A stretch of DNA of 45,415 bases from contig JAUWPO010000003.1 of assembly GCA_030611505.1 (NCBI GenBank), forward strand, positions 1-45,415, in the 5' to 3' direction. Source of the DNA: Chloroflexota bacterium. GTDB taxonomy: Bacteria > Chloroflexota > Anaerolineae > Anaerolineales > UBA4823. Shown piece after piece: positions 1-45,415 of the stretch. The notes below the pieces were generated by a model, which was not told the DNA's origin, made no database searches, and saw nothing but the letters and a program-made list of their open reading frames with translations. Position 1 is the first letter of the stretch; each line of letters opens with the position of its first letter. The position numbers and the translations under genes are program-made.

Positions 1-768
1 TCTAACAACAAGTATGCTTTGTTAGGCGCTTTTCGTACGGTAGCCCAGGTGATTTCTTACGAAGTGCCGATGTTGCTTGCATTACTAGTGCCCGTATTAC
101 TTGCCCGCACAATGTCAGTTCAGGGAATTGTACAAGAGCAGGAAATCTGGTATGTATTGATGGCTCCTGTATCAGCACTTATTTTTTTTCTCACTGGTAT
201 TGCAGAAATTGGACGCACACCATTTGATCTTCTCGAGGCAGAATCTGAAATTGTTGCGGGATTTCACATCGAGTACAGCGGGATGAAATTCGGGCTATTC
301 TACGCAGGAGAACTCCTGCATGCTTTGACTATAGGGGTTCTGTTTACAACGCTTTTCTTGGGTGGTTGGCGCGGCCCATTTGTGGAACAAGTTCCAATCT
401 TAGGAGTTGTCTATTTGTTTTTTAAAGGGTTTTTGGTTTATTTTGTCATTATGTGGATCCGGTACTCATTGCCTCGCATCCGTATTGACCATATGTTGAA
501 TCTCAATTGGAAGTTTCTTACTCCGCTGGCATTGGTTGCATTAATTGCTACGGCTCTTATGGACAAGATACTGATAAACGCTTCACCCCGAGGCTATGCT
601 GCTGGAATGTTGATCGTAAATATTGTGATCATATTGATTACTCTTACCATCCTACACACTTATGCCGTTATTAAACGAGAGAGAGTGGGAGAATATCGTC
701 CGACTGCAAATCCTGACGCTGCTATTTCTTCTAGAGATAAACCAACGGAGGTATCAACGTTAGTTTAA
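1..768 (+). CDS. nuoH: NADH-quinone oxidoreductase subunit H (5'-truncated by window edge)
   Basis: Frame 1 is open from base 1 (SNNKYALLGAFRTVAQVISYEVP). It has the NuoH/ND1 signatures AEIGRTPFDLLEAESEIVAGFHIEYSG and PRIRIDHML..WK, plus a C-terminal extension with an extra hydrophobic segment. Confidence 0.97.
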   Translation, partial: SNNKYALLGAFRTVAQVISYEVPMLLALLVPVLLARTMSVQGIVQEQEIWYVLMAPVSALIFFLTGIAEIGRTPFDLLEAESEIVAGFHIEYSGMKFGLFYAGELLHALTIGVLFTTLFLGGWRGPFVEQVPILGVVYLFFKGFLVYFVIMWIRYSLPRIRIDHMLNLNWKFLTPLALVALIATALMDKILINASPRGYAAGMLIVNIVIILITLTILHTYAVIKRERVGEYRPTANPDAAISSRDKPTEVSTLV

Positions 769-780
769 AATAGGACACTT

Positions 781-1290
781 ATGACATTTATTCAACTATT
801 TTTCATTTTCGCTGCTGCTGCAACTCTCGGTGCTGCTTTATTGGTTGTTACTTCTCGCAACCTGATCCATGCCGCATTATGGCTGATTGTGTCTTTGTTT
901 GGGGTTGCTGTTTTTTATGTAATTCTTAATGCCGGATTTTTGGCAATGGTTCAGGTGGTCGTATATATTGGCGCCATTGCCATTTTAATGATTTTCGCCA
1001 TAATGCTAACTCGGAAAGTATCTCAAGTTCCAAAGCCAGTCTTCAATTCAAATTGGATTTGGGCTTTGTTAATTGCAGTTGTGATGTTTGGATCAATGAC
1101 CTGGATTCTCAATATGTGGCCGCAATTTGAAGCGATACCCCCTGCTTTAGATCCATCCATTGACCCGCTACGCCAGTTGGGTGTAGCCTTGGTCTCTCCA
1201 GAGGCATATGTATTGCCCTTTGAATTAGCCTCTTTGCTCCTTCTAGCTGCGCTGATTGGTGCAATTGTCGTAGCTTGGGAAAGCAGGTAG
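781..1290 (+). CDS. nuoJ: NADH-quinone oxidoreductase subunit J
   Basis: Motifs A.FLAMVQVVVYIGAIAILMIFAIML and YVLPFELASLLLLAALIGAIVV; five hydrophobic segments; operon position. Confidence 0.96.
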   Translation: MTFIQLFFIFAAAATLGAALLVVTSRNLIHAALWLIVSLFGVAVFYVILNAGFLAMVQVVVYIGAIAILMIFAIMLTRKVSQVPKPVFNSNWIWALLIAVVMFGSMTWILNMWPQFEAIPPALDPSIDPLRQLGVALVSPEAYVLPFELASLLLLAALIGAIVVAWESR

Positions 1291-1299
1291 GAGCGTGTG

Positions 1300-1608
1300 A
1301 TGATCCCAATTTCATATTATTTAATTTTTGCAGCCGCACTCTTTTGCATCGGATTATTTGGGGTCTTAGCCCGTAGAAACGCGATCGCGATTTTAATGGG
1401 TATTGAGCTCATGCTTAATGCTGTGAACGTAAACCTTATCTCCTTTTGGCGGTATGCAACCCCAGAAAAAATAAATGGGCAGGTGTTTGCGGTCATTGTG
1501 TTCGCGGTTGCGGCTGCAGAAGTAGCTGTTGGTTTGGCAATATTCATATCAGTTTATCGCCGTCGTGGTACTGTTTCTGCTGACGAAATTGATTTGTTAA
1601 AGTGGTGA
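1300..1608 (+). CDS. nuoK: NADH-quinone oxidoreductase subunit K
   Basis: Motifs RRNAI.ILMGIELMLNAVNVN and VAAAEVAVGLAI with both conserved Glu. SD AGGAG at 1289-1293 favours ATG 1300 over GTG 1297. Confidence 0.97.
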   Translation: MIPISYYLIFAAALFCIGLFGVLARRNAIAILMGIELMLNAVNVNLISFWRYATPEKINGQVFAVIVFAVAAAEVAVGLAIFISVYRRRGTVSADEIDLLKW

Positions 1609-1656
1609 TAGTCAAAAAAGCCTTTCTTTGTAACACTGTTTGTTTAGGGATTTTCT

Positions 1657-3837
1657 ATGACAATTGAAACACTAATCTGGCTAATTCCACTTCCACCTTT
1701 ATTAGCATTTTTTATTATTATCCTGATCACTAACCGGAATAAAGGGCTCAGCCATACGATATCTGTAGGATCTGCAGTCCTATCTTGGATTGGCAGTATG
1801 GTGGTTGTTTGGGCTGCGATCAATTCAGAACACTTAGGATTGCACCCGTTTACTTCATACCTGCCGTGGTTTCCTACAGGTGATAACTGGTTTGTTATTG
1901 GTGTCCAAATTGACCCATTATCTGCGGGGACGCTCTTCTTTGTCGCCTGGACGATTCTGATGATCTTCATATACAGCGTTGGATACCATAATTTCGGTCA
2001 ACCTAATGGTGATCACGACCGGGCAGGTCTTCCACCTGATTGGGCGACGGTGTCCGATGTACATGGGCATTCGCATAAAGTCCCGTCGATAGAGCCCATG
2101 TATTCGCGCTTCTTTGCTTTCATTGGGTTATTTGCTTTTGGAATGTATCTTCTGGTTGTCACGGGAAACTTGTTAATCCTGTTCGTCGGGTGGGAAATAA
2201 TGGGTTTGTGTTCGTACCTATTGATCGGTTTTTGGTATGGAAAGCCTTCTGCTCGTGCAGCAATGATTAAAGCATTTATGACGACCCGGGTTGGCGATGT
2301 GTTTATGCTTTTAGGAATAGCATACCTTTATACAGCCACAGGCACTCTAAATTATCGCGAAATCTTTTACAACGAGGAAGTTCTGCATCAATTAGCGACT
2401 ACAGCCACAGGGATATTTGGGCTTTCTGTGGCGGGATTAATCGGTTTGTTGCTGTTTATTGGTGCAGTTGGCAAATCTGCCCAGTGGCCGTTGCACGTCT
2501 GGCTGCCGGATGCAATGGAAGGACCTACACCAGTTTCAGCAATGATCCATGCTGCTACGATGGTTTCTGCTGGTGTATATATGACAATCCGCATCTTCCC
2601 ATTGCTGTCCGCCGGTGCGGAACATGGTCAATTGACTCCGACGATGACCGTGATTGCGTTCATCGGTACGTTTACAGCCATATTCGCAGCCACAATTGCG
2701 ATCGCTCAAAATGATATCAAGAGAGTGCTGGCTTACTCGACGATATCTCAATTGGGCTTCATGTTTGCAGCGATAGGAATCGGCGCTTACGTTGCCGCAG
2801 CGTTTCACTTGATTATGCATGCCTTTTTCAAAGCGCTGTTATTTCTTGGCTCTGGTTCAGTGATCCACGGCATGGAACATGGTGTTCTGCACACCGGTGA
2901 GCACATTGACTCACAGGATATGTTCAATATGGGCGGTTTGCGAAAAAAAATGCCCATAACTTTCTGGACGTTTTTAATTGGTGGATTAGCACTCGCTGGG
3001 TTCCCCATCCTTACGGCAGGATTTTGGTCTAAGGATGAAATTTTTGCAGACGCGTTTGGGCATAACCATTGGGCCGTTTTTATTACTTTAGCATTTGCGG
3101 CGCTACTTACTGCATATTACACAATGCGCCAGATCACATTGACATTTCTTGGGAAACCGCGCACCCATGCTGCTGAGCATGCTCATGAAAGTAAGTGGAC
3201 GATGACGTTGCCTTTAGTGGTGTTGGCCGTTCTGTCAGTTATTGCTGGCTGGGTGGGTATCCCTGAAGATTTCCCCGCTCTAGGTGGCACAATACCCAAC
3301 TTTATGCATGAATTCGTAGGTGAAACGCTATTAGAGCACCCCGAAATGGTTGTGTTCAGCTACATTCCTTTGCTGACATCACTGGTTGTTTCGTTGGGCG
3401 GTCTAACTTTGGGTTGGCTGGTTTATCGTGACATCAAAGTTGGTGCCTTCGATCCAGCGCAGAAAGCGCTTGGACCCTTGTATACGGTGTTGAAGAAGGG
3501 ATATTACTTTGATGAGTTGTACGATTTCTTGTTTGTGCGACCATCTTATTGGTTGGCTAGAAATTTCGCCTATTTGTGGATGGATCACAAGGTGATCGAT
3601 GGCATCATCAATGGGGTTGGTCATATTGCGGGTCTCATAGGAGATTTTCTCCGAAACTTTATAGACAAACCGATAATCAATGGTTTCGGTGATTGGGTTG
3701 GTGAAACGACCAAGAAATTGGGTTTTCTATTCCGCTCCATCCAGACCGGTCGTGTACAACAGTACATGATAATAGCACTGGTAAGCATGATGGCGTTTAG
3801 CGCAATTTTTTATTATCTGCTCGTTTTCACTCGTTAG
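1657..3837 (+). CDS. nuoL: NADH-quinone oxidoreductase subunit L (elongated, 2M type)
   Basis: Motifs WEIMGLCSYLLIGFW, GKSAQWPLHVWLPDAMEGPTPVSA, HAFFKALLFLGSGSVIH and QTGRVQQY. 726 aa with two insertions (see findings). Confidence 0.97.
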   Translation: MTIETLIWLIPLPPLLAFFIIILITNRNKGLSHTISVGSAVLSWIGSMVVVWAAINSEHLGLHPFTSYLPWFPTGDNWFVIGVQIDPLSAGTLFFVAWTILMIFIYSVGYHNFGQPNGDHDRAGLPPDWATVSDVHGHSHKVPSIEPMYSRFFAFIGLFAFGMYLLVVTGNLLILFVGWEIMGLCSYLLIGFWYGKPSARAAMIKAFMTTRVGDVFMLLGIAYLYTATGTLNYREIFYNEEVLHQLATTATGIFGLSVAGLIGLLLFIGAVGKSAQWPLHVWLPDAMEGPTPVSAMIHAATMVSAGVYMTIRIFPLLSAGAEHGQLTPTMTVIAFIGTFTAIFAATIAIAQNDIKRVLAYSTISQLGFMFAAIGIGAYVAAAFHLIMHAFFKALLFLGSGSVIHGMEHGVLHTGEHIDSQDMFNMGGLRKKMPITFWTFLIGGLALAGFPILTAGFWSKDEIFADAFGHNHWAVFITLAFAALLTAYYTMRQITLTFLGKPRTHAAEHAHESKWTMTLPLVVLAVLSVIAGWVGIPEDFPALGGTIPNFMHEFVGETLLEHPEMVVFSYIPLLTSLVVSLGGLTLGWLVYRDIKVGAFDPAQKALGPLYTVLKKGYYFDELYDFLFVRPSYWLARNFAYLWMDHKVIDGIINGVGHIAGLIGDFLRNFIDKPIINGFGDWVGETTKKLGFLFRSIQTGRVQQYMIIALVSMMAFSAIFYYLLVFTR

Positions 3838-3877
3838 GATGACAGACGTTGAAAAAATACAATCTTAGGAAAAAGAA

Positions 3878-5425
3878 ATGGATTTCATCCTAAATCACTT
3901 GCTAACGCTCATTTTGTTTTTTCCTGTATTGGCAGCATTAATTCTTTTTATACTGCCAAGCGAGCTCAAAATTCTCCAACGTTGGACGGCGTTTGTATTA
4001 TCCATTATCCCCCTGATCCTTTCGTTGGTACTGTGGTTTAACTTCAAGTCAGGGGAACCAGGATTCCAGTTTCAAGAGATTTATACCTGGTATAGCCCAA
4101 TCAACGCTTCATATCACGTAGGTGTAGATGGTATCTCGCTGATATTGGTATTACTTACTACACTGCTGACTCCATTGGCAATATTAACATCATTTACCAT
4201 CACGGATCGAATCAAAGCATATATGATCCTGTTCTTCTTATTAGAACTGGGTATGTTAGGAGTGTTCATGACTCTTGACTTACTGCTGTTCTTCGTTTTT
4301 TGGGAATTTGGTCTCGTCCCCATGTATTTCCTGATAAACCAGTGGGGCAGCGAAAAAGGAGAGCGCGAAATTTGGGGAGGGAGAAGGATAAAATCGCGAA
4401 CATACGCATCCTACAAATTTATTTTATTCACCATGACCGGCTCGTTGGGTCTTTTATTAGCAATCCAATTGATTGGCGTTACTGCAGGGACGTTTGACCT
4501 GGTTTTACTTACAGAGCGATGGGTATCACTGGATACCTCTTTATTCAATATTCCAGTTCATACGGTAAAAACAATAGCATTCTGGGCATTTGTTATCGCT
4601 TTTGCTGTCAAAGTCCCTGTATGGCCATTCCACACCTGGCTGCCGGATGCGCATACAGAAGCCCCAACCGCTGGCTCTATGATCCTGGCAGGTGTACTGC
4701 TTAAGCTCGGTGCTTACGGCTTCCTCAGATTAGTCTTACCGCTTTACCCCCAGGAATCTAAATACTTCGCAGGTGCTTTAGCTTTTCTTGCAGTGGTGTC
4801 AATCATTCACGGAGCTCTTGCAGCATATGGACAAACCGATTTTAAACGACTGGTAGCGTATTCATCGGTAAACCACATGGGCTTTGTCGTTCTGGGCATT
4901 GCCGCAGCAGCATTTGCAGTGGGTACACAGAATGCCACAATTGCGTTGGAAGGTGTCGTATTACAGATGTTCAATCATGGTCTGTCGGCAGCCGGCATGT
5001 TCTTCCTCGTTGGTGTTATTTACGATCGTACCCATACTCGCGACCTGAGTGAATTTGGTGGTTTTTTCCCCTTAATACCTGTATATGGTGGAATTCTTAT
5101 ATTCACTTCCATGGCATCCTTAGGACTGCCGGGTCTTAATGGTTTTATTTCTGAATTCCTGGTTGTGAGAGGAGCATGGCCCGTATTTACCATTTATACG
5201 GCTCTGGCGATGATTGGTCTGTTCTTTACGGGTGCATATATTCTCAAGGGGATAAAGATGACACTCCACGGCCCTCTCAATACTCGTTGGGTTGGACGTT
5301 TAACCGAAATCAATGGGCGTGAATTGTTAGTGATCATCCCATTGATGATATTAATGTTGTGGATTGGCGTTTGGCCGGCATGGATATTAGGAGTTATCAA
5401 TAAAGCAGTCATGACTTTATATTAA
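3878..5425 (+). CDS. nuoM: NADH-quinone oxidoreductase subunit M, copy 1 (canonical type)
   Basis: Motifs WEFGLVPMY, FAVKVPVWPFHTWLPDAHTEAP, LLKLGAYG, KRLVAYSSVNHMG and LPGLNGFISEF. Confidence 0.95.
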   Translation: MDFILNHLLTLILFFPVLAALILFILPSELKILQRWTAFVLSIIPLILSLVLWFNFKSGEPGFQFQEIYTWYSPINASYHVGVDGISLILVLLTTLLTPLAILTSFTITDRIKAYMILFFLLELGMLGVFMTLDLLLFFVFWEFGLVPMYFLINQWGSEKGEREIWGGRRIKSRTYASYKFILFTMTGSLGLLLAIQLIGVTAGTFDLVLLTERWVSLDTSLFNIPVHTVKTIAFWAFVIAFAVKVPVWPFHTWLPDAHTEAPTAGSMILAGVLLKLGAYGFLRLVLPLYPQESKYFAGALAFLAVVSIIHGALAAYGQTDFKRLVAYSSVNHMGFVVLGIAAAAFAVGTQNATIALEGVVLQMFNHGLSAAGMFFLVGVIYDRTHTRDLSEFGGFFPLIPVYGGILIFTSMASLGLPGLNGFISEFLVVRGAWPVFTIYTALAMIGLFFTGAYILKGIKMTLHGPLNTRWVGRLTEINGRELLVIIPLMILMLWIGVWPAWILGVINKAVMTLY

Positions 5426-5470
5426 GCAAATTCGTACCACGTGCCTTATTCCACGTGAACGAGGAAACCA

Positions 5471-6943
5471 ATGCAATTTCCGATTTTGACCTTTATCGTT
5501 TTTACCCCTATGGCAGCTGGATTGCTGATTCTCTTGATCCCGGGAGAGCGAAAAAGGGAAGTGCGTGTCGCCGCCCTGGCAGCTGGGATAATCGCTCTAG
5601 TCCTGACTGTTTGGTTGTATTTCTCCTACGACGTTGCTGCCGGTGGATATCAGTTTGTTGAAAATTATCCCTGGCTTCCGGCTTTAGGAATATCCTATCA
5701 AGTTGGGGTGGATGGGATGAACACCCCTCTTGTTTTACTGACAGGCGTGGTAATGTTCACGGGTGTGTTGATTTCCTGGAACATCGATGATCGTCCACGA
5801 GAGTTCTTCTTCTTTTTATTTCTACTCGCCACGGGTGTATTTGGTGTTTTTGTTGCCTTAGATTTGTTTATGTTGATTTTTTTCTATGAGATCGCAGTAT
5901 TCCCAATGTACTTGCTGATAGCAATTTGGGGTTGGAAAGTCACTCGTGAATACGCCGCTATGAAGCTGACTCTATATCTCTTTATCGGTTCAGTAATTGC
6001 ATTAATTGGCATACTTGCCATGTATTTCGCCTCCGGGCTAGGCACATTTAATATGCTTGCCCTTGAGGGTGCCGGATTTTCTACAACCTTCCAGAAAATT
6101 TGGTTTCCATTCGTTTTCTTCGGTTTCGCGGTTCTGGGAGGCATCTTCCCTTTCCACAATTGGAGCCCTGACGGGCATGTAGCAGCTCCCACAGCCGTAT
6201 CAATGTTCCATGCAGGTGTGCTGATGAAGTTAGGTGCCTTCGCAGCTTTGCGAGTGGGAATTATGTTAATGCCAGAGGGTGCCAAATTTCACATGCCATG
6301 GATAATATTATTGACCCTCGTGAATGTTGTCTATGGAGCATTCATAGCTTCTGTTCAATCTGATTTCAAGTACGTGATCGGTTTTTCTTCTGTTTCTCAT
6401 ATGGGTCTGGTATTAATGGGTTTTGCAACCCTAAATAGAGATGGATTCTTAGGCGCTGGCGTGCAGATGTTTTCACACGGTGTCATGACAGCACTATTCT
6501 TTGCTGTTGTCGGGTTGGTTTACGACCAAGTTCATACCAGAGAAATACCTTCTTTAGGTGGCTTAAGCAAGGTGATGCCCCTTGTTGCTGTAGCATTTAT
6601 TGTTGGCGGTTTAGTATCGATGGGTATGCCTGGTTTTTCGGGTTTTATTGCGGAGTTTCCCATATTCATGGGCCTTTGGAGAGATAATCCATTGATCGCG
6701 ATCATCGCAGCTATCTCGATCGTAATCACTGCTTCCTATATTTTTCGTATAGTGGGACAGGTTTTCTTCGGCAAAATCCCTGACAAATTCAAAGATCATG
6801 TTCACGATATCAAAGCGTTTGATAAGATCGCCCTCGTTTTTCTTTCAATCATCTTGATCATTGTGGGTATATATCCTTCAATATTGGTTCCCCTTGTCGA
6901 TTCTGGTGTTAATAATGTGCTGCGCCTTCTGGGAGGTGCGTAA
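5471..6943 (+). CDS. nuoM: NADH-quinone oxidoreductase subunit M, copy 2 (divergent type)
   Basis: Motifs GVDG, YEIAVFPMY, FPFHNWSPDGHVAAP, LMKLGAF, SSVSHMG and MPGFSGFIAEF. SD GAGGA upstream. Confidence 0.93.
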   Translation: MQFPILTFIVFTPMAAGLLILLIPGERKREVRVAALAAGIIALVLTVWLYFSYDVAAGGYQFVENYPWLPALGISYQVGVDGMNTPLVLLTGVVMFTGVLISWNIDDRPREFFFFLFLLATGVFGVFVALDLFMLIFFYEIAVFPMYLLIAIWGWKVTREYAAMKLTLYLFIGSVIALIGILAMYFASGLGTFNMLALEGAGFSTTFQKIWFPFVFFGFAVLGGIFPFHNWSPDGHVAAPTAVSMFHAGVLMKLGAFAALRVGIMLMPEGAKFHMPWIILLTLVNVVYGAFIASVQSDFKYVIGFSSVSHMGLVLMGFATLNRDGFLGAGVQMFSHGVMTALFFAVVGLVYDQVHTREIPSLGGLSKVMPLVAVAFIVGGLVSMGMPGFSGFIAEFPIFMGLWRDNPLIAIIAAISIVITASYIFRIVGQVFFGKIPDKFKDHVHDIKAFDKIALVFLSIILIIVGIYPSILVPLVDSGVNNVLRLLGGA

Positions 6944-6945
6944 AT

Positions 6946-8388
6946 ATGATCTTAAACGCCTCAATGTTTCTTCCAATACTGCCTGAGATTCTACTGGTCG
7001 CCTTAGGCGCAGTGGTGCTCATTTTGGATTTGGTCCTTCCCAAAAAGCAGCACAGAAACATTGGCTGGGTAACTGCTGCAGGTATGGGGGTGATCCTACT
7101 ACTCAGCATACCTGCTCGACCTGAAACTGAGCCCAGCCTGGTTTGGGGTGGAATGCTGCGTCATGATTGGTTGGGGTTTTCCTTTACAATGCTTTTCATC
7201 TTTGGCGCTGGCATAACAGCACTTTTTGCGATGGATTTCAAGAAACTGGGGCACAGGGGCGAGTTTTATCTCTTAATGATCGTTTCTACGATCGGTATGG
7301 CTCTAATGGTTTCTGCTGCAGATTTGGTTATGCTCTATCTCGCCATCGAGACGACGGCGATTCCGCTATACATCTTGGCTGGCTTTTTCATCCGGGATGA
7401 TAAGTCGACAGAAGCAGGTTTCAAGTACTTTCTTTTCGGTGCAATGACTTCGGCAATAATGTTATATGGTTTTAGCCTATTATTTGGATTTGCAGGAACA
7501 ACTAATATTTACCAGATCGCTCAAAGTGTGCGGGAGGGTGGCTTGCCTGCTGGTGCTCTAATAGGAAGCATGTTGCTAGTGTTGGTAGGATTTAGCTTTA
7601 AGATTGCTGGAGTGCCATTTCATTTTTGGTCCCCAGATGTGTACGAAGGATCACCGACACCTGTAGCGGGCTTTCTATCAACAGCGTCAAAAGCAGCAGG
7701 GTTCGTGGTACTCTTACGGTTTATGATGGTCGTCTTTCCTGATATTACATTACAGTGGGGAGCAGTGATCACGGCGATGTCCGTAGCGACTATGACATTA
7801 GGCAATTTATTGGCTTTGACGCAAAAGAATATAAAACGTATGCTCGCATATTCATCAATCGCACATGCAGGTTATGCTTTAATCGGTGTGGCGGTGATTT
7901 CACAAGTCGGTGTTAGCAGTATGGTCTATTACTTGATCGTATATCTGGTCACGAACCTGGCTGCTTTCGGTATTGTGGCTTCGTGCGGTAGGATCACCGG
8001 TTCGGATGAGATGACAGCTTATTACGGGATGAGTCGCCGTTCACCCTGGCTGGCGCTTGCTTTGCTAGTTGCCCTACTTTCATTAGCTGGGATGCCGCCC
8101 CTGGGTGGATTTGTTGCCAAGTTTTTTGTGTTCGCAGCCGCAGTGGACGCAAATATGATATGGTTAGCGGTGATCGGTGTGCTAAACGCTATTATCGGTA
8201 TGTACTATTATCTAACGGTGCTCAAATATGTATACCTATACAGATCGGAAGATGAAGAGAAACCCCTGCTAGTAACTCGCCCTCAGAAATTGGCTATTAC
8301 GGTTTTAACAGTCGGGATAATATTGATCGGTACAGTCCTCGTTCCTTGGTTCAATTGGGCTACAACAGCAGCAGCCTCTGTTTTTTGA
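6946..8388 (+). CDS. nuoN: NADH-quinone oxidoreductase subunit N
   Basis: Motifs GEFYLL, STEAGFKYFLFG, FKIAGVPFHFWSPDVYEGSPTP, KRMLAYSSIAHAGY and GMPPLGGFVAKF. Confidence 0.97.
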   Translation: MILNASMFLPILPEILLVALGAVVLILDLVLPKKQHRNIGWVTAAGMGVILLLSIPARPETEPSLVWGGMLRHDWLGFSFTMLFIFGAGITALFAMDFKKLGHRGEFYLLMIVSTIGMALMVSAADLVMLYLAIETTAIPLYILAGFFIRDDKSTEAGFKYFLFGAMTSAIMLYGFSLLFGFAGTTNIYQIAQSVREGGLPAGALIGSMLLVLVGFSFKIAGVPFHFWSPDVYEGSPTPVAGFLSTASKAAGFVVLLRFMMVVFPDITLQWGAVITAMSVATMTLGNLLALTQKNIKRMLAYSSIAHAGYALIGVAVISQVGVSSMVYYLIVYLVTNLAAFGIVASCGRITGSDEMTAYYGMSRRSPWLALALLVALLSLAGMPPLGGFVAKFFVFAAAVDANMIWLAVIGVLNAIIGMYYYLTVLKYVYLYRSEDEEKPLLVTRPQKLAITVLTVGIILIGTVLVPWFNWATTAAASVF

Positions 8389-8405
8389 TATATAATGCCA
8401 ATTTA

Positions 8406-8435
8406 TTGACGGCATTTAGATGCTTATGATACAAT
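8406..8435 (+). promoter_or_regulatory. Sigma70-type promoter for the Fo operon
   Basis: TTGACG (8406-8411), an 18-nt spacer, and extended TGaTACAAT (8427-8435). It lies 9 nt before ATG 8445 with no SD. Confidence 0.65.
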
Positions 8436-8444
8436 TCTCCAACC

Positions 8445-8753
8445 ATGAGTCCAACCAATGAGAGATCCAGCAAAACCCGTGCTACGTATGCTTTGAATCT
8501 CACACTTGCAGCGGTGGTTGGTCAGGTGGGCTGCCTAACTTCTGTGATTGTTTTGGCAGCCCTTTTTGGCGGATTATGGTTGGATAGCCGCTTCAGTACT
8601 AAACCTATGATCACAATAGTATTAATCGGTATCAGCGTTCCAATTACCCTATTCGCAATGATATGGGTAGTGAAAAAAGCTACCTCTCGAATAAAAACAG
8701 ATGGTGAGCAGAATCCACAACCTTCGATGAAGGAGGAGCTCATAAGTGAATAA
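8445..8753 (+). CDS. AtpZ/AtpI-family ('ATPase gene 1') membrane protein
   Basis: Two TM segments with the GG.WLD..F.T.P pattern typical of the family; lies directly before atpB and overlaps it. Confidence 0.85.
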   Translation: MSPTNERSSKTRATYALNLTLAAVVGQVGCLTSVIVLAALFGGLWLDSRFSTKPMITIVLIGISVPITLFAMIWVVKKATSRIKTDGEQNPQPSMKEELISE

Positions 8754-9750
8754 TACCCGCCCCAGAATCCTTGGGATTCCAAATCGTTATCTTACGTTGG
8801 CAATAATAGTATTGGGCATATTTGCCGCTCGTGTTTATGCACCTGTTTTGCCACATATCCAGGTAGCACCTGAACGTTTATCACACCAACCATTATTCAC
8901 ATTACCTGTTATTGGTCCTTTCTATTTGACAAATACCATGACAGCGATGGTCATCGCAGATATTATTCTACTTCTGATTACTTTTGCGGTTTGGAAAGCA
9001 GTGAAAAGCGGCAGTTTAGTACCCCAAGGATTTTCCGGGGCGATAGAAGCCTTTATCGAAGTGTTATACAATATGACCGAATCCACTGCAGGAAAGTGGA
9101 CAAAAAAAATTTTTCCTTATTTTGGCGCGATTACCCTTTTGGTCCTAGTCGTCAACTGGACGGAATTAATTCCAGGTGTGGATACAATCGGGATTTTAGA
9201 GCCTGTGGTAGAGCATGGGAATCCAATCGAACAGGTCACGAGCAATATATACACTTTAATACGACCTGAAGGTGGAACAGATAGCGATCATGCTGCAGGT
9301 TTTACGCTCATAGGTTTTGTGCGAACACTTTCAACCGATTTAAATTTTACAGTTGCACTGGCATTAATTTCAGTGTTCATGACTCAGGTGATCGGTTTTC
9401 AAGCACTCGGACCGGGCTACTTCTCAAAATTTATAAACATTTCTGCTCTTTGGAACGTATTTAATAAACCAATGGGGATTATCGATTTTGCCGTTGGTTT
9501 GCTTGAGATCGTGTCAGAAATTTCAAAAATACTCTCTTTCTCCTTCCGGTTGTTTGGTAATATTTTTGCTGGTACCGTTTTACTTTTTGTAATTGGTACC
9601 TTGGTGCCCGTATTAGCTCCCTCGTTATTTTTGATGTTGGAAATATTTGTTGGTTTGATTCAAGCGTTCGTATTTGGTATGCTCACTATGGTATTTATGT
9701 CTCTGGCAACAAAGGGTCATGGAGATCATGAGGAACAGCACGACCATTAA
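8746..9750 (+). CDS. atpB: F0F1 ATP synthase subunit a
   Basis: Motifs TDLNFTVALAL, SFSFRLFGNIFAG (essential Arg) and LEIFVGLIQAFVF. GTG start after SD AAGGAGG. Confidence 0.96.
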   Translation: MNNTRPRILGIPNRYLTLAIIVLGIFAARVYAPVLPHIQVAPERLSHQPLFTLPVIGPFYLTNTMTAMVIADIILLLITFAVWKAVKSGSLVPQGFSGAIEAFIEVLYNMTESTAGKWTKKIFPYFGAITLLVLVVNWTELIPGVDTIGILEPVVEHGNPIEQVTSNIYTLIRPEGGTDSDHAAGFTLIGFVRTLSTDLNFTVALALISVFMTQVIGFQALGPGYFSKFINISALWNVFNKPMGIIDFAVGLLEIVSEISKILSFSFRLFGNIFAGTVLLFVIGTLVPVLAPSLFLMLEIFVGLIQAFVFGMLTMVFMSLATKGHGDHEEQHDH

Positions 9751-9850
9751 TATGGTAAATGATTTCTTGAGATACCCATAAATTTTTAATAGGAATTATC
9801 AATAGTCAGTTATTTACAAAGATTAATAAAAGGAGGTTAATTAGAAGACA

Positions 9851-10078
9851 ATGGATGCAGCAGCAGCAAAACTCATCGGAGCAGGCATAGCCATGCTTGG
9901 CACAATAGGTGCTGGATTAGGAATTGGCATCCTTGTAAGTGGTGCAGTTCAAGGAATTGCTCGCAATCCAGACGCAAGCGGCGATGTACAAACGAATATG
10001 ATTCTAGGGATTGCTTTTGCGGAAGCGGTCGCTATTTATTGTTTGGTTGTCGCACTCTTGATCCTATTCGTTGGTTAA
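9851..10078 (+). CDS. atpE: F0F1 ATP synthase subunit c (H+-type motif)
   Basis: GxGxGxG (GAGLGIG), ARNP loop, and ion-binding Glu in FAEAVAIY. SD AGGAGG. Confidence 0.97.
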   Translation: MDAAAAKLIGAGIAMLGTIGAGLGIGILVSGAVQGIARNPDASGDVQTNMILGIAFAEAVAIYCLVVALLILFVG

Positions 10079-10110
10079 CATCGTAAAAACAAAAGAAAAG
10101 GAGGTAGGTT

Positions 10111-10845
10111 TTGGAAGCACTAGGCCTTAACCTGGGATATCTCTTAGTTCAGATCTTAAACTTTGCACTTGTCTTTATTGTCTTGCGTGCCTTTGTGTTC
10201 AAGCCGATAATGGATTTACTTGACAAACGCCGCAAATCCATTGCTCAAGGCTTACAGGATGCCCAAGTAGCAGCGGAAGCGCGCGCTAATGCGGAAAAGG
10301 ATGCGCAGGAGATATTAACAAAGGCACAGGCTGAAGCAAATCAAAATATTCGGGAAGCGACTGAAAGAGCGGAAGTTGTTAGTAAAGAAATCATGGCTCA
10401 AGCTGAATCCGATGCTGCAAAAGCGCGCGAAGCAGCCTTAGCCGATGCCGGTTTGGAACGTGACCGGATGCTGGCAGATGTCCGCGGTCAAGTCGCAGCA
10501 CTTGCTATGGCTGCGACTCATAAACTGATAGGCGATGCTTTGGATGAAAAACGCCAACGTGCCCTCATCGATGAATTCTTCTCAGGTGTCAAGTCCGGAG
10601 AAGTTGTCGTGTTAGAGGATACCGGATTGAGTGGAGCTTCGGCTGAAATTATTAGTGCTCTACCGCTTACCGAAGAAGAAAAAGAAATTGTCAGGCAAGA
10701 CATAACATCAAAAACAGGCAGTCAGACTGTCACATTTCGGGTTGACCCGTCCATACTCGGTGGATTGGTCGTTAAAGTTGGCGATAAAGTCTTAGATGGT
10801 TCCGTGTCTGGACAACTCGAGTCGCTCCAACAAAGTTTATCATAA
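10111..10845 (+). CDS. atpF: ATP synthase subunit b fused to the C-terminal domain of subunit delta
   Basis: N-terminal QILNF..FKPI..LDKR followed by an Ala/Glu coiled coil (subunit b). C-terminal SALPLTEEE...VDPSILGGLVVKVGDKVLDGSV..QL is the delta/OSCP C-domain. TTG start, SD AGGAGG. Confidence 0.92.
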   Translation: MEALGLNLGYLLVQILNFALVFIVLRAFVFKPIMDLLDKRRKSIAQGLQDAQVAAEARANAEKDAQEILTKAQAEANQNIREATERAEVVSKEIMAQAESDAAKAREAALADAGLERDRMLADVRGQVAALAMAATHKLIGDALDEKRQRALIDEFFSGVKSGEVVVLEDTGLSGASAEIISALPLTEEEKEIVRQDITSKTGSQTVTFRVDPSILGGLVVKVGDKVLDGSVSGQLESLQQSLS

Positions 10846-10911
10846 CGCAGATTCGAAATTCGTTTGGTGAGTCTCAGTTTTAAATACGTATTACTTTATT
10901 TGAATAATATA

Positions 10912-10947
10912 AAAATGCTCAGGGAGATGTAAGTTCCTGGGCGTTTT
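10912..10947 (+). terminator. Intrinsic terminator candidate after the Fo genes
   Basis: AAAATGCTCAGGGA-gatgtaag-TTCCTGGGCGTTTT forms a 14-bp stem including G.U pairs and ends in a T run. Confidence 0.6.
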
Positions 10948-10961
10948 CCTGTACTATTTTT

Positions 10962-12551
10962 ATGGAACAAAATGACCGAACCAGGGGATCGACTGTCAGG
11001 CTTGAGGATATTATGGAGTCTCTGCCTGAAAAAGAATATTCGGCGGATTTAAACATCATAATTACAGGAGTGACACCAGATTCGCGGCGCGTTAATACCG
11101 GCGTTTTATTTGTCGCTGTCAAGGGGGGGACAAATGATGGTCATGATTTTATTCCAGATGCAATCGAACGAGGGGCAAGCGCTGTAATTGGGACTCAAGT
11201 GATTCAAGATTGCGATGTCCCATATATTCGCGTCTCAGACAGCCGCTTGGCGCTTGCTAATGCATCAGCGGCTTATCATGGTTTTCCATCCCGCAAGCTG
11301 GTAATGATTGGGATAACAGGAACGGACGGTAAGACGACGACGGCTAATTTAATCTTTAATATACTTCAGACTGCCGGCTTTCAAACCGGTATGATTTCAA
11401 CAGTCAATGCCGTGATCGGCGAGGAAACCTTGGATACAGGATTGCATGTCACGACGCCAGATGCTTCAGAACTTCATGGCTATTTAGCCCAAATGGTAGA
11501 AACTGGCATAACGCATGTAGTCTTAGAAGCGACCTCTCATGGGCTAGCCCAACACCGTTTATCTGCATGTGATTTTGATATCGCTGTAGTCACAAATATC
11601 GCCCATGAACATTTGGATTACCACGGGACATATGAAGAATATCGTGCTACAAAGGCGCGCTTATTTACTGCATTGGAGCACGGATATCCGAAACAAATTA
11701 ATCCAGAGAGGGGTGCGGTGCTAAATATGGACGACATCTCATTCCAATACTTGTCTTCTGTTACTTCTTCCACACAAATAACCTATGGGATTAAGCAAGA
11801 TGCAGATATAAAGTCATTAAGTGTGCGGGAATCCATAAATGGTTTGGATTTTATTGTAGATGGACATGGCATTCACCACAGGTCTTTTCGTTTCCCTGTT
11901 TTCACCCCCCTGATAGGTCGTTATAACATCTCCAATTGTTTGGCTGCGATTGCAGCAACAAAAGGGATAATGGATTTACCTGGGGACGTGATCCAAAAGG
12001 GTATAAGTACTATGGCTTGTGTGCCAGGGAGGATGGAGAGAATTAAGATCGGGCAGGAATTTATTGCGATTGTTGATTTCGCTCACACACCCAATGCACT
12101 AAAAAATGCTTTAACAGCAGCTCGTGCTCTGACCGCTGGTAAGGTTATCGCAGTTTTCGGATCGGCTGGCTTGCGCGATAAGGCTAAACGCTGTTTGATG
12201 GCCGAGATTTCAGCCGAATTGGCAGACCTAATAATCTTGACTGCTGAAGACCCCAGGACAGAATCCTTGCAATTTATCTTGTCGGAAATGGCGGAAGGGT
12301 TGAAAACAAAAAATGGGGTCGAGGGCGATACTTTCTGGCGCATCCCGGACCGGGGAGAAGCTATCCGCTTTGCGGTTGAATTAGCTGAGCCGGGGGATTT
12401 GGTAATCGCCTGCGGTAAAGGGCATGAGCAGTCAATGTGCTTTGGTGAAACGGAATATGCCTGGGATGAACGGATCGCGATGACAGCAGCCTTATCTGAA
12501 CGGCTGGGGATACCCGGACCTGAGATGCCTTTTTTACCTACACATCACTAA
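10962..12551 (+). CDS. murE: UDP-MurNAc-L-Ala-D-Glu--diamino acid ligase
   Basis: Motifs DSRRV, GITGTDGKTTT P-loop, HVTTP, EATSHGL, HEHLDYHGT, VPGRME, VDFAHTPNAL, EDPR and GKGHE. Alternative start at ATG 11013 after GAGGA. Confidence 0.95.
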   Translation: MEQNDRTRGSTVRLEDIMESLPEKEYSADLNIIITGVTPDSRRVNTGVLFVAVKGGTNDGHDFIPDAIERGASAVIGTQVIQDCDVPYIRVSDSRLALANASAAYHGFPSRKLVMIGITGTDGKTTTANLIFNILQTAGFQTGMISTVNAVIGEETLDTGLHVTTPDASELHGYLAQMVETGITHVVLEATSHGLAQHRLSACDFDIAVVTNIAHEHLDYHGTYEEYRATKARLFTALEHGYPKQINPERGAVLNMDDISFQYLSSVTSSTQITYGIKQDADIKSLSVRESINGLDFIVDGHGIHHRSFRFPVFTPLIGRYNISNCLAAIAATKGIMDLPGDVIQKGISTMACVPGRMERIKIGQEFIAIVDFAHTPNALKNALTAARALTAGKVIAVFGSAGLRDKAKRCLMAEISAELADLIILTAEDPRTESLQFILSEMAEGLKTKNGVEGDTFWRIPDRGEAIRFAVELAEPGDLVIACGKGHEQSMCFGETEYAWDERIAMTAALSERLGIPGPEMPFLPTHH

Positions 12552-12559
12552 TAGAGATA

Positions 12560-12886
12560 CTAATACTTATACTCTTCTCGTACAGGGCTAAAAATATCCA
12601 AGACTTTGGCTGGAGTTCCCCCGACCTGCACTTCATGATCTACTCCGCCTGGAATAATATATAAGTCCCCTGGGTGTAAGAGGCTTGTTTCGCCTCCAAT
12701 TATGAATTCCAATTCCCCTTCAAGCACTATCCCCCCTTGTTCGTGTGTGTGGTTGTGTTTGGGGAGTGTGGCGTTTGCGTCCAACTCCACAATCACCATC
12801 ATCATTTTTTCTCCCCAAAAAGTCCTCGCATGAATGCCAGTAAATAAATCCTTTTCCTCCCGGTCGGCAGGGTTGTAAAAAAACAT
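12560..12886 (-). CDS. Cupin_2 domain protein
   Basis: Metal-binding motifs PKHNHTHEQ..VLEGEL and PGDLYIIPGGVDH; C-terminal DIFSPVREEY is typical of the small cupin family. Confidence 0.9.
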   Translation of the reverse strand: MFFYNPADREEKDLFTGIHARTFWGEKMMMVIVELDANATLPKHNHTHEQGGIVLEGELEFIIGGETSLLHPGDLYIIPGGVDHEVQVGGTPAKVLDIFSPVREEYKY

Positions 12887-12934
12887 CCTTTATTCTCTGG
12901 GTGTGTTTGAATAATATACGTTTGTGGATTTAAA

Positions 12935-13165
12935 TCAGGATTCCAGTACAAGACATGTCAAAGTATCAATTACACCAGGAATCGGTTGTATATCTGCTGC
13001 AATCAAGCGACCAATTCTGTGGACGTTCTCAGCCTGGATTACAGCAACGACGTCATAAGGACCGAATGTCATATTTGCATCCATTACCCCATCAATACGT
13101 CGTAAATTATTGACGACCTCCAGGATTGCTCCGGATCGTACTGTGATCATTACATACGCTTTCAT
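12935..13165 (-). CDS. Stand-alone Lrp/AsnC ligand-binding (RAM) domain protein
   Basis: MKAYVMITVRSG...IDGV......FGPYDVVAVI....IPGVIDTLTCLV. SD GAGGAG supports ATG 13165 (76 aa). No HTH domain. Confidence 0.88.
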   Translation of the reverse strand: MKAYVMITVRSGAILEVVNNLRRIDGVMDANMTFGPYDVVAVIQAENVHRIGRLIAADIQPIPGVIDTLTCLVLES

Positions 13166-13188
13166 TTCATCTCCTCGGTGTTTAAGAG

Positions 13189-14082
13189 CTATTTTCTTGC
13201 GGGACGGAGAAAGATTATCCAATATATACCTGCGACAAAAATCGCGCCTCCGATAATATTCCCGATTGTTACTGGCAGCAGATTGTCGATAAGAAAAGAT
13301 TCCCAGGAGAGGGATGAATAATCAGCAGGTGTCCTGCCTATCGTGCCCCAAAATTCAGTCGTCCCAAAGTTTTTTATTAGAAGGGCAATTGGGATAAAGT
13401 ACATATTAGCAATACTGTGTTCGAAGCCAGCGGCAACGAATGCTGTGACGGGGAAGATGATGGCTGCGATCTTGTCGATTGTACTGCGAGCGCTGAAAGT
13501 CATCCACACAGCAAGACAAACCAGGGTATTACAAAGGATACCAAGTGCTATCGCTTGGATAAACCCAAGTCCGACTTTTGCCTGTGCAATATTGAGAGCT
13601 GCAGCTCCAACTGCTCCGCCGCCGAACAGGTATTGTTTGCTGATAAACACCAATAACGCTGTTCCAAAAGCACCGACAAAGTTGCCAATATAGACGACCC
13701 CCCAATTTCGCAGCAGGGCAGATGAAGAGACTTTCCCGCTTGCCCAGGCCATTACAATCAGGTTGTTCCCAGTGAACAGTTCAGCGCCTCCAACTACTAC
13801 CAGAATAAGACCCAGGCAGAAAACGAAACCTGCAAGTAGTTTGTTGAACCCAAATGGAAAATCTGTAAATAATGCAGTTGTCCCCTCCATTGTTTTAATG
13901 GGCATATCGCCTGCAATAACAGTTGTGGCAAAAACCGCACCCAGAGCAATAAAGGCACCGGCAAGTATCGCCAGTGCAAACATTGTAAGAAGTGGAGCTT
14001 CGGCTTTCCGTACGCCGATATATTCGGCTCTGGTTGCCATCTCTGACGGCAGTAAAGCATCTATATGCAGTTCAGGACTCAT
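13189..14082 (-). CDS. focA: Formate/nitrite channel, FocA-like
   Basis: N-terminal DALLPSEMA.RAEYIGVRKA resembles FocA. FNT motifs GAELFTGN, LCN.LVCLAVW, GFEHSIANM and GNIIGG. Confidence 0.9.
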   Translation of the reverse strand: MSPELHIDALLPSEMATRAEYIGVRKAEAPLLTMFALAILAGAFIALGAVFATTVIAGDMPIKTMEGTTALFTDFPFGFNKLLAGFVFCLGLILVVVGGAELFTGNNLIVMAWASGKVSSSALLRNWGVVYIGNFVGAFGTALLVFISKQYLFGGGAVGAAALNIAQAKVGLGFIQAIALGILCNTLVCLAVWMTFSARSTIDKIAAIIFPVTAFVAAGFEHSIANMYFIPIALLIKNFGTTEFWGTIGRTPADYSSLSWESFLIDNLLPVTIGNIIGGAIFVAGIYWIIFLRPARK

Positions 14083-14541
14083 AGTGATCTAACGCTCCAA
14101 CCTACTTTTGTGAAATATCCAACGTTTGAAAGTCTAACTCTAATATGACCTTTTACAAGGGACAAAAAACACTTAGACGTTATGAATAAATCATATCTAA
14201 GTGATGATTGGTAATTTAATGCATAATGATTTAACTTAAGATAGTTATACTTATATGGTACATCATAAAGGTCGAAATCGTAATTTCTATGGTATCCTTG
14301 CGTCGATGTCTTAAGCCTCGATGGCTGATACCCAAAATTTTTTTCCTTATTCCAGTCGCCAATTACTACCTTTTACTATGTTGAGCGTTGCGCTCTCTAT
14401 AATGAATTGGGAATTCCATTTTACTGTGACATCCCAATTATATCAAGAAAAATCCTCCAGGTCAGGTGCTTATTGATTGTTCAGGGCACAGGAATTATCA
14501 ACGCGAATTTCGCTCAATAACCTGTTACGGATTCCCTTTCA

Positions 14542-16305
14542 ATGACACATACATCTTTATCAACAGAATTCAGTCTGCCTGAGAGCAGTAACACTGATCG
14601 GCGCAGTGCGGTACGGTGGATAATATCGTATGCTTTGCGGTACTGGTCTTTATTACTAATGGTATTGATCGGGGCAATAAGTAATGCGGGTCTTGCGGCT
14701 TTAGTCCCTGTGTTGATCGGTCAGGCTTTCAACGCGGTATTTGAGTCCCCTCCTAACATAAACGTACTGGTACAAATTGCCATCTTAATAGTGGTGAGCC
14801 AGATAGTACGGGGGGTACTGCAATTTGGTCGTAACTTTGGCGCCGAGTTGACTGGTCAGCGTGTGGAGCGGGATGTACGTCACGAATTATATGTCAGCCT
14901 GCTAGGAAAAAGCATGACATTCCACAGCTTACAGCCGGTCGGGGATACAATGGCACGTGCCACCAATGACGTCCGCGAGTTGAACCTTTTATTCAACCCT
15001 GGTTTGAACTTAGTAATTGGTTCAGCAGTTTTTATGTTTATGCCGTTAATAATTGCACCACGCTACCATCCGTCCTTAGTGCTAATACCCTTATTGTTCA
15101 TCGTAATTTATTACATTGCAATCTGGCAATATTTGCGCGAACTGCAACCGATCACAAACAACATACGGACAGCATTTGGGCAGTTAAACACCAGATTGGC
15201 GGAAGCAATCGATGGAATAGAGACAGTCAAGGGCATGGCTCAAGAAACCAGTGAGGTCGAACGTTTCGCAAGTATTGCGCGCCGGTTCCGAGATGCGTTT
15301 GTCAAGCAAGGGGATGTAGAAGCCCGCTTTTTACCTTTGCTTTTATTGGGAATTGCTCAAGCTTTGGCTCTCTTTCAAGCATTGATTCTGTTTAAAAATG
15401 GTTCCCTGGATGTTGGAGATGTGATTGCTTACTTTGGACTCATTCAATTATTTGGATTCCCAACTTTTGTCTCCTTATTCGCATACTCTCAGATTTCTCT
15501 GGGGATTGCCGGAGCAACTCGAATCCTTGACTTGATCAACCGTGAAAATGATTTGGATCAAAACCTGCAGGGATATTCCGGACCAATGCGAGGCGAAATT
15601 GAATTTCGAAGCGTTTCGTTTTCGTATGGAGAGAAGGAACAGGCAGTGGCAGACATCTCCTTTAAAGTTGAACCTGGGCAGACTGTAGCTTTCGTCGGTC
15701 AAACCGGCAGCGGAAAAACCACACTGGTGAAACTTGTAAACCGCACTTATGATGTGACATCGGGTCAAGTTCTTGTTGATGGCGTCGATGTTCGTGATTG
15801 GAACCTGGAAGCTCTGAGGCGCAGCATTTCCTTTATTGAACAGGATGTGTTCTTGTTCTCGCGTAAGATTTCTGAGAACATTACTTTCGGGAATCCTGAT
15901 GCGACCCAGGAAAAGATGATAGAAGCGGCACAGGCTGCGCAGGTGCACGAGTTTATTTCGTCTTTTAAGAGCGGTTACCAGACAATTATCGGAGAGCGTG
16001 GTGCGACTCTTTCTGGGGGACAGCGCCAGCGTATCGCGTTGGCTCGGGCGTTCCTCACTGATCCACGGATACTTATATTGGATGATTCGACCAGCGCGAT
16101 TGACAGCGCAACCGAAGATGAAATCCAACGTGCTATATATACTGCAGCTCGTGGACGGACAACTTTCATCATTACCCATCGATTGTCACAGATCCGGTGG
16201 GCTGATCTGATCCTCGTCATGCGTCAAGGAAAAATAGCCGCTGTTGGGACACATGAGAAGTTAATGACATCCTCAGAAGATTACCAGCGAATTTTCAGCG
16301 AGTAA
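14542..16305 (+). CDS. Heterodimeric ABC exporter (type IV) TMD-NBD subunit A, non-canonical Walker B
   Basis: Six-TM domain; Walker A GQTGSGKT, signature LSGGQ, Walker B ILILDD (catalytic Glu replaced by Asp), H-loop THRL. Confidence 0.93.
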
Positions 16306-16308
16306 GAA

Positions 16309-18126
16309 ATGGGATTTTTTTCAAGTTTAGATATTGAAGGCTACGATCGTCAATATACCGACAAGCAACTAGTAAGCCGCGCCGCTGAATATTTTCGCCC
16401 TTATACCCTTCAACTGATCACGGTAACGCTCTTACTTCTGGTGATTGCTCTAGCTGCTGCCGCCACCCCTCTGTTAGTCTCACGTAGCATTGATGCTATG
16501 GATGAAAATCTAACAACGTACGATATTGTTTTACTTTGTGGGGTTGTACTGCTGGCCGGAATAATAATTTGGATAGCGAATTGGGGTCGGCGAAGAATCG
16601 TGGTGCGCATGGTCGCTGATATTGTACTGGCTTTACGTATTGATGCATTCCGCGCAACCTCTGAACATGATCTCTCGTTCTTTGATGAATTTTCCTCTGG
16701 GAAGATCGTCTCCCGGATCACATCAGATACACATGAGTTTGGACAAACTGTGATTTTGATTACCGATTTGTTCGCTCAAATTGTACAAGCTGTCATTTTA
16801 GGCGCGGTTTTAGTCTCCATAAATTTGAGGCTATCACTTTATCTTTTTGCATTCTTGCCAATATTGTTTCTAGTGGCGCTCGGATTTCGGAGATTAGCGC
16901 GCAAGGTCACTCGTAGTGGAATGCGTGCAATGGCGAACGTAAACGCAACGATCAAAGAAACTGTCAGTGGGATTGTGGTAGCAAAAAATTTTCGACAGGA
17001 AACAAGTATTTTTGAGGAATTTGACCAAGCGAATAAGCAGTCATACCGTGTAAATGTTCAAAGGGGGTTAGTTCTTTCGTCGGTGTTTCCAGCATTAAAT
17101 GTTTTGGGAGGAATAGCGACTGCAATATTGTTATACATCGGAGGTATCAATGCTGCTTTGGGGATTATCTCCGCTGGGGCTTGGTTTTTATTTTTAATAA
17201 GTCTGGACCGTTTTTTCTTCCCGGTATTGAACCTTTCTGCATTTTGGGCTCAAATCCAATCCGGTCTTTCGGCTTCGGAGCGTGTGTTTGCCTTAATGGA
17301 TGTAGAATCCAATGTAGTTCAAAATGACAATTTATATGTGCCAGATCTAAAAGGGGAAATTAAGTTTCAGCATGTTTACTTCCATTATATAGATGGCGAA
17401 TCGATTTTTGATGATTTTGATCTCCATGTCTATCCTGGGGAGACCATCGCTTTGGTGGGTCACACTGGTGCTGGCAAATCTTCGATTGCCAAGCTTATCG
17501 CCAGGTATTATGAATTCCAGGGTGGACAGATCTTTATCGATGGTATAGATATTCGTTCATTTGATCTATACGATTACCGGTCACATCTTGGTATTGTCTC
17601 CCAGACACCCTTTTTATTTTCGGGGACTGTAGCAGATAATATTTGCTACACTTGTCCGAGTAAAGAAGTGTATTCCTTTATTCAGGAATTGGCGCACAAG
17701 ATTGGAGAGGGAGAGTGGTTGGGGACCTTGGCGAATGGTTTGGACACTGAAGTGGGTGAGCGAGGAGCGCGCCTCTCCATGGGACAGCGTCAATTAGTGT
17801 CTTTGATGCGTGTAATAGTACAAAAACCGGCGATATTTATCCTGGATGAAGCTACCGCAAGCATTGACCCGTTTACAGAATGGCAGATTCAACAAGCATT
17901 GGAAATGATCTTTGCAGACACAACCAGCATTTTAATAGCCCATCGTCTTTCAACTGTTAAGGCTGCTGACCGGATCATTGTGCTTGAACACGGGATGATC
18001 GTTGAAGAGGGGAACCATGAAGATTTGCTGGCAAAAAGCGGTGAGTATGCAAATTTATATAACACCTATTTTCGTCATCAAAGCTTGACCTATATTGAAG
18101 AGGCTAAGCAGCTTACATTTAAGTAA
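16309..18126 (+). CDS. Heterodimeric ABC exporter TMD-NBD subunit B
   Basis: Walker A GHTGAGKS, degenerate signature LSMGQ, Walker B IFILDE, AHRL. Starts 3 nt after the partner gene. Confidence 0.93.
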   Translation: MGFFSSLDIEGYDRQYTDKQLVSRAAEYFRPYTLQLITVTLLLLVIALAAAATPLLVSRSIDAMDENLTTYDIVLLCGVVLLAGIIIWIANWGRRRIVVRMVADIVLALRIDAFRATSEHDLSFFDEFSSGKIVSRITSDTHEFGQTVILITDLFAQIVQAVILGAVLVSINLRLSLYLFAFLPILFLVALGFRRLARKVTRSGMRAMANVNATIKETVSGIVVAKNFRQETSIFEEFDQANKQSYRVNVQRGLVLSSVFPALNVLGGIATAILLYIGGINAALGIISAGAWFLFLISLDRFFFPVLNLSAFWAQIQSGLSASERVFALMDVESNVVQNDNLYVPDLKGEIKFQHVYFHYIDGESIFDDFDLHVYPGETIALVGHTGAGKSSIAKLIARYYEFQGGQIFIDGIDIRSFDLYDYRSHLGIVSQTPFLFSGTVADNICYTCPSKEVYSFIQELAHKIGEGEWLGTLANGLDTEVGERGARLSMGQRQLVSLMRVIVQKPAIFILDEATASIDPFTEWQIQQALEMIFADTTSILIAHRLSTVKAADRIIVLEHGMIVEEGNHEDLLAKSGEYANLYNTYFRHQSLTYIEEAKQLTFK

Positions 18127-18164
18127 GGACTAGAATTAAGCTGAGATAAATTTATCGATTACAG

Positions 18165-18977
18165 TTAACTCGATACAATAACGAGTAACCCCATTACAGT
18201 ACAATAAACCGCAAAGATGTAGAGGGGATGACCAACCAAGAAACGTAACAGCCAATGGATTGCTAGATAACCGACAACTGCAGCCGAGATGAAACCGGGT
18301 ATAAATGTTGGCAGGAGCTGCAAAACATTGGGGCTGCGGATTAGATCATAAGTCGCAGATAAACCTGCTGCAAGCATAATTGGGATGGATATTAAGAATG
18401 AGAACCTTGCTGCTGTGGGACGTCCAAGATCGCGGGTCATTCCTCCGGCGATTGTTGCGCCTGAGCGTGAGACGCCTGGGAAAATCGCTATAACTTGCGA
18501 AAAACCGATCCAGAGTGCATCTTTCCAATCCAACTGTTCTAGGTTGCGATCACGTTTTCCCACTCTCTCTGCGATTATTAGTAGAGTGGCAGTTAGGAAC
18601 AATGCCGATGCTGTAAGCTTGGGATTCGCAAATGTGTTCTCGACAGTTTCTTTAAGTAATAAACCGATAATCCCGGCAGGGATTGTGGCGAGGATTAACT
18701 TCCATCCCAAACGAGCTTGTGGGGTTTTCATCGGGGATTTGTTTTTCAAGCCCAAAAGCATGGCTTTTGCTAAGGCAATCAGGTCGTTCCAGAAATATGC
18801 GATCACAGCTACTAAAGTTGCCACCTGTACGAGGACATCAAATTTAAATGCGTCCGTTGCTGGTATGTGCCAACCTAGCAAATACGGTACGATAACCAGG
18901 TGTCCTGAACTTGAAATTGGTAAAAACTCGGTCAAGCCTTGAATAACACCGAGAAGGATAGATTGTAAAACTGTCAT
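18165..18977 (-). CDS. uppP: Undecaprenyl-diphosphate phosphatase
   Basis: Motifs QGLTEFLPISSSGHL, PGVSRSGATI and AARFSFL (BacA family). Likely start ATG 18977. Confidence 0.97.
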   Translation of the reverse strand: MTVLQSILLGVIQGLTEFLPISSSGHLVIVPYLLGWHIPATDAFKFDVLVQVATLVAVIAYFWNDLIALAKAMLLGLKNKSPMKTPQARLGWKLILATIPAGIIGLLLKETVENTFANPKLTASALFLTATLLIIAERVGKRDRNLEQLDWKDALWIGFSQVIAIFPGVSRSGATIAGGMTRDLGRPTAARFSFLISIPIMLAAGLSATYDLIRSPNVLQLLPTFIPGFISAAVVGYLAIHWLLRFLVGHPLYIFAVYCTVMGLLVIVSS

Positions 18978-19004
18978 ACACAATCACGCATGAGCTTCCA
19001 GTAT

Positions 19005-20126
19005 TTATTTGCCACTGTGTTTGCCTAATATAAAGCTCTCTACAAAGTCGTTAAAACGAGCATCGAGGATTGATTGGCGCATTTCTTTTACGAATTCAAG
19101 CAGAGTATGTAGGTTGTGTATGGACAGGAGAGTTGCCGATAACATCTCTTTGGCGACGATCAAGTGGCGTAGATATGCCCGTGAAAAATGTTGGCATGTA
19201 TAGCAGGTACATGTGTTGTCTATTGGGCGTGAATCTTTCGCAAAAACTGCGTTTGTTAGATTTAGTTTATCTTTAGGCACCATTGCCGTGTTATGACGCG
19301 CAAGCCGCGTTGGCAATACACAGTCAAATATATCAACACCCCTAATTACGGCGTTCAATAAATCTTCTGGTGTGCCAACTCCCATCAAATAACGTGGTTT
19401 ATCTTCAGGTAAAACTGCGTTTACGATTTCTAACATTGATTTCATCTCATCTTTCGTCTCACCAACAGATAATCCGCCAATTGCGTGACCAGGGAAATCA
19501 AGGGAGGAGATAAATTTTGCGGATTTGCGGCGTAGATCAGAAAAGACCCCGCCTTGTACGATGCCGAACATAGCCTGATCGGAACGTTTTTTGGATTTCA
19601 GGCAGCGTTCTGCCCATTTATGGGTTCTCATTAACGCTCGTTGATTGTACTCATAGTCATAAGGTGGTGCGCATTCATCAAAGGTCATGATGATATCGGC
19701 ACCTAACTTTTCCTGGATCGCAATTGATTTTTCAGGTGTGAAGTGGTGAGTGGAACCATCAATATGACTTCTGAATATCACTCCTTCGTCCGATATACTC
19801 CGATTTGCGGCCTGTGAATAAACTTGATATCCGCCTGAATCGGTCAACAGTGGGTGATGCCAATTCATGAAGTCATGCAGCCCACCAAGTTCAGCAATCA
19901 ATTCTTCACCTGGTCTTAGATAAAGATGGTAGGTGTTAGCGAGAACTAAGCTTGCGCCCAATTCGTTTAATTGAGCAGGAGTGACTGCCTTTACACTTGC
20001 TTGAGTTCCTACAGGTGCAAAAACGGGTGTCAAGATATCACCATGAGGAGTGTGCAGGACTCCGGCTCGAGCATCTCCCTGTGAGGCTTGTATATTAAAA
20101 GAAAAAAGGGCTGTTGATGCATTCAT
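19005..20126 (-). CDS. tgt: tRNA-guanine(34) transglycosylase
   Basis: Motifs TPVFAPVGT, NTYHL, TDSGGYQ, GIVQGG, GGLSVGE, DCVLPTR and Zn site CTCYTC...H. Confidence 0.97.
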   Translation of the reverse strand: MNASTALFSFNIQASQGDARAGVLHTPHGDILTPVFAPVGTQASVKAVTPAQLNELGASLVLANTYHLYLRPGEELIAELGGLHDFMNWHHPLLTDSGGYQVYSQAANRSISDEGVIFRSHIDGSTHHFTPEKSIAIQEKLGADIIMTFDECAPPYDYEYNQRALMRTHKWAERCLKSKKRSDQAMFGIVQGGVFSDLRRKSAKFISSLDFPGHAIGGLSVGETKDEMKSMLEIVNAVLPEDKPRYLMGVGTPEDLLNAVIRGVDIFDCVLPTRLARHNTAMVPKDKLNLTNAVFAKDSRPIDNTCTCYTCQHFSRAYLRHLIVAKEMLSATLLSIHNLHTLLEFVKEMRQSILDARFNDFVESFILGKHSGK

Positions 20127-20171
20127 GGTTTTTAATATAGTAAAGGATTGCTGCTCACAGAACGAGGAATG

Positions 20172-20242
20172 ATTATACCCTTATTAAACCAGCAGGCTAT
20201 AAACCAAACTTCTAGGGTTTAATGGTGTGTTCGAGGTATAAT
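20172..20242. promoter_or_regulatory. Divergent -10 elements for tgt (-) and the aminotransferase operon (+)
   Basis: ggTATAAT on the minus strand at 20172-20177 and ggTATAAT on the plus strand at 20237-20242. No clear -35 elements. Confidence 0.45.
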
Positions 20243-20399
20243 TCATCCGGTAATTTGCGTGATTGTGAGAATATTATTTCGATAATAATCTCAATACCTA
20301 TGTTGATTCACACCGAGAAATCATATTTATCCGAACTTCATTCATGTGATTGATGAAATATATAATAAAAAATTCTGATAAATCTAGGAGACTTAATCT

Positions 20400-21737
20400 A
20401 TGCAAACGTTCAATTTACCAGGACCGAAAGCCCGGTCACTCATAGAGCGTGACAATAAGGTTATCTCACCATCCTATCCACGCGGCTACCCATTTGTTAT
20501 GGAGCGAGGCCGAGGTGTAGAAGTATGGGATGTGGATGGGAATCGCTTTTTGGATTTCGCAGCCGGTATCGCTGTCGTCGCAACCGGACACAGCCATCCG
20601 AAAGTTGTTCAAGCGATCCAGGAGCAGGCTGAAAAGTTCATTCACATTTCTTCAGATTTTTACCACGAGAAGTGGGTTGAATTAGCGGAAGCCATCAATG
20701 GGATAGCACCCTTTTCAGAAGAAGCTGTATCTTTTATGACCAATTCGGGGACAGAAAGCGTCGAAGCTGCTATTAAACTGGCTCGTTCTCATACGGGTCG
20801 CACCCAATTTATAGGATTTCTTGGTGGATTTCATGGGCGAACAATGGGGTCGATTGCATTTACAGCCAGCAAAAAAGTTTACCGTCATGGCTTCTTTCCT
20901 TTTATGAGCGGTGTTGTACATGTTCCGTATCCTGATCCTTACCGGCAAGTACTGGAATCACCCCCGCGAGAAGATTATGGTGATACAGTTGTGCGTTATA
21001 TTGAGGAGCAGATACTTACCAAGGTTATTCCACCTGATGATCTGGCTGGAATTTTAATTGAACCAATCCAAGGAGAGGGTGGTTATATCATTCCATCGCC
21101 CGGCTTCTTCCCGGCTTTGCGCCGGTTATGTGATAAGTATGGGATACTATTGATCGCTGATGAAGTGCAATCGGGGATCGGACGCACTGGTAAATGGTGG
21201 GCGATTGAACATTTTGGGGTTGAACCCGATATTGTATGTACGGCGAAAGGAATCGCTTCCGGTATGCCTCTTGGGGTTATGTTCGCACGAAGGCAAATTA
21301 TGGATTGGCAAAAAGGGGCACATGGAAATACTTACGGAGGAAACCCTGTAGCATGCGCTGCGGCTTTAGCGACGATTTCCCTGGTGGAAAATGAGTATAT
21401 GCAGAACGCTTCGGCGGTTGGCCGGTATACAAAGGAACTGGCGGAGGAGATTCTATTAAATAAGTATTCTTCTATTGGCGAAATACGGGGGCAAGGGCTA
21501 ATGATCGGTATTGAGTTTGTCGAGGATCGTAATACTAAAAAACCAGCTGAGCAATTGCGCGACGCGATCATTGAGAATGCATTTCAACGGGGTTTAATCT
21601 TGCTGGGTTGTGGCAAGAGCACCATAAGATTAGCCCCACCGCTTTGTGTAACTCGAGAAGAAGTGGATGAGGCTCTTGAAATCCTCGATGAGGTTATCAT
21701 GATCAGTGAAGGAGAATTTCACACAATTGCTGCCTGA
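20400..21737 (+). CDS. Class III PLP aminotransferase (4-aminobutyrate/acetylornithine/ornithine aminotransferase family)
   Basis: Motifs DVDGNRFLDFAAGIAV..GHSHP, NSGTESVE, FHGRT, EPIQGEGGY, DEVQSGIGRTG and TAKGIASG (PLP Lys). SD AGGAG. Confidence 0.92.
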   Translation: MQTFNLPGPKARSLIERDNKVISPSYPRGYPFVMERGRGVEVWDVDGNRFLDFAAGIAVVATGHSHPKVVQAIQEQAEKFIHISSDFYHEKWVELAEAINGIAPFSEEAVSFMTNSGTESVEAAIKLARSHTGRTQFIGFLGGFHGRTMGSIAFTASKKVYRHGFFPFMSGVVHVPYPDPYRQVLESPPREDYGDTVVRYIEEQILTKVIPPDDLAGILIEPIQGEGGYIIPSPGFFPALRRLCDKYGILLIADEVQSGIGRTGKWWAIEHFGVEPDIVCTAKGIASGMPLGVMFARRQIMDWQKGAHGNTYGGNPVACAAALATISLVENEYMQNASAVGRYTKELAEEILLNKYSSIGEIRGQGLMIGIEFVEDRNTKKPAEQLRDAIIENAFQRGLILLGCGKSTIRLAPPLCVTREEVDEALEILDEVIMISEGEFHTIAA

Positions 21738-23289
21738 TTTCAGAGTCCGTCAACGGGATTATCTGCTTGAGATTCTACGTGCCATTACTCAGGAGCTGGA
21801 TTTAGATAAAGTATTGGCGCGTATTTTACACATTTCAATTGAGATGATGGCAGGTCAAGCGGGATTAATAGCCTTACGTGATGTTCAAAAAGGTTGGTCG
21901 GTAGCCGTATCCCAAGGTATTCCAGCGACGTTTATCCGGACATTGGATCCGCTGCTTGCACACGTTCCTCTGGAGAATGACCCGGCACGGAATGAGTTTT
22001 CAGACATTAACCGCTTGCTGCAGGGGTTAACACGTGCTGCTAGTTTAAGTCTGCTCACTGGGGTCGGGCTTCCGCTAATTGCCAGAAAGCAGGTGACTGG
22101 TGTCTTGTTCATCTTTCGTAATTACCAGGGTGTATTTTCGTCTAACGACAGGACGCTGCTGCAAAGTTTTGCTGACCAGGCAGCGATTGCCGTACAAAAT
22201 GCACAGCTATATACCCAGGTGCTCAACGAAGAAAGGCGGATGTCAGCTCTCCTGGATTCTGTGGCTGATGGAATTCTGATATTATCCGCTCATTATACAA
22301 TTGAACGCTGCAACAGGGCTATGGCAAGAATGTTGGGGGTTAGTATGGCTGATATTGTAGGGCGGAATCATGCAGATGTCGTTCTTTGGGTACATCGCGA
22401 AGATGGGGTGACGTTAGAACAAGCTAAAGAAGGTGGGTGGCCCTTGACCCCGAACGCAACTTTGTATGTGGAGGGAGATTTGGAACGTCCAGTCCGACCG
22501 CCTTTGCCTGTCGGAATTACATACGCGCCCCTTCTTTCAGTGGAAGGTAATTTGATTAATATTGTTGCTTCCGTACGCGATATCACCCATTTTCGGGAGG
22601 CAGAAGAACTAAAGAGTACTTTCATCTCTGTAATCAGCCATGAGCTGAAAACACCTGTAGCGCTTATCAAAGGCTATGTGGGAACGCTACGCAGAGAAGA
22701 CGTTAATTGGGATCGCAAGATTGTAGAGGACAGCCTGGAAGTAATCGAAGAAGAATCGGACCGCTTGACAGAGCTAATTGAGGACTTGTTGGATGCATCA
22801 CGGTTGCAGGCTGGCGCTTTATCCATCAACATGACTGAAGTATCATTGGATTTATTAGCAAAGCAGATAGCGACGCGTTTTCAGGTGCAATCAACAATAC
22901 ACAATATCGTAGTGGATTTCCCTGAAGGCTTTCCAGTAATTCTGGGGGATGAAGACCGCCTATCTCAGGTCTTTGCTAACTTGATTTCAAATGCTATTAA
23001 ATATTCACCAGAAGGTAGTGAAATCCAAATAAATGGTCAGGTGAAATCTGAACATTTAATTGTCTGTGTAAGCGATCGAGGTCTTGGTATCGCCGCAGAT
23101 GATTTGCCGCATATATTTGATCGTTTCTACCGGGCGAGTGAAGTATCACGTACGACAAAAGGAACCGGTCTTGGTTTATATCTTGCTCGGGCAGTGATTG
23201 AAGCGCATGGCGGACGTATTTGGGTTGATCCAAAACCGGGTGATGGTGCCAGGATATGTTTTTCAATCCCACGTGATCTTAAAGGATAA
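21727..23289 (+). CDS. Cytoplasmic GAF-PAS sensor histidine kinase (HisKA/HATPase_c), orphan
   Basis: GAF ending FADQAAIAVQNAQLY; PAS LLDSVADGIL..CNRA; H-box SHELKTP; N-box NLISNAIKYS; G boxes DRGLGI, FDRFYR, GTGLGL. No TM. TTG 21727 after AAGGAG is preferred over GTG 21706. Confidence 0.93.
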   Translation: MLPDFRVRQRDYLLEILRAITQELDLDKVLARILHISIEMMAGQAGLIALRDVQKGWSVAVSQGIPATFIRTLDPLLAHVPLENDPARNEFSDINRLLQGLTRAASLSLLTGVGLPLIARKQVTGVLFIFRNYQGVFSSNDRTLLQSFADQAAIAVQNAQLYTQVLNEERRMSALLDSVADGILILSAHYTIERCNRAMARMLGVSMADIVGRNHADVVLWVHREDGVTLEQAKEGGWPLTPNATLYVEGDLERPVRPPLPVGITYAPLLSVEGNLINIVASVRDITHFREAEELKSTFISVISHELKTPVALIKGYVGTLRREDVNWDRKIVEDSLEVIEEESDRLTELIEDLLDASRLQAGALSINMTEVSLDLLAKQIATRFQVQSTIHNIVVDFPEGFPVILGDEDRLSQVFANLISNAIKYSPEGSEIQINGQVKSEHLIVCVSDRGLGIAADDLPHIFDRFYRASEVSRTTKGTGLGLYLARAVIEAHGGRIWVDPKPGDGARICFSIPRDLKG

Positions 23290-23378
23290 ACGGATCAGAA
23301 TATGGCAAGAGATTTATGAAATGTAAAAATTTTTAAGATTGAGCCCGTTTAATACTATGTTAGAAGATGGAGAAATGA

Positions 23379-24725
23379 ATGCCAAAAACAAATATTAATT
23401 GTCCTAATTGTCACCGGTCTATTGTTGCAGATATTGACCGGTTGTTTGATTTGGGGACCGATCCAACGGCTAAACAACGTTTGCTCACAGGCGCATTTAA
23501 CGTTGTGCTGTGCTCGTACTGTGGTTATCAGGGTCAAATTGCTACACCGATTGTGTATCATAATCCAGAGAAAGAGCAATTACTTACATTCGTGCCTCCA
23601 GAGGCTGGGTTACCGCATGACGAACAAGAACGCGTTATCGGTTCTATGGTTATTCAAGTGACCAATAATCTGCCCCAAGATAAGCGTAAAGGTTATTTGC
23701 TGCGTCCACAGGCTACATTAACCTTGCAAGGTTTGGTAGAACGTGTACTCGAGGCTGATGGGATCACCAAAGAAATGATACAAGCCCAACAGGAGAAATT
23801 TCAATTAATTCAACGCTTATTAGAAACAACGGATGAAAAAGAGATTGGCGAAGTTGCAAAGAATGAAGATACGAAAATTGACGCCGAATTTTTTATACTT
23901 CTTCAGCGGCTAACAGGAGCATCCATTCAAAGTGGAGACCAGGAAACCGCAAGAAAATTAGAACAATTGCGAGAGAGTCTGCTGCCAGTGACAACTTTTG
24001 GGCGGGAAATCCAATCGCAAACACAAGAGATGGAAGCCGCGGTTGCAGACCTTCAGGCTGCGGGGGAAGAATTGGATCGAGAGACGATGCTAGACCTAAT
24101 CATCAAAGCCCCTAACGATACCCGGATTAGAGCGTTGGTGAGCCTGGCACGTCCAATTATTGATTATCCATTCTTCCAGATGCTTAGTGAACGTATTGAT
24201 CGCGCCCGCGGGGATGGACGCACCCGTTTGGTTGAACTCCGTTCTGATCTTTTAGATTTGACTGAGGAAATTGATCGTCAAGTGGCTGCGCACGTTCAGG
24301 AACAAAAGAGCCTAATTAATAAAATATTGCAGGAAACCGATGTTAAAAATGCCATGCAGAATTATTTACCGGCAGTAGATGAATACTTTATAAGAGAATT
24401 GGAACAGCGATTGGAGGATGCCCGTAAACAGGGAGATTTGGAGCAGATAGTAAAGCTGCAGGATATGATTGATATTGTTGAGGAAGCCAGTGCTCCCCCA
24501 CCAGAACTAGCGTTGATTGAGGAATTGCTTCAGGCATCGGATGATCAATCCCGTCGAGAAATACTTGATGTTCATCAAGAAGAAATCACACCAGAATTCG
24601 CCAATGCTTTATCAAATATTGTGGTTCAAGCCCAGTCCAGCGAAGATAATAAGCTGGCCGAACGCGCCTTGGCAGTTAATCGCCAGGTGCTGCGCTTTTC
24701 TATGAAGAAGAATATCATCAAATGA
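23379..24725 (+). CDS. CpXC zinc-ribbon domain protein with C-terminal helical repeats
   Basis: The N-terminal CPNC...LL.G..N...CSYCG......PIVYH.PEKE.L..FVP matches the CpXC pattern. The rest is acidic and alpha-helical. SD GGAG. Confidence 0.8.
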   Translation: MPKTNINCPNCHRSIVADIDRLFDLGTDPTAKQRLLTGAFNVVLCSYCGYQGQIATPIVYHNPEKEQLLTFVPPEAGLPHDEQERVIGSMVIQVTNNLPQDKRKGYLLRPQATLTLQGLVERVLEADGITKEMIQAQQEKFQLIQRLLETTDEKEIGEVAKNEDTKIDAEFFILLQRLTGASIQSGDQETARKLEQLRESLLPVTTFGREIQSQTQEMEAAVADLQAAGEELDRETMLDLIIKAPNDTRIRALVSLARPIIDYPFFQMLSERIDRARGDGRTRLVELRSDLLDLTEEIDRQVAAHVQEQKSLINKILQETDVKNAMQNYLPAVDEYFIRELEQRLEDARKQGDLEQIVKLQDMIDIVEEASAPPPELALIEELLQASDDQSRREILDVHQEEITPEFANALSNIVVQAQSSEDNKLAERALAVNRQVLRFSMKKNIIK

Positions 24726-24731
24726 TTTAAA

Positions 24732-25463
24732 TTACTCAATTGGAGGGTTGTCTAAACGCAGACCATGACCGCGGACGGTGACGATATATGAATGATTCGC
24801 ATCGATATTGGCAAGCCTGTTTCGCAGTCTTCTAACCAAAGCATCTAGGGCTTGGATGGAAACCTCTAAGGCTTGATTCTCTCCCCATACCGCGGAAATT
24901 AATTCATAGCGCGAGATAACACGACCTTGGTTTTCGTAAAGCTGTTCTAATAGTCGAAATTGGGACACCGATAGGGGTGGAACAACTTCCTCTTCGCTGG
25001 CAAGCTGCCCATGTTTGACGAAATTGATCCAGACTCGTCTGGATTTCTTGTCCAGTCGTAAACGACTGGTGTTTTGAACTGGTTCTTGAGCCTGATATTG
25101 ATTGGAGATTTGTGGTTCTAAATCTTGTGAATTGAGAGGGAGTGTGGCATCAGAACTTAGAAATACAAATCTTTGTACCAAAGCAATTTGGATAACGTCA
25201 CCATCTTGGAGGGTTACAGCGTCATTGAGTCGTTTCCCATTACGGTGCGTTCCATTTTTGCTCTTTAAATCTTCTAAAAAGATTCCCTTGGGAGCAACCG
25301 AAATGCGTGCATGATGACGGGAAACCTGACGATCAGTGATGACTATATCGCAGCTTGTTTCACGCCCTATTAACAGATTTCTGCCCAATAACCACTGTTT
25401 ACCATTCAATGGTCCTGCCTGGGCAAGCAATAATGACGCTTCATCATTATAGTTATTCATCAT
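24732..25463 (-). CDS. FHA domain + OmpR/PhoB-type winged-helix DNA-binding protein
   Basis: FHA motifs IGR..CDIVI.D..VSRHHARI and DLKSKNGT..NG. wHTH LS..QFRLLE.LY.N.GRVISR.ELI.AVW...LDALVRRLRNRL...YIVTVRGHG. SD GGAGGG supports ATG 25463 or 25460. Confidence 0.9.
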   Translation of the reverse strand: MMNNYNDEASLLLAQAGPLNGKQWLLGRNLLIGRETSCDIVITDRQVSRHHARISVAPKGIFLEDLKSKNGTHRNGKRLNDAVTLQDGDVIQIALVQRFVFLSSDATLPLNSQDLEPQISNQYQAQEPVQNTSRLRLDKKSRRVWINFVKHGQLASEEEVVPPLSVSQFRLLEQLYENQGRVISRYELISAVWGENQALEVSIQALDALVRRLRNRLANIDANHSYIVTVRGHGLRLDNPPIE

Positions 25464-25478
25464 CACGCCCTCCATGGG

Positions 25479-25550
25479 TATAATAACATAAATATTTTCG
25501 TAAAAAGTCCATCCATAACCTTTGCATCATTTAAATTAATCAGGTATTAT
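25479..25550. promoter_or_regulatory. Divergent promoters between the FHA-wHTH and Ser/Thr kinase genes
   Basis: Minus strand: extended TGtTATTAT at 25480-25488, overlapping a plus-strand TATAAT at 25479-25484. Plus strand: TTGCAT (25522-27), 17 nt, TATTAT (25545-50). Confidence 0.5.
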
Positions 25551-25598
25551 TAAGAATAAAAGGAAAATTTGACGTTAGTGGATCAATAAAATGTGCCT

Positions 25599-26582
25599 AT
25601 GCCATTAAAATCAGGTGAAGTTCTGCGCGAACGATATAAAATTCGCCGTATTATCGGTCATGGGGGTATGGGTAGTATTTATCTGGCAGATGATCTCCGG
25701 CTTGAAGGTCGAATGTGTGCTTTAAAAGAAGTTGAGCATGATCACACTTTGCCTGAAGAGATGATCAAACAGGCACGCGATCAATTCATGCGCGAAGCTA
25801 CTGTTCTAGCCCGACTGGACCATCCCAATTTGCCAAAGGTGTCTGATTTCTTTTCTCATGGGGGGCGCGATTTCCTGGTGATGGATTTCGTGCCGGGGAA
25901 GGATCTGCGTACACTAATGAATGAAGCCCACCAGAAAGGAGATTTTCTGTCAGAACGAGAAGTATTGAGTTGGGCAAATCAGTTGGCGAATGCTTTGAAT
26001 TACTTGCACAACCAGAATCCTCCGATCCTGCATAGAGATATCAAACCCAGTAATTTAAAATTAACACCAACGGATACAGTGAAACTGGTTGATTTTGGAT
26101 TGGTAAAAATTTTGGCATCTGAAGAGGTCACGATAACAATCTTGCAGGGTCGCGGTACAGCTCTATATACACCTCTTGAGCAATATGGTGGAGATTCAGG
26201 TCACACAGATATTCGGAGTGATGTTTATGCGTTTGGAGCTACACTTTATCACCTGTTGACAAATCAAAAGCCAGTAGAAGCTCGTGAACTTTTCTTACAC
26301 CCCGATTCTTTGATCCCTCCCCGACAATTGAACCCTGATCTCAGCCTCCGTACTGAACGTGCTGTTTTATGGGCAATGAATTTGCATCCTGACGAACGAC
26401 CTCAAGATATCGAATCTTTTCGAAAAGCCCTATTGGGTGACTGGGATCCAATTATTCGACCGCGAGCATCTCTACCATCACCTACTTTGGCCGATTTAGT
26501 ATCATCACCGATAGAGCGGACACTAATATTGGTATCTCTAGGTTTGCTATTTCTGAGCCTAGCTGTAACGTTATTACGCTAA
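25599..26582 (+). CDS. Hanks-type Ser/Thr protein kinase with a single C-terminal TM anchor
   Basis: Motifs GHGGMG, ALKE, HRDIKPSN, DFG, GT..Y.PLEQ and SDVYAFG. It ends in hydrophobic LILVSLGLLFLSLAVTLLR with no extracellular domain. Start is GTG 25593 or ATG 25599. Confidence 0.95.
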   Translation: MPLKSGEVLRERYKIRRIIGHGGMGSIYLADDLRLEGRMCALKEVEHDHTLPEEMIKQARDQFMREATVLARLDHPNLPKVSDFFSHGGRDFLVMDFVPGKDLRTLMNEAHQKGDFLSEREVLSWANQLANALNYLHNQNPPILHRDIKPSNLKLTPTDTVKLVDFGLVKILASEEVTITILQGRGTALYTPLEQYGGDSGHTDIRSDVYAFGATLYHLLTNQKPVEARELFLHPDSLIPPRQLNPDLSLRTERAVLWAMNLHPDERPQDIESFRKALLGDWDPIIRPRASLPSPTLADLVSSPIERTLILVSLGLLFLSLAVTLLR

Positions 26583-26614
26583 AACGGAATCTTGCGATGA
26601 AATTCTCATACTCG

Positions 26615-29446
26615 TCAATCTTCAGGTTCTTCGCTTTGGGGCCCTCTTACCGAGAGCGCTCTCCAGGATAAAGCGACCAGCAAACCGATAACAGTCCCGA
26701 ATAGAGTAATCAAGAAAACGCTCCTTGAAATGGAGCCACCGAGCAAACTTTGGCTGGTGGGTAGTTGGTAAGCAAGGTAAGAGTAAGCCAGCAAACCACT
26801 GATTAAAGCTAAAAAACCGGCACGGATGCCCCATTTAACATGTCCAATTAAAGCTGCCAATCGATAGGACGACCATGCTATTGCAATTGATATCAAGGTC
26901 GCCATGAGCCAATCGCTCAATCTTGTGTGATTAGATATTCCAGGTGGAGATGGAGGTTTCGTCGGTATTGGATTCGAAACTTTCGTGGGAAAGTTTGTGG
27001 GAGCTGTGGTAGCTTGAGTAGTTAATTCAGTAGGGGTGACTTCACCGTTGGGTGAGGGGACATCAAACTTCAAACTCGTTGATTTGGCTGGCTCGCTTTC
27101 AGCTTGGATTTCCAGATTGCCAGGTGATGAAACTGCAAAAGATGTTCTAGCGATGCCATCGACTGTGGTTTCCATCTGTTGAGTGATGCTTGCTTCACCA
27201 CTAACAGTCAGAACAAAATCCACTGGTGTTCCATCCGGGACAGGATTTCCATTATGGTCAAAAATCGTACCGGTTCGTACTGGAATTATATCGCCCACTC
27301 GAAATTCTGGGGGAGGTGTTGGCTCAGGAGTGGTTGCATCGTCGGTATTTTCAGGTTCTGGAACGTCAATTCCGAGAGGGATAATTTGCTCCGGATTTGG
27401 GAACAAAGCTGTATTTAGGTCATAATTAATTCCTGATATCGAGACTGGTGATGCACTTCCTGGCTGAATTTCATGGAATAAAAGGTAAGATGACAGGTCT
27501 ATAAATTGTGGAATTTTACTATAAAGACCATAATAGGCTGTTATTTTCGATATATTTGTGGCGTCTAAGAAATAGGGGGCATTGAAGGCGAATACGATTA
27601 AACGTTTTTGTTGGAATAGATCGGGGCGTTCGTTCAGAAACCGAATAAGTGTTTGGTACGATGGGACCTCGGTACTGTTATCCAACATCGCGAAAACGAT
27701 CCAATTACTACGTTGAAAATCATTCTGCAGTTGTGAGTCTTGCAAGCTGCCATCTAGCATACTTTCCAGGTTGGCGAGAGAATAGGATGAGAGATTGCTC
27801 TGCGTCACCTGTCCACCGGCAAGGGGCCCATATCTGCGTATCACAAATTCCTGTAAAGCCCTCACACCGAGAATCGGCTGCTCCGTGCATTGGCTGCATT
27901 GTTGTGTCGGGCGCGAATCGCTGATAAACACAATGCGGTCATTTTGATTGGGTGGGTCGGGAATCGTCTCATCCAGCTCGGCTTGAGAAGGACTAATTAA
28001 AGTAGCTCCTTGTCTAGCAACTTCAAAAACGATCTGGTCAGCCTCTTCTAATTCGATCGAAATATTGGGTTCAGCGATGATCTGATCTAAAGAATCTTTT
28101 CCGTACAATCTATATTTCAGGTTCAGAATTCGCAATACTGATTCATCTACACGTTGAGCGAATACGTTATCTTCACGATATTTTTGAGCAAAAAAATCAA
28201 GTGTACGTACAGTAGATGTATAAGAAACGGGATCGGTCTCAGAAGAAAAATCTGCCATGTAAAGTAGATCATTGCCAGCTAGAAATGCATTAAGCGCTAC
28301 ACGGCGGGGGTCGAAAGTCTGGCTGGTCAGTTCATAAAACCGGCGTACTGCCGGGCTGCCGAGATTATCGCTAATCATTACTCCCCCATTTTGACGCCAC
28401 GAATCTAAAATCGGCTGCTCCAGAAGCAAGTTCAGGGCTTGAGGATCTAGGCTGACAGGGCGAGTGGTTGCGCGAATATTGCCTTGCAGACCTTGATAGC
28501 GGATATGAGAAGTTAGCAGCGCATCTGTGGTTTCTTCTAGTGATAATGCGTCTCCTGTTACGGTGAAGAACGGGGCTAGGTCAAACGTAATCAATTCTTC
28601 TAAGGACTTTCGGACGGTAGCAACTTCATCCTCAGGTAAACGGTCGGCACCACCATGTCCGGGAAAGTGCTTAGCAACAACAACAACTCTTCCAGCACTG
28701 CCTGTGTGCACACCACGGATGTAGGCGCGTCCCATTTCTGCCACCCAATAGGGATCTCCGCCAAATGTCCGCGCCCCGAGGTCATTAGTTCCTTCAATTT
28801 GAGGGCTTTCCAATATGTCCAATGATGGTCCAAGCAGTAAATTTATGCCCACAGATGTCAGTTCGCTACCAAGGATTGTTCCTACTTCCGCTGCCAGTTC
28901 TGGGTTCCATGTAGCCCCGAGCGCCATGTGGTTAGGCAAGGGTGTCAACCCAAAAAGAACTTGATCATAAGGATAGCCATCTCCCTCCTGGGACATGCCG
29001 ATAAGGAGAGGAATATAGGATGGGACGAATATTTCTCCTGAAGTAGGATTTTCCTGGCTCTGCTGTGCAGCAGTCCATTCGGTTTTTTGGAGGTCGCGTG
29101 TTAAGGCTCGCAGTTGCAGGCCAGTATCATCAGGTGATTGGTTGACATGTGTCAGATTGTCGTTCTCGTCTAATATTACAACGCTGCCGATATGATAATT
29201 CATGATCAGGTCGTGGATTTGAGATTCTGGTCCAACGTCAGTACCAACGAATGTAATCATGAAGAGTTGACCGACCTTCTCTTCTGGGGTCAGGTTATTT
29301 AGAACTCCAGCTGCTTGAGATTCTGGTGTTGTTGTGACGGTCTGGGCAGCCACCTCAAATCCCGGCAAAGTCAGCACCAGGATGGATAACAAGACGATTA
29401 CAATCGAGATATTGACTTTGAAATTTCGGAACAATATCGACATCAT
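26615..29446 (-). CDS. Secreted, membrane-anchored GH3 (NagZ-like beta-N-acetylhexosaminidase family) protein with atypical active site
   Basis: Signal peptide; GH3 motifs LTPEEKVGQLF, SQEG, MALGAT, GINL.LGP.LD, RTFG, KHFPGHG, ISDNL and AGNDLL. Then an Ig-like region (D.NGNPVPDGTPV.F), a Pro/Thr linker and three C-terminal TM helices. Confidence 0.85.
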   Translation of the reverse strand: MMSILFRNFKVNISIVIVLLSILVLTLPGFEVAAQTVTTTPESQAAGVLNNLTPEEKVGQLFMITFVGTDVGPESQIHDLIMNYHIGSVVILDENDNLTHVNQSPDDTGLQLRALTRDLQKTEWTAAQQSQENPTSGEIFVPSYIPLLIGMSQEGDGYPYDQVLFGLTPLPNHMALGATWNPELAAEVGTILGSELTSVGINLLLGPSLDILESPQIEGTNDLGARTFGGDPYWVAEMGRAYIRGVHTGSAGRVVVVAKHFPGHGGADRLPEDEVATVRKSLEELITFDLAPFFTVTGDALSLEETTDALLTSHIRYQGLQGNIRATTRPVSLDPQALNLLLEQPILDSWRQNGGVMISDNLGSPAVRRFYELTSQTFDPRRVALNAFLAGNDLLYMADFSSETDPVSYTSTVRTLDFFAQKYREDNVFAQRVDESVLRILNLKYRLYGKDSLDQIIAEPNISIELEEADQIVFEVARQGATLISPSQAELDETIPDPPNQNDRIVFISDSRPTQQCSQCTEQPILGVRALQEFVIRRYGPLAGGQVTQSNLSSYSLANLESMLDGSLQDSQLQNDFQRSNWIVFAMLDNSTEVPSYQTLIRFLNERPDLFQQKRLIVFAFNAPYFLDATNISKITAYYGLYSKIPQFIDLSSYLLFHEIQPGSASPVSISGINYDLNTALFPNPEQIIPLGIDVPEPENTDDATTPEPTPPPEFRVGDIIPVRTGTIFDHNGNPVPDGTPVDFVLTVSGEASITQQMETTVDGIARTSFAVSSPGNLEIQAESEPAKSTSLKFDVPSPNGEVTPTELTTQATTAPTNFPTKVSNPIPTKPPSPPGISNHTRLSDWLMATLISIAIAWSSYRLAALIGHVKWGIRAGFLALISGLLAYSYLAYQLPTSQSLLGGSISRSVFLITLFGTVIGLLVALSWRALSVRGPQSEEPED

Positions 29447-29476
29447 ATTAATTTCGGTAGAATGCCTGTAATATCA

Positions 29477-30325
29477 TTAATGAAGGATGTCATTTGAATA
29501 CGATTCAGCCTGGACAATTTTCCGGAGCAATTTCCTGCGAGTGGCACCGCTGAGCATCTCCAGTCTCCGTATGCCTGATGGGTCGATCTTTTCACGAAGC
29601 AAGTGGATTTCTTCTTCTGTGGGCGTGGGGGTCTCATGGACGTCCGGAGAAATTTCAAATTCGAAACCCGTTCGGGCTTTTATATGAGTGATGGTCACAC
29701 CAGGATGATAAGTGGTCAGGCGCATAAGGGATTTGTGCGGTGGTTGACCACCTTTGAAGTCAAACTCCCCAAGATCTGTGACAAGGTACTTAGGTCCTTC
29801 CCCAAATTTTCGAGCGGGGTTATGACCCAAGCCGGACAAAAAATCCAATTTAGGTACAAAAGTTAAGCGCGAGTGGCGGGGGACATAGAGATATATATCG
29901 TTGATAATCGGAGTCAAATCAGGGATACCGCCAGTTCCAGGAAGACGAAGGCGGGGCTTCTTGTAATCTTTGCCAAAAGCAATATTGTTGAAATTACCAT
30001 GTGGATCGATTTGAGCTGGGCGGAAGAATTCTTTTGGACGCAGGCAGGGCAGAATATCGGCAGCAGCACGTACAAATCCTACGTTTATCAGAGAGTGATC
30101 CAGCCAAAGACTCTCCACTTTGGTCAGGCTTAACGGCGCTGGCTGCCGACATATGCCTTGTCCTATTGCGGACACAAAGTAGAGGTTCGGTGCGTGAGTG
30201 TATCGTGCTAACAAGTAAGCAGCTGCAATCAATGGAGTGGCAAGACCTTGAGCTACAATCTCGCCGTTGACAATCTGACGTGATATGCAGATTGCCATGT
30301 ATTCGTCGCGGGTGATTTCCATCAT
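29477..30325 (-). CDS. Family I CoA-transferase beta-subunit-like protein (GctB/PcaJ/IpdB-like)
   Basis: Motifs AAYLLAR.THAPNL, AQID.HGNFN, RLPGTGG.PD, FVPKLDF.SG, GP.YLVTDLG.FDF and HPGVT...I...TGF..P.PTEEE..LLR. Likely start ATG 30325. Confidence 0.85.
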   Translation of the reverse strand: MMEITRDEYMAICISRQIVNGEIVAQGLATPLIAAAYLLARYTHAPNLYFVSAIGQGICRQPAPLSLTKVESLWLDHSLINVGFVRAAADILPCLRPKEFFRPAQIDPHGNFNNIAFGKDYKKPRLRLPGTGGIPDLTPIINDIYLYVPRHSRLTFVPKLDFLSGLGHNPARKFGEGPKYLVTDLGEFDFKGGQPPHKSLMRLTTYHPGVTITHIKARTGFEFEISPDVHETPTPTEEEIHLLREKIDPSGIRRLEMLSGATRRKLLRKIVQAESYSNDILH

Positions 30326-30402
30326 ATTACTACAAGTCCTAATAGACAAAATCAATCTGAATATCACATTATATGACGTCTTTGGATAAGACGCGTTGAT
30401 TA

Positions 30403-31158
30403 TTAATAATTTCTAACCCCGAAAATTTGTTTTGCCAAGATTGGATCGTCAGTAAAAATCCCATCAACGCCCATAGTGAACATACGGTAGATATCTTCTT
30501 CTCGATTTACGGTGTATACGAATAATTTCTTCCCTTTTGCTTGTGTTCTTCTTACTAGCTCTGTTGTAACATCAATCTGTTTACTGTGTAAGCTGCTGTA
30601 AGGTATTAGTTTTCCGATAAAAGAACGAGCCCAAGCGCCGCCTTTGCCCGGTAGGGACAGGAGACCGATTGGGACTTCAGGCAGCAAGCGGTAGATTCGA
30701 ATCAAGGCGATAGGATTAAAGGATGAGAGTAAAATTCTATGTCTTAGATTATAGTTATTGATCAAATCAGCCACTTTCTCAGGTAGATTGTCGGTAATTT
30801 TATCGTAGTTCGTTAATTCAATGTTGAGAAAGGATCGCTGACCGATATTGTCCAAGACTTCTGCAAGCGTAGGAATTTGTGATCCCTGAAAAGCGATATC
30901 GAAATGGCTACCGGCATCTAGAGATTTTAATACTTCTAAAGAAAGTTCTCCCACTCGACCATGTTCTCCTGTAGTGCGATCAATGGTTTGGTCGTGAATG
31001 ACAACGACCTGTCCATCGGCACTTAGTTTCACGTCAAGCTCAATCGCATCAGCTCCCTGGAGAATCGCAAGCTGGAAGGCAGGGAGAGTGTTTTCGGGTG
31101 CGTATAGGCTGGCACCACGGTGGGCGATTATTGCTGGTTTTGGTAGTTGATAGAGCAT
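30403..31158 (-). CDS. Glycerophosphodiester phosphodiesterase (GlpQ/UgpQ family)
   Basis: Motifs IIAHRGAS..APENTL.AF, IELDV.LS.DG..VVIHD.T.DRT and GVDGIFTDDP. Confidence 0.95.
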   Translation of the reverse strand: MLYQLPKPAIIAHRGASLYAPENTLPAFQLAILQGADAIELDVKLSADGQVVVIHDQTIDRTTGEHGRVGELSLEVLKSLDAGSHFDIAFQGSQIPTLAEVLDNIGQRSFLNIELTNYDKITDNLPEKVADLINNYNLRHRILLSSFNPIALIRIYRLLPEVPIGLLSLPGKGGAWARSFIGKLIPYSSLHSKQIDVTTELVRRTQAKGKKLFVYTVNREEDIYRMFTMGVDGIFTDDPILAKQIFGVRNY

Positions 31159-31216
31159 TGCTGTAACAAGAATAATAAATTAGATTATAACTCAAGGGAT
31201 TTTTATCTTAATTGGA

Positions 31217-31246
31217 TTGATCTAAACCTGATGTACAAGGTATAAT
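31217..31246 (+). promoter_or_regulatory. Sigma70-type promoter, probably leaderless, for the GT2 gene
   Basis: TTGATC (31217-22), 18 nt, TATAAT (31241-46). ATG 31254 is only 7 nt downstream. Confidence 0.6.
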
Positions 31247-31253
31247 CCAGGAC

Positions 31254-31937
31254 ATGGCACTTAGTGTGATTATCCCAGTTTATAATGAAAAAAACACAAT
31301 CAACGAAATTTTAATTCGCGTGCAGGCAATGGATATGGTTGATGAAATAATTGTAATTGATGATGGTTCCATTGATGGCACTCGAGAAATCCTTCAGGAG
31401 ATGGATGGGGTTGGACCTATTAGGGTCGTATATCACGAGAAAAATCAGGGTAAAGGTGCAGCAGTTGTAACAGGTATCAAGAATTCGGAAGGGGATGTGA
31501 TCTTAATCCAAGATGCTGACCTTGAGTACGACCCGCGCGATTACCCGGAACTATTAAAGCCGATTGAGGAGGAAATCGCCGATGTTGTGTATGGTTCACG
31601 TTTTCTAGGGGGACCTCGTCGACCAACAATGTTCTGGCATATGGTTGCAAATAAAATGCTAACCTTGATGACCAATATCCTGTACGACAACATACTTACG
31701 GATATGGAAACCGGTTATAAAGTTTTCCGTCGCGACGTTGTTCGTGATATGACCATCCATGCTCGTCGGTTTGATTTTGAGCCTGAGTTTACGGCTAAAA
31801 TCATGAAGCGAAAAGTGCGAATTTTTGAAGTCCCGATCTGCTTTAATCCACGTGACTACGATGAGGGGAAGAAAATTAAGTTGAAAGATGCTGTTCAGGC
31901 AGTTTGGACCCTAATTAAATACCGTTTTGTGGATTGA
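31254..31937 (+). CDS. GT2 glycosyltransferase, polyprenol-phosphate sugar synthase (DPM1/GtrB-like)
   Basis: Motifs SVIIPVYNE, IDDGS.DGT, NQGKGAA, QDADLEYDP, VYGSRF and TDMETGYK. Confidence 0.93.
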   Translation: MALSVIIPVYNEKNTINEILIRVQAMDMVDEIIVIDDGSIDGTREILQEMDGVGPIRVVYHEKNQGKGAAVVTGIKNSEGDVILIQDADLEYDPRDYPELLKPIEEEIADVVYGSRFLGGPRRPTMFWHMVANKMLTLMTNILYDNILTDMETGYKVFRRDVVRDMTIHARRFDFEPEFTAKIMKRKVRIFEVPICFNPRDYDEGKKIKLKDAVQAVWTLIKYRFVD

Positions 31938-31948
31938 TTCCGATTAAT

Positions 31949-33670
31949 TTATACGGCTGGTTTCAAGTCCTTGATGTTTAATTGGAGGGTTCTGCGACCG
32001 TTGTACTCATTGACTTCAAAAGTGTAAATGACATCAATGCTACCCGGCATTTGTTCATACCAGTGACCTTGCCTGAAGGCGATAGCATCGAATGTGAATG
32101 TGCCATCTGTTAGGGTAAGTTTGAGATGTGATTTTTCTCTACCAACGGGTCGACTTCTAATAACCTTGACATTATAAGAGACGAAATGCGCTGGTGGATT
32201 GCTTTGACCAGTTGGTTGCAGCAAGTTTAGATGCTCAATAAGTTCGGGTTTCAATTCCGAGAAAGTGACTTCTATATCTGCATTGATAGTTGGGCACAGG
32301 TCCAAATGAGATAGCTCTTCTTCGGCAATCGTTTTCACTCGTTCCTTGAGTTCCGGTACACGCATATTAGATACTGTAAATCCAGCAGCAGCAGAGTGCC
32401 CACCGTATCGCACCAATAAATCGGAGCATTGATCTAGAGCGTTAGTTATATGAAATTCTGGTATGCTACGGCAGGAGCCGCGGGAGAATTCATCACCTCT
32501 TGTGGCAACAATTGAGGGGCGGTAATACTTTTCGGTTAAGCGCGAAGCTGCTAATCCGACTACACCGGGATTGAAGTTGGGATGAGCCGCAAATAAAAGC
32601 AGTGCATTAGGATCCTCCGCCATAACAATTTCTTCAGCAGAAGACTGAATGTCTCTGGTGAGTTTCTGGCGTTCACGATTTTGATTGTCTAACTGCTGGG
32701 CGAGTACTCCCGCCTCGTAAATATCCTCACTAAGAAGCAGATTGAGGGAGGTTAGTGCTGTATCGAGCCTGCCAGCGGCATTTAATCTAGGTCCGAGAAC
32801 ATAACCTATTGTACTGGCAGTTATATTGTTGATGTTTACTCCTGCGACGCCGATCAATGCCATTATTCCTTGGCGTCTGGGTGAGCGCATATGTTCCAAG
32901 CCAGCTCTGACCAGGGCTCTGTTTTCACCAACCAGTGGAGCTAAGTCTGCGACTGTCCCTAATGTAACCAGATCAAGGTAGTCGCCTTCGGATGGGGGCG
33001 ACATTCCAATATGAGATTTCATCGTTCTTAAAGTTGTAGGGTTGTTCATGGCGGCGATTAACTTATATGCCAGACCTACCCCCGCCAGATCTTTTTCTGG
33101 ATATCGATCATGGGGTTGTTTGGGGTTGATGATAGCTTGCGCTGCAGGTAGTTCAGAACTGGGTTGATGATGATCCGTGATAATCAGGTCCATACCTAAC
33201 CGTCGTGCATGGTCAACCTCTAACAGGGAACGGATACCACAATCAACTGTGATCACCAACCGTATACCACCTTCATGTAGTTTGTCTAACGCTTCAATGT
33301 TTAACCCGTAACCTTCATCAAAGCGATTTGGGATATAACCCAGAACATCCGCCCCCATAAATTTCAGTGCATGAGATAATAATGCCGTTGCGGTTACACC
33401 ATCAACGTCGAAATCACCATAAATGGCTATTTGTTCTTTATTCTTAACTCCCCAGATAATCCTCTCAACAGCTTGAGGGATCCCTAGTAAATCGTATGCA
33501 TCTGTGCCTATAGGCGTTTGAGCCTGTACGTACCTGACTGCATCGTCTTGTGTTGTGTAACCCCGGTTGTAGAGCAATTGGCGCATAATTGGATGAAATC
33601 CATCCAAGTTTTTTTCAATTTTGGATGGGATAGTTTCAGCAATTATCCAGCGTTTTGTGAGCATTGACAT
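31949..33670 (-). CDS. recJ: Single-stranded-DNA-specific exonuclease RecJ
   Basis: Motifs GDFDVDG, ITVDCG, TDHH, LGTVADL.PL.GENR, PRLNAAGR, GSCRS and GGH..AAG. Start probably ATG 33670 or 33664. Confidence 0.97.
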   Translation of the reverse strand: MSMLTKRWIIAETIPSKIEKNLDGFHPIMRQLLYNRGYTTQDDAVRYVQAQTPIGTDAYDLLGIPQAVERIIWGVKNKEQIAIYGDFDVDGVTATALLSHALKFMGADVLGYIPNRFDEGYGLNIEALDKLHEGGIRLVITVDCGIRSLLEVDHARRLGMDLIITDHHQPSSELPAAQAIINPKQPHDRYPEKDLAGVGLAYKLIAAMNNPTTLRTMKSHIGMSPPSEGDYLDLVTLGTVADLAPLVGENRALVRAGLEHMRSPRRQGIMALIGVAGVNINNITASTIGYVLGPRLNAAGRLDTALTSLNLLLSEDIYEAGVLAQQLDNQNRERQKLTRDIQSSAEEIVMAEDPNALLLFAAHPNFNPGVVGLAASRLTEKYYRPSIVATRGDEFSRGSCRSIPEFHITNALDQCSDLLVRYGGHSAAAGFTVSNMRVPELKERVKTIAEEELSHLDLCPTINADIEVTFSELKPELIEHLNLLQPTGQSNPPAHFVSYNVKVIRSRPVGREKSHLKLTLTDGTFTFDAIAFRQGHWYEQMPGSIDVIYTFEVNEYNGRRTLQLNIKDLKPAV

Positions 33671-33814
33671 GGTAATGCACTCGTATGTAGTAAAAAACGG
33701 GAAAAATATTTTCAAATAATATGAGAATTACAGAACATTTTCAGGCTCGTTCCAACGAGTATAGTATAGAACAAAAACCGACCAATTTCCCAAAATGATA
33801 ATCTGGTTTACACG

Positions 33815-35182
33815 TTGACGAGACAAAAAAAGACTGCTATCATCTCCGCAAGTATGAAGGAACAGAAACGCTGGTACCAACGCTTAAGCGGCAATATCTC
33901 AAATTACACCTTCTGGTTTATTCCTGGCGTTGGTGTAAAACGCTGGATTATTGTAATCCTTTTTGGAACAACACTGATAGGGATAGGGCTTGCGGTTCTG
34001 ATATTAGAAGTTTACCGCACCGCCCCTGAGACATGGTGGCTGCCATTATTATCAGTAGCCTCCCTTCAGTCCCTGGTTCGACCACTCCGAGCAGTCATAT
34101 TTGGCGGATTGGGATTAGGCTTTATTATTATCGGCATACGCGAGTTAAATCGCTCACTGATGAAGCCATTTATCCATCCGGGGCGCGGGTTTGTCGACAC
34201 ACTGCGAACCCACCGGCAGAAAGAACGTGGACCTCGTGTTGTCGCAATTGGTGGGGGGCATGGACTGTCCACAATGCTGCGGGGCATGAAAGGATTTTCT
34301 CATAATATTACTGCAGTGGTAACAGTCGCAGATGATGGCGGATCTTCAGGTCGATTACGCCGTGATATGGGAATTTTACCTCCAGGAGACATTCGCAACT
34401 GTCTGGTTGCTCTTTCGAATGATGAAGCTCTCCTGGGAGAGCTCTTTCAATACCGCTTTCCAGATGGTAATTCCGGATTAGATGGACATTCTTTCGGCAA
34501 TCTATTTATCACTGCTCTGGCAGAGATAACGGGTAGTATTGAGGAAGCAGTAGCCGAGTCGGGAAGAGTCCTGGCGGTCTATGGGCGCGTATTACCTTCC
34601 ACGCTGAATAACGTGCAGTTGGTTGCTGATGTAATGCTCCCACATATGGTCAGCGAGCTTCGTATTGAAGGGGAAAGCCAGATTCCGAAAAGCAATGGCA
34701 AGGTCCGGAGAGTGTGGTTGGAGCCCAATAATCCTCCCGCTTTCCCTGAAGCGATAAAAGCAATCCTATCTGCTGATTTGATCCTAATTGGTCCGGGAAG
34801 TTTGTATACAAGTATCCTACCGAATTTGCTTGTACCCGATTTTTCAGAAGCGATTCGTGCCAGTAAGGCTCATACATTCTACATTTGCAATGTTGCCACT
34901 CAGCCAGGAGAGACTGATGGATTCACTTGCGGTGATCATATACATGCCATTGAAGAGCACGCGGATGAAGGTTTATTCGATATGGTGATAATCAATAATA
35001 ATAATGAGGGAAAACTGCCTCAGAACGTAGATTGGGTTGCTGCCGAACCGGAATTGGATCAAGAGTATGCCACATATAGCGCCGACATAATCGATACACT
35101 TCATCCATGGCGTCATGATTCGAAGAAATTGGCTCAAGTAATCATGGATTTATATCAAGATCGTACTGGTCCTTTGGTATAA
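33815..35182 (+). CDS. yvcK: YvcK/GlmR (UPF0052) UDP-GlcNAc-binding 'gluconeogenesis factor' with N-terminal TM segments
   Basis: Motifs VAIGGGHGLS, TVADDGGSSGRLR, PPGDIRNCL, HSFGNL, GPGSLYTS and NVATQPGET. Two hydrophobic segments lie before the domain. Start uncertain (TTG 33815 or ATG 33854). Confidence 0.92.
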   Translation: MTRQKKTAIISASMKEQKRWYQRLSGNISNYTFWFIPGVGVKRWIIVILFGTTLIGIGLAVLILEVYRTAPETWWLPLLSVASLQSLVRPLRAVIFGGLGLGFIIIGIRELNRSLMKPFIHPGRGFVDTLRTHRQKERGPRVVAIGGGHGLSTMLRGMKGFSHNITAVVTVADDGGSSGRLRRDMGILPPGDIRNCLVALSNDEALLGELFQYRFPDGNSGLDGHSFGNLFITALAEITGSIEEAVAESGRVLAVYGRVLPSTLNNVQLVADVMLPHMVSELRIEGESQIPKSNGKVRRVWLEPNNPPAFPEAIKAILSADLILIGPGSLYTSILPNLLVPDFSEAIRASKAHTFYICNVATQPGETDGFTCGDHIHAIEEHADEGLFDMVIINNNNEGKLPQNVDWVAAEPELDQEYATYSADIIDTLHPWRHDSKKLAQVIMDLYQDRTGPLV

Positions 35183-35315
35183 TAAGTAGTCGGGAACCTA
35201 ATAAATTCCAGATAAAACTTTAAACCGCAGTTTATACAAAGTTTATTCATGTATATTAAAAGAGTAGTTTCGAACTGACGATAATCAAACTAACAAGTGT
35301 TTAACGGAGGTATTC

Positions 35316-36338
35316 ATGACAGTAAAAGTAGGTATTAACGGGTTCGGTCGCATTGGACGGCAGGTGTTAAAAGCGATTCAGGATGAGTATCCTAAAGAGT
35401 TAGAAGTAGTTGCATTTAACGACATCGGTGATCTTAAAACGATGGCTCATTTGTTTAAATATGACTCTAACTATGGTATCTTTGAAGGTACCGTAGAAGT
35501 AGGGGATGGTGAACTGGTCGTAAATGGCAAATCGCTAAAAGCGTTCAGTGAAATGGACCCTGCGAATTTGCCCTGGAGCGACTTAGGTGTCGAGATTGTT
35601 GTGGAGGGCACCGGGTTCTTCCGCCAAAAAGAAGACGCCGAAAAACACATTACCGGAGGCGGTGCTAAGAAGGTCATAATCACCGCTCCTGGTAAGGGAG
35701 ATATTTTCACGGTAGTTTTAGGCGTCAATGATGACCAGTATGATCCTAAGAAGCACAATGTGATCTCTAATGCGTCATGTACTACCAACTGCCTAGCGCC
35801 CGCTGTAAAAGTGATCCATGATGAGTATAAGATCAAGCGCGGTTTTATGACGACGATCCATTCATATACGAATGATCAAAGGATACTTGACCTGCCTCAT
35901 AAAGATCTGCGGCGTGCCCGAGCAGCAGCATTGAGCATCATCCCAACCACAACAGGTGCTGCCAGTGCGTTAAAATTAGTTATCCCTGATCTTGCGGGCA
36001 AGGTGGATGGATATGCGTTGCGTGTACCCACTCCCACGGTTTCATTGGTTGATTTGACCGTTGAATTGGAAACCCCCACAACGACAGAAAGGCTGCATCA
36101 AGCATACCGGGATGCGGCTGCCGGTTCCATGAAGGGCATTCTTGATGCGGTTGATGAACCGCTGGTCAGCATGGATTATAAAGGCAATAGTTATAGCTCC
36201 TCCATTGACCTGCAGTTCACGACAGTGCTTGGAAGCGGGGAAGGGACACTTGTTAAGGTCGTTGCCTGGTATGACAACGAATGGGGTTATTCTGTACGCA
36301 CTGCGGATCTTGCTGCTATGATTGCGAAAGATCTTTAA
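35316..36338 (+). CDS. gap: Type I glyceraldehyde-3-phosphate dehydrogenase
   Basis: Motifs [22 protein letters not shown] and [16 protein letters not shown]. Confidence 0.98.
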
Positions 36339-36373
36339 TAAAGATATATAAAAGTGGAGAATTAGCTTTACTA

Positions 36374-36405
36374 AAAACGTGAAACGTGAGAGCGTTTCAC
36401 GTTTT
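36374..36405 (+). terminator. Perfect hairpin between gap and pgk (partial terminator or mRNA stabiliser)
   Basis: AAAACGTGAAACG-tgagag-CGTTTCACGTTTT is a 13-bp perfect inverted repeat; the loop can be U.G-closed GAGA. Confidence 0.65.
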
Positions 36406-36423
36406 CAATGCGCGGAGGTAATC

Positions 36424-37599
36424 ATGTTTAGTAAAAAAACAATTACTGATGTGGATGTCAATAAAAAACGCGTCCTTGTGAGGGTGGACTTCAACGTACC
36501 CTTGAAGGGTGATGAAGTCGCCGATGATACCCGCATCCGAGCCGCATTACCAACGATCAATTACCTGTTGGAACATGACGCGGCTGTGATACTATGTTCT
36601 CATCTTGGCAGACCGAAAGGTAAACCGGACGTGGAGCTAACGCTCCGTCCAGTGGCTGAACACCTTGCTGAATTATTGGACGAACCGGTTGCCTTTGCTA
36701 GCGATTGCATAGGACCGGTCGCGGAAGAAGCTGCTCATGAATTGGGATTTGGTGAAGTGCTGGTTTTGGAAAACACCCGTTTTCATCCTGGAGAGAAGGG
36801 AAATGATCCAGAGATGGCGCGCCAACTTGCTTCACTGGCAGATCTGTATGTTATGGACGCGTTCGGTTCAGCACACCGCGCTCATGCATCCACTGAGGGT
36901 ATCTCTAATTACCTCCCGGCGGTTGCCGGCTTCCTGATGGAAAAGGAAATTCAATACCTCGGTCAGGTAATTTCAGATCCCCAAAAACCATTCATTGCCA
37001 TTTTGGGGGGCGCTAAAGTTAGCGATAAAATTGGTGTTATTCGCAATTTACTTGCAAAGACTGATTTTATACTCATTGGGGGCGGTATGGCAAATACTTT
37101 TTTCAAAGCACAAGGCTACCCGGTGGGTGATTCTCTGGTAGAAGATGAAGCATTGGATACAGCTCGCGAGCTCTTGCAGGTAGCAGGATCACGTTTACGC
37201 CTGCCAGTTGACGTAGTTATCGCCAAACGGTTTGACAACGATGCTGAATCGAAAGTAATAGCGATGGCTCCTGTACCAGAAGGATGGCGAATCTTGGATA
37301 TCGGTCCTGAAACAGTCGCCGCCTATGATAAGGTGCTGCATGATGCTAGGACCATTGTGTGGAATGGACCAATGGGTGTGTTTGAATTCCCAAAGTTCGC
37401 TATGGGGACTTTTGGTGTTGCTGAGGCGGTAGCGGAGAGTGAAGCGGCTTCTATTGTGGGTGGAGGTGATTCTGTGGCGGCGATCAACCAATCTGGTTTG
37501 CAGGACCGCATCACACACATCTCAACCGGTGGCGGAGCTTCGCTGGAAATGATGGAAGGTAAAGTTCTGCCGGGGATTGCTGCATTAGAGGACAAATAG
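36424..37599 (+). CDS. pgk: Phosphoglycerate kinase
   Basis: Motifs [36 protein letters not shown] and [16 protein letters not shown] supports ATG 36424. Confidence 0.98.
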
Positions 37600-37655
37600 C
37601 CGCCATTTATCTTCACTATGGAAAATGTGATTTAGAAAACAGAAAGAGGCTTATT

Positions 37656-38423
37656 ATGCGTAAACCATTTGTAGCTGGAAACTGGAAAATGAATAAAACA
37701 GTGGCAGAATCTCGTCATCTGGTTTCGGAATTGGTGCCAGGATTGCAAGCCATTGATGGTGTAGATAAAGTGCTTTGCCCGCCGTTTACCTCGTTGCTTG
37801 CTGTTGCAGCCTTGTTGGAGGGAACGGATATCGGATTAGGTGCCCAAAACATACATTGGGAAACCGCCGGGGCGTTCACAGGTGAGATCTCTCCCCCGAT
37901 GGTAGCCGAATATTGTCAATATGTGATCCTGGGACATTCAGAACGACGGGCGTATTTTGGGGAAACAGATGAAACAGTAAATCGAAAAATAAAGGCGGCA
38001 TTGGCACATGACCTGACACCTATCCTTTGTGTAGGTGAAACGCTTGAAGAGAATGAAGCAGAACGCACTAAGGAAGTGATATCGCGGCAAGTGCGAGAAG
38101 ATTTGTACGGATTGGAAGGAATGATCGAACCCGGGAATGAAAGTCCGCTAGTTATCGCTTATGAACCTATTTGGGCTATCGGCACGGGAATGGCGGCTAC
38201 TGCAGATGGAGCTGCCGCCGTTGTTTCTGATGTGATCCGTCCTACCTTGTCAGATTTATTTGGAGAAGCGTTCGCACAGACTGTGCGTGTTCTTTATGGT
38301 GGCTCCGTAAAAGGTGGCAATGCAGCCGAGTTCTTCAGCCAACCGGAAATTGATGGCGGGCTTATCGGTGGGGCATCTTTGAAAGTCGCTGATTTTATCG
38401 AGATCGTCCAAGCCGCCTCATAG
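37656..38423 (+). CDS. tpiA: Triosephosphate isomerase
   Basis: Motifs AGNWKMN, GHSERR, AYEPIWAIGTG, LYGGSV and GGASL. Confidence 0.98.
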   Translation: MRKPFVAGNWKMNKTVAESRHLVSELVPGLQAIDGVDKVLCPPFTSLLAVAALLEGTDIGLGAQNIHWETAGAFTGEISPPMVAEYCQYVILGHSERRAYFGETDETVNRKIKAALAHDLTPILCVGETLEENEAERTKEVISRQVREDLYGLEGMIEPGNESPLVIAYEPIWAIGTGMAATADGAAAVVSDVIRPTLSDLFGEAFAQTVRVLYGGSVKGGNAAEFFSQPEIDGGLIGGASLKVADFIEIVQAAS

Positions 38424-38470
38424 GAGATATAGATTCCCATAAAACATTTTTGAACCTGGTACGTTAATTG

Positions 38471-38501
38471 TGGCTCTTGCCTATGTGCTGGAGCCATTTT
38501 T
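38471..38501 (+). terminator. Intrinsic terminator candidate after tpiA
   Basis: TGGCTCttGC-ctatgt-GCtgGAGCCA followed by TTTTT. Confidence 0.5.
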
Positions 38502-38568
38502 GATATTTGATGTTGTTTATGGCTCGGGCAGTTCAAGATAATTTGACACCCACAATCAGTATGTGAAC

Positions 38569-38615
38569 TTGAAAGAAGTGCATCGTCGGAGTAAACTATA
38601 TAATGATGTTATAAT
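38569..38615 (+). promoter_or_regulatory. Promoter region of the glycan locus
   Basis: TTGAAA (38569-74), 17 nt, TAAACT; TATAAT at 38599-38604; perfect extended TGtTATAAT at 38607-38615. Confidence 0.55.
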
Positions 38616-38699
38616 CCGCCCCCGTGATTATGGAGAAAGTATTTTTGATGGTTATGCAGTATTTCATGACAAGTTCCGATGGTGAGGCATAATAGGGAC

Positions 38700-39206
38700 A
38701 TGGCACATTGTTGGTTTGCGATGAAGAGTAAGCCGCGCAAAGAAGAAGTGGTATGGCGTCAGGTTATTGCGCACGGTTTTGAAGCTTATTTCCCACGTTT
38801 ACGTGTTCAACCTGTAAATCCACGTGCCCGGAAGTTGGTTCCCTATTTTCCGGGTTATTTGTTTGTATGCGCTGATCTTGAAGATGTTGGATTATCTGTA
38901 TTCAAATGGATGCCGCATACAGTGGGATTAGTAAGTTTTGGTGGTGAGCCAGCGATTGTACCAGACAATTTAATTCATAGCATTCGTAAGCGGGTTAGTG
39001 AGATCAACGCTGCCGGCGGTGAAGTTTTAGAAGCTCTACAGCCCGGTGATGAAATCCGAATTTCCGAAGGTCCCTTCCAAGGCTACGAGGCAATATTTGA
39101 TTCGCGTTTGCCCGGAACAGTGCGGGTTCGGGTATTGTTGGAGCTGTTGGGAAGCCAGCGTCGTGTACCTATAGAGATGGATGCTGCCCTTATTAAACCA
39201 AAATAA
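38700..39206 (+). CDS. NusG paralog, RfaH/UpxY/LoaP-like transcription antiterminator
   Basis: NGN domain WFAM.SKPRKE...EAYFP...PYFPGYLFV...V.FGGEPA.VP; KOW PGD.IRI.EGPF.GYEAIF...RV.VLLELLG. First gene of a polysaccharide locus. Start ATG 38700 (or 38679). Confidence 0.9.
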   Translation: MAHCWFAMKSKPRKEEVVWRQVIAHGFEAYFPRLRVQPVNPRARKLVPYFPGYLFVCADLEDVGLSVFKWMPHTVGLVSFGGEPAIVPDNLIHSIRKRVSEINAAGGEVLEALQPGDEIRISEGPFQGYEAIFDSRLPGTVRVRVLLELLGSQRRVPIEMDAALIKPK

Positions 39207-39235
39207 TCGTCAACTGAAGTTCTAGGAAAAGAATT

Positions 39236-40303
39236 ATGAAAAAAGCGCTTATCACTGGCATTACTGGTCAGGATGGTTCATATTTAGTTGAGCTGTTGTT
39301 ATCCAAAGGCTATGAAGTGCACGGTTTGATCCGCCGGGCAAGCACTTTTAATACTAAACGTATCGACCATATCTATAGGGATCCTCACAACGGAGAGGAT
39401 GTATTGTTGTATCTTCACTATGGGGATTTGGCCAATACGGGAAATTTGGTAGATCTGATCTACGAGATTAAACCGGATGAAGTTTATCATCTTGCAGCCC
39501 AAAGTCATGTGCGGGTGAGTTTTGACCTGCCCGAATATACGGGAGATATCACAGGCTTGGGGACTATTCGCATTCTGGAAGCCATCCGAAAAAGTGGGTT
39601 AAACGCCCGGTTTTATCAGGCATCATCGAGTGAGATGTATGGAAACGCCAGGCCACCCCAAAGCGAAACCACACAATTTGAACCGCAGAGCCCGTATGCG
39701 GCAGCCAAATTATACGCTTATTGGGTGACGCGTAACTACAGGCAGGGATATGGTATGTTCGCCTGCAACGGCATACTATTCAACCACGAATCACCCCGCC
39801 GCGGTGAAACCTTTGTTACCAGAAAGATAACCCGAGCCTTGGCTGCCATTCGCGCTGGTTTGCAGGATACGTTATATTTAGGAAACCTGGACGCCAAACG
39901 TGATTGGGGATATGCGCCCGATTACATTGCCGCGATGTGGAAAATGCTGCAGCATGATAAACCAAGTGATTTTGTGATTGGAACCGGAGAAGCCCATTCC
40001 GTGCGTGAATTCCTTGATGAGGCTTTTGGTTATGTGGGTTTGGATTGGCACGATTATGTAAAGATTGATCCCCGCTACTTCCGTCCCACTGAAGTTGATT
40101 ACCTGTTGGCTGATTCCAGCCAAGCTCGTGAAGTAATAAAGTGGGAGCCACGGATTTTCTTCAAGGACTTAGTTCACATCATGGTGGATGCCGATATGGA
40201 ATTGTTAGGTCTCGACTCGCCGGGAGAAGGTCAACAAGCTATAGAAACCCATCATGGCAGGTGGCATCGCTGGCAAGATCAGGTCGTAAGCATGGAAGGA
40301 TAA
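39236..40303 (+). CDS. gmd: GDP-mannose 4,6-dehydratase
   Basis: Motifs [61 protein letters not shown] and RDWG. Confidence 0.96.
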
Positions 40304-40307
40304 CGGT

Positions 40308-41273
40308 TTGGTAAAAGCGCTAATTTTGGGAATTAATGGCCAAGACGGTTCGTATTTGGGTGAACTTCTACTCGAGAGGGGTGTAGAAGTAGTAGGCTGG
40401 ATTCCCAGCAGCATCCCAGTCAATTTAGAGAACATCCAGCATATTATAAAGAGGATTCAGCTCGTTGAGGGATCCCTTTCCGATCAAGAAGCTATCAACG
40501 CATGTATAGAAGAACATCGTCCGGATGAAATCTACAATCTCGCCTCACCATCATCGCCTGCAGCATCCTGGGATTCAACAGTTGAAGTGGGAGATATAGC
40601 TGGATTAGGTGTCGCGCGCCTTCTCGAAGCTATCCGCGTTGTTCACCCCGCTGCTCATTATTACCAGGCTTCATCGAGTGAGTTATTTGGCAACCCCGTA
40701 GATGTACCGCAAAATGAAACGACTCCCTTCCAACCAAGGAATCCATATGGTATTGCCAAGCTCTACGCACACTGGCTAACCGTGAGATACCGTCAAGAGT
40801 ATGGTTTGTATGGAGTTTCGGGTATTCTATTCAACCACGAAAGTCCTAGAAGGGGTCTTCAATTTGTCACCCGTAAAATCACACATACGGCTGCGAAAAT
40901 CAAGCTAGGTCTTGAAAGCGAATTGCACCTGGGAAACCTGGATGCACGCCGCGATTGGGGGTTTGCTAGGGATTATACTGAAGCGATGTGGTTGATGATG
41001 CAGCAGGAAGCAGCGGGTGATTTTGTGATTGGAACCGCTGAAACTCATTCTGTGCGCGAGTTTTGTGAACTGGCCTTCGGTTTCCTGGACCTGGACTATC
41101 GAGATTACGTGGTTCAGGACCCTCAGTTCTACCGGCCCTTGGAGAAAAGGCAGTTAATTGCCGATTACAGTAAGGCATCCAAAAAACTTGGCTGGCATCC
41201 AAAAATGAAATTTGAAGAACTTGTCAAATTGATGGTGGATGCCGATTTAGATACTTTACAATCTAATAGATAA
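40308..41273 (+). CDS. Second, divergent GDP-mannose 4,6-dehydratase-family protein
   Basis: Motifs [39 protein letters not shown] and RDWG. The RR and AAQSHV motifs are altered. TTG start. Confidence 0.85.
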   Translation: MVKALILGINGQDGSYLGELLLERGVEVVGWIPSSIPVNLENIQHIIKRIQLVEGSLSDQEAINACIEEHRPDEIYNLASPSSPAASWDSTVEVGDIAGLGVARLLEAIRVVHPAAHYYQASSSELFGNPVDVPQNETTPFQPRNPYGIAKLYAHWLTVRYRQEYGLYGVSGILFNHESPRRGLQFVTRKITHTAAKIKLGLESELHLGNLDARRDWGFARDYTEAMWLMMQQEAAGDFVIGTAETHSVREFCELAFGFLDLDYRDYVVQDPQFYRPLEKRQLIADYSKASKKLGWHPKMKFEELVKLMVDADLDTLQSNR

Positions 41274-41300
41274 ATCCATCAAATAAGAGATTGAGGTCTT

Positions 41301-42035
41301 TTGAATTCAGTAAATATCCTGGATGTCAATGTTTCCTGCCTTGATATTAATGGCATATTTGCATGTGTGAAAGAGTGGGTCGAGGGAGATCAGCGAAGGA
41401 CCATTCTGTATGTAAATGCCCACTGTTTAAATATTGCCAGTGAAGACACTTATTACCGCAGGTTACTAAATCAGGCGGACATCGTTTATGCAGATGGAAT
41501 CAGCGTGGTATGGAGCAGCAGTATTTTGGGCGGATGCAAATTGCAAAAGAATACGGGTGCCGATTGGATTGAGGATTTCTGCTATTTTGCAGAGCAGGAA
41601 TCGATTCGAATTTATATTTTAGCGGGAGGGGAAGGAGTTGCCCTGAAGGCTAAAGACAACTTGCTTAAAAGTTATCCGGCAATTAAAATTGTAGGGTACA
41701 GCGATGGCTATTTTAAAAACAAAAGTGAAGTCCAAGTCCAAAGTGAAATTGGAGTTTTATCGCCACAGGTCCTATTTGTTGGTATGGGTACACCCCACCA
41801 GGAAAGATGGATTTATGAACACCGGGAAGAGATTTCAGCTCCTGTGTGTTGGGGTGTGGGTGCTTTATTTGATTACGTTGCCGGTATTGAGTCCAGAGTA
41901 CCTCCCTGGATGGGCAGAGTAGGGTTGGAATGGTTCTACCGACTGATAGTTGATCCTGCTGGCAAGTGGGAGCGTTACATAATAGGAAATCCGCGTTTTG
42001 TGACGCGCATTATCCGGCAGAAATTGGGTATTTAA
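41301..42035 (+). CDS. WecB/TagA/CpsF-family glycosyltransferase (GT26)
   Basis: Motifs YVNAH, ADG, GAD, DGYF, FVGMGTP.QE.W, GVGALFD..AG...R.P and GLEWFYRL...P..KW.RY. TTG start, SD GAGG. Confidence 0.95.
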   Translation: MNSVNILDVNVSCLDINGIFACVKEWVEGDQRRTILYVNAHCLNIASEDTYYRRLLNQADIVYADGISVVWSSSILGGCKLQKNTGADWIEDFCYFAEQESIRIYILAGGEGVALKAKDNLLKSYPAIKIVGYSDGYFKNKSEVQVQSEIGVLSPQVLFVGMGTPHQERWIYEHREEISAPVCWGVGALFDYVAGIESRVPPWMGRVGLEWFYRLIVDPAGKWERYIIGNPRFVTRIIRQKLGI

Positions 42036-42069
42036 GTATGCGGTTCTTCTGAAAGGATATTGATTCGAG

Positions 42070-42549
42070 ATGAATTCTGTTCTTTTCATCTGCTCTGCCA
42101 ATGTATGCCGTTCTCCGATGGCTATGGGGCTGCTGCGCTCGATGGTCGAAGATTCAAGTGATCAGTGGAAGATCGAATCATCAGGAGTTTGGGATATGGG
42201 AGACCAACCGGCGGCATTAAATACCCAGTTGGTTTTGCAGGAACATGGTATCGATTTGAACGATCACGCATCGCGCACTGTTACAGGCATAATGCTCAGT
42301 GAGTTCAACCTGGTCCTGGTAATGGAAGACAATCACAAAGAGGTCTTAAAGTTGGCTTTCCCTGAATATACCGACCGGATTTATATGTTGAGCGAAATGG
42401 TGGGGGAAATTTTTGACATTGTTGATCCCATTGGAAGATCTTTGGCCGATTTTGAAGAAACTGCTCTTGAAATGGAGCGGATATTGACCGAAGGTTTTGA
42501 AAAGATAAGTATACTGGCTGCTGATAAGCCGATTATTTATGCCTCCTAA
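42070..42549 (+). CDS. Low-molecular-weight protein tyrosine/arginine phosphatase
   Basis: P-loop VLFICSANVCRSPMA (CX5R) and general acid DIVDP.G. Confidence 0.92.
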   Translation: MNSVLFICSANVCRSPMAMGLLRSMVEDSSDQWKIESSGVWDMGDQPAALNTQLVLQEHGIDLNDHASRTVTGIMLSEFNLVLVMEDNHKEVLKLAFPEYTDRIYMLSEMVGEIFDIVDPIGRSLADFEETALEMERILTEGFEKISILAADKPIIYAS

Positions 42550-44533
42550 CGAAGTTTCAAAGCTGCGTAATAATGAGCGGGATGGTATTATCCTGATCCT
42601 TATCCTTGCACTCCTGCATGGATTGATCTATGTCTACTTGCTTCCACCCTGGCAGCATTATGATGAACCCAAACATTTCGAATACGTATGGTTGATCGCC
42701 AACCATGAGGGGTTACCCAAACCAGGGGATCATGACCCGCAGATGAACCGGGCAGTGGTGGAATCTATGGTTGATAACGGTTTTTATCGAGATATGGGCT
42801 CACAACCTAGACTTGATTCTCCAGATCAATCAGTGACTATAGGTGGCTACTCGCAGTTAGATGGTCCTCCATTTTACTATTGGATTGTTTCACTTCCAGT
42901 TCGATTCATGAATGGCTGGAATGTCACAACTCAAATGTACATAGGGCGATTGGTATCATTAATTATGTATCTCATAACAGTTATGATAGCGTGGGGTATC
43001 ACTCGAGAGATAACCTTGTCAGGACATCCACTACGTTTACTGGTTCCGGGTACTCTAGCACTGTTGCCGGGTTATGTTGACATAATGACATCCATAAACA
43101 ACGATGTAGGTGCGGTTCTGGTAATGTCATTATCGCTGTGGGGGAGCTTGCGCCTGATGAAGCGTGGATTTTCCATTATTGATTTCATCTGGGCATCATC
43201 TACAGCTCTGCTCAGTATTTTCACGAAGAGTACCGCGGTTGTCAGCTTATTGATCCTGCCGATTGCAATTATATTTTCGTTACTAAAGGGTGCTAAGCAA
43301 AAATATGCCTGGTTTTTGATTTTTGTCAGTTTCCTCACCGTACTTGGAGCGGCTTTTACCTGGGATGATGCGGCCTGGTGGTACCGTTCAACTTCTCAAG
43401 CCGGTCCTACACGTGTCCAAGATGAAAAAGCAGTTTTTGGAAAATTTGCCTTTGTGATCGAGCCCCAGGCTGGTGTTACACCGCGATGGATGGTGCCACT
43501 CTTTCAACCCATTCCAATAAAGATTAGTCGTGAGCTGTATGGCAAAGATGTGACCCTGGGAGTATGGATGTGGGCCAACCAACCTATCGAAATTAGCACA
43601 CCTACATTAGGTACACCCAGTTCTAGGTATTCTGAGAGTGTCGAAGTAGATGAGAAGCCACGTTTTTATGGACTTCAAACCACGCTCACAGATACGAACC
43701 AAAGGATTTGGATTTCTCTGCCGGAAAATAAAACGACACCTGCCAATGATGTTCAAATCTATTATGATGGATTCGTTTTGGTTGAGGGTCATCGACCATT
43801 GGAAGAAGCACCTGTTTTCAGTTTCCCGGATGGTTCGGTTGGAAATTGGGGGGGGGAACCTTTCAGGAACTTGATCCGTAACGGCTCCGCAGAAAAAGCC
43901 GGACTGCGGTTCCGTCCTTGGTTAGATGGCTTAGGATCGAGATTCTTAGGGGATAATACACGCCCTTCGTTGATACTGACTTACTTGTATGATTGGTCTA
44001 ACGCCGGATTTATTTATAAGCTCACGATCCCTCGCCTGTTCCGAACTTTTTGGGGTAAGTTTGGATGGGGACATATCTCGCTCATTGGGGATCATCCTTA
44101 CCACTATTTAGCGGTCTTTACATTGATTATACTCGGTGGAGCAATGCTGAGGATTATTCGCAATTGGCGGATTCTTCACTGGGACGTGCTCCTTATACTC
44201 GGAATCGGGATCATTGCAGTGTGGTTTCCGGCTTTAGTCAGGGGAGCAATTTTTTTGGCGATTCCCCAAATCTATTATCCAGTGGCACGCTACATTTATC
44301 CGGTGATTATTCCTATGGCGATCGTGTTTAGCTTTGGTTGGCTGGAAGTTTTTCTTTTGTTGATACAATTCTTGGATTGGTTTACTGGAATTCTTAAAAG
44401 GACTGATGTTGGACCATCAGAACTACGAAAACAACCACCTCCGGAACTTCAAATTGTTATATATTTGGGTCTGTTTTTGATCTTGGATATTGCATCCATC
44501 ATCAGTATCGCAAGGTTTTATGAGATAATTTAG
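42539..44533 (+). CDS. GT-C-fold integral membrane glycosyltransferase-like protein (DUF2142/PMT-like)
   Basis: PPWQHYDEPKH luminal DE motif, PPFYY, SINND, TK and RY.YP; about 11-13 TM segments with a large soluble insert. Overlaps the phosphatase gene by 11 nt. Confidence 0.7.
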   Translation: MPPNEVSKLRNNERDGIILILILALLHGLIYVYLLPPWQHYDEPKHFEYVWLIANHEGLPKPGDHDPQMNRAVVESMVDNGFYRDMGSQPRLDSPDQSVTIGGYSQLDGPPFYYWIVSLPVRFMNGWNVTTQMYIGRLVSLIMYLITVMIAWGITREITLSGHPLRLLVPGTLALLPGYVDIMTSINNDVGAVLVMSLSLWGSLRLMKRGFSIIDFIWASSTALLSIFTKSTAVVSLLILPIAIIFSLLKGAKQKYAWFLIFVSFLTVLGAAFTWDDAAWWYRSTSQAGPTRVQDEKAVFGKFAFVIEPQAGVTPRWMVPLFQPIPIKISRELYGKDVTLGVWMWANQPIEISTPTLGTPSSRYSESVEVDEKPRFYGLQTTLTDTNQRIWISLPENKTTPANDVQIYYDGFVLVEGHRPLEEAPVFSFPDGSVGNWGGEPFRNLIRNGSAEKAGLRFRPWLDGLGSRFLGDNTRPSLILTYLYDWSNAGFIYKLTIPRLFRTFWGKFGWGHISLIGDHPYHYLAVFTLIILGGAMLRIIRNWRILHWDVLLILGIGIIAVWFPALVRGAIFLAIPQIYYPVARYIYPVIIPMAIVFSFGWLEVFLLLIQFLDWFTGILKRTDVGPSELRKQPPPELQIVIYLGLFLILDIASIISIARFYEII

Positions 44534-44660
44534 TTGTTGCATAAAAAAAAATCATCTTTGCACATCGTTTTTCTCAAGAATGCATAACTTTACTCTCGCA
44601 ATGGGAGTTTTGAGATTACTGAGTAAGCCCATAAAATTCCATTGGTCTTCGTGTGCAGTG

Positions 44661-44669
44661 TGGTAGAAT
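44661..44669 (+). promoter_or_regulatory. Extended -10 element upstream of the last ORF
   Basis: TGgTAGAAT, followed by SD GGAG at 44711-44714. Confidence 0.4.
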
Positions 44670-44723
44670 TTTGATCTATTGTCAAAGTGTGAAGATAGTT
44701 GAAGATTAATGGAGAATATTATT

Positions 44724-45415
44724 ATGCGTAAATGGAAGCTATTGAGCTTGATTTTACTCTTTTCGATTTTGGCGTCTTTAGGAGGTAGGTGGGGTACTCT
44801 TGCCGGGAATTCAGATACAAATCCTTTAATAAAAGGGGTTGCATTAGCAGCGCCTTCTGTAGATATGGATATTTATCTACCGATTATATTCAATAATTAC
44901 CCAGTACGAACGATCTTCGGCGTAGAGATGTATAATATTACTGAAGGCGGGGGCCTAAATGAAATTGAAGATGCGGGAGCAACTTATATCCGGCATAACG
45001 GGCTAATATGGGCAATGGTTGAATGGAATTACAGTGGAGAGAGGAATTGGGGGGCGGTTTCTTATTTAGATAACCAACTGATCAACGCTGCAGAACGGGG
45101 CATGGAAGTCATCCTGATCGTCCGCAGCACTCCACCATGGGCACGGGATGATCTTTACTCGCCGTGTGGTCCGATCAAGCCAAGCGAATATGCTGCTTTT
45201 GGCCAATTTATGCATGCAGCAGTTGAGAGGTACAGTGCTCCTCCATACAACGTTAAGTATTGGGAGATTTACAACGAACCGGATGTTCCTAAAAACACTA
45301 ATGAGCCCCCCTATGGCATGCCTTATGGATGTTGGGGAAATGAAAGCGATCCCAACTATGGGGGAAGTGCTTACGGCGAAATGTTGAAAGTGGTCTATCC
45401 ATACATAAAATCCGC
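44724..45415 (+). CDS. Secreted clan GH-A glycoside hydrolase (GH5/GH39-like), 3'-truncated; absent from the ORF track
   Basis: My translation from ATG 44724 stays open to the window end: MRKWKLLSLILLFSILASLGG (signal peptide)...DIYLPIIFNN...FGVE...W..VE...RSTPPWA...VERYS..PYNVKYWEIYNEPD (acid/base NEP motif). Confidence 0.85.
   Translation, partial: MRKWKLLSLILLFSILASLGGRWGTLAGNSDTNPLIKGVALAAPSVDMDIYLPIIFNNYPVRTIFGVEMYNITEGGGLNEIEDAGATYIRHNGLIWAMVEWNYSGERNWGAVSYLDNQLINAAERGMEVILIVRSTPPWARDDLYSPCGPIKPSEYAAFGQFMHAAVERYSAPPYNVKYWEIYNEPDVPKNTNEPPYGMPYGCWGNESDPNYGGSAYGEMLKVVYPYIKS

Follow-up and report, generated by a model that had tools for sequence, protein, structure and literature searches.

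The described systems that appear closest to the locus analysed here, by analogy, are GlnH-GlnX-PknG-GarA and PknH-EmbR. In the actinobacterial GlnH-GlnX-PknG-GarA/OdhI system, as far as the cited accounts describe it, an extracytoplasmic signal is passed to a sensor-less Hanks kinase and from there to an FHA protein (PMC9769921, PMC6069109). In Mycobacterium tuberculosis, the membrane Hanks kinase PknH phosphorylates EmbR, a regulator uniting an OmpR-type DNA-binding domain with an FHA domain through which the two must interact, and the membrane kinase PknL phosphorylates the neighbouring winged-helix (wHTH) protein Rv2175c on a flexible segment, both as outlined in PMC4601284. EspM of Mycobacterium marinum, a characterised transcription factor, is described as beginning with an FHA domain and carrying its DNA-binding part at the C-terminus (PMC11005418).

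The window, a stretch of 45,415 nucleotides from a bacterium of the Anaerolineales (contig JAUWPO010000003.1), carries three genes that the original prediction had placed at 24732 to 29446 as a GH3-like protein, a kinase and a regulator, and the open reading frames (ORFs) were found exactly there (Table 1). The FHA-wHTH and kinase genes are divergent, and the GH3-like and kinase genes converge, their stop codons lying 32 nt apart, so that these two do not form one transcript. M5 is the likelier start of the FHA gene, since GGAGG lies 5 nt upstream of that codon and the N-termini of orthologues match it, and the GTG start of the kinase gene is orthologous to an ATG in the sister genome. The spacer element GGTATAAT-A-n-CATAAA, with TATAAT at 25479-25484, abuts the ribosome-binding site of the FHA gene. 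Of 28 orthologous loci, 21 have TATAAT in the same context upstream of the kinase gene, and in a 22nd it falls inside an over-long ORF call. A contig from an RNA library (1035 nt, 9 mismatches) spans 25444-26470, covering the spacer and kinase, and further contigs cover parts of the GH3-like and FHA genes at 93-99% identity. The locus is surrounded by housekeeping genes, including tgt, recJ, gap and pgk.

Table 1. Features of the three-gene locus (positions in the window; residues in the longest ORF).
Feature	Position	Strand	Evidence or remark
FHA + OmpR-type wHTH regulator gene, 247 aa longest ORF	24732..25475	-	likely start ATG 25463 = M5
OmpR/PhoB-type winged-helix DNA-binding domain, residues 168-240	24756..24974	-	PF00486, 62.7 bits (cut-off 26.2)
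S-S-D-A-T-L-P-L segment after last FHA strand	25134..25157	-	conserved; T111 invariant
FHA core, residues 35-97	25185..25373	-	PF00498, 77.9 bits (cut-off 20.7)
Divergent spacer	25476..25592		conserved element
Tail-anchored RD-type Hanks Ser/Thr kinase, 329 aa	25593..26582	+	ORF, Pfam, NCBIfam, conserved residues
Activation segment DFG to PLE, residues 167-196	26091..26180	+	conserved T180-I-T182-I183, T189, T193
Single C-terminal TM helix, residues 310-328	26520..26576	+	R329 alone after helix
Membrane-anchored NagZ-like putative pseudo-glycosidase, 943 aa	26615..29446	-	ORF, Pfam, AF2 model, Foldseek
Three TM helices, 843-866, 870-892 and 906-933	26648..26920	-	AF2 model; short cytoplasmic tail follows
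Disordered P/T-rich stalk, residues 801-835	26942..27046	-	pLDDT < 50
Ig-like beta-sandwich, residues 720-796	27059..27289	-	AF2 strands; D730, N732, D738 invariant
Second GH3 domain (alpha/beta sandwich), about residues 466-690	27377..28051	-	HMMER to 4zm6, Foldseek
GH3 N-terminal (TIM-barrel) domain, residues 55-443	28118..29284	-	PF00933, 124.6 bits

The kinase, one of three Hanks kinases in a small kinome with a single PP2C, matched Pfam Pkinase at 2.9e-37, and its K45, E68, H147-R148-D149, N154 and D167-F168-G169 are invariant among 28 orthologues. Its C-terminus reads ...R309-TLILVSLGLLFLSLAVTLL-R329, and therefore no part lies outside the membrane; likewise, the last hydrophobic window was at most one residue from the C-terminus in 53/53 Anaerolineales kinases scored. 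The earlier description as an intact RD-type kinase with one terminal transmembrane (TM) helix and no external sensor was thus accurate. All 21 aligned orthologues have I or V at position +3 from pT180. Like PknB, PrkC and Stk1, the window kinase is a Hanks kinase with a presumed role in reporting cell-wall state, and PknB_PASTA_kin is the best NCBIfam model for its domain. However, its score of 190.6 bits falls short of the cut-off of 450, and the kinase has neither PASTA repeats nor extracellular residues.

The regulator matched Pfam FHA (7.7e-22) and Trans_reg_C (3.3e-17), and its FHA phosphothreonine-binding residues G37-R38, S52, H55 and N74 show no variation among 55 sequences, in agreement with the predicted FHA plus OmpR-type wHTH protein with an intact binding site. 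Pfam and NCBIfam profiles found no REC domain in it. In the AF2 model (pLDDT 87.8, pTM 0.50), a flexible linker joins two confidently predicted domains, the wHTH part consisting of a beta-sheet, three helices and a hairpin. The S-S-D-A-T-L-P-L segment lies in a non-structured stretch beyond strand 97-102 of this model. Its T111 (T107 in the 55-sequence alignment, which is numbered from M5) is invariant in 55/55 sequences, with L114 at pT+3 and the P and L at least 90% conserved, and T111 is a candidate site of phosphorylation and candidate ligand of the FHA domain.

The kinase and regulator thus recall PknH-EmbR in joining a membrane Hanks kinase to a regulator with OmpR-type and FHA domains. 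However, EmbR, a SARP, has the order wHTH-BTAD-FHA, whereas the window protein is FHA-linker-wHTH, lacks BTAD by Pfam and is half the size of EmbR, and PknH, as described, has an extracellular sensor domain that the window kinase lacks. The contrasts that had been drawn with the PASTA domains of PknB and with the domain order of EmbR were correct by domain profiles and PMC4601284. EspM is FHA-first, and therefore this order has a precedent, but in the published description its C-terminus is formed by two HTH domains around a helical bundle and no dedicated kinase or receptor is given, while the window regulator has an OmpR-type wHTH and adjoins a kinase gene. In PknL-Rv2175c, too, a membrane kinase stands beside the gene for a wHTH DNA-binding protein, although Rv2175c, as described, has no FHA domain and no known partner receptor, while the window system has an FHA domain and a GH3-like candidate receptor. 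PknL reportedly has almost no extracellular part, and the PknL and Rv2175c genes are said to be divergent.

In the 943-aa protein, the predicted NagZ-like domain, Ig-like domain, P/T stalk and three TM helices were all seen in Pfam or the AF2 model (pLDDT 85.2), preceded by an N-terminal helix at 3-26. Pfam Glyco_hydro_3 matched the first domain at 7.6e-36. The ectodomain comprises a TIM barrel and an alpha/beta sandwich, as does B. subtilis NagZ/YbbD; the HMMER alignment to 4zm6 covers residues 54-677, and Foldseek against two-domain NagZ structures gave a TMt of 0.85 for Paenibacillus 6k5j and 0.76-0.77 for B. subtilis 3bmx and 4gyj. The second domain carries a conserved C517-x-x-C520. The Big_1 match of the Ig-like region was sub-threshold (22.6 bits; cut-off 34.9), and AF2 nevertheless modelled a beta-sandwich there. 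The stalk differs in length among orthologues, R875, G884, Y888, G917 and W928 of the TM region are near-invariant, and the cytoplasmic loop and tail hold no Ser or Thr conserved among the aligned orthologues.

This protein shares fold, KHFPGHG motif and extracytoplasmic location with NagZ/YbbD, but has L-P-E instead of the Asp-His dyad and adds the Ig-like domain, stalk and TM helices. Specifically, L270-P271-E272 aligned opposite D-S-H of four solved NagZ enzymes (HMMER: 6k5j, 3tev, 4zm6, 5g1m), so that K259-H-F-P-G-H-G-G-A-D268-R269-L-P-E272 (28631-28672) stands where the canonical ...GHGxxxxDSH would be. Among 61 orthologues the dyad His position is never His (E49, T3, D3, G2, A2, V1, R1), the dyad Asp is kept in four, and the dyad as such is absent from all; the predicted loss of the catalytic His therefore extends to the Asp in most. 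The sugar-binding Asp of 'DQEGG' is kept in 5/61 and lost in 56/61. The nucleophile Asp, D360 in the window (28367-28369), is kept in 56/61 and replaced by S, L, P or A in five with otherwise full architecture. Other sugar-pocket residues are mostly retained (K259 45/61, H260 54/61, R226 55/61), conservation of the ectodomain is strong, at a mean column identity of 43%, and D268-R269 is newly invariant. The protein scored 61.6 bits on the NCBIfam NagZ equivalog model, below the cut-off of 207, while public annotations name its orthologues beta-N-acetylhexosaminidase. Because the His is missing throughout and the nucleophile is gone in five orthologues too, the protein looks like a pseudo-glycosidase; the Glu found at the His position in 49/61 might act as acid/base and permit residual catalysis.

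We examined the distribution of the genes in a phylum sample of 301 genomes (GH3-like, E <= 1e-40; kinase orthologue, E <= 1e-72). Both proteins occurred in the identical 34 genomes and neither in the other 267. All three genes were present in 39 of 41 relatives (kinase E <= 1e-107; FHA-wHTH full-length), and the remaining two, G005 (77% complete) and G011 (90% complete), have none of the three and also lack CpXC. In none of the 301 + 41 genomes searched did the kinase orthologue or the GH3-like protein occur in the absence of the other. This perfect co-occurrence is largely one clade-wide presence, and a single block deletion could account for each of the co-absences in G005, G011, G070 and G159.

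Linkage was compiled by hand from coordinate tables, counting informative cases only. The GH3-like and kinase genes are convergent neighbours in 37/37 relatives and 23/31 phylum-sample genomes, and neighbours in 59/76 GH3-anchored loci from further genome contigs; the FHA-wHTH gene adjoins the kinase gene in 32/34 phylum-sample genomes and 53/54 loci. On a GH3 tree, built with FastTree only, the GH3-like and kinase genes separated at least seven times (about seven lineages), 15 of the 21 separated rows falling in one clade, and both genes were retained after unlinking in all six sampled genomes of genus g41 and in G123 and G132. In genus g39 (G039, G186) the FHA gene lies 21-23 kb away and the other two are still together. 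In 10/21 loci within the order, the FHA gene has CpXC and a GAF-PAS histidine kinase next to it, and in 8-9/21 a GDPD or CoA-transferase-like gene lies upstream of the GH3-like gene. Where the block is broken, CpXC stays with the FHA gene and GDPD with the GH3-like gene, and therefore the adjacency may reflect, in part, an ancestral gene order. The trio layout is kept in other families and classes (G248, G042, G054, G328) amid unrelated flanks, nothing but the trio being conserved over such distances, and G328 carries two complete trios. These observations support the three genes as a conserved unit, with chance neighbourhood an unlikely reading, and the GH3 link, which the original prediction had rested on adjacency only, now has co-occurrence in a phylum sample and repeated neighbourhood behind it.

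We consider it about even (probability roughly 0.5) that pseudo-NagZ receptor, tail-anchored kinase and FHA-wHTH regulator are one Ser/Thr-phosphorylation module characteristic of the organism's class, related records being titled Anaerolineales, Anaerolineaceae or Anaerolineae. A tentative alternative is that the kinase and FHA-wHTH protein alone are the signalling pair, with kinase activation by an intracellular signal or the state of the membrane, and that the GH3-like protein is no sensor but a regulated target, kinase substrate, scaffold client or long-standing neighbour. Theirs is the tightest link, the GH3-like gene is convergent with the kinase gene and moves with GDPD where unlinked, synteny is block-wide within the order, and PknL-Rv2175c, in the published outline, provides a precedent for a sensor-less membrane kinase with an adjacent regulator (PMC4601284). 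However, kinase and GH3-like protein never occur alone in the genomes searched, in g39 it is the FHA gene that moved, G328 duplicated the trio as a unit, and a substrate role finds no conserved cytoplasmic Ser or Thr.

That the 943-aa protein is instead an active membrane-anchored beta-N-acetylglucosaminidase in wall turnover, using another acid/base such as E272 or D268, with the kinase pathway regulating the enzyme or responding to its product, is unlikely. The annotations, the closely similar fold, the retained D360 and pocket residues, the frequent Glu and the invariant D268-R269 would suit it, but the NagZ-defining dyad is universally absent, T, D, G, A, V or R replaces the Glu in 12/61, nucleophile and sugar-binding Asp are lost as described, and the equivalog score is far below cut-off. 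It is very improbable that no functional link exists and clade-specific genes were kept adjacent by slow genome rearrangement: neighbouring genes are likewise in conserved order within the family and shared descent confounds co-occurrence, but the trio persists in other classes where all flanks differ, was duplicated whole, and includes a textbook functional pairing of an FHA protein with a divergent Hanks kinase. We give hardly any credence to a defence system with a PD-T4-6-like anti-phage kinase. PADLOC PD-T4-6 models do match the kinase domain (best E 1.9e-57), and MADS6 and PglW kinases are among the NCBIfam results, but these models match generic Hanks kinase domains, PADLOC matched 0/3 of the FHA, GH3-like and CpXC proteins, and the locus, found class-wide in single copy among housekeeping genes, is inherited vertically, with no patchy, island-like distribution seen.

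In the three-protein module, building on the observed domain anatomy, intact kinase and FHA residues, degenerate GH3 site, conservation, co-occurrence and linkage, the two-domain NagZ fold on the outward-facing side of the membrane would be the sensor. Keeping much of the sugar pocket (R226, K259, H260, D360) without the acid/base dyad, it may bind a GlcNAc-type glycan or muropeptide with no or slow cleavage. The cytoplasmic parts of this protein are tiny, and therefore any signal must pass within the membrane, where its three TM helices would lie beside the single helix of the kinase. Ligand-induced rearrangement or clustering would lead to autophosphorylation in the T180-x-T182 activation loop; the regulator's FHA domain may then dock on the phospho-kinase, pT180-x-x-I183 suiting a pTxx(I/L/V) ligand, and the kinase would phosphorylate the regulator, most likely at T111, which has L at pT+3. 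Reciprocal or intramolecular FHA:pT111 binding might change the oligomeric state of the wHTH part and thereby DNA binding and transcription, so that the FHA domain would fill the role of the receiver domain of a response regulator. For the original interpretation, the conserved unit, the missing GH3 dyad and the PknB and EmbR comparisons stand, but convergent genes, syntenic flanks and the repeated unlinking of the GH3-like gene weaken it.

The system had also been called undescribed. Literature searches found no published account of such a trio, but a Hanks kinase that leaves sensing to other proteins and acts through an FHA protein is already known from GlnH-GlnX-PknG-GarA/OdhI, which, as described, likewise has separately encoded sensing proteins, a kinase without its own sensor, an FHA output and linked genes. 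There, according to the same accounts, an extracytoplasmic binding protein for Asp/Glu acts with a separate 4-TM relay, GlnX, PknG is soluble with a TPR domain, and GarA/OdhI inhibits enzymes, whereas here binder and TM relay would be one GH3-fold polypeptide, the kinase is tail-anchored and the FHA protein bears a DNA-binding domain; the sequence relationship is limited to the kinase and FHA folds. Across this class of filamentous bacteria, the trio is probably one uncharacterised signalling pathway.

All three open reading frames of the original prediction, for an FHA-winged-helix (wHTH) regulator, a Hanks-type Ser/Thr kinase and a GH3-like membrane protein of 943 aa (hereafter the trio), were present exactly at the predicted coordinates. 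The regulator and kinase genes are divergent, with a spacer of about 120 nt. The kinase and GH3-like genes converge with stop codons 32 nt apart, so that they do not form one operon. The window is chromosomal DNA of 43–48% GC, and the locus lies among the housekeeping genes tgt, uppP/bacA, an aminotransferase gene, recJ, cofD, gap, pgk and tpi; no Rfam family was found in the window at gathering thresholds.

Coordinates of the trio and of features in and around it (positions are those of the window unless residues are stated)
Feature	Position	Strand	Evidence or remark
GAF-PAS histidine kinase gene	21706-23289		soluble protein; precedes the CpXC gene
CpXC-domain protein gene	23379-24725		448 aa; convergent on the FHA gene
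FHA-wHTH regulator gene (P0001)	24732-25475	-	ORF; Pfam FHA, Trans_reg_C
AATAAT	25429-25434		
Turn of small palindromic contig	about 25437-25444		
RNA contig of run X17	25444-26470		metatranscriptome
GGTATAAT-A-n-CATAAA	25476-25492		conserved; abuts ribosome-binding site of the FHA gene
TATAAT	25479-25484		
Hanks kinase gene (P0002)	25593-26582	+	ORF; PF00069
GH3-like gene (P0003)	26615-29446	-	ORF; Pfam GH3 N-terminal domain; Big_1 sub-threshold
GH3-like: N-terminal hydrophobic helix	residues 3-26		AF2 model
GH3-like: TIM barrel and alpha/beta sandwich	to about residue 690		AF2 model
GH3-like: C-x-x-C, in the alpha/beta sandwich	residues 517-520 (27887-27898)		C517 at least 90% conserved, C520 invariant
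GH3-like: beta-sandwich	residues 720-796		AF2 model
GH3-like: D730-x-N732-x5-D738, in the Ig-like domain	residues 730-738 (27233-27259)		invariant; resembles a Ca-binding loop
GH3-like: disordered P/T stretch	residues 801-835		AF2 model
GH3-like: three long helices	residues 843-866, 870-892, 906-933		AF2 model
Genes for GDPD (glycerophosphodiester phosphodiesterase) and a weak CoA-transferase-like protein	29477-31158	-	upstream of the GH3-like gene, the CoA-transferase-like gene lying in between

The kinase matched the Pfam Pkinase model (PF00069) with 128.9 bits against a cut-off of 31.7 (E 2.9e-37). K45 (VAIK Lys), E68 (alphaC Glu), H147-R148-D149 (HRD), N154 (catalytic-loop Asn) and D167-F168-G169 (DFG) were invariant in 28 orthologues, indicating an intact RD kinase, as had been proposed together with one terminal TM helix and no outside sensor. 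Indeed, a conserved juxtamembrane stretch is followed by a single hydrophobic helix (310–328) and then by one Arg, and the last hydrophobic window lay at most 1 residue from the C-terminus in all 53 Anaerolineales orthologues that passed the filters. A P/T-rich outside tail of 30–45 residues was seen only in the kinases of loci L029 and L030 (another class-level family) and L032 (one of two copies in genome G328), the last of which has 45 residues. The best NCBIfam model was that of the PASTA kinase family (NF033483; 190.6 bits against a cut-off of 450), which matched the kinase domain only. PASTA kinases have extracellular PASTA repeats, whereas the kinase of the window lacks them and ends at its TM helix; it is thus a member of the Hanks family and not a PASTA kinase. 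The activation loop, V-T180-I-T182-I-L-Q-G-R-G-T-A-L-Y-T-P-L-E, is highly conserved, with I or V at position T180+3 in 21 of 21 aligned kinases. The genome of the window, which is 86% complete, encodes three Hanks kinases and one PP2C phosphatase, and this small kinome fits a dedicated wiring. Note that a PADLOC match to the defence kinase PD-T4-6 was rejected: it covers the generic kinase domain, and 39 of 41 relatives have one copy of the gene in a syntenic position, unlike a stand-alone defence kinase of a variable, patchily distributed island.

In the regulator, Pfam placed an FHA domain at residues 35–97 (PF00498; 77.9 bits, cut-off 20.7, E 7.7e-22) and Trans_reg_C at residues 168–240 (PF00486; 62.7 bits, cut-off 26.2, E 3.3e-17), with no match to a receiver (Response_reg) or to BTAD. 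NCBIfam response-regulator models matched residues from about 135 to 245 only, far under their cut-offs. The pThr-binding residues G37-R38, S52, H55 and N74 were invariant across 55 sequences, and the description of the protein as an FHA domain with intact pThr-binding residues in front of an OmpR-type wHTH was borne out. OmpR/PhoB response regulators share the winged helix, but their N-terminal REC with its phospho-acceptor Asp is missing here; in SARP/EmbR proteins a wHTH at the N-terminus precedes BTAD, and EmbR ends in an FHA domain, whereas the FHA domain comes first in the regulator. The lack of REC thus sets the protein apart from response regulators, and the lack of BTAD and the reversed domain order set it apart from SARP/EmbR. 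An AF2 model (pLDDT 87.8, pTM 0.50) gave a confident FHA beta-sandwich (residues 10–102, counted from M5) and a confident OmpR/PhoB-type DNA-binding domain; the linker between them is of low confidence and their mutual orientation is not fixed. Matching N-termini of orthologues and a GGAGG 5 nt upstream suggest that translation starts at M5 (25463). The last FHA strand is immediately followed by the segment S-S-D-A-T-L-P-L. Its Thr (T111, counted from the longest ORF) was invariant in 55 of 55 sequences, and its P and L (the latter at pT+3) were at least 90% conserved. From this pattern we infer that T111 may be both the target of the kinase and the ligand of the FHA domain.

The GH3-like protein matched PF00933 over residues 55–443 (124.6 bits, cut-off 27, E 7.6e-36). 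The predicted Ig-like domain, P/T stalk and three TM helices all appeared in its AF2 model (pLDDT 85.2, pTM 0.78), built from a 61-sequence alignment. Foldseek grouped the ectodomain with two-domain NagZ enzymes, namely 6k5j (TMt 0.85, E 8.9e-34) and the B. subtilis YbbD/NagZ entries 3bmx and 4gyj (TMt 0.76–0.77). In HMMER alignments, G-H-G-G-A-D-R-L-P-E of the protein aligned with G-H-G-x-x-x-x-D-S-H of all four solved NagZ enzymes compared (6k5j, 3tev, 4zm6, 5g1m), so that L270-P271-E272 stands opposite D-S-H. In the NagZ motif KHFPGHGxxxxDSH, this D and H are the acid/base dyad of GH3 NagZ enzymes; another solved entry, 5g5u, has D-S-A at this position. The absence of the catalytic His, noted in the original prediction, extends to all orthologues examined: His occurred in 0 of 61, the position being E in 49, T in 3, D in 3, G in 2, A in 2, V in 1 and R in 1. 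The dyad Asp was kept in 4 and the Asp of the 'DQEGG' motif in 5 of these 61, and K259 was found in 45, H260 in 54 and R226 in 55. The protein of the window has the nucleophile D360, as do 56 of the 61 orthologues; the other five have S (2), L, P or A (1 each). The score against the NCBIfam NagZ equivalog NF003740 was 61.6 bits, for a cut-off of 207. The protein has the GH3/NagZ fold but, as judged from these alignments, fails the catalytic definition of NagZ; its orthologues are named beta-N-acetylhexosaminidase or 'GH3 N-terminal domain-containing protein' in databases. Conservation of the ectodomain is nevertheless high (mean column identity 43%), and D268-R269, W234, C520 and D730/N732/D738 are among the residues that are invariant and specific to the family. 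Because the catalytic positions decay while the overall constraint is strong, the protein bears the signature of a putative pseudo-enzyme that would still do something, most simply binding. Neither the C-x-x-C nor the D-x-N-x5-D motif is part of canonical NagZ.

The linkage of the three genes was compiled by hand from the coordinate tables of 41 relatives, which belong to the same family and order. Of these relatives, 39 have all three proteins, and all three were missing from G005 (77% complete) and G011 (90% complete). The GH3-like and kinase genes were convergent neighbours in 37 of 37 informative relatives, with G007 and G038 left out because of contig ends, and the FHA gene lay within 400 nt of the kinase gene in 34 of 38, the exceptions being at 0.7 kb (G006), 1.8 kb (G032), 2.7 kb (G009) and 21 kb (G039). 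Some copies look split or interrupted by in-frame stops: the GH3-like gene lies in two frames in G002 (contig C23) and holds one TAA in G006 (C5) and two TGA in G007 (C361), the FHA gene lies in two frames in G003 (C2), and the kinase gene has one TGA in G012 (C13). These are either assembly errors of the MAGs or decaying copies.

Across the phylum, an identical set of 301 genomes was used for each search, with thresholds of E <= 1e-40 for the GH3-like protein, 1e-72 for the kinase orthologue and 1e-22 for FHA-wHTH. The first two occurred in the same 34 genomes, namely that of the window, 27 other sampled members of its order, 4 of the 6 genomes that represent other orders of its class, and the two genomes of f25, a family of another class; neither protein was found in the remaining 267. 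The trio was complete at one locus in 21 of the 34. In two (G039, G186) the GH3-like and kinase genes were together and the FHA gene 21–23 kb off, in eight (six of genus g41, G123 and G132) the kinase and FHA genes were together with the GH3-like gene elsewhere, and three were cut by contig ends. FHA-wHTH was found in the same 34 and, beyond them, in two more members of the class; 9 others gave weaker matches. In the two further members, G070 (locus L039; E 1e-42) and G159 (L040; E 1e-30), the invariant Thr is kept and no kinase or GH3 orthologue was found at the thresholds used; in one genome the gene comes after miaA and an unknown of 231 aa, in the other after rpiB and an unknown of 184 aa, all of them unrelated to the trio. 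The FHA-wHTH family can apparently be wired otherwise.

A GH3-anchored scan with one genome per species gave 80 loci, all from Chloroflexota/Anaerolineales-type records and including Thermanaerothrix daxensis, T. solaris, Brevefilum fermentans, Levilinea and Longilinea. Of 76 informative loci, 59 have the kinase gene in convergent orientation directly behind the GH3-like gene, 2 have it within 4 kb, and 15 lack it over at least 1.4 kb of the 3' flank; 4 further loci were uninformative. The FHA gene adjoined the kinase gene in 53 of 54 informative loci. A FastTree phylogeny was built from 102 GH3-like proteins, of which 99 were labelled, after exclusion of ORFs shorter than 700 aa. On it, the 21 rows with the GH3-like gene away from the kinase gene require 7 changes, and 15 of them form one well-supported clade, indicating that adjacency is ancestral and was lost a handful of times.

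What these distributions say about dependence has to be weighed. Co-occurrence is mostly a single clade-wide presence, and each co-absence of the trio may be a single block deletion; co-loss was therefore down-weighted as a sign of dependence, G005 and G011 also lacking the neighbouring CpXC gene. On the other hand, four observations count for a three-way link: the GH3-like protein was never found without the kinase, nor the reverse, in the genomes searched, including at least three lineages in which the genes are unlinked; in genus g39 the regulator gene moved and the GH3-kinase pair stayed; the trio was kept where every flank changed; and it was duplicated as a unit in G328. Gene order within the order of the window is generally stable. 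The trio was the sole gene set common to all 21 loci compared gene by gene. On the side of the FHA gene, 10 of these loci have CpXC and the GAF-PAS histidine kinase; on the upstream side of the GH3-like gene, 8–9 have a CoA-transferase-like gene and GDPD. None of these flanks occurs in the other-class loci (G248, G042, G054, G328). G328, from another order of the class, carries two complete, divergent trios, L031 and L032, on contigs C25 and C36. The trio is thus a real module, and this part of the original interpretation stood; that the GH3-like protein is the sensor and contacts the kinase through its TM helices is only plausible.

Where the block is broken, CpXC goes with the FHA gene, as in G039, and GDPD goes with the GH3-like gene, as in G296, where GDPD is still beside a GH3-like gene that has left the kinase gene. 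CpXC may belong to the system as a fourth component, or its position may reflect synteny alone. GDPD also occurs at L036 (3996-4748) and L041 (3451-4158), on the same strand as the GH3-like gene; in the window a weak CoA-transferase-like gene lies between the two. In G039 the end of GDPD overlaps the start of the GH3-like gene by 4 nt, suggesting co-transcription. The place of the GH3-like gene is taken in the g41 clade by a TtuA-like PP-loop (tRNA thiolation) gene, which is convergent on the kinase gene (L033, 5321-6280; L035, 3303-4256).

The TATAAT of the divergent spacer occurred in the same sequence context in 21 of 28 orthologous spacers. In G037 and G040 only 12 nt separate it from the start codon called for the kinase gene (near-leaderless), whereas in the family of the window it is followed by a leader of 35–125 nt. 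Being nearly symmetric (TATAATA/TATTATA), it could serve both divergent genes. A generic promoter and terminator scan of 24600-29700 returned 8 promoter-like and 5 terminator-like sites, a yield that shuffled sequences equalled; the conserved TATAAT was missed, and no terminator was predicted where the kinase and GH3-like genes converge. The X17 contig (1035 nt, depth 130, 9 mismatches) covers the spacer completely, together with 878 nt of the kinase gene on one side and the first bases of the FHA gene on the other. Two other RNA runs gave short contigs of 93–99% identity that match all three genes of the trio. These contigs show presence in RNA libraries and no more: strand, ends and levels are not given, DNA carry-over is possible, and uncovered stretches in runs X15–X18 carry no information. 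The AATAAT near the turn of the small palindromic contig would fit a plus-strand start nearby, which would mean head-to-head overlapping transcripts.

There is a weak hint of covariation: the three tailed kinases, of L029, L030 and L032, go together with the three GH3-like proteins whose outside TM2-TM3 loop is longer, which makes at most two independent events. Among the 80 extra loci, the 53 pairs that passed the filters were all from Anaerolineales with a tail length of 0–1, and so offered no variation in tails. Pairs were dropped when the BLAST alignment stopped short of kinase residue 320 or GH3 residue 900, and the hydrophobicity-based TM caller was too crude for loop lengths.

Among known systems, GlnH-GlnX-PknG-GarA/OdhI is one of the functionally closest, combining outsourced sensing with FHA output according to PMC9769921 and PMC6069109. 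It uses a solute-binding protein, a 4-TM GlnX and a soluble, TPR-containing PknG, whereas Pfam gives a GH3 plus Big_1 receptor and a kinase without TPR here; the likeness is a functional analogy only. PknH-EmbR and PknL-Rv2175c are also close, each pairing a kinase with a neighbouring wHTH regulator, and FHA-first transcription factors exist, as in EspM (PMC4601284 and PMC11005418, respectively). The trio, a glycosidase or GH3-like partner of a Hanks kinase and FHA-Trans_reg_C regulators in Chloroflexota were undescribed in the full-text literature searched, most subscription journals lying outside it.

In our working model, the NagZ fold without its acid/base would bind a GlcNAc-type wall fragment and relay binding within the membrane to the tail-anchored kinase. 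The kinase would autophosphorylate its T180/T182 loop, where the FHA domain would dock, and then phosphorylate T111 of the regulator. FHA:pT111 pairing would alter the oligomeric state of the OmpR-type domain and hence DNA binding. The boldest form of this model, to which we give little more than one chance in four, is a dedicated three-protein Ser/Thr pathway, comparable to a two-component system, that would define the class Anaerolineae. In it, a substrate-trapping receptor that has lost the acid/base and kept most of the pocket would report wall-derived GlcNAc glycans or muropeptides, a four-helix bundle would carry the signal through the membrane to a kinase without any extracellular residue, and FHA:pThr pairing through the invariant T111 would replace receiver-domain dimerisation.

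To our knowledge, how bacterial Hanks kinases are activated is a long-standing open question, and we know of only a few ligands (PASTA-muropeptide, GlnH-aspartate). The locus is a compact candidate under strong conservation, with a recognisable receptor, kinase and transcription factor, and it yields residue-level predictions: binding without cleavage by the dyad-less receptor, autophosphorylation of the kinase at T180/T182, and T111 as acceptor in the regulator, with binding dependent on R38 and S52 of the FHA domain. It also corrects a widespread automatic annotation, as thousands of metagenomic orthologues are called beta-N-acetylhexosaminidase while none of the 61 examined has the catalytic His, and offers the first functional hypothesis for FHA-Trans_reg_C fusion proteins. 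The organisms are filamentous, non-pathogenic Chloroflexota of the environment; culturable relatives such as Thermanaerothrix daxensis and T. solaris carry the trio, and the idea is therefore directly testable. If the boldest form of the model is true, a glycosidase pseudo-enzyme would for the first time be the receptor for a bacterial Hanks kinase, and FHA-OmpR fusion regulators would gain their first assigned function.
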